Shown here: piece after piece, positions 1 through 64,000 of the stretch
Layout of the letters: every line of letters begins with the position of its first letter
Numbering within the stretch: the stretch's first letter is position 1
From: Eledone cirrhosa
Lineage: Eukaryota
DNA length: 64,000 nt
Direction of reading: 5' to 3'
Assembly (NCBI GenBank): GCA_964016885.1
Contig: OZ024765.1
Span: forward strand, 7,254,001-7,318,000
Position numbers and translations under genes: made by a program
Notes under the pieces: generated by a model
Database searches by the model: none
What the model was told of the DNA's origin: nothing
Seen by the model: only the letters and a program-made list of their open reading frames with translations

Positions 1-199
1 AGAGAGAGAGAGTGGAGAGAGAGAGAGAGTGGAGAGAGAGAGAGAGAGAGAGTGGAGAGAGAGAGAGTGAGAGAGAGGAGAGAGAGAGAGAGGGGAGAGA
101 GAGAGAGAGAGGAGAGAGAGAGAGTGGAGAGAGTGGAGAGGGGGGGGGGGGGGTATTAACAGCAGTTATGTGGTGGGTCAAGTTAACCTTTCAGCTCAC

Positions 200-602
200 C
201 TAGGGTTTTGTAGGTGTCAACATCTGGAAAGAGTGTTGTAACAACTGAAGACTTCCTGCCATTAGGTTTTGGTCCTCCTGCAGCAGGTGAGGTGGTCGGT
301 ACCTGTTGAGTGTTAGTCTGACTGGCACTACCAGCACCACCAATGCTGCCATTAGAGCTACCACTGCCATCGTCTCCGCTCTTCCCTGCAGCCTGGTAAG
401 CAACAGCCTTCTGCTTGGCTTCCTCGAACACTTGTTTGAAGTTGTTGGCAATGTCAGATGTCTTGAATCGGATCGACAGATGTTGTAGCTGCGCTCCGCC
501 GCCATCAGACGAGTCGAATGCACACCACACCCAGACACAACCTTTGCTGTTAACTTTTGGTTTCAAGGCAAGATCTGCAGTGATGTAATGATTACAGCAA
601 AC
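200..602 (-). CDS. RANBP2: RanBP2 exon 26: C-half of RBD2 (VCCNHYIT...WVW..FD...IRFKT...FK..FE) and linker
   Basis: tttacag acceptor; completes RBD2 after REQVLK; donor G|gtgagc at 199. Confidence 0.9.
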
Positions 603-632
603 CTGTAAATAACAACGTCAAAATATTAGTTA

Positions 633-1032
633 CTAGCAGATGTACCCGGCGTTGCTCGGGAAATGAATGACAGCCTGAATTGTTCAAGGTCGTTTATGGC
701 TTAGCTAGCAATTTCTGAGTGCATGTCAGCTAGCCAATTAGAAGTCGCCTCAATAGCAACGTGCCAAATCGGCCTAGTACTTCAAAAGTTAAAAAGAGCC
801 TAGTATTTGTACACAGACAGATACACACACAAAATTGATTTTTCAGCCCCAATATCGATTTTTTTTTAAATTTATTTTTGGTCCAAAACCTGCTCTGGCA
901 TATAAGCAACATGTGTGCCAAATTTGGTTGAAATCGGCCTAGTACTTCAAAAGTTAAAAGGAGCCTAGTATTTGTACACAGACAGACAAACAGACACACA
1001 CACACACACCAACTTGCTTTTATATATATAGA
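633..1032 (-). mobile_element. Non-autonomous Helitron, 400 bp
   Basis: Minus strand reads A|TCTATATA... to hairpin CCCGAGCAACGCCGGG, then CTAG|T. No TSD; internal direct repeat of about 55 bp. Confidence 0.8.
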
Positions 1033-1499
1033 TTACCCAGTACCAGTGGAGAGATGCTGTGCTGAGAAGGAAGGACCTGTCCAACCCATGCAAATGTGGA
1101 AAAAACAATGGTAAAAAACCATGACGATGATATAGGTACCAATGTCAAAATAATAGTTACAGAATTTTTTCCATACGCTGATGCGTATGTATATATGCTT
1201 ACATTTATATGTATGAATATATAAATAAAAATGTGCAAACACAGACGCGTTTCCCCTACCTTCCCTTTGCACACACACATACATTCACACAAGCACAGAC
1301 GTAAAGAGAGGGGAGCAGTATGAGGCAGTCAAATTACTACTCTCTCTTTACGTGTTGTGACAGAATCGCAGAAATTTATATATAGAAGGACTAACTTCTT
1401 GATTATCAAATTGATATTTGGAACATTACTTAACAAAGAGTTCTTACATAAAACCATGATAAAATGTTTTAATATAAAGAAGATTACTTTAAAACCACA

Positions 1500-2400
1500 C
1501 CAGAGACTACAGCTACTACTACACCTATCACCACCACTACTACTACTACAACCACCAAAACTATCACTACAACCACCACCACTACCACTACCAAAACTGT
1601 CACTACTAGCACCTCCACTACCACCAAAACTATAACCACAACCACCACCACTACCACTACTACTACTACAACCACCACCACTACCAAAACAATCACTACT
1701 ACCACCTCCACTACCACCAAAACTATAACTACAACTACCACCACTACCACTACTACAACCACCAAAACTATCACTACTAGCACCTCCACTACCACCAAAA
1801 CTATAACTACGACCACCACCACTACCACTACAACCACCAAAACTACCAAAACTATCATTACTAGCACCTCCACTACCACCAAAACTATAACTACAACCAC
1901 CACCAAAACTATCACTACTAGCACCTCCACTACCACCAAAACTATAACCACAACCACCACCACTACCACTACTACTACTACAACCACCACCACTACCAAA
2001 ACAATCACTACTACCACCTCCACTACCACCAAAACTATAACTACAACTACCACCACTACCACTACTACAACCACCAAAACTATCACTACTAGCACCTCCA
2101 CTACCACCAAAACTATAACTACAACCACCACCACTACTACAACCACCACCAAAACTATCACTACTAGCACCTCCACTACCACCAAAACTATCACTACAAC
2201 CACCACCACTACTACAACCACCACCAAAACTATCACTACTAGCACCTCCACTACCACCAAAACTATAACTACAACCACCACCAAAACTATCACTACAACC
2301 ACCACCACCACCACTACCAAAACTATCACTACTAGCACCTCCACTACAACTACTATGACCACTGCTACTACAATTAGCATTACCATCACCTCCAATACCA
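1500..2400. repeat. ACC/ACT-based compound minisatellite at the 5' end of intron 25
   Basis: Recurring ccaccaaaactat and ctagcacctcca units. Confidence 0.9.
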
Positions 2401-2408
2401 TTAATTAC

Positions 2409-4789
2409 CTTAAGAACCTGTTCTCTTCTCATCACCAACCGCAGCTTCTGTGTTGTAGTGTTTTCCAGAATTTTGATGTTTCCGAGTCCTCGTTCTTTCC
2501 ACTGGGCACTGTCAAATCGATACAGCTTGGCCCGGTGTTCAAATAGACATTTTTCCCCTTCCTCCCCCGTAAGGACTTCCACCTTGTCGGGGAGGGGCAT
2601 AATCGGATCAAAGTTGATGTGCGAGTCTTCTCCATCTCGGTTCACGTAGTAGCCGTCGTCAGCAGCAGCAGCAGCATCCGGAGACGTAGCGCCACTGAGG
2701 TTCGGGCCCTTAGAGCCGTCTGTCGGAGTGGACAGCACGCCATCCGGTTGAGACGGTGTCATGCTGAACGAGAAAAAGGGGGTTGCTGCCTGTGTGACGG
2801 AAGAGGCTCCCGGCGCGGAGATTGTTGACAAGGGCGACGCTGTGACACTGCTCCCAGATGGAGCAGTAGATGTCCCAGGAGTCAAAGCAGCATTGCTAGG
2901 ACCCGGCCCGAGAATGCCTTTACCAGAAGTGTTCGGCGTCAGAGAAAAGTTGAATTTCGGCTGGCTCAAATTGAATCCTAGTGGTTTGCTGTTCTGGTTC
3001 GGTGGTGTGCTGGCTCCAAAGCTAAACGAGGGTGTTGTCAGTATTGTTGAAGCACTGGCACTACTGGCAACAGGAGTGGTGGTCAAGGAAGGCTCGCTCA
3101 CAATTAGAGACATCGAGCTAGACGGGGCAATTTGAGGGGACGACCAGTTGGGTGTCGGCTTCAAGCTGGGCGTCTTCGCAGCAGTCTTACTTCCAAACAC
3201 ACTGGAAGTCTCAGCACTGGAGAAGACAAATGGATGGTTGGTGATAGGAGTCGTGAATGACGGTTGAGGCAGGCAGGTGTTTAAAGAGAAAGGGGACAGT
3301 GCTGCGGCTGTCGTGGTAGTAGTCGTAGTGGCAGCAGTTGTCGTCGTCAACACAGGGACAGTAAAAGACGGTGTTTTTGTCATGCTTCCCAAGGTAAATC
3401 CAGAGCCAAACTTGAAACCATCTTTACTGATATTGTTTGTCGTGTTGTCGGTGACGAATTTGAAGCCAGTTGATGTGATGAGACTCGACGAGAGGCTGGC
3501 AGCAGATGTTGGTGATGCTGCAGCTGTCGAGGACTTCAGATCCTTCTTGTCGGTACCAGGCTTCAGAGTACAACATGCAATACACTGCAACACATCGCCA
3601 TCATTCACCAGGTAACAACCAACGCATTCCCACGTACCCTGCTTATCTTTAAAGAGTTCTGACAGCGGTGGCTTGTCACTTGACACACCGACAATTGGTG
3701 CGGCCGGTTGAGTAAAGAGGCCCCCCTTTGCCAGCCCTGGTGAAGGTGCAGCAGCTTTTGAATTTGGATTTGCCGACTGACAGGCCACGCAGCGGGCCAT
3801 GTCTTTGTTGTTAACAATGCAACATGTAGAGCACTCCCAGCTTCCTTCTTCCATTTTGAACAGTTCACTCAATGGTTTGGTTGGCCCAACAGCAGGAGAT
3901 GGGGTAGTTTTGGCTGTCACGACCACTGCAGGGGATGGGGCGGTGCCCTTATTTACAACAGCAGTGATGTCTTGCACGGGTGTACTACTGTTGCTTTGTT
4001 TGTCACTTGCTGCAGCTAATGCACAATACTGCTGCGCCTTCTCAAAAGCAGCCTTGAACTCCTCCGCAACTTCCAGCACCTTGAAGCGTGCAGCAAAATT
4101 CTCCAGCTTCAGCTCCTCTTCGGCGAAGTCCTGAGCGTTCCAGCACCACGCCTTCGTAGACGATGTCATTGGGGTGAGCTTCGTGTCGGCAGAGAGGAAG
4201 TGGTTGGCGCACAGCTTCAGTACCTGCTCGCGTCGCATCAACACACGGCACCGATTTGTAGACTTGTTGTGGAGAATCTTAAGCTCTCCAATGCCTCGCT
4301 CTTTCCACTGGTTCGACTCCTTGTCAAAGCGATACAGCTTGGCCCTGTCTCCAAACAGCTTCTCTTCCTCCTCCTCGCCTGTCTTTACGTCGACAAGCTC
4401 TGGCAATGGCACCACTGGTGCGAAGTTCACGTTTGGTTCGTACTCGTCCACCTCGTCGTCTTTGTTGGTACTCGTGTCAGCCTGGGAGCTGGGGAACAGA
4501 CAACTTGAAAGCGTCGTCGATGAAGACGTAGACCCACTGAAGATGTTACTGGGTGTCGTTGACCCAAAGGGGATCTCTGTTGCGACCACAGCAGCAGGGT
4601 CACCGACCGGAGTCTTGTCCACCTTGCCGAAGAACGACGTCTTGGAAGTGTCAGGAAAGGAGAAATTCCAGAAGGGCTTCTGGGTGCCACCCGCAGAAGA
4701 TGTCATTGCTGGGGTCGTCATGGAAATGGGGGTCTTTTGACTTGCAGGAGTTGGTTTGTCAGTTGCATCAAAGTCGACCTTTGGTGTAC
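2409..4789 (-). CDS. RANBP2: RanBP2 exon 25: RBD1, two RanBP2-type zinc fingers, FxFG region, N-half of RBD2
   Basis: ttacag / AAG|gtaatt, 2381 nt. Contains TGEE.E..LF..RAKLYRF..WKERG.G twice, plus GSWECSTC..N..C.AC and GTWECVGC..N..C.AC. Confidence 0.95.
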
Positions 4790-5276
4790 CTGTAAAGAGG
4801 AGAGATTGCGATATTAGTTACCAGCCACCCTTTCTATGGTTTTCAAATATTTTGAAAATAATCAACAATTTGGAGGGGTTTAGTAATATAACTAAATTTC
4901 TCATTATTAAGAAGATGTTTGGAACATTATTGGAAGCTTTTAGAGAAATATAAATACTTTAACCCCTTCATTACCATATTTCTAATGAAAGACAATCTAT
5001 GATTTTCAAATAATTTTTTAAATAATCAAGAATTTAAGAGATTTAGTAACATAAGTAAGTTTTTCACTATCAAGCTGATATTATGAACATAAAGGTGCTT
5101 AGCTAAAATTATGATGGAAGGTTTTTAGGTGTATATAAACACGGTGAAATAGTTTTGTATCATAGAAACAAACACTTGCTACCAAAGATACCACCTGTTG
5201 TCAAGTAATTTCGAAAATAAAGAATTTGGAGGGATTTAGTAATATAACTTTCTCGTCATTAAGTTAGTGTTTGGAA

Positions 5277-5616
5277 CAGTAGTGGTCCAAGAGAAAATTT
5301 TGGACATTATTTGCAATTTTTATGTTTTATTAATAATAAAACAAAAATATTTGGTTAAAATATATTTTATAATACCCCTAAAAAATGTTTCTCCTCAGTA
5401 AAGAACTAACATCCATGAAAGAATTTTACCCATATATATCATCTATCGACAATATGACACATTTACGCTTCAGTGTTGTTTAATAAAATGGAAGTGCTCT
5501 GGTCATTATTTTACAAATGTATTTATCTTTTTAAAAAAAAATTCATATTAGTGGTCGGCGACATTTAAAATTATTACTTTAGTTGTCCATGAGGTCCAAA
5601 CGGTTGGCGACCACTG
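5277..5616. mobile_element. hAT (Buster-like) MITE, 340 bp
   Basis: 8-bp TSD gtttggaa at 5269-5276 and 5617-5624. Right end GGTTGGCGACCACTG is identical to that of the 30599..34628 element; left TIR is decayed. Confidence 0.72.
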
Positions 5617-5737
5617 GTTTGGAACATAACTTAAAGGTTCTTACATAAAATTATTATGGAAGGTTTTGTATCATTCACAGAAACAGGAGTAGTTAAGGTA
5701 TCAAAACAGGATGAAAAAAAAAGAAAGCTTCACTTAC

Positions 5738-5923
5738 AGGAGAAGGTAAAACCACCGAAGCTTTGTGAGGGGCCTTTAGACGGCTCGGGTGGATTGATGG
5801 TCAAACCTAGATTTGTGGAAGGGGTGCCTGATGTAGATGCTTTCATTACTTCACTTGACTGCTGGTGACTGTTGTTGAGAACTTTCAGGAGAGCAGAGGT
5901 TACTGGCTGTCCAGGTGAGGTTA
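5738..5923 (-). CDS. RANBP2: RanBP2 exon 24 (TSPGQPVTS...SFGGFTFS)
   Basis: ctacag / gtaagt, 186 nt; FG motif. Confidence 0.85.
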
Positions 5924-5994
5924 CTGTAGAAAGAGAGAGACATACCAAGTTTGTACTGTGAGAGAGATGAAAATAAAGCAAGAGATAGATATAG

Positions 5995-6590
5995 AGAGAG
6001 GAAAAAAGAGAGAGAAAGAAGAGAGTTCGAGAAAGGGAGAAAGAAGAGAGTTCGAGAGAAGAAGAAAGAAAGAGCTCGAGAGAAGAAAGAAAGAGCTAGA
6101 GAGAAGAAAGAAAGAGCTAGAGAGAAGAAAGAAAGAGCTCGAGAGAAGAAAGAAAGAGCTCGAGAGAAGAAAGAAAGAGCTCGAGAGAAGAAAGAAAGAG
6201 CTCGAGAGAAGAAAGAAAGAGCTCGAGAGAAGAAAGAAAGAGCTCGAGAGAAGAAAGAAAGAGCTCGAGAGAAGAAAGAAAGAGCTCGAGAGAAGAAAGA
6301 AAGAGCTAGAGAGAAGAAAGAAAGAGCTAGAGAGAAGAAAGAAAGAGCTAGAGAGAAGAAAGAAAGAGCTAGAGAGAAGAAAGAAAGAGCTAGAGAGAAG
6401 AAAGAAAGAGCTAGAGAGAAGAAAGAAAGAGCTAGAGAGAAGAACGAAAGAGCTAGAGAGAAGAAAGAAAGAGCTAGAGAAGAAAGAAAGAGCTAGAGAG
6501 AAGAAAGAAAGAGCTAGAGAGAAGAAAGAAAGAGCTAGAGAGAAGAAAGAAAGAGCTAGAGAGAAGAAAGAAAGAGCTAGAGAGAGGGGG
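5995..6590. repeat. 21-bp purine-rich minisatellite (GAGAGAAGAAAGAAAGAGCTM)
   Basis: Direct tandem units filling intron 23. Confidence 0.92.
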
Positions 6591-6640
6591 AAAAAGAGCT
6601 ACAGGGGAGAAAGAAAGATGGAGAGGTTATATATACTTAC

Positions 6641-8168
6641 TTGAAGGTGGAGTTGGTTGAGGGTCAGTGGCCTGCAACGATGACGGGTTGGTCATTGGAG
6701 AGGTGGTAGCAGAATGAGGGGAAGGAAACATCATCCCCATACCAGTCATACCTTTGGGTGTACTGGCAGCCATGTTGGACCCACTAACGCTGCTGCTGTC
6801 AGCGCTGAAGAAGCCTGGTGAAGGTAAAGACATCCGGGTCATGGCCCCAGGGGCAGGGCTCGAGCCCAAGCCGAAACTGAGGTTCAATCCCCCGCCGGGG
6901 CTAACCCCGAGACCAGCCCCACCGGGGGACAAGCCCGTGCCCGAGACACACGGGCTGCCAGCGGAGCCAGGGCTGATGCCGTGGTAACCGTACTGGAGCG
7001 AGTGGCCCCGGAGGGCGTCGGCGAAGTAACCGGGCCGCGGAAGGGCCGGCGCCGGAGCGGGGACGGGGCTGCGGTGTTGCTGGAGCTGAGGCGGCGGAGG
7101 GTGGTGATGGTGATGGTGGTGGTGCAGGGGCCCGCCCGGCTGCTGAGGGGAGTAAGTGACCGTGGACTTGCCCACCAAGCCGGTCTGGTGGCCGAAGGGC
7201 CACTCCTGCACCAGCTGGGAGTCTGGGATGTGGAAGCGAGGCGGTGTAGCAGCGGGGTTGAGGGCTGGGGGCACAGCAGCGGAGGGTACAGCCAGAGGTG
7301 GGGAGACCGAACGGCTAAACTCGTTGCTCTCGTCGTAGTACTCCCCATCCACGTGGCACAGGTCCTCCTCTTCTTCCTCCTCCTCCTCATCTTCTTCCTC
7401 GTCGTCGTCCTCCTCCTCCTCCTCATCTTCCTCATCCTCCTCCTCTTCATCATCTTCCTCCTCCTCCTCCTCTTCGTCTTCCTCCTCCTCTTCCTCCTTG
7501 CATTCCCCTTCTTCTGCTACCTCACCCACTCCCTCCTCCTCCTCCTCACCACAACCACCGGCAGCCACTGCTTCAGGCCCCTCCTGGGGCCCGGCAGAGG
7601 CGGGAGTGGCGGCAATGGCAGCAGCAGAGATGGTGGAGCTGGCAGCGGAAGAAACAGCAGGAGTACCGCTGCCGGCCACAATAGCAGCGGCGTTTCCGCT
7701 GAAAACAGTGGCAGCAGCGGGAGAAGGGGTAACCATCGGCGATGGTATGGACGCCATCATCATCATCACCTTCGAGTAAGGGGACAAGGCGGCCTGGCGG
7801 CCCGCGGCCCCGGGCAGCGCCTTGGGGGAGACAGCAGCCGCTGGGGGAGCAACCGGCGTGGTAGCAGCTGCACCGTACGGACTCTGCTGCATCTGGTGGT
7901 GCGGCGCAACCAGTGGGGTGTGCAGCTGGTAGCCTGTGAAGTGTGCAGCCATCCATGGCGACGCTGCAGACGGAGTGAAAGGTACGTGTGGTGGCGGGGT
8001 GGGCTGTTGTGGAGGTGGAGGGGCTGCAAAGGGAGTTGGGGTGGACATATAGGCTGCTGCTGCTGCCGCCGCTACTGCTGCTGGTGTTGCTGGTGATGGT
8101 GATGCTGTTACACCTGGGGCGGCAAGGTGGAATGTACTGGCCATCATACGGTACTGGGTGAGTTCAGT
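6641..8168 (-). CDS. RANBP2: RanBP2 exon 23, 1528 nt low-complexity exon (poly-A, poly-E/D, poly-H, P/G-rich)
   Basis: ctcctcag / gtaagt; in frame with ORF 6627..8147; phase-compatible with both neighbours. Confidence 0.8.
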
Positions 8169-8171
8169 CTG

Positions 8172-9340
8172 AGGAGAGAGAGAGAGAGAGAGAGAGTTAT
8201 ATGAGAGAGAGAGTTATATATATAGGAGGGAGAGAGAGAGTTATATGAGAGAGAGAGTTATATATAGGAGAGAGAGAGAGTTATATATAGGAGAGTTATA
8301 TATAGGAGAGAGAGAGTTATATATAGGAGAGTTATATATAGGAGAGTTATATATAGGAGAGAGAGAGTTATATATAGGAGAGAGAGAGTTATATATAGGA
8401 GAGAGAGAGTTATATATAGGAGAGAGAGAGTTATATATAGGAGAGAGAGAGTTATATATAGGAGAGTTATATATAGGAGAGTTATATATAGGAGAGAGAG
8501 AGTTATATATAGGAGAGAGAGAGTTATAAATAGGAGAGTTATATATAGGAGAGTTATATATAGGAGAGTTATATATAGGAGAGAGAGTTATATATAGGAG
8601 AGAGAGTTATATATAGGAGAGAGTTATATATAGGAGAGTTATATATAGGAGAGAGAGTTATATATAGGAGAGAGTTATATATAGGAGAGTTATATATAGG
8701 AGAGAGAGTTATATATAGGAGAGAGAGTTATATATAGGAGAGAGTTATATATAGGAGAGAGAGAGTTATATATAGGAGAGAGAGTTATATATAGGAGAGA
8801 GAGAGTTATAAATAGGAGAGTTATATATAGGAGAGAGAGTTATATATAGGAGGGAGAGAGAGAGAGAGATATATATAGGAGAGAGAGTTATATATAGGAG
8901 GGAGAGAGAGAGAGAGTTATATATAGGAGAGAGAGAGTTATATATAGGAGAGAGAGTTATAAATAGGAGAGTTATATATAGGAGAGAGAGTTATATATAG
9001 GAGGGAGAGAGAGAGTTATATATAGGAGAGAGAGAGTTATAAATAGGAGAGTTATATATAGGAGAGAGAGTTATATATAGGAGGGAGAGAGTTATATATA
9101 GGAGAGAGAGAGTTATATATGAGAGAGAGAGAGTTATATATAGGAGAGAGAGAGTTATATATAGGAGAGAGAGTTATATATAGGAGAGAGAGAGTTATAT
9201 ATAGGAGAGAGAGAGAGTTATATATAGGAGAGAGAGAGTTATATATAGGAGGGAGAGAGTTATATGTAGGAGAGAGAGAGAGAGAGAGTTATATATAGGA
9301 GGGAGAGAGAGAGAGGGTTATATATAGGAGAGAGAAAGAT
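8172..9340. repeat. Compound (GA)n-TTATATATAG minisatellite
   Basis: Tandem variable-length units next to the exon 23 acceptor. Confidence 0.92.
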
Positions 9341-9617
9341 AAAGAGTTACATTTATATACAGAAAATCGAAAATAAACAAAGAGTTATATAAAAAGGATC
9401 ACCCACACTGAAATTCCATTATAATGAAATTCACAAGGTATAGAAAAAAAATTCATTGCAACAAGGAACTCTTTATAATGAGATCGACCCAAACAAGTCC
9501 TGCGTTTGTTTGTTGTTACCTCAGGGATTGAAAAATATTTCGTTTTACTGAGAAATTTGTTGTAATGGTATTTGTTATAATGGAATTTTACCTGCATATA
9601 TGTATGTGTGGGTTCTA

Positions 9618-10245
9618 TAGAAGTGGTTGATAGCTTCCGGTACCTATGTGATCAGATTAGCATTGGGGGGGGGGGTCCGAGGGCATAGTATCTAGAATAA
9701 GGACAGGTTGGAAGAAGTTTAGGGAGCTGCTTCCTCTGTTGACAAGGAAGGGTTTCTCCTTGCGTACGAAAGGTCGGTTATATGCTGCCTGTGTGAGATG
9801 CGCGATGCTGCATGGTAGTGAGACACGGGCAGCAATTGCAGAGGATATGCGACGGCTAGAGAGATATGAAGCAAGTATGCTCCGTTGGATGTGCAATGTC
9901 AATGTATGTGAACAACCAAGCATAGATGAGTTGAGAGAGAAACTGGGTGTAAGAGGGATAAGTTGTGGTGTGCAGGAGAGGAGACTGAGGTGGTATGGAC
10001 ATGTGATGTACATGGAGGATGACCGCTGGGTCAAGAAGTGTCAAGAAATCCCAGTAGAAGGAAGACGCAGTAGAGGAAGACCACGACAAACATGGGCGGA
10101 GGTGGTGAGGGCAGAGCTCAGATCGTTGAAGCTCACGGAGATGACGAAGGACCGTGACAAGTGGAGAGATGCTGTGCTGATGAGGAGGACCCGTCCCACC
10201 CTTGCAAGCAAGGAAACGTGTATGATGATGATGATGATGATGATG
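9618..10245 (+). mobile_element. 5'-truncated RTE LINE with (ATG)n tail
   Basis: GW+KFRELLPLL..KGFSL..KGRLY.ACVR.AMLHGSET...RRLRWYGHV...RGRPR.TW. Confidence 0.9.
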
Positions 10246-10914
10246 TCAATGTAAATGACAATGAAAGAGTGTTTAAAACATTTAATGACTTACAATCATT
10301 TCATCCTAGTACAAGTAGATAACAAAGGTCATATGTTTTAAACACTCTTTGATTGTCATTTACATTGACATCATCATCATCATCATCATACGCGTTTCCT
10401 TGTTGTATTTTGGCTCTGTAGCATACTTGTTATTTTACATTGAGCTATTTTTATAGCTTGTAATCGGGTAATATCTATTATTACCTACATTATATATATA
10501 TGTGTATATATATATAGTTACAATTCATCATTATCATCGTTTTTACGTCCGTTCTTCCCCGCTGGCATGGGTTAGACGGGTTGTCCTGTTGTGGGCAGTG
10601 TCCAGTTGGCTGACTTTGTCTTGCTCAGACAGGAACTGATTCTGGCTTGATTTCTACAGCTGGATGCACTTCCTAACACCAACCTCATTTACAGTGAGTG
10701 CTGGGTGCTTTTTTGCCATGGCTCCTACACGACCACTTTACAGTGGAATGATAGGGACCCCAGTCCCTATCATCTCATTTCTACAGCTGAGTAAACTGGA
10801 GCAATGTGAAATAAAGTGCTCAAGGAAACAACACATCACCTGGTCCGAGAATTGAACTCACAACCTTTCAATTGCAAGCCCAATACTCTAACCACTAAGC
10901 CATGCACCTTCAAT

Positions 10915-10962
<48 letters not shown>

Positions 10963-11045
10963 ACATGCATACAAATACCATCACACATAGACATACACAC
11001 ACACATATATATATAGAAAGAGATAAAAGGTATATGGTGGATTAC

Positions 11046-11219
11046 CAAGTAAAGCTGGTTCAATTCCTTGCTCTCTCGAAGTTGTTGTTGGAGGGAGACG
11101 TTGAATTTGGTCAACTCCTTGTTCTGGTCAACAATTGGCTTAAGGATGGAGATATGTGATAACTGGAGGGCACGCAGCTGGGCATCGAGACGTTCAGGAC
11201 TCGGTCGGACATGGCTACC
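11046..11219 (-). CDS. RANBP2: RanBP2 exon 22 (GSHVRPSPERLDAQLRAL...), coiled-coil/oligomerization region
   Basis: ccacag / gtaatc, 174 nt; heptad pattern. Confidence 0.85.
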
Positions 11220-11309
11220 CTGTGGACAACAACAACATTATTATTATAATAAACAAAGTTTTCTTAAAGAGAAGCGTGAGTATATTAGACTTTATAGAAG
11301 AAAACCGTA

Positions 11310-11670
11310 ACAACCTCCCATCAGTAACAACAATGGGGCTAAAGGCAAGCGAGGCACTGCCCCACTGGAGTAGATACAAACTATGCAGTGTGGAAAAGCC
11401 TAAATAGGCTAAGATCTGGTGTTGGTTGTGCAAACGTCACTCTTGCAAAATGGGGATATTTAAAGGATGGGGACGTTGTGTGTGACTGTGGTATGAAACC
11501 ACAGACTATACAGCACCTCTTGATATGCCCCCTGCTGGAACACCCCTGTATAGCATTGGACTTGGCAGAATTTAATGAGAAAGGACAGCAATGTATTCAG
11601 CTGGGGCAGAACCACATCTAGCCAGGCTTTGTAGCAGACATTCTTGTGGACATGACAAGAACAAAAATAA
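11310..11670 (+). mobile_element. Ingi/Vingi-like LINE 3' fragment
   Basis: WKSLNRLRSGVG...KWG...CDCG..QT.QHLL.CP C-terminal zinc-knuckle region. Confidence 0.65.
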
Positions 11671-12097
11671 CCCAATTTGTTGGACTATTTTCATAGTAAA
11701 AAAAAAAATAGGTGCTTTGAAACTTCTGACTGAATTAATACTGTACATAAGATGACAGATCCCTGGCTTATCTGGGAGATGAGTAGCCCCGTTTCAGAGC
11801 TGACTTGGTTTATGTAGACCCATCCAACCCTTGCTAGCAGGAAAAGTGAACGTTAAAACGATAAGGACTGGCCTGCTGAGTCTCAGGGGTTTCAAGACAG
11901 ACTTTACAACTGTGATGGACTGGCCTCATGACCAGGGGGGAGTCATGAAAGGCAAAGCTAACCCCATTAGGATTTGAACTCTGTGGTGTGAAGCCAACAC
12001 CCTATTTGTCTACATGTGTGGCTCTCCTGGCTCTTTTGGCATTGACAAACAACTCAAAACAAACAAAGAGAAAACACAAACACAGACAGGGACTTAC

Positions 12098-12321
12098 TTC
12101 TGAAGAATTACGGTGGGATTTGGGTGTTTGTTTCTTGTTCGAGGGGGACTTCTTGTGTTCAGGTTCGATGAGGGAGCTGTCGCGACATGGAATTGGGCTG
12201 GAGGAACGAATGTGGACCTCGTGCGGGGGCGAGTCAAACGGGGTAATTCCTGCAGAAACATTCATATTGGCAGAGCAGAAGGACTCAGTGCTGGAAGCAT
12301 CGTCTATCAAAGGAAATGGAC
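12098..12321 (-). CDS. RANBP2: RanBP2 exon 21 (GPFPLIDDASS...SHRNSSE), S/P-rich linker
   Basis: tttcag / gtaagt, 224 nt. Confidence 0.82.
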
Positions 12322-12739
12322 CTGAAATATCAAATATGGAAGACATTTATAATAATAATTGTTTCTACTTTTGGCACAAGGCCAGCAATTAACCCCAGAG
12401 CATTACTGGTACTTTATTTTATCGACCCTGTAAGGATGAAAGGCAAAGTTAACCTCGGCAAGATTTGAACTCAGAACGTAAAAAAAAGGGCCGTAGCTAT
12501 GCTACAAAGCATGGCGTCTGACTGACCCTCTACCAATACTGCCAATAATGTTGGGAACGAACTTACGACGCCGAGGACAAACTCACGGTGGCGATGACAA
12601 CCTCATGACGCTGTTGACAAACTTATCACAATGCCAAGGATGAACTTACCTCGACAATGATGTTGAACTTATCATTGCCACTAATGACAACATCATAGGT
12701 AAACAAAACAAAATAACAAAAACAAAAAATAATATTCAC

Positions 12740-12812
12740 CATTGTTGATAGCAATACGTGTCAACAGAAATTCAATGTCATCAATTTCTTCATAAATTAC
12801 TTGATTTAATTG
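12740..12812 (-). CDS. RANBP2: RanBP2 exon 20 (QLNQVIYEEIDDIEFLLTRIAINN)
   Basis: ttccag / gtgaat, 73 nt; bridges phase 0 to phase 1. Confidence 0.78.
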
Positions 12813-13771
12813 CTGGAATAAATAGAAAAATTAACTAAATCACTTATTTCATTTTAGTCTCATTTGAAGTTAATCTCAAGAAATGTTATTTCAAAACGAG
12901 ACATAGCATTATCTGTTCCTTTGAAAATTAGAGTGAAGTGGTTTAACCCTTTAGTATTTAAACTGGCCATATCTGGCCAGAATTCTCTCACCTCTTTCTG
13001 TTCTAATCAGTGATAACTGGCCACTCATACTGATGTTAAGGTATTGTTCTCAAAATAAATAACATCAAAATCTCATAGATTCGATATCATGTGAGATAAT
13101 TATGTAAGATAAAGCATTTACCACAAAAATACAATAGTTTTTATAGAGTAATGTAAATGGTAGAAGGTTAAAGAAATGTTATTTCAATAAAAAAAAAAAA
13201 TGGACATTAAATGGTTATGATGATTATGAATGAAGTGATTTAACCCTTTAGCATCTAAACTGGCCATATCCGATCAAATTTTCTCACCTCTTTCTGTTCA
13301 AAACGTCCGTAACTGGCCACTCATACCAACGTTAAGGTAATGTTCTCAAAATAAATAACATCACAATCTCATAAATTTGATATTATGTGAGATAATTACG
13401 TAAGGTAAAGCCGTTACCACAAAAATACAATAGTATATAGAGAGTAATGTAAATTGTAAAGGGTTAAGAGAAATATTATAATACTAGACACAGCATTATC
13501 TAACGTTCTTTTGAAAATAGAGAAAAGTAATTTAAAGAAACATTTCAATTCAGGTCACATATCCGGGAGACAGAATAGAGGAATATATCGATGAACGAAT
13601 ATGTGAATGAACGAATATATGAATGAACGAATGTGTGAATGAAGGAAAGTTTATTGAATATGACCTAAACTTACAATCGTACAGGTAGACAAGGCTTAGC
13701 AGCGAGAGACAGACTGTGTGTTTCAGTGTGTGTGTATGCAGTGTATATGCATGTGTATATATGTGTGTATG

Positions 13772-13831
<60 letters not shown>

Positions 13832-14079
13832 TTCTTACAGATACATACATACATACATACACGCGCATATATATATATATATCTGTGTAAGTATATACAT
13901 ATGCACAGGATTTTAAGTTTCAAATAAAATTTGATATTTCCGTAAATTGTAAAGGGTTAAGAGAAATATTATAATACTAGACACAGCATTATCTAACGTT
14001 CTTTTGAAAATAGAGAAAAGTAATTTAAAGAAACATTTCAATTCAGGTCACATATCCGGACCATGGAACGAGAACTCAC

Positions 14080-14238
14080 GTGGGATTTGTTGCCTTTTAA
14101 GCGATCCAGCGTAATATAAAGAGCTTCTTTGGCTTTGGTCAAGAGGGCAATGTAACGGCTCTGGTCACTGTGAGGGGACACAGTACTGGTCTGATCAGTG
14201 ACACTGGGTTCATTTAATAAGGCTAGCTTGCGGTATAT
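14080..14238 (-). CDS. RANBP2: RanBP2 exon 19 (IYRKLALL...ITLDRLKGNKSH)
   Basis: ctacag / gtgagt, 159 nt. Confidence 0.85.
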
Positions 14239-14264
14239 CTGTAGAAAATGAAACAGGGAGTGGA

Positions 14265-15290
14265 GGTGAGAGAGAGTGTGGACGGGAGAGTGAGAGTGTG
14301 GACGGGAGAGTGAGAGTGTGGACGGGAGAGTGAGAGAGTGGACGGGAGAGAGAGAGAGTGGACGGGAGAGAGAGAGAGTGGACGGGAGAGTGAGAGTGTG
14401 GACGGGAGAGTGAGAGAGTGGACGGGAGTGAGAGAGTGTGGACGGGAGAGAGAGAGAGTAGACGAGAGAGAGAGAGAGTGGACGGGAGAATGAGAGAGTG
14501 GACGGGACAGTGAGAGAGTGGACGGGAGAGTGAGAGTGGACGGGAGAGTGAGAGTAGACGGAAGAGTGAGAGTAGACGGGAGAGAGAGAGAGTGGACGGG
14601 AGAGTGAGAGAGTGGACGGGAGAGTGAGAGAGAGAGTGGACGGGAGAGTGAGAGAGAGAGTGGACGGGAGAGTGAGAGAGAGAGTGGACGGGAGAGTGAG
14701 AGAGAGAGTGTGGACGGGAGAGTGAGAGAGAGAGTGTGGACGGGAGAGTGAGAGAGAGAGAGTGGACGGGAGAGTGAGAGAGAGAGAGTGGATGGGAGAG
14801 TGAGAGAGTGTGGACGGGAGAGTGAGAGAGTGGACGGGAGAGTGAGAGAGTGTGGACGGGAGAGTGAGAGAGTGGACGGGAGAGTGAGAGAGTGGACGGG
14901 AGAGTGAGAGTGGACGGGAGAGTGAGAGAGAGAGAGTGGACGGGAGAGTGAGAGAGTGGACGGGAGAGTGAGAGAGAGTGGACGGGAGAGTGAGAGAGAG
15001 AGAGTGGACGGGAGAGTGAGAGAGAGAGAGTGGACGGGAGAGTGAGAGAGAGAGAGTGGATGGGAGAGTGAGAGAGAGTGTGGACGGGAGAGTGAGAGAG
15101 AGAGAGTGTGGACGGGAGAGTGAGAGAGTGGACGGGAGAGTGGGAGAGTGAGAGAGAGAGAGAGAGAGAGTGGGAGAGTGAGAGAGAGAGAGTGGACGAG
15201 AGAGTGAGTGGACGGGAGAGTGGGAGAGTGAGAGAGTGGACGGAAGAGTGGGGGAGAGAGAGAGAGAGTGGACGAAAGAATGGACGAGAG
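14265..15290. repeat. GTGGACGGGAGAGT(GA)n minisatellite filling intron 18
   Basis: Tandem variable-length units. Confidence 0.92.
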
Positions 15291-15297
15291 TGCCTAC

Positions 15298-15499
15298 CTT
15301 TGCAGTGTGATACGATGCCCATGGGTTCGACAGGCACTCGAAGATCTTGACAGCTTCCTCGAGGTCACCCTGAGACATATAGCTAAGTGCCAAATGATAT
15401 TCACATTCTCCGACAAGGTCCTTGATACGGTCAGTGTCCAGCTCGTTGTCAGAATCATCAGGAAATAATCGAACTTTGGGCATTTTCAGGACCAAATTC
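15298..15499 (-). CDS. RANBP2: RanBP2 exon 18 (NLVLKMPKVRLF...PWASYHTAK)
   Basis: tgacag / gtaggc, 202 nt; TPR-like. Confidence 0.87.
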
Positions 15500-15604
15500 C
15501 TGTCAGAAAGAAACAAAAGTAGAAAGTTTTATAACGGACAAACCCGTAGCCTAATTGGTGTAAATATATTTTTTGGTAACTAAAAATTTTTTTCCATAGG
15601 ACTG

Positions 15605-15940
15605 TGTGGTGATGGTGGTGGTGGTGGTGGTGGTAGTTGTCATAGTGGTGGTGGTAGTAGTAGTAGTAGTTGTTGTAGTAGTGGCTGTGGTGGTGATGGT
15701 AGTAGTGGTGGCAGTGGTGGTAGTGGTTGTGGTAGTAGTAGTGGCTGTGGTTGAGATGGTAGTAGTGGCAGTGGTGGTGGTGGTAGTAGTGGCAGTGGTG
15801 GTAGTAGTGGCAGTGGTGGTAGTAGTGGTGGTGGTAGTAGTAGTGGTGGTAGTAATGGCTGTGGTGGTGGTAGTAGTGGTGGTGGTAGTGGCTGTAGTGG
15901 TGGTGGTAGTGGCTGTAGTGGTGGTGGTGGTGATGATGCC
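15605..15940. repeat. (GTG/GTA)n trinucleotide tract
   Basis: Directly visible. Confidence 0.9.
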
Positions 15941-15985
15941 TGCAGTGACTCTGATGATTTAGAATAACAAAAACAAATGTCTTAC

Positions 15986-16107
15986 TTCTGTAATCTTTGT
16001 AGCAGAGGTAAAGCTGCTTGCCAATAATAAGCAGCTCTTTCTTCAATATTTTCAACTTTATTTAAAGATCCATGACCATTTTCTATATCTACCTTTACCT
16101 GGGTGGC
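15986..16107 (-). CDS. RANBP2: RanBP2 exon 17 (ATQVKV...EERAAYYWQAALPLLQRLQ)
   Basis: taacag / gtaaga, 122 nt; YW...LPLL motif. Confidence 0.85.
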
Positions 16108-16780
16108 CTGTTAGGGAACAATAACAAAGCAATGAGTTTTAAACACTTGAATTGTTTTCAACACGCTCACGCGTATATGTGTGTATGTGCATATGCATAC
16201 ATTTATATGTGTGTGACAGCTCACACCTATGCAGGTTTAGCTGGCCTCCTCCAAGGTATATCTCGTTGGAGGTGTCTTGGGTGATTTAATGATAGGGACC
16301 CCAGTCCCTATCATCTCATTTCTACAGCTGAGTAAACTGGAGCAACGTGAAATAAAGTGTCTTGCCCAAGGAAACAACACATCACCCGGTCTGAGAATTG
16401 AACTCACAACCTTTCGATTGCAAGCTCAATGCTCTAACCACTAGGCCATGCGCCTTCACGCATATATAAAATATACGCAGCAGTCAACGGGTTAATTGAA
16501 ATACAAGGTTCCTATGTAAATTAAAGTCTTCCAAAGAACCATATATTAAGTTACTATTTTAATAATTGTTTCTACTTTTGGCACAAGGCCAGCAATTACC
16601 CAGTGCATTACTGGTACTTTATTTTATCGACCTCGTCAGGATGAAATGCAAAGTTAACCTCGGCGGGATTTGAACTCAGATCGTACAGGGACGTAACTAT
16701 GCTGGAAAGCATGTCCGACCCTCTACCGATACTGCCAATAATGAAATAATTTTAGAAAATCCATCCAAACCTTCCTTTAA

Positions 16781-16965
16781 CCCTTTAGCATTTACATTAC
16801 TCTATATTAACTATTGTATTTTCACAGTAAAGGCAGATGCAAGATTTTGACATTTATTTTGAGAACAATACCTTAACATAAATATAAGCAGCCAATTATG
16901 GCTGGTTTGAACAGAAAGCGGTAAGAGAATTCTAGCCAAATATGGCCGGTTTAAATGGTAAAGGG
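16781..16965. mobile_element. piggyBac-like MITE, representative copy
   Basis: TTAA|CCCTTTAGCATTTA ... TAAATGGTAAAGGG|TTAA. Other copies at about 12947, 13244, 26980, 37446, 42869, 51445 and 52447. Confidence 0.8.
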
Positions 16966-17239
16966 TTAAGGGTTAATTAATTGAAAGAGAGTATATTTCT
17001 TTATATGGCCACGAAAAGGCTAAACAGTTCATAGGCTGACCAAGATACTCTCATGGAATGACCAAATGAGGTTTATTTTTCAACATAATCCCAAGAAAAA
17101 AACAATACAGTTATTGATAAGAAGAGTTGAAATTAATACATGCAAGATTTCACAGCTCTAGCGTCATTCCTTCATAGTCAGCCTACAAACTGACCCTCGT
17201 ATATAAAAAAAAGAGTTAAGAGTATTTCATTGATCTTAC

Positions 17240-17360
17240 CTTGTTCTGTAAGGTTCGTGCCACGTGGAGTATGAGAGAGGCTGACATACCATGGCCCTCA
17301 GTCAAACGAACAGAATCTAACCCTCTCATTAGAATCAGACGAAGCTTGGTGAAGTTCTCA
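17240..17360 (-). CDS. RANBP2: RanBP2 exon 16 (ENFTKLRLILMRGLDSVRL..HG...)
   Basis: tgccag / gtaaga, 121 nt. Confidence 0.87.
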
Positions 17361-17469
17361 CTGGCAACATAACACATAATATACATTAGACTGGGTGTTA
17401 CATGGATTGTCATGATTAGAATATGTGCGTGTGAGTGTGAATGTGTCTGTGTCTGTGTCTGTCAGTCAA

Positions 17470-18245
17470 TACCTGTAGAGAAGTTCAAGCATCTCGGGGG
17501 CCGTGTTCACGAATGATGGAAGGCAGGAGGGCTGAATTAAGTGCAAGAATTGCAGGAGCTGGTGCAGTAATGCGCCAGCTTCAGCATTCCGTAATCAAGG
17601 AGGTTAGTGTAAAAAGCCAAACTCGCTATCTTCAATTCGGTTTCCGTGCCAACCCTTACCTATGGTCGTGAAGCTGGTGGAGAAGTTGAAGAATCTTGGG
17701 GCCATGTTCACATATGATGGAAGGCAGGAGGCCTGAATTAAGTGCAAGAATTGCAAAAGCTCGTGCAGTAATGCGCCAGCTTTAGTATTCAGTAATCAGA
17801 AGACGGGAGGTAGGCATAAAAGCCAAACTCGCTGTCAAATTCGGTTTTCGTGACAACCTTTATCTATGGTCATGAATTGTGGCTAATGACTGAAAGAATA
17901 CGATTGCGAATACAAGCGGCTAAAATGGGGTTCCTCCAAAGTGTCTTCGGAGTAATGTTACTCGGTAGAGGATATAGCTCAGAGATCAGAGAGTTATTCC
18001 AAGTAGAGCTGCTACTTCTCCAAATTGAGAGATCACAACTCCGATACTATGGGCATGTGGTTAAAATGTCTTTTACGGGCAAAACCAACCACTAGGCGAC
18101 TCAGGGATAGACCCCGAAGAAGATGGTTGGATAGCATCCATGAGCTTGGCTGGTCTCGCTTGAGGATCCTGCCAAATCAATTGGAGATGGTTGCTGGAAG
18201 GAGTGTTTGAGGACTGCCTCCACGACCCCCTGAGGAATCAGTGGC
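17470..18245 (+). mobile_element. Decayed RTE LINE fragments, partly duplicated
   Basis: YGHELW.MTERIR.RIQAA.MGFL..V.G...IERSQLR.YGHV; related copies at about 41750-42060 and 62640-63052. Confidence 0.8.
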
Positions 18246-18360
18246 AAAGAAGTCAGACAGACAGAGTCAGACAAAAAGACACACACGCACAAACAGAAAA
18301 AAATGGTAGCTGTACAGCAAACTACTTCACAATAATACAGGGTAATCTCGATATACTCAC

Positions 18361-18527
18361 AGTTCAAGTTTTTCCCTGAATTTACAGGCTAGCTGCCACC
18401 ACTCCACCTGTTCCGGTGTACAGAACTGTCGACATAACACCTTCGGTAAGAGATGGGGTCGTGATGGTTCATGTCGCACCTGTTGCAGCAATCGACCAGC
18501 AGAATAGACTGCAGCTATAAGGAACAC
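18361..18527 (-). CDS. RANBP2: RanBP2 exon 15 (VFLIAAVYS...LLPKVLCRQFCTPEQVEWW...)
   Basis: ctacag / gtgagt, 167 nt; conserved LP...C.Q.CT..Q..WW motif. Confidence 0.88.
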
Positions 18528-18631
18528 CTGTAGGGAAACAACAGTGAAGATAGAAAATAAAAAAAAAACTCATAAGAGATTGTGGAGAATATGGCAAGTA
18601 GGAGAGTGAGGATGACAGACAATAAATAAGA

Positions 18632-18955
18632 GAGGATGACAGGTTGTGGAGGGTAGGGAAATGATGAGAGAGGGGATGACAGGTTGTGGAGGGTAGAGAA
18701 ATGATGAGAGAGGGGATGACAGGTTGTGGAGGGTAGGGAAATGATGGGAGAGGGGATGACAGGTTGTGGAGGGTAGGGAAATGATGAGAGAGGGGATGAC
18801 AGGTTGTGGAGGGTAGAGAAATGATGGGAGAGGGGATGACAGGTTGTGGAGGGTAGGGAAATGATGAGAGAGGGGATGACAGGTTGTGGAGGGTAGGGAA
18901 ATGATGAGAGAGGGGATAACAGGTTGTGGAGGGTAGGGAAATGATGAGAGAGGGT
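18632..18955. repeat. 40-bp minisatellite, about 8 copies
   Basis: Unit aggggatgacaggttgtggagggtagggaaatgatgagag. Confidence 0.9.
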
Positions 18956-19536
18956 GACACAGACAATAGGTTGTGGAGAATGGAAATGTAGGCAAAAGGG
19001 GGAGATAGTCAATTAAACTGAACCCAGTGACAGATACATTATTTTTTTTTTTTTTATTGACCTCAAAAGGACAAAAGGCTGAAGTTAAGAAAATATTTTT
19101 TTTTTAAATAAATAAATGGTTTCTGATTTAGCCACAAGACCTACAATTTTTGGGAGGAGGGGAAAGTCGATTAAATCAACCCTGGTACATTACTGGTACT
19201 TTATTTTATTGAGGCTTAACCATGGCAAGATTTGACCTCAGAACGTAAAGGGATGCAACTATATGCTACAAAGCATGGTGTTCAACACTCGACAACAAAA
19301 ATAATAATTTTCATCGAGCTTATGACAGGGAGGAATGAAAATGATCATGATTTCTAATTTAAGCAAGAAGCCAATAATTTGGGAAGGAAGAAAGACGATT
19401 AAATCAACCCCAATGCATTACTGGTACTTTATATCATCGATCTTGGTAGGATGAAAAGGCTAAGATGACAAAAAAAAAAAATGTTTAAAAGACTTAATAA
19501 AAACACACAGAGACCAAGTGAAAGGGCCTCCCTTAC

Positions 19537-19634
19537 CTCAGTGTCAAGTTGGCTGAGCGACTCAACACCCAGGCTGGAGCTACTCGACAGGGAACTCGTA
19601 GAGTAGGGCAGATTATCAAACAGTGAAAAGTTGT
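19537..19634 (-). CDS. RANBP2: RanBP2 exon 14 (NFSLFDNLPYS...ESLSQLDTE)
   Basis: tttcag / gtaagg, 98 nt. Confidence 0.85.
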
Positions 19635-19939
19635 CTGAAATAAAATTCAACACATCATTAATTTGGGGTGGTTTTCTGCTAGCATGTGTAGTGTGCATAT
19701 TGATATTATTAGCAAATATAGATGCATGTAGATACGATACATCAAATAAAATCGTAATTGAGGATATGTACAGAAATTGAAGAGAGACTGTGTTACACTC
19801 TCTTCTGTAATCAGTAAAGTAATTCATGATATTTTTTTAAAAAGACAATATTATATAGAAAATGCATTACAGTGAAATGTAATGAAAATAAAAAACGGAG
19901 AAAATTAGTGATGGAAATATAAATGTTATGATGCAAATA

Positions 19940-20810
19940 CAGGGTGTGGACGATATTTGTTCGCAATTTTCAACTGCTACTTTTATGCAAATTTTTTTTA
20001 CTTCCGTTGTCACTCTTGTCTTCATAAAATCAGTGACTATATTTCCATTATTTATTTTTAGAATAATTGATTATGAATAATTTTGAACCTCCAAATTTGT
20101 AGAAGAGACACAACAGAGTTCTTCTTGGAATCCGCGCCGGGAAGACAAATAAGGACCAGAAGATCAACTCCCAGAACAACAGGTGGCTCGCTGTCTCATC
20201 CAAAGAGTGCCCAGAGTCATGCAGACAAAGTTTCCAGCGACAACGTTGGTCTTAGGTGTCGTCAGCAGTCAAGGTGACGTCATGCCACCTCACTTCTTCC
20301 CCGAGGGCCTCAAGCTGAACACCGATGGCTACATCCGCGTTCTGAGCGAGGTAGTAAAGCCCTGGATCGACTAGGTAGCTGCAGGTAGGCCGTACGTGTG
20401 GCAGCAAGACTCAGAGCCCTGCCATACCAGCCGAAAGACCCAAGCCTGGCTGTCAGAGAACTTTGTCGACCACACTTCACCTGACTGCAACCCCTTCGAC
20501 TTCTTTGTGTGGGGTGCAGCGGAACGAGACACCAACAGATCTAGCTGCAATACGAAAGACGATCTGAAGGCCAGGATCACAAGTGCCTTTAGGGGCCTAA
20601 GTCAGGAGACAGTGACGAAGGCCTGTAGCCGGTTCCGAGGCCGCCTTGAGGCCGTCATCAAAGCCAATGGCGGGTTTATTGAGTGAGATCGAAAGAACAA
20701 GTCATGAAGACAAACTGATCCAAGTTTGATAAATATATCTTAAAAAATAAAACTACTGTCTTATTTTTTCCTAGACAGTAATCTTGTGAACAAATATCGT
20801 CCGCACCCTG
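19940..20810 (+). mobile_element. Internally deleted Tc1/mariner element, maT (DD37D)-like
   Basis: TA TSD; 27-bp TIRs CAGGGTGYGGACGATATTTGTTCRCAA. Transposase remnant reads WQQDS.PCH...DCNPFDFFVWG...IKANGGFIE with an internal stop. Confidence 0.88.
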
Positions 20811-20902
20811 TATATGAAGGTTTATATAAGCGATGTGATATAGAGCGAGAGGAAGAGAGGAAGAGTCAGAGAAAGAGAGAGATAGAGAGAATAAATACTT
20901 AC

Positions 20903-20995
20903 AATTAGGTTGAGCTTCATCTTTAGTTGGATTGTAATAATGGAGACATAGCCAGATGATGGTGTTGAGGTCTGTGGTGTTAAGTAGGACAGACA
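20903..20995 (-). CDS. RANBP2: RanBP2 exon 13 (SVLLNTTDLNTIIWLCLHYY...)
   Basis: ctccag / gtaagt, 93 nt. Confidence 0.85.
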
Positions 20996-21079
20996 CTGGA
21001 GAGGAGAGAGATTTATAATGTAACATCAGGTGGAATGGGGATTAGGGGGACATTATATGTATGTGTATATATATACATA

Positions 21080-21742
21080 TAGTTATATCCACTTGTATGG
21101 TAATTACATCTAGTTATATCCAGTTAGATGCAATTATGTCTAGTGATATGGTAGTTATATCCTATTATATCCCATTAGATACAACTATATCTGAGTATAC
21201 GGAAGTTATATCCCAATATATCCAGTTATATCTAGTTACATCCTTTTTTTTTTGTGGTTTTATCCGGTTATATCTGTTTACATCCAGTTCTAGCCAGTTA
21301 CAGCTTGTTATTTCTAGTTACATCCACCTATATCTAGTTATATAGTGGTTATATCCAGTTATAGCTAATCATATCCTGTTATAGTTAGTTATAAGGTAGT
21401 TATATCCAGTTACATACAGCTATATCTCGTTATATGGTAGTTATATCCGATATAGCCAGTTACAGCTGGTTATCTCTAGTTACATCCAACTATATCCAGT
21501 TATATGGCAGTTATATCTAGTTATTGCTGGTTACAACTAGTTACATCGAGCTACATCTGGTTACATCGAGCTACATCTAGTTCCATCTAGTTATATCTGG
21601 CTATATCCAGCTATATGGTAGTTATATCCAGTTAAAGCTAATGAGAGCTGGCTATATCCAGTTACATCCGGTTACATCTAGTTATATCCAATTATAATAA
21701 ATTATAGCTAGTCATATCCAGTTATAGCTAATTATAGCTGGT
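21080..21742. repeat. Degenerate short-period satellite (atatccagtt / tagtt)
   Basis: Diverged tandem units. Confidence 0.8.
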
Positions 21743-21843
21743 TGTATATAACACACCACACACACACACACATATACAACACAACACAACACAACACACA
21801 CACACAAGCAGACAGTGAAATGGCAGCATGGAGCCAAGCTTAC

Positions 21844-22068
21844 CCTGGTCATACTCCTTGAGGTCAGACTTTGTCGGTATAGTAGAACTGATGTTGTTGA
21901 AGGCATTCTCGGAGAGGAGGAAAGACTTGCCCCTGCCCCGTCGCATGTCACGGAAGGTGAACACCATATCGTACAGCTGCTCCTTGCACTGGGGGGTGCA
22001 GCAACGCACTGTGATGTCATAGATCCAGTTGCTTGAGTGTTTCTTTACAACATCGCACAGTACATGAC
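21844..22068 (-). CDS. RANBP2: RanBP2 exon 12 (GHVLCDVVKKHS...DLKEYDQ)
   Basis: tttctag / gtaagc, 225 nt. Confidence 0.87.
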
Positions 22069-23193
22069 CTAGAAAAAGACAAGACAAGGATAGAGACAAC
22101 AGAAGATGGAATAAGTAATACAAAAATACGAGCTAACCCCGTATATCTATATTACTCAAGACAATAAAATAATAGCTAATTGTAATATCTATACATAATA
22201 TAAACCTAGTCGGTAGGCCACACTTAACCAAATATACACCCCAACCCACTACCCCTACTCCATCCTCCCACCCCCGTCAACACCACCCTTTCTGTAAAGT
22301 TATGTCGGTACCACAAAACATCCAGTCCAAACTAAAAAGGTCATGTGGGAGACACGGTAAAAAGGCTCTCAGACCACACTGTAAATCTGGTTGGTGTAAG
22401 GAAGGGCATCCAACCGTAGAAAACCTACCAGATACAGTCGTATACGAGCGAGACATGGTCACCCGATCAATCTTGCCTCAAGTGGGACATCATCATCATC
22501 ATTATCATCGTTTAATGTCCATCTTCCACGCTAGCATGGGTTTGGAAGGGAATTTTCCCACTTGAGGCAAAATTCCCGTCTAAACCCATGCTAGCGTGGA
22601 AGCTGGATGTTAAACGATGATGATGATACATAATATTAAAAAAAGAGATGTTTGTTTGTTGGTTGGTTCCTTCGCGCTCACAAGTGATACAAACATACAA
22701 ACACACAATGTGTGTAGCAAAATCCCTACACATATACACACACACACACACACAGCTGTTACGAATCTTAGAACACTTGACTTCTATAGTTTCTCACCCC
22801 TCCTTCCTCAGTCATCACATAGATGTGTGTGTATGTAATAATTATTTTTCTAAGTGTGCCTGTTTATATATATATATATGTATGTGTAGATGTATACATG
22901 TTTGTAATTCTATTGTCTGTGTTATCTTTCTAAATAAACACACACAAACACATATACACTCACATAGATATATATATATAAATATAATTTACACAAACAC
23001 ACAATCATAACAGCCAATGTGTGTAGCCAATTTGCTATACACACACAGATGTAGCGAATATTGGATGCTGCTACCCCTTACTTCCTCATCATCATCATCA
23101 TCATCATCAGGTTTAGCGTCCGTGTTCCACGCTTGCATGGGTTTGGACGGGGGTTTTCCCACTTGAGGCAGGAGTGGTTGTCTTGCTCGCATA

Positions 23194-23640
23194 GGACTGT
23201 CTGGCGGGTTTTCTACAGCTGGATGCCCTTCCTAACACCAACCACATTTACAGTGTGGGGCTGGGAGGTTTTTACCGTGTTGCCTACACGGCCACATTAC
23301 AGCGTGGACTGTCTGGCGGGTTTTCTACAGCTGGATGCCCTTCCTAACACCAACCACATTTACAGTGTGGGGCTGGGAGGTTTTTACCGTGTTGCTTACA
23401 CGGCCACATTACAGCGTGGACTGTCTGGCGGGTTTTCTACAGCTGGATGCCCTTCCTAACAGCAACCACGTTTACAGTGTGGGGTTGGGAGGTTTTTACC
23501 GTGTTGCCTACACGGCCACATTACAGCGTGGACTGTCTGGCGGGTTTTCTACAGCTGGATGCCCTTCCTAACACCAACCACATTTACAGTGTGGGGCTGG
23601 GAGGTTTTTACCGTGTTGCCTACACGGCCACATTACAGCA
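23194..23640. repeat. 112-bp tandem repeat x4 inside a SINE-like element; inverted near-identical copy at 42380..42830
   Basis: ggactgtctggcggg at 23194, 23306, 23418 and 23530. Confidence 0.9.
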
Positions 23641-23704
23641 CGTAATCACCCCTTCCTACACTACTACAACCACCACCACGAACTACATACAGACTTTTAC
23701 TCAC

Positions 23705-23876
23705 CAACTTGTGACAATCGGTAACAGCCCATTTTATGAAGGTACTTCACAAAAAGTCTGTTTGTCACATCCCCCTGTAGATACAAGTCAGAATGTTTCT
23801 CGATAGGACGGTAGCCCACACTGGCCAGAAAACACAGGGTTGCAGCTCCTTCAATTTCTTTCCAAGATGTTTGACC
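23705..23876 (-). CDS. RANBP2: RanBP2 exon 11 (GQTSWKEIEGAATLCFL...CYRLSQV)
   Basis: tgtcag / gtgagt, 172 nt; RLSQ.GH motif continues into exon 12. Confidence 0.88.
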
Positions 23877-23990
23877 CTGACAAAAGAAAAAAACAAAAAG
23901 GTTTTTGTAATTTGCATGAAGCATTGTGTGTGTGTGTGTATGTATGTATATATATATACACACTATCTTCTGATGAAGGACTATGTGTGT

Positions 23991-24042
<52 letters not shown>

Positions 24043-24162
24043 TATGTATGTATGTATGTATATATACATATATATACACTATCTTCTGATGAAGGACTAT
24101 GTGTGTGTATGTATGTATATATATATACACTATCTTCTGATGAAGGACTATGTGTGTGTATG

Positions 24163-24197
<35 letters not shown>

Positions 24198-24231
24198 TAT
24201 CTTCTGATGAAGGACTATGTGTGTGTATGTG

Positions 24232-24264
<33 letters not shown>

Positions 24265-25232
24265 TATCTTCTGATGAAGGACTATGTGTGTGTATGTATA
24301 TATACACTATCTTCTGATGAAGAACTAGTGTCCGAAACATTAAGACTCTTTCTGCTATTTCAAGCGTTAAACTAATATATTTTTTTCCATGTACTGTGAC
24401 ATTTGTTTTGTTATTACTTTTACACACACATCTATGTGTGTGTGTGTGTGTGCGCGCGTGTATGTATGTATGTATGTCAGGTCACCAGTTGGTGCTACTG
24501 GTAACATGTATCCCAGTACAACCTGTCTCATGGTCGGGTCGTTGGCGACTAAACTGGCAACCCCACCAAGGTTTCTTGGTGAGGAGGGTGACTTTGGACA
24601 TCCTGCAGGACTAAAAACAAAACCTGTCAAAGGGCAAAGGAGCTCTTAAGAGTCAATGGCCATCCAAAATCACCAGGAGAGATGACCCCTTAGCCTTTGT
24701 CAAGGCAGAATTCTAGGAGAAGGAACACTCTGATATAACACCTGCAACCCTGATGGTATCCAATGATGTTGACTTGTTCTTCTTTTTGGTAAATATCATC
24801 TTGGTTAAGAGAGTGGGACTGGCTTTGTGCAGTGCCTTTGCTCACTATAAAAGCTTCACGGCACAGGCATTGCTTTATATCTGGAGATCTCTCTGCACTT
24901 GTCGTCACATGGTACCAAGGGCCCAGCACTGTGTCAGTAATTGTCACAAGTGTAGTGTTTGTACCAGAGTTTTCAAGTCACTGGCTGGACTAAAAAGTCA
25001 CACTCGTTCAGCGCTTCGGTAGGGGTTCTCCTACATGGATATAAAGTAGTGGCTGTACTCGAAAACGAGTTGGCAGCCACCATGCATGCATTTTTGGGGC
25101 ATTTTAAGCGTGGTGGAGCCCATCCCTCTTCAGGCCTGAATACAGCAGATTTCTTCCAGAGAAAGATAGAAAATGAGAGAGAGGAAATGAGAAAGAGATA
25201 TAGAGGAAGAACCGACTCCAGTACTAGACTGG

Positions 25233-25268
<36 letters not shown>

Positions 25269-25394
25269 CAACCTCGAAAGTGTTAAAGTGTCTGTGAAAG
25301 CCATTCAAATTTGGTATCAACACATTGCGCACAGACATGTCCAGGAGTTCACATACACAGATAAATACATGATCCTTACAAGCAGACAAATTAC

Positions 25395-25524
25395 CTTAAG
25401 GGCTCTCTTGAACAACAAACAGCCACTAAAAAAGAAGAAATATCCTTGCATTTCTGACAGAAATGCTGCCCATTGTGGTTGGTGGAACTGCAGGCTTGCA
25501 ACATTTAACAGCAGCTGGTCAAAA
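25395..25524 (-). CDS. RANBP2: RanBP2 exon 10 (FDQLLL...FLSEMQGYFFFFSGCLLFKRALK)
   Basis: ctccag / gtaatt, 130 nt; EM.G.F...G.LL.K motif. Confidence 0.88.
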
Positions 25525-26460
25525 CTGGAGACAAAACACAAACAATAGTTATTGGTCATCATCAAGACAATAAAATAACTTCTAATAGAACTACATACAC
25601 TGAGCTATGTGTATGTAGATAAATATATACAAGGGTGGGATAAAAAGTTCATAGGCTGACTATAAAGGAATGATATTAGAGCTGTGAAATCTTGCATGCA
25701 TTAATTTCAACTCTTCTTATTAATAACTGCATTGTTTATTTCCAGGGACTATGTTGAAAAACAAACCTCATTTGGTCATTCCATGAGAGTATCTTTGTCA
25801 ACTTATGAACTTTCTAGAAATAGAGTCAGCTGAAACATTCAGAGACTGACTGGAGTGATGCTAGAGATGTAAAATTTTGCATGAATTAATTACAACTCTT
25901 TTAAATAGCTGCATTGTTGCTTTGACCTGGTTGATCACCTTCCCTATTCTCCAGCCTGACTAGGAGTAGGAAGCTGTCATTCCCTGACGTTATCTCTAGG
26001 GATATGGGAATCAGCAGACAGGACCTGGGGGCAGCGATGGGGGACAGGGGATTCTGGGGCATGAGAGTGAGATCCATCATCTCGACAGTAGTCGACGAGT
26101 GATGATGATTCTCCTGATTTGGCCCCATCTGATTATCATGTTCTGCAACATAAAAAATACTTGGCTGGGAACCAGTATCGCAGTCATGAGGGCATCATAT
26201 CTACTGTTGATGTCTTTTGGGACCCACAGGATAAAAACTTCAACAATCAGATCCAAACACTGCAACAATGATAGAGGAAGCGTATGGACTGCAAGGGGGA
26301 CCATCTATATATAAATTCCTGCGATTCTGTCACAACATGTAAAGAGAGAGGAGTAGTTTGACTAGCACATACTACTCCTCTCTCTTTACATCTGCTACCT
26401 GCGTGAATGCATGTGCATTTTTGTAAGCGTGTCTGTGTTTGCACATTCATATTTATATAT

Positions 26461-26805
26461 GGAGGCACATGGCTTAGTGGTTAGAGCATTGGCCTTGCAA
26501 TCGAAAGGTTGTGAGTTCAATTCTCAGACCGGCTGATGTGTTGTTTCCTTGAGCAAGACACTTTATTTCACATTGCTCCATTTTACTCAGCTGTAGAAAT
26601 GAGATGATAGGGACTGGGGTCCATATCATTCCACTGCAAAGTGGTCGTGGAGGTGCCACGGCAAAAAAGCACCCAGCACTCACTGTAAATGAGGTTGGTG
26701 TTAGGAAGGGCATCCAGCTGTAGAAATCAAGCCAGAATCAGTTCCCGTCCCACCCTTGCAAGCAAGGAAAAAGCGGACATAAAATGAAATGAAATGAAAT
26801 GATGA
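26461..26805 (+). mobile_element. tRNA-derived SINE with RTE-type tail, family 1 representative
   Basis: A box TGGCTTAGTGG, B box GAGTTCAATTC, tail of (AAATG/ATG)n. Near-identical copies at 28787-29135(-), 36535-36868(-), 47395-47705(+), 53221-53566(-) and 10525-10909(-). Confidence 0.88.
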
Positions 26806-27521
26806 TACTCATACATATAAATACACACATACACACATGTATACACATACGCGAGTCACTGGAAATAAATTCTAGTGTTAAAAAATAAACCTCATTTGGT
26901 CACATTCCATGAGAGTAACTTAGCCAGCCTATGAACTTTTCAGCCGACCCTTGTATAAGTCATGCTATGAATATTTTAACCCTTTAGCATTCACATTACT
27001 CTATATATACTATTATATTTTCATAGTAAAGGCTTTACCTCACATAATATCGAATCTATGAGATTTTGAAAGTATTCATTTTGAGAACAATACCTTAACA
27101 TCAGTTTGAATGACCAGTTACAGCCAGTTTCAACAGAAAGAGGTAGAGAATTATGGCCGGTTTTGGCTGGTTTGAACATTAAAGGGTTAAGCTATGATCA
27201 TGTCTTAGTAGCCATGTAAGAAGTAGAACTAACATAGTGTGATTCATAACAAACGATATGTTTAATCACTGTTTAATGTCAATTTTCCATGCTAGCATGG
27301 GTTAGACAAATTATTATACCTATTATATATATCATTTATTCGTTATCATTAACATAAGATTATAATCATGTATAATTATCTAACCTTTTTTTACCAGAAA
27401 TTTTTGTTACAGAAGGGCCTCAAATTTCATATAGCTCAGGGCTTCAGCAGGTGAAACCTGGCCCTGACTTCGCCCTAAATGTTGAGAAGGAACAAAAGGA
27501 AAAACCTCAAAGTATACTCAC

Positions 27522-27661
27522 GCATGCAGAGCCTCAGTGATATCAGACACATCCTTAGATGGTAACCATAGCAGCAGCTGTTTACAGTGGGAAAATATCT
27601 TATGGGTGTATACACTGATGTCGGTTGGATTGTGTTCCATGTGGCTGTTGACGTAGGGTAG
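27522..27661 (-). CDS. RANBP2: RanBP2 exon 9 (LPYVNSHMEHNPTD...SKDVSDITEALH)
   Basis: tttcag / gtgagt, 140 nt, open frame, phase-compatible. Confidence 0.8.
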
Positions 27662-28461
27662 CTGAAATGAGTTTGTTAAAACATTTATTTTTTTATTTTA
27701 TACTAACAAAGAAAATATTGGAACGAAGCAGAACAGTGACTGTTGGCCTCAACAGAAAATACTCATGTATTTTGAGAATTTGGTTGGATGTCAACTAATT
27801 AAAATCAAGTGCCGCGGCATACTGCAGATGGCGGTTTTTAAACACACCAGAGTAATGAAACATTTGTTAATACTTGGAATAAACCCTACTATAGAGCTGA
27901 TCCATGTTATTCTTCACTCCTTTATTGTATATATATTTGGCATGGCAATAAAGTCTTTGGAATAACCCTCTCAATGAAAATGCACATGTTGAAACTAAAA
28001 TTAATATATTCTGCAAAACATACATAATCTCCATTGAGTGTAGTAACATCTTTACAGTGCTTAGTCATCTACCACCTCTTCTTTCAAAGATGTTGCTTTA
28101 ATAACTTGAACAACCAACGATCACACAAATTTAATTCAGAACTATAGGGGGATTGTTTGATCATTGCCACTCTTCTCCTCTGGAAAATATCTTTTGTGGA
28201 TTGAGCAGTTTGATGCACGTGTTATAAACTCACAAGAATGACAGCAAAATAATTATGCAGAGGCCTGTGACAAAAAACAACATTCATACAGAATATCACG
28301 CATGACCAGACTGGGGTCTGGTGAGGGAGTTGGTTTAGTCACCAACCACTCGACCATGAAGGAGGTTATACTGGGCTACATGGTAGCAGTAGCAGTAGCA
28401 GGCTGAAGCCTGACCTGACACACTTACAAAACAAAAATATATAATTAAAAATTTGACTTAC

Positions 28462-28623
28462 AGAGTAGAATTCAACAAGATAGTCGTACCATTCAACATT
28501 GAAATCAAAGATATAGAGGGAATCAACAGAGACAGCATGGGCAATAGCAGTATCGATACGTTTGCTCTCTACATACAACTTCAATAACTTGATGCGGATA
28601 TGAACATTGCCTGGTTTCTTCAC
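28462..28623 (-). CDS. RANBP2: RanBP2 exon 8 (VKKPGNVHIRIKLLKLY...EWYDYLVEFYS)
   Basis: ttgtag / gtaagt, 162 nt; in ORF track. Confidence 0.88.
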
Positions 28624-28654
28624 CTACAATAAATATTAACAGTTACAATATATA

Positions 28655-29385
28655 CCAATGGACGGCAACATTAACACGCACCATATACAACAATGGAGCT
28701 AAAGGAGAGCGAGGCACTGCTCCACCAGAACAGATACAAACTATGCAGTGTGAAAATGCCTAAACAGACTAAGATCTGGTGTTCAACATCATCATCATCA
28801 TCATCATTTCATTTTACGTCCGCTTTTCCATGCTTGCAAGGGTGGGACGGGAACTGATTCTGGCTTGATTTCTACAGCTGGATGCCCTTCCTAACACCAA
28901 CCTCATTTACAGTGAGTGCTGGGTGCTTTTTTGCCGTGGCACCTCCACGACCACTTTGCAGTGGAATGATATGGACCCCCAGTCCCTATCATCTCATTTC
29001 TACAGCTGAGTAAACTGGAGCAATGTAAAATAAAGTGTCTTGCTCAAGGAAACAACACATCACCCGGTCCGAGAATTGAACTGACAACCTTTCGATTGCA
29101 AGGCCAATGCTCTAACCACTAAGCCATGTGCCTCCATGTTGGACATGCAAAAGTTGATCTTGCAAAATGGGGATATTTAAAGCATGGAGACATTGTGTGT
29201 GTGACTGCGGCATGGAACCACAGACTACGCAGCATCTCCAGATATGCCTCCTGCTGGAACACCCCTGTACAGTATTGGACTTGGCAGAGTTTAATGAGAA
29301 AGGACAGCAATGTGTTCAGCTGTGGTGGGACCACGTCTCGCCAAGCTTTGTAACTGACTCTCTTGTGGACACGATAAGAAGAACC
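28655..29385 (+). mobile_element. Second Vingi-like LINE fragment, split by a SINE at about 28787..29135
   Basis: The two flanks join into sequence similar to 11340..11660. Confidence 0.65.
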
Positions 29386-29419
29386 ATGTGCACACACATA
29401 TGTATACATAAATACATAT

Positions 29420-29468
<49 letters not shown>

Positions 29469-29499
29469 ATACACATATACATACATATATATACATAAG

Positions 29500-30592
29500 G
29501 TGCATTTTAGTGTGGCACCGTGTATTTTATCATGACCCCAGCAGTATCATCACTTTACAGAGTGTACTGGGTGCATTTTATCATGGCACCAGTAGCACCA
29601 CTTTACAGAGTGTACTGGGTGCATTTTATCATGGCACCAGTAGGACCACTTTACAGAGTGTACTGGGTGCATTTTATCATGGCACCAGTAGCACCACTTT
29701 ACAGAATGTACTGGGTGCATTTTATCATGGCACCAGTAGCACCACTTTACAGAGTGTACTGGGTGCATTTTATCATGGCACCAGTCGGACCACTTTACAG
29801 AATGTACTGGGTGCATTTTATCATGGCACCAGTAGCACCACTTTACAGAGTGTACTGGGTGCATTTTATCATGGCACCAGTCGGACCACTTTACAGAGTG
29901 TACTGGGTGCATTTTACCATGGCACCAGTCGGACCACTTTACAGAGTGTACTGGGTGCATTTTATCATGGCACCAGTAGCACCACTTTACAGAGTGTACT
30001 GGGTGCATTTTATCATGGCACCAGTCGGACCACTTTACAGAGTGTACTGGGTGCATTTTATCATGGCACCAGTCGGACCACTTTACAGAGTGTACTGGGT
30101 GCATTTTATCATGGCACCAGTAGCACCACTTTACAGAGTGTACTGGGTGCATTTTATCATGGCACCAGTAGCACCACTTTACAGAGTGTACTGGGTGCAT
30201 TTTATCATGGCACCAGTAGCACCACTTTACAGAGTGTACTGGGTGCATTTTACCATGGCACCAGTAGCACCACTTTACAGAGTGTACTGGGTGCATTTTA
30301 CCATGGCACCAGTAGCACCACTTTACAGAGTGTACTGGGTGCATTTTACCATGGCACCAGTAGCACCACTTTACAGAGTGTACTGGGTGCATTTTATCAT
30401 GGCACCAGTAGCACCACTTTACAGAGTGTACTGGGTGCATTTTATCATGGCACCAGTAGCACCACTTTACAGAGTGTACTGGGTGCATTTTATCATGGCA
30501 CCAGAAGCACCACTTTACAGAGTGTACTGGGTGCATTTTATCATGGCACCAGTAGCACCACTTTACAGAGTGTACTGGGTGCATTTTATCAT
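29500..30592. repeat. 48-bp minisatellite, about 22 copies, SINE-derived
   Basis: Unit gcattttatcatggcaccagtagcaccactttacagagtgtactgggt. Confidence 0.95.
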
Positions 30593-31239
30593 GTAGATCA
30601 GTGGTGGCCAACATGGGTTCCGCGGAACCTTGGGGTTCCGTAAAACAAACTCCGGGTTCCTTAAAAAAATAAATATTTACATTACCATTAATATTTGGGG
30701 TTTTCTGAAAAAGGTGCAAAGAAAATGCCAAAAGTGCAATGTATAAATGAACAGGTACTATTGTACTGTACACAGGTTCCCCCGCTCCAATTCGTGGAAA
30801 ACACTACTTTTAGTTTCTCACTTGAATTAGCAGAAAAACACTGTTCTGAGATTCGTGAAAATTGAATACTTGCAATTTCACATCAATTCTTGGAAAGACA
30901 GTTTTCTGAATTCCGAGAATTTGACTATTACTGATAATACACTAATTCATCATCACCGTTTTACGTCCGTTCTTCCACGCTAGCATGGGTTAGACGGGTT
31001 GTCCTGTTGTGGGCAGTGTCTGGTCGGCTGACCATGCCTTGCTCATACAGGAACTGATCTGGCTTGATTTCTACAGCTGGATGCCCTTCCTAACACCAAC
31101 CTCATTTACAGTGAGTGCTGGGTGCTTTTTCGTGGCGCCTACACGTCCACTTTACAGTGTGGGCTGGGTGCTTTTTTGCCGTGGCACCTCCACGACCACC
31201 TTGCGGTGGGGGGGGGGGGGGGGGGGGGCATATTGTTTA

Positions 31240-32052
31240 TATGCTTCAGCATGTACCCATGGGAGGTCGGGTACCCTGTATTACTGCGTGACGCCAGAAG
31301 TCACGGTCGTGTGTCATTGACTTTGAGAGGTGTAGTTGGGTAAGGTCGGCTTTTATCACCTCATCCCAAGTCATCTTGGGTCTCCCCACTCCGCGGTTTC
31401 CATCAACTTCTAGTGCTCTGCACCTTTTTATGCAGCTGTCATCCTTCATACGCATCACATGTCCATACCAGCGTAACCGCCTCTCCTGCACGCAGCATTT
31501 GATTCCTCTTATGCTCAGTCTCTCTCTCAATTCATTTATGCTTTGTCGTTCGCGTATATTACTGTTACACATCCATCGGAGCATGCAGGCTTCGTTTCTC
31601 TCTAATCTACGTAAGTCTTCCACCTTCAGCGCCCAGGTCTCACTACCATGCAACATCGCTGTTCGGATACACGCATCATACAGTCTGCCTTTCATTCTGA
31701 GGGAGAAGCCTTTTGCAGCTAGCAGTGGTAGTAGTTCCCTAAACTTCTTCCATCCCGTTCTTACCCTAGTTATTGTACTTTCTGAGCACCCACCTCCGTT
31801 GCTAATTCGGTCACCTAGGTAGCAGAAGCTGTCTACTGTTTCTACAGGGCCCTCCCAGAGATTGGTGGTACTTGTTTCCTGTGGCTGTTTGCTTGCTGTT
31901 TCAGCACAGCTGCTGCATGTGAATCCTACATTCTTAATTAAGCTTCCTGAGATCCCGCTACATCTCTTGTGTACCCATTGTTTGCATTTGGGGCAAAGAA
32001 TGGAGTTCCTACCTACACCTTTCCTACATACTGAACAAGGCCATTTCCCTGA
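31240..32052 (-). mobile_element. 5'-truncated RTE LINE nested in the hAT, with a PHD-like finger
   Basis: Open frame GKWPCSVCRKGVGRNSILCPKCKQWVHKRC...CSSC...FCYLGD...GWKKFRELLPLL...RRLRWYGHV. Confidence 0.88.
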
Positions 32053-32589
32053 AATTGACCAATCACGAACAAGTAAATGTTGGTCGATGACAGCATAACT
32101 TTTAACTGAAAACTTCAGTTCAGCCTAAAGCCTAAAGCCTTCTTATATTATATCTAACTTTGAGTCAAAATAGATAGAAGATATCTGAATTAATTTCCAA
32201 TACCATCGTCACATCTACACTATCAGCTGATTTGCATTTTTTGCACCTTTTAGTATGGCGGATATTTAAATATATTTACATTACCAATAATATTTAATAC
32301 GACCCTAAAGTAGTATATGCAGGAAGTGCTGGACTCTGAAAAAAATTTCTTCTAGTTGTTCATAAATTTGCACCTTTTTCAGTAACCCCTAATATTTTAA
32401 TATGTTTGCCATCCTAAAATGGAGAAATTTCAATTTTTTTTTAATTAAAATTTTTTTTTAACTAGTCAAGTTTTTCCAAATATCTAAAATTAAAGTTAAT
32501 TTAAGTACTTTTTGTAATTAAAAAAACTTAATTTCTCTTGTTTATTAATGTCATATTAAAAATGTTAACTGTAGATAAATAACATTGAT

Positions 32590-34490
32590 ATGATGTCTAC
32601 TGCAAAGAAGCTGAAGTTAGATACCAGCAGTAAGGTTAGACAGTGGTGTGATGATTATGTTAGATATGGATTTCAAAAAGCTGACACTAAAAAAGATACA
32701 CCAGATCAGCCCATGTGTTTGCGATGTTCAAAAGTTCTATCAAATAGCTGTTTAAATCCTGCAAAACTTAAAAGACACCTTGATACTAATCACACCAATG
32801 ATAAAAACAAGTCACTGGAATACTTTACTTCACTGAAAAACAACATAAAAAAATCACAAGTTAATATGTATGACTTGTTTTGTAAAAAGTCAGATAGAAA
32901 TAAAGCTTTAACAAGAACATCTTTTGAGATTTCACATTTGATTGGTAAAAACAAGAAAACATTTACATTAAGAGAACAGTTCATTCTGCCAAGTATAAAA
33001 ATTGCTACAGAGAATCTTTTTGAAAGCTGCAGTATTAAGGACAAAGAAAAATTAAGCCAGTTACCATTGTCAGCAAATACCGTAAAAAGAGGGATAATTG
33101 ATATTTCTTCTGATATAGAAAATCAGATACTAACTGCACTAAAGAAAAGCCCATGTTTTGGTCTGCAAGTGGACGAAACTACGGATATTAATAACAAGGC
33201 TCAATTAATTTGCTATGTACGGTTTGTAGACCTTGATAAAAAAGAATTAGTAGAAGAGTATTTGTTTTGTCTGGCATTAGACATCACAACTAAAGGTCAA
33301 GATATATTCAATAAAATTGAAGAGTATTTTTTTTTAAATGGTGTATCTTGGAGCAAGTTGACTTCAATAACAACAGATGGAGCAGCTGCAATGACTGGTA
33401 AAAATTCTGGTTTGATTGCAAAAATTAAAGAACAGACCCCAAATTGTATTTCAAATCATTGTATAATTCATCCAGAGGATTTGTGTTAAAAAAAATTCAA
33501 AGACAGAGATGCTCAAATATTAAATGACCAGCTGAAAGACATTGTCAAAACTATCAATTTGATCCATGCAAGAGCAAAAAATTCTAGAATGTTTGAATCT
33601 ATTTGTGAATCTTCTGGAAGTAATTATAATAGATTGTTATTGAACAATGATGTGCGTTGGCTGTCTTTTGGGGATGCTATGAAGAGAGTTTTTGAACTGA
33701 GAGAAGAAATAATAGTTTTTCTAAAAAAACAGAATGATGAAAGAGCAAGTGTATTAGAAACCAATGAATGGAATGTGCAACTCGCTTATTTAGTAGACAT
33801 TTTTGGAGAACTGAACAAACTAAATAAGTGTCTTCAGGGTAACAATGCAGATATTTTTACTTCAATCAATTTTATTACATATTTTCAATCAAAATTAAAC
33901 ATCTTTATAAAAAGAATTGAATCGGACAATTACTTTCAAACCTTGAAATAGAGCTTAAAAAGAGAGAAAATTTTGACTCCAGCAATCTAAAGAAGATTAT
34001 TCTTTCTCATTTAAATGTGCTTTCCACAGGTTTTTCAGATTATTTTGACTTGATGGAAAAAGATATTGTTAGCGGAAATTTATGGATAAAAACCCGTTCA
34101 CCGAGATCGAGCAGTTAGTGTCAGAAAATGACGCTGGAAATTGTAAAAATTTACTACCTGCCCAATGCTTACATCAGTTGATGGATTTGAATTCAAACGA
34201 AGACCTGAAAGTGATATTCGAAAGCAGAAAGAAAGAACTATGGATCGACTTATTCTTGATTGGAGAGTTTAATGAAATCAGCCAACTTGCATTGAAGTAT
34301 TTGACTTTATTCCCATCTAGCTATTTGTGCGAAAAAGGGTTTTCGCAGTTGGTGGAAATCTGCACAAAGAAGAGGAATAAACTGTCAGCAATTGACGAGT
34401 GTATGAGACTGGCATTAATTAACTAGTGTTGAACCTCGATTTTCTAAACTCACGGATGAGGTGCAGCAGCAGAAAAGCCATTGTGTTCGA
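32590..34490 (+). pseudogene. Buster-type transposase with a premature stop (33487-33489) and frameshifts (about 33950 and 34420)
   Basis: BED finger (C..C...KLKRHL..NH), FGLQVDETTD, ITTDGAAAMTG, HCIIH, VRWLS, SYLCEKGFS, C-terminal QQQKSH. Confidence 0.9.
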
Positions 34491-34859
34491 TTACATACAC
34501 ACGCATGAAACACTAAAATAAATAAATACTTTATTATTTTTTTTGAAAAGTTTTGTATTGTATAGGTTCCGTGAAGAATTCAAAATATTTAGAGGGTTCC
34601 TTGGTTTTAGAAAGGTTGGCGACCACTGATGTAGATGACCAACACTATGAAGCTTGTTTTGTCATTGACACAGCTGAATAGTCAGTTCTAAAACAGGGCT
34701 ACTGTCCTCCCAGTTGAGCTAGGGGTCTGCATCTTGCTTATTTACATTCCAGTGTTTTCATGCAGAGTGCATTTTGATTGTACCCATCACTAGGAAGGTT
34801 GTCATATCTTTGACACAGCTGGAGGGTCCTCCCAAACCTTTCTCAGGTTTTCTTCTCCT

Positions 34860-35572
34860 GGATCCTTGCTCTTCCTATCACCAACCACTTTACAGAATGT
34901 ACTGGGTGTATTTTATCATGTCATCAGCACTAAGGAGGTACTCCTAAACCTTTGCCAAGTTTTTTACAGCTAGATGGATGCTCTTCCTATCACCAACCAC
35001 TTTACAGAATGTACTGGGTGTATTTTATCATGTCATCAGCACTAAGGAGGTACTCCTAAACCTTTGCCAAATTTTTTACAGCTAGATGGATGTCCTTTCT
35101 ATCACCAACCACTTTACAGAATGTACTGGGTGTATTTTATCATGTCATCAGCACTAAGGAGGTACTCCTAAACCTTTGCCAAGTTTTTTACAGCTAGATG
35201 GATGTCCTTTCTATCACCAACCACTTTACAGAATGTACTGGGTGTATTTTATCATGTCATCAGCACTAAGGAGGTACTCCTAAACCTTTGCCAAATGTTT
35301 TACAGTTAGATGGATGTCCTTTCTATCACCAACCACTTTACAGAATGTACTGGGTGTATTTTATCATGTCATCAGCACTAAGGAGGTACTCCTAAACCTT
35401 TGCCAAGTTTTTTACAGCTAGATGGATGTCCTTCCTATCACCAACCACTTTACAGAATGTACTGGGTGTATTTTATCATGTCATCAGCACTAAGGAGGTA
35501 CTCCTAAACCTTTGCCAAGTTTTTTACAGTTAGATGGATGCTCTTCCTATCACCAACCACTTTACAGAATGT
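34860..35572. repeat. 112-bp tandem repeat x6, SINE-derived
   Basis: tcatcagcactaaggagg recurs every 112 bp from 34921. Confidence 0.92.
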
Positions 35573-35669
35573 AGAGTGCATAAAAAAATAAAAAAATTAA
35601 CAAACATGGGGACAATGTATTTTGTTAGAAATATGGGTGACAAGACCAGATTAATTAAGGAGCACTCAC

Positions 35670-35738
35670 AAGTTCATTTTTAAAGAAGTTCTCCAGCTCA
35701 GTAGGGTTACCATCACTTTCAGCATCAATAAGTTTTTC
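35670..35738 (-). CDS. RANBP2: RanBP2 exon 7 (EKLIDAESDGNPTELENFFKNEL)
   Basis: tttccag / gtgagt, 69 nt. Confidence 0.82.
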
Positions 35739-37105
35739 CTGGAAAGGAATAAATAAATAAATGAATAAATAAAAATGAGCGATTTTTTTAAATGAATTAA
35801 AAAATCAGTTTTTAAAAAAATGTTTATACAGTTTTAGAAAAATAATAAAGTCTGCCCCCAGCTCAGGAGGTTCTTAAGGCCAGTGGTTATCCACAGTTTC
35901 ATTTTTAAGTCGATTATATTACCCCCTAGTACTTTTTTTATTTTATAGACCTCAGAAGGATAAAAATCTGTCTGTAGTCCAGGTGCTCATCAGGTCGGTG
36001 TTTATCCCAGATTTCATTGTTCAACAGTATTAATCGACTCAGAGTACAAAGCTTCTCCTTGGAAATGACACCAGTCCATCACAGGGTTAACCTCTCACCT
36101 ACTTCTGCTGGCTGTCATTTTCAGACAGTATACCGGGGGGGGGGGGGGGGGGGGCACTGTGAAATGAAGTGTTTTGCTCAAGAACACAAAAAGAAAATAA
36201 AGCTAAAACTGAATGTGGTAAAAATATCGACACTAGAGAATTTGTCCCGTCTATACAGAGTGTACTAGGCGCATTTTATCATAGCACAAGCACTTGAGAT
36301 GGTATCTTTCACACACCTGAAAAATCTTCCTGATATTTTCTTTGGCATGTTTATTTATGGCTTGATGTCCTTCCTATCACCGAACACTTTACAGAGTGTA
36401 CTGAATGCATTTTTATAGCACCAGCACAAGTGAGGTTGTCATGTCTTGGGCTCAATTTTTATGGCTTGAAGCCCTTCCTATCACCACCCACTTTACAGAG
36501 TGTACTAGGTAAAGTACATGTGGGATGTTATATATCATCATTTCATTTTACGTCTGCTTTTCCCTGCTTGCAAGGGTGGGATGGGAACTGATTCTGGCTT
36601 GATTTCTACAGCTGGATGCCTTCCTAACACCAACCTCATTTACAGTGAGTGCTGGGTGCTTTTTTGCCGTGGCACCTCCACGACCACTTTGCAGTGGAAT
36701 GATAGGGACCCCAGTCCCTATCATCTCATTTCTACAGCTGAGTAAACTGGAGCAATGTGAAATAAAGTGTCGTGCTCAAGGAATCAACACATCACCCAGT
36801 CTGAGAATTGAACTCACAACCTTTCGATTGCAAGGCCAATGCTCTAACCACTAAGCCATGTGCCTCCATATATATATATCTCAAAAATGACTGACTCAAT
36901 ATATGTCTTCTTTCTCAAGTTTTTCTCTGTCCCTTCCTCTCCTCACTCTCTATCTATCTTTCTATTTCATCTTTTATTTATTATTATTCTATCTCTTGAT
37001 GAAGGACTAGTGTCCAAAACGTCAAGACTATTATTTCAAGTGTTAAACGTTCAAACAACAATGATGATGATGATATATGCCAAGTAAAACAACAAACACA
37101 CTTAC

Positions 37106-37165
37106 CTTTAAATGGAATACAACTTCACTACCCTGGACCACACTTTCAGCTTTTTCAATCCAATA
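37106..37165 (-). CDS. RANBP2: RanBP2 exon 6 (YWIEKAESVVQGSEVVFHLK)
   Basis: ttttaag / gtaagt, 60 nt; matches the YW.E+A...V++LK motif. Confidence 0.85.
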
Positions 37166-37534
37166 CTTAAAAATAAATAAATAAAATGTCAGTATTCTTT
37201 AAGAAAAAAATCCCTAGTATGGCACTTTTAAGTTGTCTATTCAGGGAGTTTTCTTCCTTGCTAAAGAAAATGGCAGCCATCCATCTACCTATCTATCTAC
37301 ATACTATATATAATTGAGTAAGAGTCGATCCCTTGTAAATGTCGACCCACTAGTTTTGGCCTCAAAATCTGGAATTTTCCAAAGACCTTGTCTAAAAGTC
37401 AACCCTAGTATTTCATGAATAACAGGTCAATATTTGTGGTATTTAACTCTTTAGCCTTTACATTACTGTATATTTACTATTGTATTTTCACAGTAAAGGC
37501 TTTATCTCACATAATATCGAATCTATGAGATTTT

Positions 37535-37849
37535 AAACGTGTCTTGGAAGGAACACCCAACAAATAAGGATCTCTATGGCAATATACCACCTATCAGCAG
37601 GTCAATACGTAGACAGAGACTCAGATTTGCTGGCCACTGTTGCCGCAGCAAGGAAGAAATAGCAGGTGATGTGTTGTTATGGAGTCCATCTCATGGAGCA
37701 AGAAACGCTGGTCATCCCAAGAAGACATACGTCAAGCAACTTGAGGACGATACTGGATGCACTGCGGAAGAACTGGCAAACGCTATGAGAGACAGAGATG
37801 GATGGAGGAAACGTGTCGTAGAAAGCCGAGCAAGCTCGACCTGATGATG
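37535..37849 (+). mobile_element. RTE-superfamily (Proto2/RTE-X-like) LINE 3' end inserted in a piggyBac-like MITE
   Basis: RLRFAGHC.R...LLW.P.HG.R..G.P..TY..QL..DTG; (TGA)n tail; 10-bp TSD atgagatttt. Confidence 0.8.
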
Positions 37850-38318
37850 ATGAGATTTTGATATTTATTTTGAGAACAATACCTTAACATCAGTATGAGT
37901 GGCTGTTACAGTCGGTTTGAACAGAAAGAGGTGAGAGAATTCTGGCTGGATATGGCCGGTTTAAATGCTGTAATCAGCCGCTCATACTTATGTTATGGTA
38001 TTCTCAAAATAAATAACACCAAAATCTCATAGCTTCGATATTATGTGAGATAAAGCCTTTACTGTGAAAATACAATACAAAGCGTGAAAAAATATATATT
38101 GCCACGAAAAAAGCCATTAAAAAATCGCGGAAGATATTTACCAGAAAGATGCAGTAGTTTCCATGAACAATTATCAGTTAGATTCTAAGGAAAATTCCGC
38201 GAATAACCAGGACTCAAAAGTAATATTCATGTAATAGTCAACCCTACAAATTTAGCCTTAAAAATGGTCTAAAAAAATTCAAATTCACATTCATATATAT
38301 ATATATATATATATATAT

Positions 38319-38708
38319 AGTTTTAATATAGATGAGATTCTACAGGACTAGAACTGTTTCATTCATTAGAAATCATCAGGAATCTGGGTATCAAAAAATA
38401 AAAATGGTATTTATAGGTCTCTACAAGTGGTAGGAGAGGGTGGGGAGTGGGATGGGTGTAGGTCATTGGTTGATAGAAAAGGAAATTCATTAAAAGCTAA
38501 TTCTACAAAACTATAGTTTTGTAGAATTAGCTTTTAATGGATTCCCTTTTCTATCAACCAATGACCTACACCCATCCCACTCCCCACCCTCTCCTACCAC
38601 TTGTAGAGACCTATAAATACCATTTTTATTTTTTGATACCCAGATTCCTGATGATTTCTAATGAATGAAACAGTTCTAGTCCTGTAGAATCTCATCTATA
38701 TTAAAACT
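38319..38708. repeat. 390-bp near-perfect palindrome with no spacer, Penelope-like terminal structure
   Basis: 195-bp arms centred at 38513/38514 with 2 mismatches; the unit sits between (TA)n tracts. Confidence 0.92.
38642..38692 (+). ncRNA. Type I hammerhead motif (family B); mirror copy at 38335..38385 on the minus strand
   Basis: AGATTC-CTGATGA-TTTCTAATGAAT-GAAA-CAG ttctagtc CTG-TA-GAATCT; stem II is weak. Confidence 0.65.
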
Positions 38709-38774
38709 TTTATACTCTGCTATGTATTGAGTACCTTACTTACTGTGGTTACCTCCGATTCAACCCGGAATAAC

Positions 38775-38810
<36 letters not shown>

Positions 38811-39239
38811 GATGGTGATCGGAATAGACCTGCTTTTTCTCAAAGTAATTTTTTATTCATTTCTACCACTACTCATTCTCCTCTATTTTCCTATTTCTTC
38901 ATTTAATTTCTCATTCTATTTTCTGATGAAAGACTAGCACCCAAAACGTTAAAGACACTTTTCAAACTATAACAAGCATATAACTAGTATATTTCTTCAT
39001 TGTACTGTGTTGTTTGCTTTGTTATTTCTGATTACTTTTTGCATCACACACATGCATGTATAATCTATTCATCTATATATAGTTTGTACATAGAGAGCAT
39101 GTATGCTCACTCAAACTGCTAGAAACAACAGCCAAATTTCACTCACTCCAAACATAAGCGGTAGGAAACATTTCTCACAAAGATACGGTGAGTCTACCAG
39201 AGAATAACCAAGCTTTCCTCCAGCTCAGAATGGACTTAC

Positions 39240-39286
39240 CTTTACAGTTTCATTATCAACTTTGATCCGCAGGAGTAGTTCACACA
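39240..39286 (-). CDS. RANBP2: RanBP2 exon 5 (VCELLLRIKVDNETVK)
   Basis: tttccag / gtaagt, 47 nt, phase-compatible. Confidence 0.8.
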
Positions 39287-39384
39287 CTGGAAAGGGGTGA
39301 AAGGGAAAGGATGATGAAGAGAAAAGAAAAAACAAAACAATTAATTCTAATCATGATGTGTAACATGTAATATGGGAATCACAA

Positions 39385-39990
39385 AACACGGGTAAACATG
39401 CAAATACACATACATACATACATATACACACACAAACACGTGTGGACATGCAAATCCACACACAAACACGTGTAAATACACATACATATATACACACACA
39501 CAGACACGTGTAGACATGCAAATACACATACATATATATATACACACACAAACACATGTAAATACACATACATATATACACACACAAACACGTGTAAACA
39601 TGCAAATACACATACATACATATACACATACATACATATACACACACAAACACGTGTGGACATGCAAATCCACACACAAACACGTGTAAATACACATACA
39701 TATATACACACACACAGACACGTGTAGACATGCAAATACACATACATACATATATACACACACAAACACATGTAAATACACATACATATATACACACACA
39801 AACACGTGTAGACATACAAATACACATACATATATACACACACAAACGCATGTAAATACACATACATATATACACACACAAACACGTGTAGACATGTAAA
39901 TACACATACATATATACACACACAAACACATGTAAATACACATACATATATACACACACAAACACATGTAAACATGCAAATACACATATA
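39385..39990. repeat. CA/TA-rich compound minisatellite
   Basis: Repeating aaatacacatacatatatacacacacaaacacgtgt-like units. Confidence 0.88.
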
Positions 39991-40053
39991 TATAGTAATG
40001 GTTGCATTCTTTAAGGGTATGTCAATATTTATTTATAAAACTACTCTATATTA

Positions 40054-40118
40054 TATTTTATCTGATGAAAGCACACCATAATTTAACTTGGTGTCCTTGA
40101 AATATGTATAATAAAATA
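40054..40118 (+). ncRNA. Minimal type I hammerhead ribozyme motif (family A)
   Basis: TATTTTAT-CTGATGA-stem II (AAG.ACACCA/TGGTGT.CTT)-GAAA-TATGTA-TA-ATAAAATA; stems I, II and III all pair. Confidence 0.72.
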
Positions 40119-40157
40119 AATATCGTTTTATAAATATAGTTTCCATTTGTTAATATC

Positions 40158-40213
<56 letters not shown>

Positions 40214-40387
40214 AATGCGATGAAATACCCATGATCGTTTGGTAAATCACTGATGAGGGACTCATTTTATAACATGTTATCCATGTGCAACCAGCAGTAT
40301 TCTTCTCACCCATATTTTCATATATATATATATATATATATGTGTGTGTACACACATTCTATGAGAGAGAAATAGTACAGTACATAC

Positions 40388-40431
40388 CTTTAAGTACAAC
40401 ATCCTTTTGGTTATCATTTAACTGTAAAGAC
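40388..40431 (-). CDS. RANBP2: RanBP2 exon 4 (SLQLNDNQKDVVLK)
   Basis: ttttgtag / gtatgt, 44 nt, phase-compatible. Confidence 0.85.
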
Positions 40432-40597
40432 CTACAAAATAATAATAACACAATTAGTCTTTCATATGGTACAAGGACATACATTTATGGGGTGGGGGGG
40501 GGGGTATATAGTCAAGCAGACATCAGTAGCTGACCAGGTCAGAACACAAGTGGACCTGTTGACTCCTTAGATGAGTTGAGGACCTACATCTCTCATA

Positions 40598-41074
40598 CAA
40601 GGGTCAGCTGAAAACTTCATTAGCTGACTATGAAGGAGTGATGCTAGTGCTGTGAAATCTTGCATGCATTCATTTCAACTCTTCTTATTAATAACTGCAG
40701 TGTTTCTTTCCAGGGACTATGTTGAAAGATAAACCTCATTTGGTCATTCCACGAGAGTATCTTGGTCAGCCTATGAAGGAGTGATGCTAGAGCTGTGATA
40801 TCTTGCATGCATTCATTTCAACTCTCCTTCGTAATAACCGGATTGTCTCTTTCCAGGGACTATGTTGAAAAATAAACCTCTTTTGGTCATTCCATGAGAG
40901 TATCTTGGTCAGCCTATGAAGGAGTGATGCTAGAGCTGTGATATCTTGCATGCATTCATTTCAACTCTCCTTCGTAATAACCGGATTGTCTCTTTCCAGG
41001 GACTATGTTGAAAAATAAACCTCATTTGGTCATTCCATGAGAGTATCTTGGTCAGCCTATGAACTTGTCAGATG
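40598..41074 (+). mobile_element. Mariner-derived MITE with its interior triplicated (143-bp period)
   Basis: Ends match the 54629 element; ctatgaa junctions at 40628, 40771, 40914 and 41057. Related copies near 17020-17202, 25630-25900 and 26880-26953. Confidence 0.8.
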
Positions 41075-41220
41075 TAGAATTACTCAAAATAACTTTGCTC
41101 AAAAGGAATGGAACCGACTGAGAATACAATATTCCCTCCCTGGAGAGGACACCAGTCCATCGCAGGGTTAAACGATGATGGCAATGAACAACAACAACAT
41201 CCAAGCGAAGGACTACTTAC

Positions 41221-41334
41221 TTCTCGTAGGAAAGAATGGCCCTTCTGTAATCTTTAAGACTTTCACAAATTTGCCCCATGACTTTGTGAGCCTGGGGTAC
41301 AGCATCTTGCACAGTGAGGAATGTTGTGAGGTAC
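41221..41334 (-). CDS. RANBP2: RanBP2 exon 3 (YLTTFLTVQDAVPQAHKVMGQICE...)
   Basis: Poly-T tract and ccccag acceptor, gtaagt donor, phase 2 to 2; TPR motif. Confidence 0.9.
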
Positions 41335-41352
41335 CTGGGGAAAATAAATGAA

Positions 41353-41394
<42 letters not shown>

Positions 41395-43223
41395 AACATT
41401 TAATATAAACATTGCAGTGTGGTGCAGTTTAACTCTTGATACCAAACCACCCAAAACTGCCCCTAGCTCCATCATACACAGCTGTTTTGAAGGGTATGTG
41501 TATATGTTTATATTTTAGAGAGTCAGGGCCCTATGGTTGAGCTCTTGCAGTTTCGACAGTAATTTCCAGCCTGGAAGTGTTTTATTCAAGAACACAAAAC
41601 ACAACCCAGTTCAGGAGTCAAACTCACAACAATATGATCACAAGTCCAACACCCTTACCAATGGAGCAACATGGAATTAAGTATTTTGCTCAAGAACATA
41701 ACACAACCCAGTCCAGGAATGAAACCCGTGTCATTATGTAACATTAACCAGGAGTAGAGCCTGAGAAAAACAGTTGGATAACATCCATGAGCTCAACTGG
41801 TCTCACTTGGGGATCCAGCTGGCTCAATTGGAAACAGTTGACTCAGAGGAAGGAGTGTTTGAGGACTCTGCCTCCATGACTTTCTCAAGAATAAGTGAGC
41901 AAAGAAAAAGGGTTTATAATGAGGTTACTAAATCCACCCCCAACCTTCATTTAAAAAAGTGTCTATATATTTATCTAAAAGCCAACCACTCCTAAGAGTA
42001 CAGGACCTACTGGAAGGGGTATTTGACAACTCTGCCCCCACGATCCTCTCAGGAATAAGTGGGCAATGAAGAAGAGTTTATAATGAGAAGAGTTTATAAT
42101 GGGACGAGCTGATAAATTCCGACCTCACACGCTTACACCTCTCCAAGACAATGTCACTGGACCGAGACCTTTGGCGGTACTCAGTAATAGAGAAGACCCG
42201 CCTTACCTAAATACAAAGTAAAAACCTACTACGGTCAGTAGGCATCTCTATCAAAACACCCACCCGTCCCACCACCTCCACCCCATCCACACCGCCCCTT
42301 TCAATGTAAAGTTATGTTGGTCCCACAACATCCAGGCCGAAACAAATGAGATCGTGTAGGTGTCACGACAAAAAAACACAGTCCACGCTGTAAATGTGGC
42401 CGTGTAGGCAACACGGTAAAAACCTCCCAGCCCCACACTGTAAATGTGGTTGGTGTTAGGAAGGGCATCCAGCTGTAGAAAACCCCGCCAGACAGTCCAC
42501 GCTGTAATGTGGCCGTGTAGGCAACACGGTAAAAACCTCCCAGCCCCACACTGTAAATGTGGTTGGTGTTAGGAAGGGCATCCAGCTGTAGAAAACCCCG
42601 CCAGACAGTCCACGCTGTAATGTGGCCGTGTAGGCAACACGGTAAAAACCTCCCAGCCCCACACTGTAAATGTGGTTGGTGTTAGGAAGGGCATCCAACT
42701 GTAGAAAACCCGCCAGACAGTCCTATGCGAGCAAGACAACCACTCTTGCCTCAAGTGGGAAAACCCCCGTCCAAACCCATGCAAGCGTGGAACACGGACG
42801 CTAAACCTGATGATGATGATGATGATGATGAAGGCTGTATTACTAAACCCCTCCAAATCCTTATTTAACCCTTTAGCATTTACATTATTCTATATCTACT
42901 ATTGTATTTTCACAGTAAAGGCTTTACCTTACATAATTATCTCACGTAATATTGAATCTACGAGATTTTGATGTCATTTATTTTGAGAACAATACTTTAA
43001 TGTAGGCATGAGCAGCCAGTTACAGCCGGTTTGAACAGAAAGATGTGAGAGAGTTCTGGACGGATACGGCTGGTTTAAATAAGAGTTTACATATTTATCT
43101 TGAAGCCAACCACTCATAGAAGTACAATAAATCTGAATAGAAAAAGGCTGTCTGTGACAATGAACCAAGCCTGTGTCAACATGGAAAACAGAAATAAAAA
43201 TGGTGATGAAGATGATATTTTAC

Positions 43224-43291
43224 CTGCGAGCAATTTCATATTCTCCAACCTGTTGGTATAATTTTGAGATTTGGTACCCTTTGCTATTTCT
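43224..43291 (-). CDS. RANBP2: RanBP2 exon 2 (RNSKGYQISKLYQQVGEYEIAR)
   Basis: ttctttcag acceptor, gtaaaa donor, 68 nt; TPR-like helix. Confidence 0.88.
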
Positions 43292-45634
43292 CTGAAAGAA
43301 TTGAAAACAAATAATATATTAAATAAAAATTAGAAAATAAAAAGAATAAAATTTCATATATTAGATCAGGTAGGCAGCAAATTGGCAAAGTCATTAGAAC
43401 ATCAGATAAAATGTTTTGTGGTATTCATTTCAAATCCGGCCATGGTCAACTGTACGATAAAAAAAATAAAAAAAAAAAAAAAAAATACAAAGGTACCAGT
43501 CTAGGACTGGAGTCGATTCTTCCGCTATATCTCTTTCTCACTGTAATTTGCTGGGGTCAGCTTTGCCTTTCATCCTTTCGAAAACACTGGGATCAATTAT
43601 TCCTCTATATCTTTTTCTCACTATCTAACCTTCTCTGGAAGAAATCTGTTGTATTCAGGCCAGTCAAGTTTAAAAATGCCCTAGAAATGCTGTATGTCAC
43701 CATGAATTACAGGACTTTCATATACTAGATCAGACATAAAGGAAGAGATGTAACCACAGTCAATCGGTATAAATAAGGAGGTTAAAAATTCAGGTAAAAT
43801 ACCCCTTTGGATTGGTATGTGTGTATGTATGTGTATGTATGTGCATGTAGCTGACCTCGGCGAAAATTTGAACTCAGAACGTAAATAGCCAAAACGAAGC
43901 CCATTAGAAATATTTTGGTAAATTATTTATAGAACACTGTTCGTTGATAACACATGAAAAAAAAAAATGTTGAGAAAACTCAAAAGAGGGTGGATCCGAG
44001 GGTGGTTACCCACTCCACTTCGATTTTTTTTTTTTTTTTTTTTTTCCCCCTCCAAGAAAATGGATTTCGAGCATCTTGAAATAACCTTCAAGATGCTCAA
44101 AACTGATTAGTTGATCGCACACAAAGAAACAGAGGGAAAATGTTTCCACATTGAAACCGAAGGGGGTGTTGTCTATTAACACACCATATTTTTTTCCAGG
44201 GTTGGAGTTGAGCCCGGGGCACTTCATGGTTGGGTGAGGGGGGCTCGTACAAAAAAAAAAAAAAAAAAAATGAGTATACAGAGCAAACTCCCCAATTTTA
44301 CATATCAAAGTTAGCTTGGTGCAAGTAATTGGGATAGAAAAGTTATATATACAGAAATTAAATTTTAAAATTCTAGCCATCCGAAAACTAAAAAGCCCAA
44401 CTGAGGACAGAGATAATTTGTTACGGTTGTCGCTGGTGGGGGCCCCCCACTGTAAGGGGGCTCGGGGGAATTGTCCCCTTTGTCCCCCCAAATAAATCCG
44501 GTCCTGCCACTGCTTCAACAAATTTAGGCTTTTTAAAACTTCCACCGACCGTTAACCAAAACAAAACAGATCTGATATTTACAAATCTCTTTGCACAGAA
44601 AATTCTAAATACAAATACCACGTTTTAATTATTTCTACGGGTTGTTTGGAGGAGAGGAGGGGTTAATCACCTCAGATCAATAATGGTTTAAGGTTTAAAC
44701 ACAAGTCCAACAATTTTCGGATGGGGAGAGGGAGGCGGGGGGGGGGGGGGGGGCGATTATATCGACTCCAGCGCATTACTGGTACTTTATTTTAACGGCA
44801 AAGTTAACGTCGGCGAGATTTGAACTCAAAACGTAAGGAACCGTAACTACACGCCGCAAAACATGCTGTCCGGCGCTCTACCAATTCTGCTAATCCAAAT
44901 CCACCACCCAAACCCGTGATCAATAATAATAAGTGTTTTATTTTTGTAGAGAGTTTTATAATAAATAACGGTAAAATATTTTGTTTAATATATATATATA
45001 TATATAAATGTGCCGAAAATATATATATATAAACGTATAGATGCTAATACCAATTTTTTCCCTTTCTTTTAAGGGTCTTTACCCTATTTTATAAAAAAAA
45101 TGTTGTGGCATCTATGCGTTTGAGCACATAATCCTTTTTGAAATAAGGCATTAAACACCATTACAATTAACGGCGGCACACAGGATGAAAACGTCTTTGC
45201 CGAAAACCGGTTAAAGTCGTGCATATGTAGAATTGGTTGTAAACTAATGTCTATATATGTGTGTGGGTATGTGTGTATGTTTGTGTGTGTATGTGTGTGT
45301 ATGTGTGTATGTGTATATATGTATCTAGGAGACGTGTATTTAAGGGAGGTGGGGACGACGGCACGTGTATGTGCGCGAGGCACGTGTATGCATGTGTGTG
45401 AGGTACGCCTATGTATCTGTGGACGGTGTTGCGTGTATCCTGTGTATGTATAGATAGCCTGTGTCCAGCTACTTTTCCCCGTCCTTAACGGGGATTTTTA
45501 CCCGATTTTCTAAGCCACTATTTATAGCTATGGTCTGCGGTTACCGTTATTTTCTGCGTTTGAGGTTCTTACACTTTCTAAAATCGAATTTCAAATTACT
45601 CAGCGCTTCGAGGATTTGTATGTTTATATATATG

Positions 45635-45697
<63 letters not shown>

Positions 45698-45916
45698 GAA
45701 GGTAGGTAGATGAATAGATTCCCTTGTTGGGGGGAGGGGGGGGGGGGTAACTTCAGTTTTAAAAAAAAGGTGCTCAATACATTGGTAGCGTATAGGCATC
45801 TTTATTATATATATAGAAATGACAGTTACGAGAGTAGAACTGTTTCATTCGAATAAAATCATCAGATCATTCCTGGTGATTTCATACGTGTAAACAGTTC
45901 TAGTCCTGTAGAAGTC

Positions 45917-45961
<45 letters not shown>

Positions 45962-46664
45962 TTAACGCCCGCTTTCCCTGCTAGCAAGGGTTGGATGGCT
46001 CTACACAGACCAACTTGGTACTGAAGCGAGGCTACTGATCTCCCAGGTAGGCCGGGAGGTCTGTTATCTCGCTTACGTATGGCCTTACGTACACAGGACA
46101 GGTTATCAAGTCTTTGACACAATCTAAAGGGTCCCCCAACCCCTTGTTTGGCAAGCTTTCTACGGCTGGATGTCCTTCCTAGCATCAACTACTTTACAGC
46201 GTGTACTGGGTGCTTTTATTGTGTAGGTCACCAGCATAAGAGAAGCTTCCAACCCTCCGTTTATTAAACTTCCTACAACTGGATGCCCTTCCTATCACCA
46301 ACACACACGCACATTGTGTCATGATAAAATGCATTGGGTTGTGCACGCGATCATATGCGGCCAGCTTGGTTGAGCACTAGGTTGGTAGGGGGTGGAAGAT
46401 AGTAATCGAACTGGATGCACCAGGCACCACCGTGGATTAGAAGCCCCCGCTTTGAACCCCCAACCCGGTTTGTCGACGACCCGTGAAACCTTTGCTAGCA
46501 GGGAAATAGGACTGTAAAGGAGAGCATATATATCGGAGATGGTCATGTTGGCCAATAGACACGATTTCACATCAAGAATTTTGCAAAACAAATAAATGTA
46601 CATACATACATGCATGCGGTGCCCCAGCATGACCTCTGCCTGTTGGCTGGAACATGCAATAGAG

Positions 46665-46903
46665 CAGGCATATCAAACTGAGGGTCCCCCGAGGGCTACA
46701 TGGGTTAGATGTGTTGTCTGAGGGCTACATGGGTTAGATGTGTTGTCCGAGGGCCACACATGACTAATTGCGCACATTACAAGTAATAATTTTCATTTTA
46801 TATTACGCTCACGCTGTAAAAACCTTTGCGCGGGCCCCAGGTGTGCCTGTAAAGGGCCGCATGTTTGACATGCCTGTAAAGGGCCGCATGTTTGACATGC
46901 CTG
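46665..46903. mobile_element. hAT (Charlie/Buster-like) MITE, 239 bp
   Basis: TIRs CAGGCATRTCAAAC; 8-bp TSD caaTAgag; right terminus tandemly duplicated (27 bp). Confidence 0.85.
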
Positions 46904-48811
46904 CAATAGAGTAATGTATGTGTGTGAACGGATAATGCGAAATATATTCGGTGAATGGGACGAGATATTTTTAATTTCTTAAGAAATCGATCTATTGCCT
47001 ATAACCAATGACAACGATGTCAATAACATTGGATATAAAAGGGGGTTGCGGGGGGCGAGGGGTTAGTTAAAGATGAAACAAGATGGTGGGGTGTTGATGG
47101 CTGAACTAGAGAATAAACAGAGCAACAAGGGTTGTGGCGGCGGTGATAATTCTAGATGGTGGGTAGAAAGAAAGTGAGCGATAGCGATTATATATGCAAT
47201 GTGTGTGTATATATTATACATACACACACATACATACATTATATATATATATATATAATTCTGAGTTCAAATCCCACCGAGGTTAACTTTGCCTTTCATC
47301 CTTACGGGGTCGATAAAATAAAGTACCAGTAATGCACTGGGTAATTGCTGGCCTTGTGCCAAACGTAGAAACAATTATATATATATATATATATGGCTTA
47401 GTGGTTAGAGCATTGGCCTTGCAATCGAAAGGTTGTGAGTTCAATTCTCAGACCGGGTGATGTGTTACTTCCTTGAGCAAGACACTTTATTTCACATTGC
47501 TCCAGTTTACTCAGCTGTAGAAATGAGATCCCTATCATTCCACTGCAAAGTGGTCGTGGAGGTGCCACGGCAAAAAAGCACCCAGCACTCACTGTAAATG
47601 AGGTTGGTGTTAGGAAGGGCATCCAGCTGTAGAAATCAAGCCAGAATCAGTTCCCGTCCCACCCTTGCAAGCAGGGAAAAAGCGGACGTAAAATGAAATG
47701 AATGAATATATATATATCCACACGCACACACCCACACATATCCAAAGTGAGATAATGCGGCAGTGTATGGGATACAGAGGAGAGTGTGTGTGCGTGCGTG
47801 CGTGCGTGCGTGCGTGCGTGTGTGTGTGTGTGTGTATACTGAGAGAGAGAGAAGTGGATGTCACGGTTAGAGCGACGAACTAGCAACAAGAATCTTTATT
47901 TCTGTTTACTCCGTAATCTAAATATAATCAACACAGCTGAGGTCAATAACCTCAAGAGTATCTACCAGTAATATGCGCGGCATTAAATACCACACATATG
48001 CACGCATTATACGCAAATAACATAGGCCATACTGGAGCACATAGTCATGTCAGGTGAAGGGGGATTAATTGTTGGGTTATCTTTCAGATATTAAAATAAT
48101 AAAACTTAACACATGTATATATACACACACATATGCACATACACACACACATCTACATATACACACACATACATGTACACACACGCACGTGTGCATATAG
48201 CGAACAAAGCAGTAGAGTGAAGTAATGTATTAGTTTAATGCTTGATATAATTGGAAAAGAGTTTACTTTTCAAATACATACATATATAAATATACACACA
48301 CATATATAAATATATACATTCACAGACCAGCACACATCATTTTCGTCTTCGATATACAACAATAGTGTTGGTAAACCAGAACTATAGATATAACGAGAGA
48401 AATCCAGTTGATTCTCTTTTGGAGAATGCTTTCTGTACTTGGTGATAGATAGATATATTTTTTTATTAGCCACAAGGGCGCACAAGAGAAGGGGACAAAA
48501 CAAAGACATGTCGGGGATTTTACATACAGTCGTGTAAAATAATATAAAACAAACAATTATAACAATCGAAATCCCCAATAGGGGGAGGTGCCACAAATGG
48601 GTTGTTTAATACCCCATTGATAGAACAGCCCTCAACTTCAGGAGCGTGTTGTGCAAGTGCTCCTTTCTTCCTTTTGCTCTTCTTCAACCTACAGGTTTAT
48701 ATACAGAGAAGGCCCAATCACTCGGGCCATTTTTGCCACATTCACCCACCTTTGAGTAAATTTACTGGGGTGCAGTGCCTTGGTGATAGAATGATAGATA
48801 GAAATGGTGCC

Positions 48812-49150
48812 TTGGAAAGAAATGAAGCCTCCATTCTTCGATGGATGTGCAATAGCAACATACGCGAATGGCAAAGCATAAATGAACTGTGCAAGAAATT
48901 AGGCATAAAAGGGATCAGATGTGTGCAGGACAGGAGATTGCATTGGTATGGACATGTGATGTGTATGAAGGATGACAGCTGTATAAAAAGGTGCAGAGCG
49001 CTCAAAGTTGATGGTAGCCGTGGAGTAGGCAGACCCAGGAAGACTTGGGATGAGGTAATAAGAGCTGACTTTGCTCAATTACACCTCACTGAGAAAATGA
49101 CAAAGGACCATGACCTCTGGCGCTATGAAGTATTACAGAAGACCCACCCT
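48812..49150 (+). mobile_element. RTE LINE 3' fragment
   Basis: LERNEAS.LRWMC...RRLHWYGHV...GRPRKTWDEVI. Confidence 0.85.
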
Positions 49151-49269
49151 CCATTATTCTCAGGCCGAGGCATATACTCATAAACCTCCCTATATCTACG
49201 TCCCTATTTTACAAAGCATCGTTCCCATCCCTCCCAGATTTCCAACAGTACATAGAAACTTCTGGGTAA

Positions 49270-51010
49270 ACAACATTCTTTGTTTTCTGATTTGGAAAAT
49301 AGACAAATAAGTCTTGTAAACTACCCACCCTGGGGCAACCAACATAGAGTTGACCATGAGAAAAGCATGGCCAACTTAAGTGCAAACCAGTAAATTTCTG
49401 ACTTTCAGCTTTATTGGTAGACATTGAGAAGTAAATTCGCACTAGAATTGTGTTAGTTTGAACTCAAATAGCATGTCCCTTGCTTTGTTTGGAATTCTTG
49501 TAATGAAAATATCTTCCCCAGTGATGATGATAGCTTCAATCACATTAGGTGATAATGTTTTCACAATCAACCTTGTACCATTGCATAATTCAGGAGAATC
49601 TAAATTTCTTAGAAGCATAATTGGGACTCCAACCTTCAGGAAAAGTTTATGTGGAGGAATTCCAGGTGGCTCAAGAGAATTAAGGAACTCTGTTAGGTAG
49701 TTGACAATTTGATTTTCATCAAGGACTGAATCAACTGATTTGTTCTCCTTAATTACTGTTGAATTACTTATTCAATAGCTCATGGTTAATCCTTGCTACT
49801 GTCTCATTCTTTGGAGCAAGAATTGCCCTTTCACTCAACCATTTGTGTGAATTATAATGAATACTTAAGTCTGGAAATACAGTTCTGCAATTCAGTTGGC
49901 AAATCCACCATGTTAGCAATATGAACCAAGTTGATATACCATTCCCATCAATTGGTACTTTCCAATTTTCTAATTGAAAGACTCGGTTTGAAAACAGTTC
50001 TGTATATTGGTCCCTGTGTAATAAAGTTTGCATGTTAGTATTGAAGGAGAAATTCTGTACTTTATTCCATATCTGCAAAGACTTAATGCATGCTTTTATT
50101 TCATCAGCTCTTGTTCCTCTCGGAATGACTGGTAATGTCTGTCTTAAGTCTCCTGATAAAACTAATGTAACTCCTCCCATAGCTGTGTTGTCTCATATCC
50201 TGTAAGGTCTTATCAAATGCTTCCATTGCTCCTCTATGTGTCGTGGTGCATTCATCCCAAATGATCAGGTGGTATTGGTGCAACACTTCTGCTGGACCCG
50301 ATCCTTTGCTTATGTTACAAATTGGACTGTCATTTGTGACCAGGTTTAGAGGAAATTTAAAAGCAGAATTAGCTGTTCATCATCCATTATCATGGGAGAA
50401 GGGTGGCAGTAATGCCAGACGATGCTACAGCAAGTGCAATTCTTTTTTGTTGCTTTACCTTACAAATGTTTTACCTGGGGCATCAAGAAAGAAAATTCCT
50501 CTGACTGACGAATATGCACAGTGTTGTTCTGGAAGATGTTTAAGCTCATGTTCATTCACAAATGCAGCCAACTTTGTGACGTCATAATTTGTCTCTCTTG
50601 AAGTTAAACCCCTAATTTAATGGTTTTTCTTCACAGAACTGAATATTGATACCTGGGTTTGCCTGTTGAACTCCATACTTCAAATCTCCAGCCATGTCCT
50701 TTCGATGTTTCATCCAAAGCTGTAAGGGACTGCCAATTTGGCATATGTTCAGCATAATGGTAAAAAGGTTAGTTTCCTTGGAGAATTTGACACTGATGCC
50801 TTCAATGCAAGGTCCCAATGGACATCATTTTCTAACAAACCTTGTTGATAGCATGCTTCTCTTAAATTTCACAAACATGACCATTTAACTCACCTCAAGT
50901 GTCCAGGGGGCCTGCATCTCGCTTACATATGACCCTGCACTCTGAGTATATTTTATTGGGACAACACCAATAGAGACATTGTGTCTTGTCTTTGACAACT
51001 GAACACTCCT
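49270..51010 (-). pseudogene. Decayed Helitron RepHel, PIF1-like helicase portion
   Basis: FFLDAPG, LIIWDEC..HR.A.EA.DKTLQD, GG..LVLSGD.RQTLPVIPRG, WLSERAILAPKN, FSHGQLYVGC.RVGS across broken frames. Confidence 0.88.
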
Positions 51011-51039
51011 TCCAATATATATATATATATATATATCTC

Positions 51040-51378
51040 ATCATATGTCTGCTTTTCCTTGCTTACAAGGGTGGGTTGGGTCCTATTCAGCACAGCATCT
51101 CTCCACTTGTCAGTCCTTTGTCATCTCCTCCGTAAGCTGAGGTCTGCTTTCACCACCTCCACCCATGTTTTTCGTGGTCTTCTTTACTGGCACTTCTTTA
51201 CCCAGTGGTCATCCTCCATGCGCATCACATGTCCATACCATCGCAGTCTTCTCTCCCGCACACTACAACTTATCCCTCTTATACACAGTTTCTCTCTCAA
51301 CTCATCTATGCTTGGTCGTTCACACACATTGATATTGCACATCCAACGGAACATGCTTGCTTCATTTCTCTCCAGCCG
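51040..51378 (-). mobile_element. RTE LINE 3' fragment
   Basis: RLERNEASM.RWMC...RRLRWYGHV; same family as 9618..10245. Confidence 0.85.
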
Positions 51379-51641
51379 TATATAAACCCATAGAACAAAT
51401 ATACATGATCCCGTATAGGGTGAAAGCAGAAATTCTTTGCTTAACCCTTTAGCATTTAAACCGGCCATATCTGGCCAGAATTCTCTCACCTTTTTCTGTT
51501 TCAACAGGCCACAACAGCCACTAATACTGATATTAAGATATAATTCCCAAAATAAATGATGTCAAAAGATCATTTACTGTGAAAATATAATAGTAAATAT
51601 AGAGTAATGTAAATGGTAAAGGGTTACACTTTAATCTGTAC

Positions 51642-51672
<31 letters not shown>

Positions 51673-52184
51673 TATTATTATGTAATAAACAACATAAGGC
51701 AATTATTCCATTTACCAGTGGTTTCTTAAAAGCAAAAGGTTTTGCTTTCAATCCTCAGAACGGAAAAATCCTGGTTTGTTTATTGAATTTGGATTACAAA
51801 CAAAAATGCAATCTATATGAAAGTGAGGCTGGAGAAGGGAGAAGGAAAGGAAAAATAAAATAAAATAAAACTATGCATGCAAACACACAAAAAAAAACCC
51901 AAAAGCATACTTACACACACATACATATATACATATATATATATGTACGCATACATATATACATATACACATATATATAAAACGTACACTTACATACACA
52001 AACACATATATACACACATATACACATACAAACATTAATACATATACACACACACACACACACACGCGCGCGCGCATATCCACACACATATATATTTGTT
52101 TATTACATAATAATAATAATTAAGCTCTGTTGCCTACATAGAGCACTCTTTTTTCCTGGACTTTTCCGATGGAATTACTTCATT

Positions 52185-52233
<49 letters not shown>

Positions 52234-53133
52234 ATAGCTTAGTTGAGTTCAAAACACAACCATATTAAGGCAAAGAATAATTCAAAATTCAAATGTGATT
52301 TTATAGTCCACAGCAAGAGAATTGATATATTTGGACGTGTTTGGTAAATATTTGATCTTTACGTTGTTTAATACATTCTGAAGAGATCAATATAGCAAAA
52401 TTGAATATTCCTGTTGAACTGATTGAATTGTTCAGCAATCTATTAACCCTTTAGAATTTAAACCAGCCATATCCGACCAGAATTCTCTCACCTCTTTCTG
52501 TTCAAACCAGCCGTAACTGGCCACTCATGCCGATGTTACGGTATTGTTCTCAAAATAAATAGCATCAAAATCTCATAGATTCGAAATTATGTGAGGTAAA
52601 ACCTTTACTGTGAAAATATAATAGTATATTTAGAGTAATGTAAATGCTAAATGGTTAAATAATTGAATGTAATTTAATCGTAGCTATTTTTATTCATATA
52701 TATATATATATATATAATGCATAGGGTTAGACACTCAGAGTGGACTGGGTGCTTTTTATTGTGGCACTAGCACCACCACTTTACAGGGTCGACTGTGTGC
52801 ATTTTATTGTGGCACCTGCACTTCCACTTTGCAGCGAGGACTGGGTGCATTTTATCATGGTACGAACACTACCTCTTTAGTGTGTGGGCTGCGTGCATTT
52901 TATTGTGACACCAGCACTACCACTTTACAGGGTGGACTGGGGGTATTTTATTGTGGAACAAGTACTACCACTTTTCAGCTTTACAGAGTGGAGTGGATGC
53001 ATTTTATCATGGCAACAGCATTACCATCTTACAGTGAGCATAAATACGCACCTACATATATATATATTATATATATCCAAAATCAATTAAGGGTGTCATG
53101 TCCGAGAGACATGCGCCATATGTTTCATATGTT

Positions 53134-53187
<54 letters not shown>

Positions 53188-53697
53188 ATCAATTTCTAGT
53201 TGATATATATATATATATATCATCATCATTTCATCAATTCATTTTACGTCCGCTTTTTCCCTGCTTGCAAGGGTGGGACAGGAACTGATGCTGGCTTGAT
53301 TTCTACAGCTGGATGCCCTTCCTAACACCAACCTCATTTACAGTGAGTGCTGGGTGCTTTTTTGCCGTGGCACCTCCACGACCACTTTGCAGTGGAATGA
53401 TAGGGACCCCAGTCCCTATCATCTCATTTCTACAGCTGAGTAAACTGGAGCAATGTGAAATAAAGTGTCTTGCTCAAGGAAACAACACATCACCCAGTCT
53501 GAGAATTGAACTCACAACCTTTCAATTGCAAGGCCAATGCTCTAACCACTTAGCCATGTGCCTCCATAGGTATATATGTATATATGTACATATACATACC
53601 TAAGCAAGACAAATATCTGCTTCACTTCACTAACATGGTCTCTGTAGACTCGTCCAACCCATGCAAGCAAGGAAAACGGACTTTGTTGATGATAATG

Positions 53698-53731
<34 letters not shown>

Positions 53732-53841
53732 GTGGGACCCATGTTAGTCAACCTCCTCATAGTGGGCCCTGGAAACTGGTCCCTGAGCTCTGATCTCGAT
53801 CAGATGAACAACACCAACCTGAAACCAATGTACATGCAAGA

Positions 53842-53901
<60 letters not shown>

Positions 53902-53934
53902 CACACATATATATACACACACACACACACTGCC

Positions 53935-54251
53935 AGTTGTCCCTCCGGTATTTGTGGCGTTTATGTTCCTAAACCACCCGCACGAAGAGTGAAAAACTGA
54001 ATAATGGACGTGGTCCATAAAAATGCCTATAAATGCCTAAAACATAACATAAAATATAGGCCGGCAAATACGGTATATTTTTAATAAGCATGAAAAAGAT
54101 ATATGTTGTCTCAAAAAAAAGCCACTAAAAAAAAATTGCGGAAGATATTTACGATTCCACGAATATGTGGTGGTTTCCACAAACAATTATTAGTTAGGGT
54201 CTGAAGGAAATTCTGTGAATAACCAGGACTGCAGATGCCAGGGATACACTG
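53935..54251. mobile_element. Decayed Tigger/pogo-like MITE
   Basis: Imperfect TIRs CAGTTGTCCCTCCGGTATTTG and CAGTGTATCCCTGGCATCTG; interior shared with about 38090-38215. Confidence 0.5.
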
Positions 54252-54333
54252 TCCGTCTCTCACTCTCTCTCTCTCTCTGTGCGCGTGTAGTGTGTGTGTG
54301 GTGTGCATGTATACATTGTACCACTAGACACTA

Positions 54334-54371
<38 letters not shown>

Positions 54372-54628
54372 CATGTTTTGGTGTGTGAATGTATATACAC
54401 ACACACACACACACCTAATTGTGCTCGAGACAAATTACAAAGAGTTATTTATAAGCAGTGTCTGGGGTGAACCAGTAATTTTTGTACAATAGCCTCAAAA
54501 ACAATTAAAAAGATACAGCAATTACGTATAAGTAATAAAACAATGTTTCCTACAGAAAGAGAAAAAGAAATTTTAAGTTTTTCTGCTAGATTTAGCTATA
54601 AAATCTTAACAGGTTTGTTAGAACTATA

Positions 54629-55222
54629 CAAGGGTAAGCTGAAATATTCATAGGCTGATTATGAAGTAGTGATGCAAGAGCTGTGAAATCTTGCATGCAT
54701 TAATTTCAGCTCTTCTTAATCACTACCTTGTTTCTTTCCAAATAAACTGACATCTGACTGTTCAAAGAAGACTTCAAAAGTAACTAGAAGCGACTGCTTG
54801 AAAATGGATAAAATTTGGCATCATGATGTTATCAAGTATTTGCAGAAAAAGGGTTTAGCTCCCAAGGATATTCATGTTGACAGGGTTGATACATTAGGGA
54901 ATAACGCTCCAGCTTTATCAACAATGCAGAAGTGGGCAGCTGAATTTAGGAGAGAAAGGGAGAGCCTTGAAGATGACCCAAGGTCTGGACGTCTTGCAAC
55001 TGCTGCCACCACCAAGGAAAACATTGATCGTGTTCACCACATGGTAATGGATGATGGGTGATTGACTATAAATTAAATAACCAATGCCGTTAGCATATCA
55101 CATGAGAGCGTTGATAATATTCTGCACAATGAACCTGGTATGATAAAAGTTGAAAAATAAACCTCATTTGGTCATTCCATGAGAGTATCTTGGTTAGCCT
55201 ATGAACTTTTCAGCTAGCCTCG
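54629..55222 (+). mobile_element. Internally deleted mariner (irritans/Himar-like N-terminus)
   Basis: TA flanks and imperfect TIRs of about 30 bp. ORF VIKYL..KG...W.AEFRR.R.SLEDDPRSGR...ENID.VH is the HTH region only. Confidence 0.85.
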
Positions 55223-55974
55223 TATAGAAACACTGGCGCTTGCTATGTCCTGTAACATAGCAGTTGGCCAAAAAGGGATTGATAAAATAAATAGCAAGAA
55301 CTATATCCTGTGACAGCAGCTGGAGGCAGTGAATTGTAAGAGTTGTTAGAATGTCAGACAGAATTCTGAGGTATTTGTTCCTGCTCTCCGAGTTCAAATC
55401 CCGCCGAGGTCAACTTTGCCTTTCATACTTTTGAGTTCGATAAAAAAAAGTACCAGTCAAGTACTGGGTCGATTCTTCCTCTAATATCTCTTTCTCACTT
55501 CCTCTCTATCACTTGCTGACCTCAACTTTGCCTCACATCCATTTGAGGTCGATAATCAAAAGTACCAGTCAAGTACCGGGGTCAATTCTTTCTCCATATA
55601 TGTCTTTCACACTTCCATTCTCTCACCCTCCCCATCCTCCTCTGGAAGAAATCTGCTGTATTCAGACCCGGAGAGGAGATGGGCTCTGACAGGTTTAAAA
55701 ACTGCCCTAGAAACGCTGTATGTTAATGCAGCACCCTTTCAACTCCAAGAGTTACGGGACCATGCATGCATGCTGCATAGCATTTGGTCAAACAGGGATC
55801 GATGAAACAAGTAACAAGATTTGGATGGATGTGCAGAGACTGTAGGGTCACTGACCATCTGGACATGACAGGCCAGCCAGGGGTTACATACCGTTTGGCG
55901 CTCTACAGAGTGCATTTTATTGTGGCACCAACACTAGAGAGGTTTGACATAACTGATGGATCCTCCCAACCTTT

Positions 55975-56435
55975 TGTATGTGTGAGTGTGTGTGGTGTCT
56001 ACATGCACATCTGTATGTGTGAGTGTGTGTGGTGTCTACATGCACATCTGTATGTGTGAGTGTGTGTGTGTGGTGTCTACATGCACATCTGTATGTGTGA
56101 GTGTGTGTGGTGTCTACATGCACATCTGTATGTGTGAGTGTGTGTGGTGTCTACATGCACATCTGTATGTGTGAGTGTGTGTAGTGTCTACATGCACATC
56201 TGTATGTGTGAGTGTGTGTGGTGTCTACATGCACATCTGTATGTGTGAGTGTGTGTGGTGTCTACATGCACATCTGTATGTGTGAGTGTGTGTGGTGTCT
56301 ACATGCACATCTGTATGTGTGAGTGTGTGTGGTGTCTACATGCACATCTGTATGTGTGAGTGTGTGTGGTGTCTACATGCACATCTGTATGTGTGAGTGT
56401 GTGTGGTGTCTACATGCACATCTGTATGTGTGAGT
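55975..56435. repeat. 37-bp minisatellite, about 12 copies
   Basis: Unit tgtatgtgtgagtgtgtgtggtgtctacatgcacatc. Confidence 0.92.
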
Positions 56436-57176
56436 GAATTTACAGATGCAATCCAGAGATTAAAGAAACGGGAACAGAAAAAAATTTGACATGAGACTAA
56501 ACTGAGATGAAAAGCCAAAAAAGGTAACCCAGTGACTCACCGCCGGGGGGAAAATCTGACCACAGCGCAGGCAAAGGGTTAGAAAGAATGCCGCAATACA
56601 TTCTATCTGACGCTCCACCAATTACGTTTACGGCAGAACTATAAAGTATTTCCGAATTTTACAACACTTTAAAAAAAAAGTGAAAGGTCACTTCCAAATT
56701 TAAGTTTACCAAAAGTGGTCCCCGACTTTAAAACCTAGCTAATTTCTACATACTGTATAACTTTCGGCCGAAAAATTACCACATGACCCCTCCCCACGCA
56801 TCTAATGAAATAGACGACGTCCAAAAGCCCGTGACCTAGTGAATAGGGTGTTGGACTTAAGATAATAATGTCGTGAGTTCGATTCTTGAGCAAAACACTT
56901 TATTTCGCGTTGCTCCAGTATACTCAGCTAAAAATAGCTATGAGCAATACTTTGTGGCTTAACCCTGCGTTGGACTGGTGTCCTGCCCAGGTGGGAAGTG
57001 TCCTCTCAGTCGCTTACCACAGGAACCGAGATAAGCACCGCTCTGATAAGCCTCAGGGCTCGAAATAGACAAAAGCCCTACCTAGCTTCATTGTCTTGAA
57101 ATTAACAATTAACGATACATTTACGAAATTGACACACACACACACTAATAAAAAAAGATGTTCTTTGATCAATTAA

Positions 57177-57229
57177 ATTTTATTATACATATTTCGGACG
57201 TACAACAGTACGTCCTCATCAGACAAAAT
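57177..57229 (-). ncRNA. Minimal type I hammerhead ribozyme motif (family A), sense to RanBP2 intron 1
   Basis: ATTTTGT-CTGATGA-GGACGTAC TGTT GTACGTCC-GAAA-TATGTA-TA-ATAAAAT. Confidence 0.75.
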
Positions 57230-57392
57230 ATGATACATGACATACCCTGGGATGTTAAATGGTTAATATTTAATGAAGGTATATAATATTTGTATCTTAA
57301 TATTAATAACTCTGGAAAATTATTTTCTTGTAGAGTGCTTCCAACCTACTGTAAAACTCATTCTTTGATATACTCATTGAATCTTGTTTAAC

Positions 57393-57424
<32 letters not shown>

Positions 57425-57577
57425 TCTAAAAGTATCGATGAATGCAATCAGATGAAGCGACCGAGCTGAAACTTCGAAATCACTGCCACTTTTCTATTTA
57501 GAAAACATTACTACACTACCCACCGGTATTGAGTGCTCATTCCATCAAGATTTTAAACGGATTCTAATACACACGAC

Positions 57578-57634
<57 letters not shown>

Positions 57635-58417
57635 GCTTTTTGTTAAATGAACGAAAGGAATACTGAATACATATAAATATAGTTTCCCGCTTCACACATT
57701 CATATGTGTGTGTATGTGTTTATGTATGTGTGTGTGTGTGTCAGTCTGTATGTCTGTCTGTCCGTATATCTGTATGTGTGTGTGTGTGAATGTATGTCCT
57801 TATATCTGTGTGTACGACTGTCCGATTATCTTTGTGTGCGTATGTATATACATATATATATATGTCCTTATATCTGTGTGTATGTATGTATGTCAGTATG
57901 GGCGGAAGAACTCATGAACTCATAAAAGTCAACGGCCATTCAAGAGTGTGTAAATATGTATGTAGACATGTACCGCACGGTTAAACCACTGGGAGTGAAG
58001 GACCCCTAGCCTTTGTCAGGGCATTCTTCTAGAAGAAGGCGACTCAGTAGTTACCGATGATGTTGATCATTTCTTCTTTTCGGGTTATAGCTACTGTCGC
58101 TCAGAGAGTGGGATTGGCTCAGTGCACAGTCTTTCCTCACTTTAAAAATATCTTCACGCACAGGCACTGCACGATAGAATTAATTAATAATTACTAATAA
58201 TGGTATATCGTGCAATGGCCATACTCGATAACGAGGGGGCAGCCATCATGTATATAAGTACATCATTACTACCGTTCCTTTATATTAAAACAATTACCAG
58301 TTTTAGTGGCAGTTGTCTTCTATATATTTATAAACCGTAATATTGGTTAATATGTAAGCAACAAGCATATCTAAAGACAGTTTATGGCAGATCGACAGTA
58401 CTCGTATACACACACAC

Positions 58418-58533
<116 letters not shown>

Positions 58534-58765
58534 GTAGAACACTGGAAGGTAATATCCGTAATGGTAGAGCACTCAGTCCATGGGTCGAGTTGGGTAGAAG
58601 TGGTTACACAACAGTTAGTTCACCATACCGGGAACAATTGCTTCATATATATATATATATAATATATATATATGCGTATCCCGCTGTGCAAGAATTTTCT
58701 TGGGTTGACCAATGCCTAGTGAGTGGAAATTTGGTAGACGGGGACCGGAGAAGAACCACGTACAC

Positions 58766-58911
<146 letters not shown>

Positions 58912-59973
58912 TTCGTGAAGGCGTGTAGCTGAATGGTTAGAGAATTGGGTTGAGGATGTTGAGGTTGTGAGTTCGATTCCTGGACCGGGAAATGCGTTAT
59001 GTCCTTGAGCAAGACACTTTATTTCACGTTGCTCCTTCTACCTGGAGTTGCGACCGATAGATAGTACTAGCAACTGGAAAGACCAACGGAAACATTGTTT
59101 CCTCGGTCCGATTTGACGAAAGTCGATCGATCCATTAATATATATATACATAGATATATTTCTTTATTAGCCACAGGGGCACAAAAGAAGGGGACAAATA
59201 CAAAGGGGGAAGTTTACATACAATAAAAACGTGTCATAGATAGATAAGAACATATTAAGTTACATATGTCCATCGGGAATCGACTTAATATAAATATATA
59301 TATAATCCATTTAATTGCGTTTTGCATCACGTCAAACATTTCATAAGGATGAAAGGCAAAGTTAACCTCGGCGGGATTTGAACTCAGAACGTAAAGGGCC
59401 ATAACTCTAAACCGTAAAGCATGGTGTCTGACGCTCTACCGATACTGCCAAAGGATGCATTGCCCTACGGTTCAGCTTCTGCCGTTTCGACAGCAGATCA
59501 AAGAATATTTATATCTTCACTCTACTTTTCTTAAGAAGAGTTGTACTAGTAAGAGTAAAGTCTTACAGGTCTTTAACTAGAAACATCTGATCTATATAAT
59601 CTCTGTTTATATATATTATACATACATACACACACACAAAGGCCGAAACACTTGCTTGAGGATTATAAGATGTGGGGGTGCACTTTGAATCTCTCTTAGG
59701 AGTTTCTTACCACGAGAGAGAGAGAGAAAGAGAGAGAGATTTAATTTGTTGGAAATTCAACAAATATAAATGTTTATAACTGATTCAGAGCATTCGACAA
59801 GTTACTGGAGTAATATGATATTAAATAAATGGAAACTATATTTATAAAACCATATTTATTCTAGGGTACCAAAAAACTTTGGTACGCTTTCATCAGATAA
59901 AATACAAAGAGTGTTTTATAAATTTTGACATAACCAAGGAACATACCTTAACGGTTGAATTTTACTTGGATAG

Positions 59974-60056
<83 letters not shown>

Positions 60057-61090
60057 AGATCAAAAGATGGTTAAAAGAGTTCCATGTATTTTATTATGCG
60101 CATTTCAAAAACAAATATCATCATGCGATGACATTTGCGTTTTCGTCAGATAAAATAGGGAGACATGATATGAAGGTTAAAAAACACTTGTGAATAGTGC
60201 AGTTTTAAATCAACCATCTTTTGATCTTATATTATTTATACTCCAGTCCTACAAACTGTAGAGTGCTACTTATCCGATATCTGCATTGCTTTATTGTACT
60301 ACAATAAAACTCACTCCTACATATAAATATATATATATATACATTAGATTGTGTATATATATACACACACACACACAAATACACGTGTGTGTGTATTATC
60401 AGTTAATAAAGGATTTAAAATATTTAAGTAGATTTTTCCTAGTAAAAAATCGTGACTTTTAAACTCCATTTCCGCCTACCTACCGGCCAACTCAGATGAT
60501 TTCAAACACATTAAACGGTTTTATCTACACACATGTGTGTATGTGTCTATATACACACATACGAAATATAATTAATAACCAGAGAGGTATGTATATTGTG
60601 TGTACAATGAACAGATTCTATATAAAAACATGTAGATCCACAAGTGTGTGTGTATGTATGTGTATATATATGCACACACAACGTATTTTAAAAGTGTATG
60701 TATGTATACATATACATTTACGCATATATGTACCTTACATACATATACATATATATATGTATACAAACAATATATATATCGCATTTCAACATACGTTGTA
60801 CATGCTACATAGAGATTTTTATAGGGTCTATGAAAACTAACCAGGAAATAAAATGTGTGTATGTATATATATATATATGTATACACATCGGCGTATAACA
60901 CATACCCTAATTTTGAGAAGGAAGTTTAAGTAACGAAAAATATATATATACCTCTATAATAGACACACATGCATAGCTATAATACACGCACATATATATT
61001 TATATACTTACATCTATAATACACACAAACATCATATACATATAATACTCATATATATATAGCTATAAAATACACATACATCTATAATAC

Positions 61091-61130
<40 letters not shown>

Positions 61131-61182
61131 ACACATCTATAACACACACGCACAAACATTATATAATATAGATATATATATT

Positions 61183-61226
<44 letters not shown>

Positions 61227-61227
61227 C

Positions 61228-61260
<33 letters not shown>

Positions 61261-61293
61261 AAGATAGATATGGTATATACGACACACAATTAC

Positions 61294-61365
61294 CTCTTTA
61301 TCATCATGAGTTCTTCTCAGTAGATCGGCGGCATGCCGGTCGACTTCTTTTTTCGTTCGGAACAT
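61294..61365 (-). CDS. RANBP2: RanBP2 exon 1 (MFRTKKEVDRHAADLLRRTHDDKE)
   Basis: ATG start, GAG|GTAATT donor, 72 nt; resembles the RanBP2 N-terminus. Confidence 0.88.
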
Positions 61366-61700
61366 TATTTAGTATATATATATATTAAATCAGTAAAATT
61401 CGGTAGTAATCCGTAGTTATTGGTATCACAATTGGTGTTATTAGTAGTATTGGTATAAATCACTGTTTATAAGCAACTTGGCTAAACAATCACTTCATTC
61501 ATTGTCGTTTGGAAATTAAAAAAAAAAAAACGCCAAACTAACGTGCGTCTTTTTCAAAAGGGATTTTTCCGCCATCAAACTGTCGTAAAAAGGTTCGTTT
61601 CTGGTTTAACGACAGTCCGTCTGTCGCTCAAATTTATTTCGTGAAATTAATTTTTTTAAATGTAATTTAAGAGAAAAGAACAGAAAAGAAAAGGAAAAAG
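61366..61700 (-). promoter_or_regulatory. Probable 5'UTR and core promoter region of RanBP2
   Basis: Non-repetitive, relatively CpG-containing sequence directly upstream of the ATG; TSS cannot be located from sequence. Confidence 0.35.
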
Positions 61701-62639
61701 GACTAAATGTTTATTTTTTCGAAAATAATATTTTTAAAAATGATAATTACAAATGTAGGCGTGTGGCCAAGTGGTTAAGGCTGTTACTGCGATCATATTG
61801 TTGTGGGTTCGATTCCTGGATCAGGTGGTGTGTTGTGATCCCGAGCAAAAACATTTCGTTTCACGTTTCTCCGTGACATTCAACTGAAAATGAGTACCAT
61901 CAGAAGTGTCAGTGAGTTAACCTTTGCAATGGGGGAAAGGAGCGTCACTTAAACCGATGAAAAATGGACCTCCGAGCTTCGGACAGGCTTTAATACTGCG
62001 ATAGTTTTGTGTCCTATCCAAGGAACAAGGGGAGTCTTGTACACTCAGTAACTTAATGCTGATGAAAAATAAAACCGAGTATAAGCACCGGCCTCACGAA
62101 TCTCCAAGCTTGAGACAGACATTAACCCTGCGATGGACTGGGGTCTTATCCAGGGGCTGAGGAAGTCTTTCGTTTTTCTTCACTTAACGCGGATGAAAAA
62201 TGAAACCAATAATAAGCACTCGCCTGATGAGCTTCCAGACTTGGAACAGAGTTTATTTTTCAACTTAAACTACAAGTATGATAATCACCATTCACCCGAT
62301 CTTCACCATTTCTTGCAGTGTCTCCTGCGATTCTTTCTTTAGACATTCTAACCACTTGTCCATAATGTCCTAGCTTCATTCCAAATTAATTCAACTTTAA
62401 ACCATTAACTTTATATCTTTCAACTTAAACTACAAATGTAAAAATCACCAGCCGAATGTGTTTTCAACGAATCTGACCTCCAAACCCATTGGAAAGTATT
62501 GGGGGAGATCTTTAGAAAACGGAGGGGTGTGGATAAGGAACACTCCGGGGTTTTCTTTGTAATTATTATCTTCTTTTTCTTCGCCCACTAATTCCTGAGA
62601 GGGTCATGGGGGCAGAATAATAAAACACTCTTTCCGGCA

Positions 62640-63052
62640 GGTCCTGTCAGAAGCAACCGTTTCTTAACTGATCCGGCTGGATCTCCAAGCGTGACCAGCC
62701 AAGCACATGGATATTATCCAACCATCTTGCTCGGGATCTCCTCCTCGGTCTCCTGCCCGTAAAATCTGTCCTGAGTTATACTAACCACATACCCATAGTA
62801 TCGGAGCTATGATCTCTCAATTTGGAGAAGTATCGGTTGTACCTGGAGTGACTTTCTGATCTCCGGGCTACAAATATCTCCAGCAATTCTTTCCTATGAC
62901 ATTCTAACTACATGCCCATAGTATCGGAGCTATGATCTCTCAATTCGGAGAAGTATCGTCTCTACCTGGAGTGACTCTCTGATCTCCGATCTATGCACTT
63001 TATCGAGTAACATTACTCCAAAGACCCTTCCGAGGAACCCCATTTCGGCCGC
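62640..63052 (-). mobile_element. RTE LINE fragment
   Basis: QAAEMGFLGRVFG...SEIRESLQVE..LLRIERS. Confidence 0.75.
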
Positions 63053-63085
<33 letters not shown>

Positions 63086-63189
63086 AACGAATCTGACGTT
63101 GAAACCAGTCGGAAATGACTCGTTTTTTCGCAAACAGAAGATGGAAGGCGGCGAATGGAATGCATAGTAGAATTCGTTACGGCCCACTA

Positions 63190-63925
63190 TGTTCTGAGTT
63201 TAAATCTCACCCTGGTCCACTTTGCCTTTCGTCTTTCTGGGATCAATAAAAGCAAGCACCAATCAAGTACTGGGGTCGATTTAATTTACTTTCCCCTTCC
63301 GCTAAATTCTTGGCTTTGTATCTAAAGCAGAAGTTATTATTGCTGGTAATCGGTTGAGCGTTGAACAACGTATTTTGTGGTGTAGAGTTACGGGCCTTTA
63401 TTTATGAGTTCAAATCTCGCCGCGGTCAACATTACTTTTCATCTTTCCAGGGTCGATAAAATCTAGTACTGGGGGACGATATAATCACTTGCCCCTTCCC
63501 CTAAATTCTTGGCCTTGAGTCTAAAGTAGAAATCACTATCGGCAGCAATCGGTGGAGCGTCGGACAACATGCTTTGCAGCATAGAGTTACGTCCCTTTAC
63601 GTTCTGAGTTCAAATCCTGCCGAGGTTAGCTTTGCCTTTTATCCTTACGTGGTCGATTAGCAAAGCACCAGTAATGCACTGGGGTCGATTTAATCGACTC
63701 CTCCCCCTAAAATTGCTGGCCTTGTGCCTAAATCAGAAATTTGGCAGTATCGGTAGAGGGTCGGACGCCATGCTTTCCAGCATAGAGTTACGTCCCTTTA
63801 CGATCTGAGTTCAAATCCCGCCGAGGTTGACTTTGTCTTTCATCCTTACGGGGTCGATAAAATAAAGTACCAGTAATGCACTGAGTGATTGCTGGCCTTG
63901 TGCCTAAAGTAGAAATCATTATTAT
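63190..63925 (+). mobile_element. Tandem cluster of about 4 copies of a second tRNA-derived SINE family
   Basis: Repeated GAGTTCAAATCCCGCCGAGGT...GGGGTCGATAAA...GTACCAGT. Dispersed copies at about 12350, 16560, 19120, 44700, 47255, 55320 and 59340. Confidence 0.8.
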
Positions 63926-64000
63926 AGTTTATCCCAGTTTGTTACTCGCTGTAAACCAATTACCGTATTTTTGTTGTTTTTACTTCGCGGCGAATTGGCA

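What the first reader, a model, noticed from the sequence alone, without database searches (positions are those of the whole stretch)
40054..40118. Second family-A hammerhead with a different but still paired stem II
Seen: it has the same core, the same stem III (GAAAUAUGUAUA) and an equivalent stem I as the 57177 copy, but stem II is different sequence that still pairs. A third copy at about 59815-59905 (-) shares the downstream flank, has yet another paired stem II (GUACC/GGUAC) and has lost GAAA and stem III by deletion. Inference: structure rather than sequence is conserved, which points to a hammerhead-carrying, (TA)n-associated non-autonomous retroelement family that may be undescribed in this lineage.
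Basis: partly seen in the sequence, partly recalled or inferred. Interest (0 to 1): 0.75.

Follow-up and report, generated by a model that had tools for sequence, protein, structure and literature searches.

The report
Penelope retroelement stub with hammerhead ribozyme
This is an intact hammerhead RNA motif, predicted to cut itself in pairs, at the end of a short stub of a known kind of animal jumping gene (Hydra-clade Penelope-like elements); the genome holds tens of thousands of such motifs, so it is an ordinary class, here unusually abundant.

Summary
The motif is real. 40054-40118 is a complete type I hammerhead with a palindromic, dimer-type helix III. Its 35-nt core plus stem II occurs 3,560 times exactly, and a family-wide pattern 80,712 times against 1 for the control. 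Stem II covaries across families. The 'undescribed non-autonomous family' reading is mostly wrong. The ~165-bp unit is the 3' end (pLTR) of a Penelope-like element: 20 of 20 loci picked by the endonuclease alone carry it, and four show pLTR-ORF-pLTR. The 742-aa ORF folds like telomerase RT and has the Hydra-clade motifs. Craig et al. 2021 already list an octopus Hydra family with a hammerhead and (TA)n targets. The 57177 copy is a different family; the third copy's 15-nt deletion is confirmed; an intact fourth copy (60087-60157) was missed. Worth keeping: a conserved unpaired C in stem II, and 5' ends that cluster 60-100 nt upstream of the core (33 of 85), with at most 1 of 85 at the cut site. 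Cutting and expression are untested. The scan noted Hydra-clade hammerheads in this genome and similar stubs in other genomes before.

The parts
39994..40161 (+). 5'-truncated copy of a Hydra-clade Penelope-like element: the 3' end (pLTR) only, without the ~90-nt tail
   Evidence: 97.0% over 168 nt to the 3' pLTR of ORF-bearing locus L125; 96-100% to about 40 dispersed copies; ends at the same junction as ORF-bearing copies
40054..40118 (+). Type I hammerhead motif, sense to the element's ORF
40062..40068 (+). Core CUGAUGA
   Evidence: only N7 varies among 131 distinct matches, the rest fixed by the pattern
40069..40098 (+). Stem II: 3 bp (A10.1-U11.1 closing), unpaired C.C, 6 bp, 10-nt loop
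40099..40110 (+). GAAA, palindromic helix III (AUAUGUAU) and AUA triplet; predicted cut after 40110
   Evidence: self-duplex -2.2 kcal/mol; cleavage untested
40159..40199 (.). (TA)20 run at the 3' junction; likely target microsatellite
   Evidence: TA runs flank most copies
57177..57229 (-). Hammerhead of a second family (short stem II, G10.1-C11.1), within an inverted-plus-tail insertion
   Evidence: same-strand endonuclease about 1.5 kb upstream in L249
59739..59935 (-). Sister-subfamily copy with tail; hammerhead broken by a 15-nt deletion of GAAA and helix III
60087..60157 (-). Intact hammerhead of a third, very young family (long stem II, palindrome AUGCGCAU), not in the finding as given
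   Evidence: 40 places at 100% identity; RT-EN frames upstream in L075

Best explanation
The feature is a type I hammerhead motif in the 3' end (pseudo-LTR) of a short, 5'-truncated copy of a Hydra-clade Penelope-like retroelement that lies in a (TA)n microsatellite, and it likely cuts RNA only as a dimer. Shown: the same unit sits about 1.5-1.85 kb behind the stop of a ~740-aa RT plus GIY-YIG-type ORF and, in partial tandems, again about 235 nt before its ATG. Inferred: transcription starts in the upstream pLTR near 88 nt before the core. The element's endonuclease nicks (TA)n, and its RT starts copying at two internal sites (about +97 and +190 from the core). Copying from the 5' pLTR would run off the RNA's 5' end and leave stubs like this one; copying from the 3' pLTR gives long copies. 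The palindromic helix III would let two hammerheads, 4 kb apart in a pLTR-ORF-pLTR transcript, pair and cut after AUA. Stem II has been kept under structural selection in the active lineages, not in this dead copy. The cut RNA is probably not the main template.
For: Link to ORF: 20 of 20 loci chosen only by endonuclease match (top hits and long frames among 151, not random) hold the unit within 9 kb; 15 of 20 in sense 1.46-1.85 kb downstream, 4 of 20 as direct pLTR-ORF-pLTR. Protein: open 742-aa frames in L121 and L123; model pLDDT 89 with telomerase TERT as top fold match; RW-R/K, DKT, YRDD, CxCx5C, CxxC-E-N-CxH are conserved in 75 aligned sequences, matching the Hydra definition (PMC8557442 section 11). 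Anatomy: tail in 14 of 28 and an opposite-strand copy within 1.5 kb in 12 of 28 best hits; tail in 32 of 85 unbiased copies; the tail is the 5' UTR of the next unit. Structure: stem II positions 1-3, 5, 6 pair in 21-23 of 24 stem-II clusters (0 of 10,000 permutations); on 20 of those 24, 7 of 8 stem II pairs show two-sided changes and 0 of 500 shuffles reach the covariation score. Precedent: dimer-type minimal hammerheads in pLTRs (PMC4209133), internal RT starts at tail ends (PMC11167929), transcript start in the pLTR (PMC2377424).
Against: No cleavage or expression data. Rfam gave no hammerhead hit. The closing pair is A-U in 13 and G.U in 7 of 24 clusters and G-C in only 3, unlike the conserved G10.1-C11.1 of minimal PLE hammerheads; the dimer helix is weak here (-2.2 kcal/mol) and the monomer's best fold is not the active one. 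Fully open ORFs were seen only in the 88%-identical sister subfamily; of the closest copies L120 has one internal stop and L125 is broken. Sequence-profile searches gave no RT or GIY-YIG family hit (Pfam; PDB), and the fold search listed RT folds only, so the endonuclease rests on motifs. Clade was assigned by motifs, without a tree. The covariation controls do not correct for relatedness; helix III and part of stem I were fixed by my pattern. The transcription start is inferred from DNA ends only.
Confidence: 0.88

Rival explanations
1. The short units are a self-propagating non-autonomous family (SINE- or retrozyme-like) derived from the pLTR and copied in trans by the Hydra RT.
For: Short copies dominate and share a 5' end zone: 24 of 28 best hits, 33 of 85 unbiased copies, and most of 26 second-family copies start within a few bases of one site. 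Retrozymes are reported as pLTR derivatives (bioRxiv 10.64898/2026.07.22.740005). A stub that keeps the promoter and tail could be re-copied.
Against: Short copies are 95-98% identical to ORF-linked ends and I saw no separate diagnostic group. 5' ends are ragged and run on to beyond -600. No head-to-tail arrays among loci examined; pairs are head-to-head. A tail-less stub such as this one lacks the downstream hairpin.
Confidence: 0.15
2. The origin is as above, but the 5' end cluster comes from fold-back or RT stalling at a near-palindrome about 80 nt upstream of the core, not from a transcription start.
For: Many head-to-head pairs turn round at that near-palindrome (L003, L009, L012, L022).
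Against: The upper edge of the cluster falls on a CA-CTA motif at -88/-89 in 8 of 8 long copies inspected, the second family starts at a like motif with different downstream sequence, and full-length L134 starts at about -86.
Confidence: 0.3
3. The hammerhead fold is kept for a non-catalytic role (protein binding or RNA packaging) and does not cut in vivo.
For: Non-canonical closing pair and weak dimer helix; at most 1 of 85 copies starts at the cut site; in the anole element, cleavage is not needed for insertion in vitro and no RNA ends map to the cut (PMC11167929).
Against: Core and a valid triplet are present in families whose proteins are only 45-60% identical; tested PLE hammerheads do cut, slowly. 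Core conservation was partly imposed by my pattern.
Confidence: 0.25
4. Chance motif in AT-rich DNA.
For: No Rfam hit; fold z only -1.85.
Against: 4 against 0.01 in window shuffles; 80,712 against 1 genome-wide; covariation.
Confidence: 0.01

Closest known systems
Hydra clade of C-terminal EN+ Penelope-like elements, e.g. Hydra-1_Obim of Octopus bimaculoides (Craig et al. 2021, PMC8557442; seen: passages, section 11, supplement parts 1-2 and search rows)
   Same: RT then GIY-YIG-type endonuclease in one ORF; RWK-like, DKT, CxCx5C, CxxC and CxH motifs; sense type I hammerhead near the 3' end; (TA)n insertion; tail and inverted copies.
   Different: A different family: the listed Hydra-1_Obim hammerhead differs in sequence (by eye) and two 14-nt motifs of these families give no further hit in the supplement. 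Unit length about 4.1 kb with a ~1.6-kb 3' UTR against 'generally <3 kb'; tens of thousands of copies; direct pLTRs present, where Hydra-1_Obim is noted as 'no pLTR'.
[quoted passage not shown]
   Same: Type I, short palindromic helix III, many sequence families per genome with compensatory changes, mostly solo or opposite-strand pairs from truncated elements.
   Different: No extra nucleotide between 9 and 10.1; closing pair mostly A-U or G.U; a conserved unpaired C three pairs into stem II; 80,712 pattern matches against about 9,000 reported for Xenopus (different descriptors, not directly comparable).
Poseidon element of Anolis carolinensis (Frangieh et al. 2024, PMC11167929; seen: part 1 of 4 and passages)
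   Same: Two 3' ends separated by a tail that is the start of the next unit; AT-rich targets; cut RNA apparently not the template.
   Different: Here the tail is about 90 nt, and both ends and the hammerhead lie upstream of the ATG rather than inside the ORF.
Non-LTR retrozymes (PMC7229834, search listing only; bioRxiv 10.64898/2026.07.22.740005, part 1 of 5 and passages)
   Same: Short non-coding units with type I hammerheads related to pLTRs.
   Different: Retrozymes are defined by head-to-tail tandem units; these copies are solo or head-to-head and continuous with ORF-bearing elements.

Membership tests
Type I hammerhead ribozyme | Core CUGANGA ... GAAA ... NUH around three helices, open helix I | tested here: met
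Type I hammerhead ribozyme | Covariation in helix II across independent families | tested here: met
   controls do not correct for relatedness; R-scape not available
Type I hammerhead ribozyme | Match to an Rfam hammerhead model | tested here: not met
   no hammerhead family among 130 matches at E<=1; a library match, not a structural requirement
Type I hammerhead ribozyme | Self-cleavage | not testable with these tools
   needs an in vitro assay
PLE minimal hammerhead (Cervera 2014 consensus) | Short palindromic helix III | tested here: met
   AUAUGUAU and AUGCGCAU found by the unconstrained scan; self-duplexes form
PLE minimal hammerhead (Cervera 2014 consensus) | Extra nucleotide between 9 and 10.1 and G10.1-C11.1 | tested here: not met
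   G-C in 3 of 24 clusters, direct pairing from 10.1; listed Hydra hammerheads also often lack G-C there
EN+ Penelope-like element | Single ORF with telomerase-like RT | tested here: met
   742-aa frames; YRDD in 75 of 75; TERT is the top fold match
EN+ Penelope-like element | C-terminal GIY-YIG endonuclease | tested here: inconclusive
   Y622, Y635-x-G637, R646, H650, E705, N717 conserved fit the motif as recalled and as described; no Pfam or fold hit to GIY-YIG
EN+ Penelope-like element | pLTR partial tandems, inverted 5' copies, optional tail | tested here: met
Hydra clade | RWK motif, DKT, CxCx5C linker, CxxC and CxH around E and N | tested here: met
   R37-W38, D118-K119-T, C601/C603/C609, C699/C702, C726/H728
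Hydra clade | (TA)n insertion and canonical hammerhead | tested here: met
Hydra clade | Length generally under 3 kb | tested here: not met
   pLTR-to-pLTR spacing 3.95-4.3 kb; a descriptive trait in the paper, not a diagnostic
Hydra clade | RT phylogeny groups with Hydra references | not tested
   reference proteins exist only in the paper's supplement and were compared by eye
Non-LTR retrozyme | Head-to-tail tandem units each with a hammerhead | tested here: not met
   none in loci; the whole genome was not scanned for arrays
Non-LTR retrozyme | Abundant circular RNA | not testable with these tools
   no suitable RNA run (see Tried and rejected)

The most novel reading that the evidence does not exclude
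This genome's tens of thousands of Hydra-element stubs record the copying cycle: they are run-off cDNAs from a transcription start about 88 nt before the hammerhead to two hairpin-marked RT starts, and the hammerhead-cut RNA is almost never inserted. The hammerheads are a distinct variant with a weak closing pair and an invariant unpaired C in stem II that makes an undescribed tertiary or protein contact. The ribozyme would then serve to destroy or gate tandem transcripts rather than to release the template.
Probability: 0.3. Interest if true: 0.55.

Novelty: new member of a known kind. Interest (0 to 1): 0.3.

Why it matters
The class is known, so the finding is not surprising in kind. It adds several Hydra-clade families, a small and little-sampled clade, that have amplified massively and recently in a probable octopod genome, with open ORFs. 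The role of the pLTR hammerhead is an open question; a genome with at least 80,000 copies in many sister families lets it be tested by counting where copies start and by assaying natural variants. The first sample says that cut RNA is rarely the template.

Tried and rejected
Neptune clade: my first reading (note), dropped when the motifs fitted Hydra. Rfam scan: only microsatellite-driven miRNA and weak tRNA matches. Pfam on ORF pieces and whole ORFs: no relevant family; a scan of the alignment was over the size limit and not repeated. PDB by sequence: nothing. RT or endonuclease inside the window: no tblastn hit to the element's protein. Expression: no RNA holder listed; contigs of four runs of unknown kind cover only the unit and cannot show ends or strand; not used as evidence. 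Second family's ORF: none in the 1.5-kb flanks of 20 best-hit loci or in L238; found only after extending upstream (3 of 15 loci with ORF hits, one same-strand upstream, plus L239). Rows dropped: 2 duplicate loci of 30; 4 of 24 clusters left out of the alignment for (L117 near-duplicate, L152, and mis-registered L106 and L161 matches), all 24 counted. The '+201' second end includes TA run; one search corrects it to about +190. Lunse et al. (PMC5785218) is not held and may already describe the stem II mismatch or cephalopod examples; I saw only its citation and a review passage (PMC6765202). Searches for print on these families: 'hammerhead+octopus+penelope', 'hammerhead ribozyme+cephalopod', 'octopus+penelope+transposable element+neptune', 'hydra clade+penelope'; only PMC8557442 bears on it. 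Repbase and Dfam could not be searched; bioRxiv supplements and picture pages were not seen.

Full report
What is there. At 40054-40118 (+) the window holds a complete type I hammerhead layout: 8-bp stem I, CUGAUGA, a stem II of 3 bp, a C.C mismatch and 6 bp, GAAA, the palindrome AUAUGUAU as helix III and an AUA triplet with the predicted cut after 40110. It lies between a CA/TA-rich satellite and (TA)20. The window has three more descriptor matches, with cores at 57222, 60149 and 51758 (all -), and a broken one at 59896 (-). Shuffled windows give 0.01 matches on average, in 300 shuffles. Against this, Rfam reports no hammerhead and the isolated motif folds at z -1.85.

A high-copy repeat, in several families. 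The genome is 3.0 Gb; relatives of the element's protein include Argonauta, so it is probably an octopod (inference). The 154-bp unit matches about 40 dispersed places at 96-100% among the 40 of 439 candidates scored. The 35-nt core plus stem II occurs exactly 3,560 times, a 32-nt 3' piece 11,061 times, and a pattern covering the sister families 80,712 times against 1 for the reversed control. The 57177 copy shares only the core words with 40054 and has its own family. The 60149 copy belongs to a third family with many 100%-identical copies, so it is very young.

Structure is conserved across families. Among 131 distinct matches in the fetched loci, grouped into 24 stem II clusters, positions 1, 2, 3, 5 and 6 of stem II pair in 23, 22, 21, 22 and 21 clusters. 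Position 4 pairs in 1 of 24 and is C in 22 of 24; no permutation of 10,000 reaches the pairing of positions 1-3. On an alignment of 20 of the 24, 90% of cells pair, 7 of 8 stem II pairs have two-sided changes, 0 of 500 shuffles reach the covariation score and slid controls fall to 35-55%. These controls ignore relatedness, and my pattern fixed helix III and part of stem I, so only stem II counts as evidence. Within a family there is almost no variation, so the covariation reflects selection in the active lineages.

What carries it. Longer copies run upstream into a 3' UTR and then an RT-endonuclease ORF. I searched the genome with the endonuclease region alone and fetched 20 of 151 matches, chosen for rank or long frames. 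All 20 hold the unit within 9 kb: 15 in sense 1.46-1.85 kb past the domain, the rest inverted or upstream, and four as direct pLTR-ORF-pLTR. In partial tandems the hammerhead core lies about 235 nt before the ATG, and the optional tail is the first ~90 nt of that leader. L121 and L123 have open 742-aa frames; they belong to an 88%-identical sister subfamily, while the closest copies examined are interrupted. The model (pLDDT 89) matches telomerase TERT first. The motifs RW, DKT, YRDD, CxCx5C, CxxC, E, N and CxH are conserved over 75 sequences and are those given for the Hydra clade (PMC8557442). The other two families link to related ORFs of 45-60% identity. No part of the ORF is in the window.

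How it likely works. Shown: two 3' ends (about +97 and +190 from the core), TA junctions, head-to-head pairs, and partial tandems. From published work: the Penelope transcript starts in the upstream pLTR (PMC2377424, passages); RT starts at two internal sites that bound the tail, the endonuclease prefers AT-rich DNA, and hammerhead cleavage is not needed in vitro (PMC11167929); palindromic helix III hammerheads cut weakly as dimers (PMC4209133; review PMC6765202). Inferred here: in the first 85 of 11,061 copies anchored on the 3' piece, 33 begin 60-100 nt upstream of the core, 20 further upstream, 15 at -60 to -20, 16 at -20 to +44 and 1 near the cut site. Subfamily divergence shortens some of these estimates, so the peak is somewhat inflated. 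The upper edge of the peak falls on a CA-CTA motif at -88/-89, which suits a transcription start; a fold-back at a nearby near-palindrome is the rival. The window copy starts at -68, inside this peak. Only direct pLTR-ORF-pLTR units put two hammerheads in one RNA; head-to-head pairs put them on opposite strands.

Comparison and verdict. It works like the dimer-type pLTR hammerheads, and the carrier meets the Hydra motifs; no tree was made and the endonuclease rests on motifs alone. Craig et al. list Hydra-1_Obim from Octopus bimaculoides with a hammerhead and (TA)n targets, so the class is described in this lineage, though these families were not found in their supplement or in four literature searches. 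Earlier notes of this scan record Hydra-clade hammerheads in this genome and similar stubs in sharks and skates; I had reached the Hydra call before reading them, and I checked their twin-hairpin lead: a repeated motif lies 16-19 nt behind each 3' end in 4 of 4 copies. Verdict: real, a new family of a known kind, interest 0.3. The copy number, the stem II mismatch and the end statistics are the parts worth keeping.

Noticed in passing
window 60087-60157 (-), with an inverted tail to about 60363: Intact hammerhead of a very young family: 40 places at 100% identity over 155 nt; strong palindrome AUGCGCAU (-10.5 kcal/mol); best candidate for a cleavage assay.
   Followed up: partly
window 51706-51765 (-): Separate type I hammerhead candidate with an 11-bp stem II, U10.1-A11.1 and a 3-bp helix III with GUA triplet; family not searched.
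   Followed up: no
window 23925-24360 (+) and 38905-38970 (+): Repeated CUGAUGA half-cores in TA-rich tandem units, the last followed by a short stem and GAAAC; relatives in L037 and L063. Possibly another hammerhead-related family; earlier scan notes on scrambled Naiad hammerheads may apply.
   Followed up: no
L125:2585-2690, L121, L134, L135 (5' leader): A twin 15-nt motif at +115 and +205 from the core, each 16-19 nt behind one of the two 3' ends and closing a small hairpin.
   Followed up: partly
L134, L123, L135, L136, L137 near -89 to -58 from the core: An initiator-like CA followed at +28 (at +27 in L125) by a word fitting a DPE-like consensus (consensus recalled, from no call); absent in the second family.
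   Followed up: partly
L031:1549-5638: A different Hydra-like element (41% protein identity) nested, with inverted ends, in a TA run inside the 3' UTR of the family studied.
   Followed up: no
L017:996-1084, L021:1289-1377: A distant hammerhead family with unrelated stem I keeps the unpaired C in stem II (L017) and a UAUAUA palindrome.
   Followed up: no
window 38290-38810: Large inverted repeat between TA runs with CUGAUGA on both arms, the layout of a head-to-head PLE stub.
   Followed up: no
window 32575-33951 (+): Two consecutive frames (304 and 153 aa) that look like a hAT/ZBED-type transposase (by eye).
   Followed up: no
window 31246-32124 (-) and 48563-49183 (+): Fragments that look like the C-terminal part of an RTE-type LINE (by eye).
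   Followed up: no
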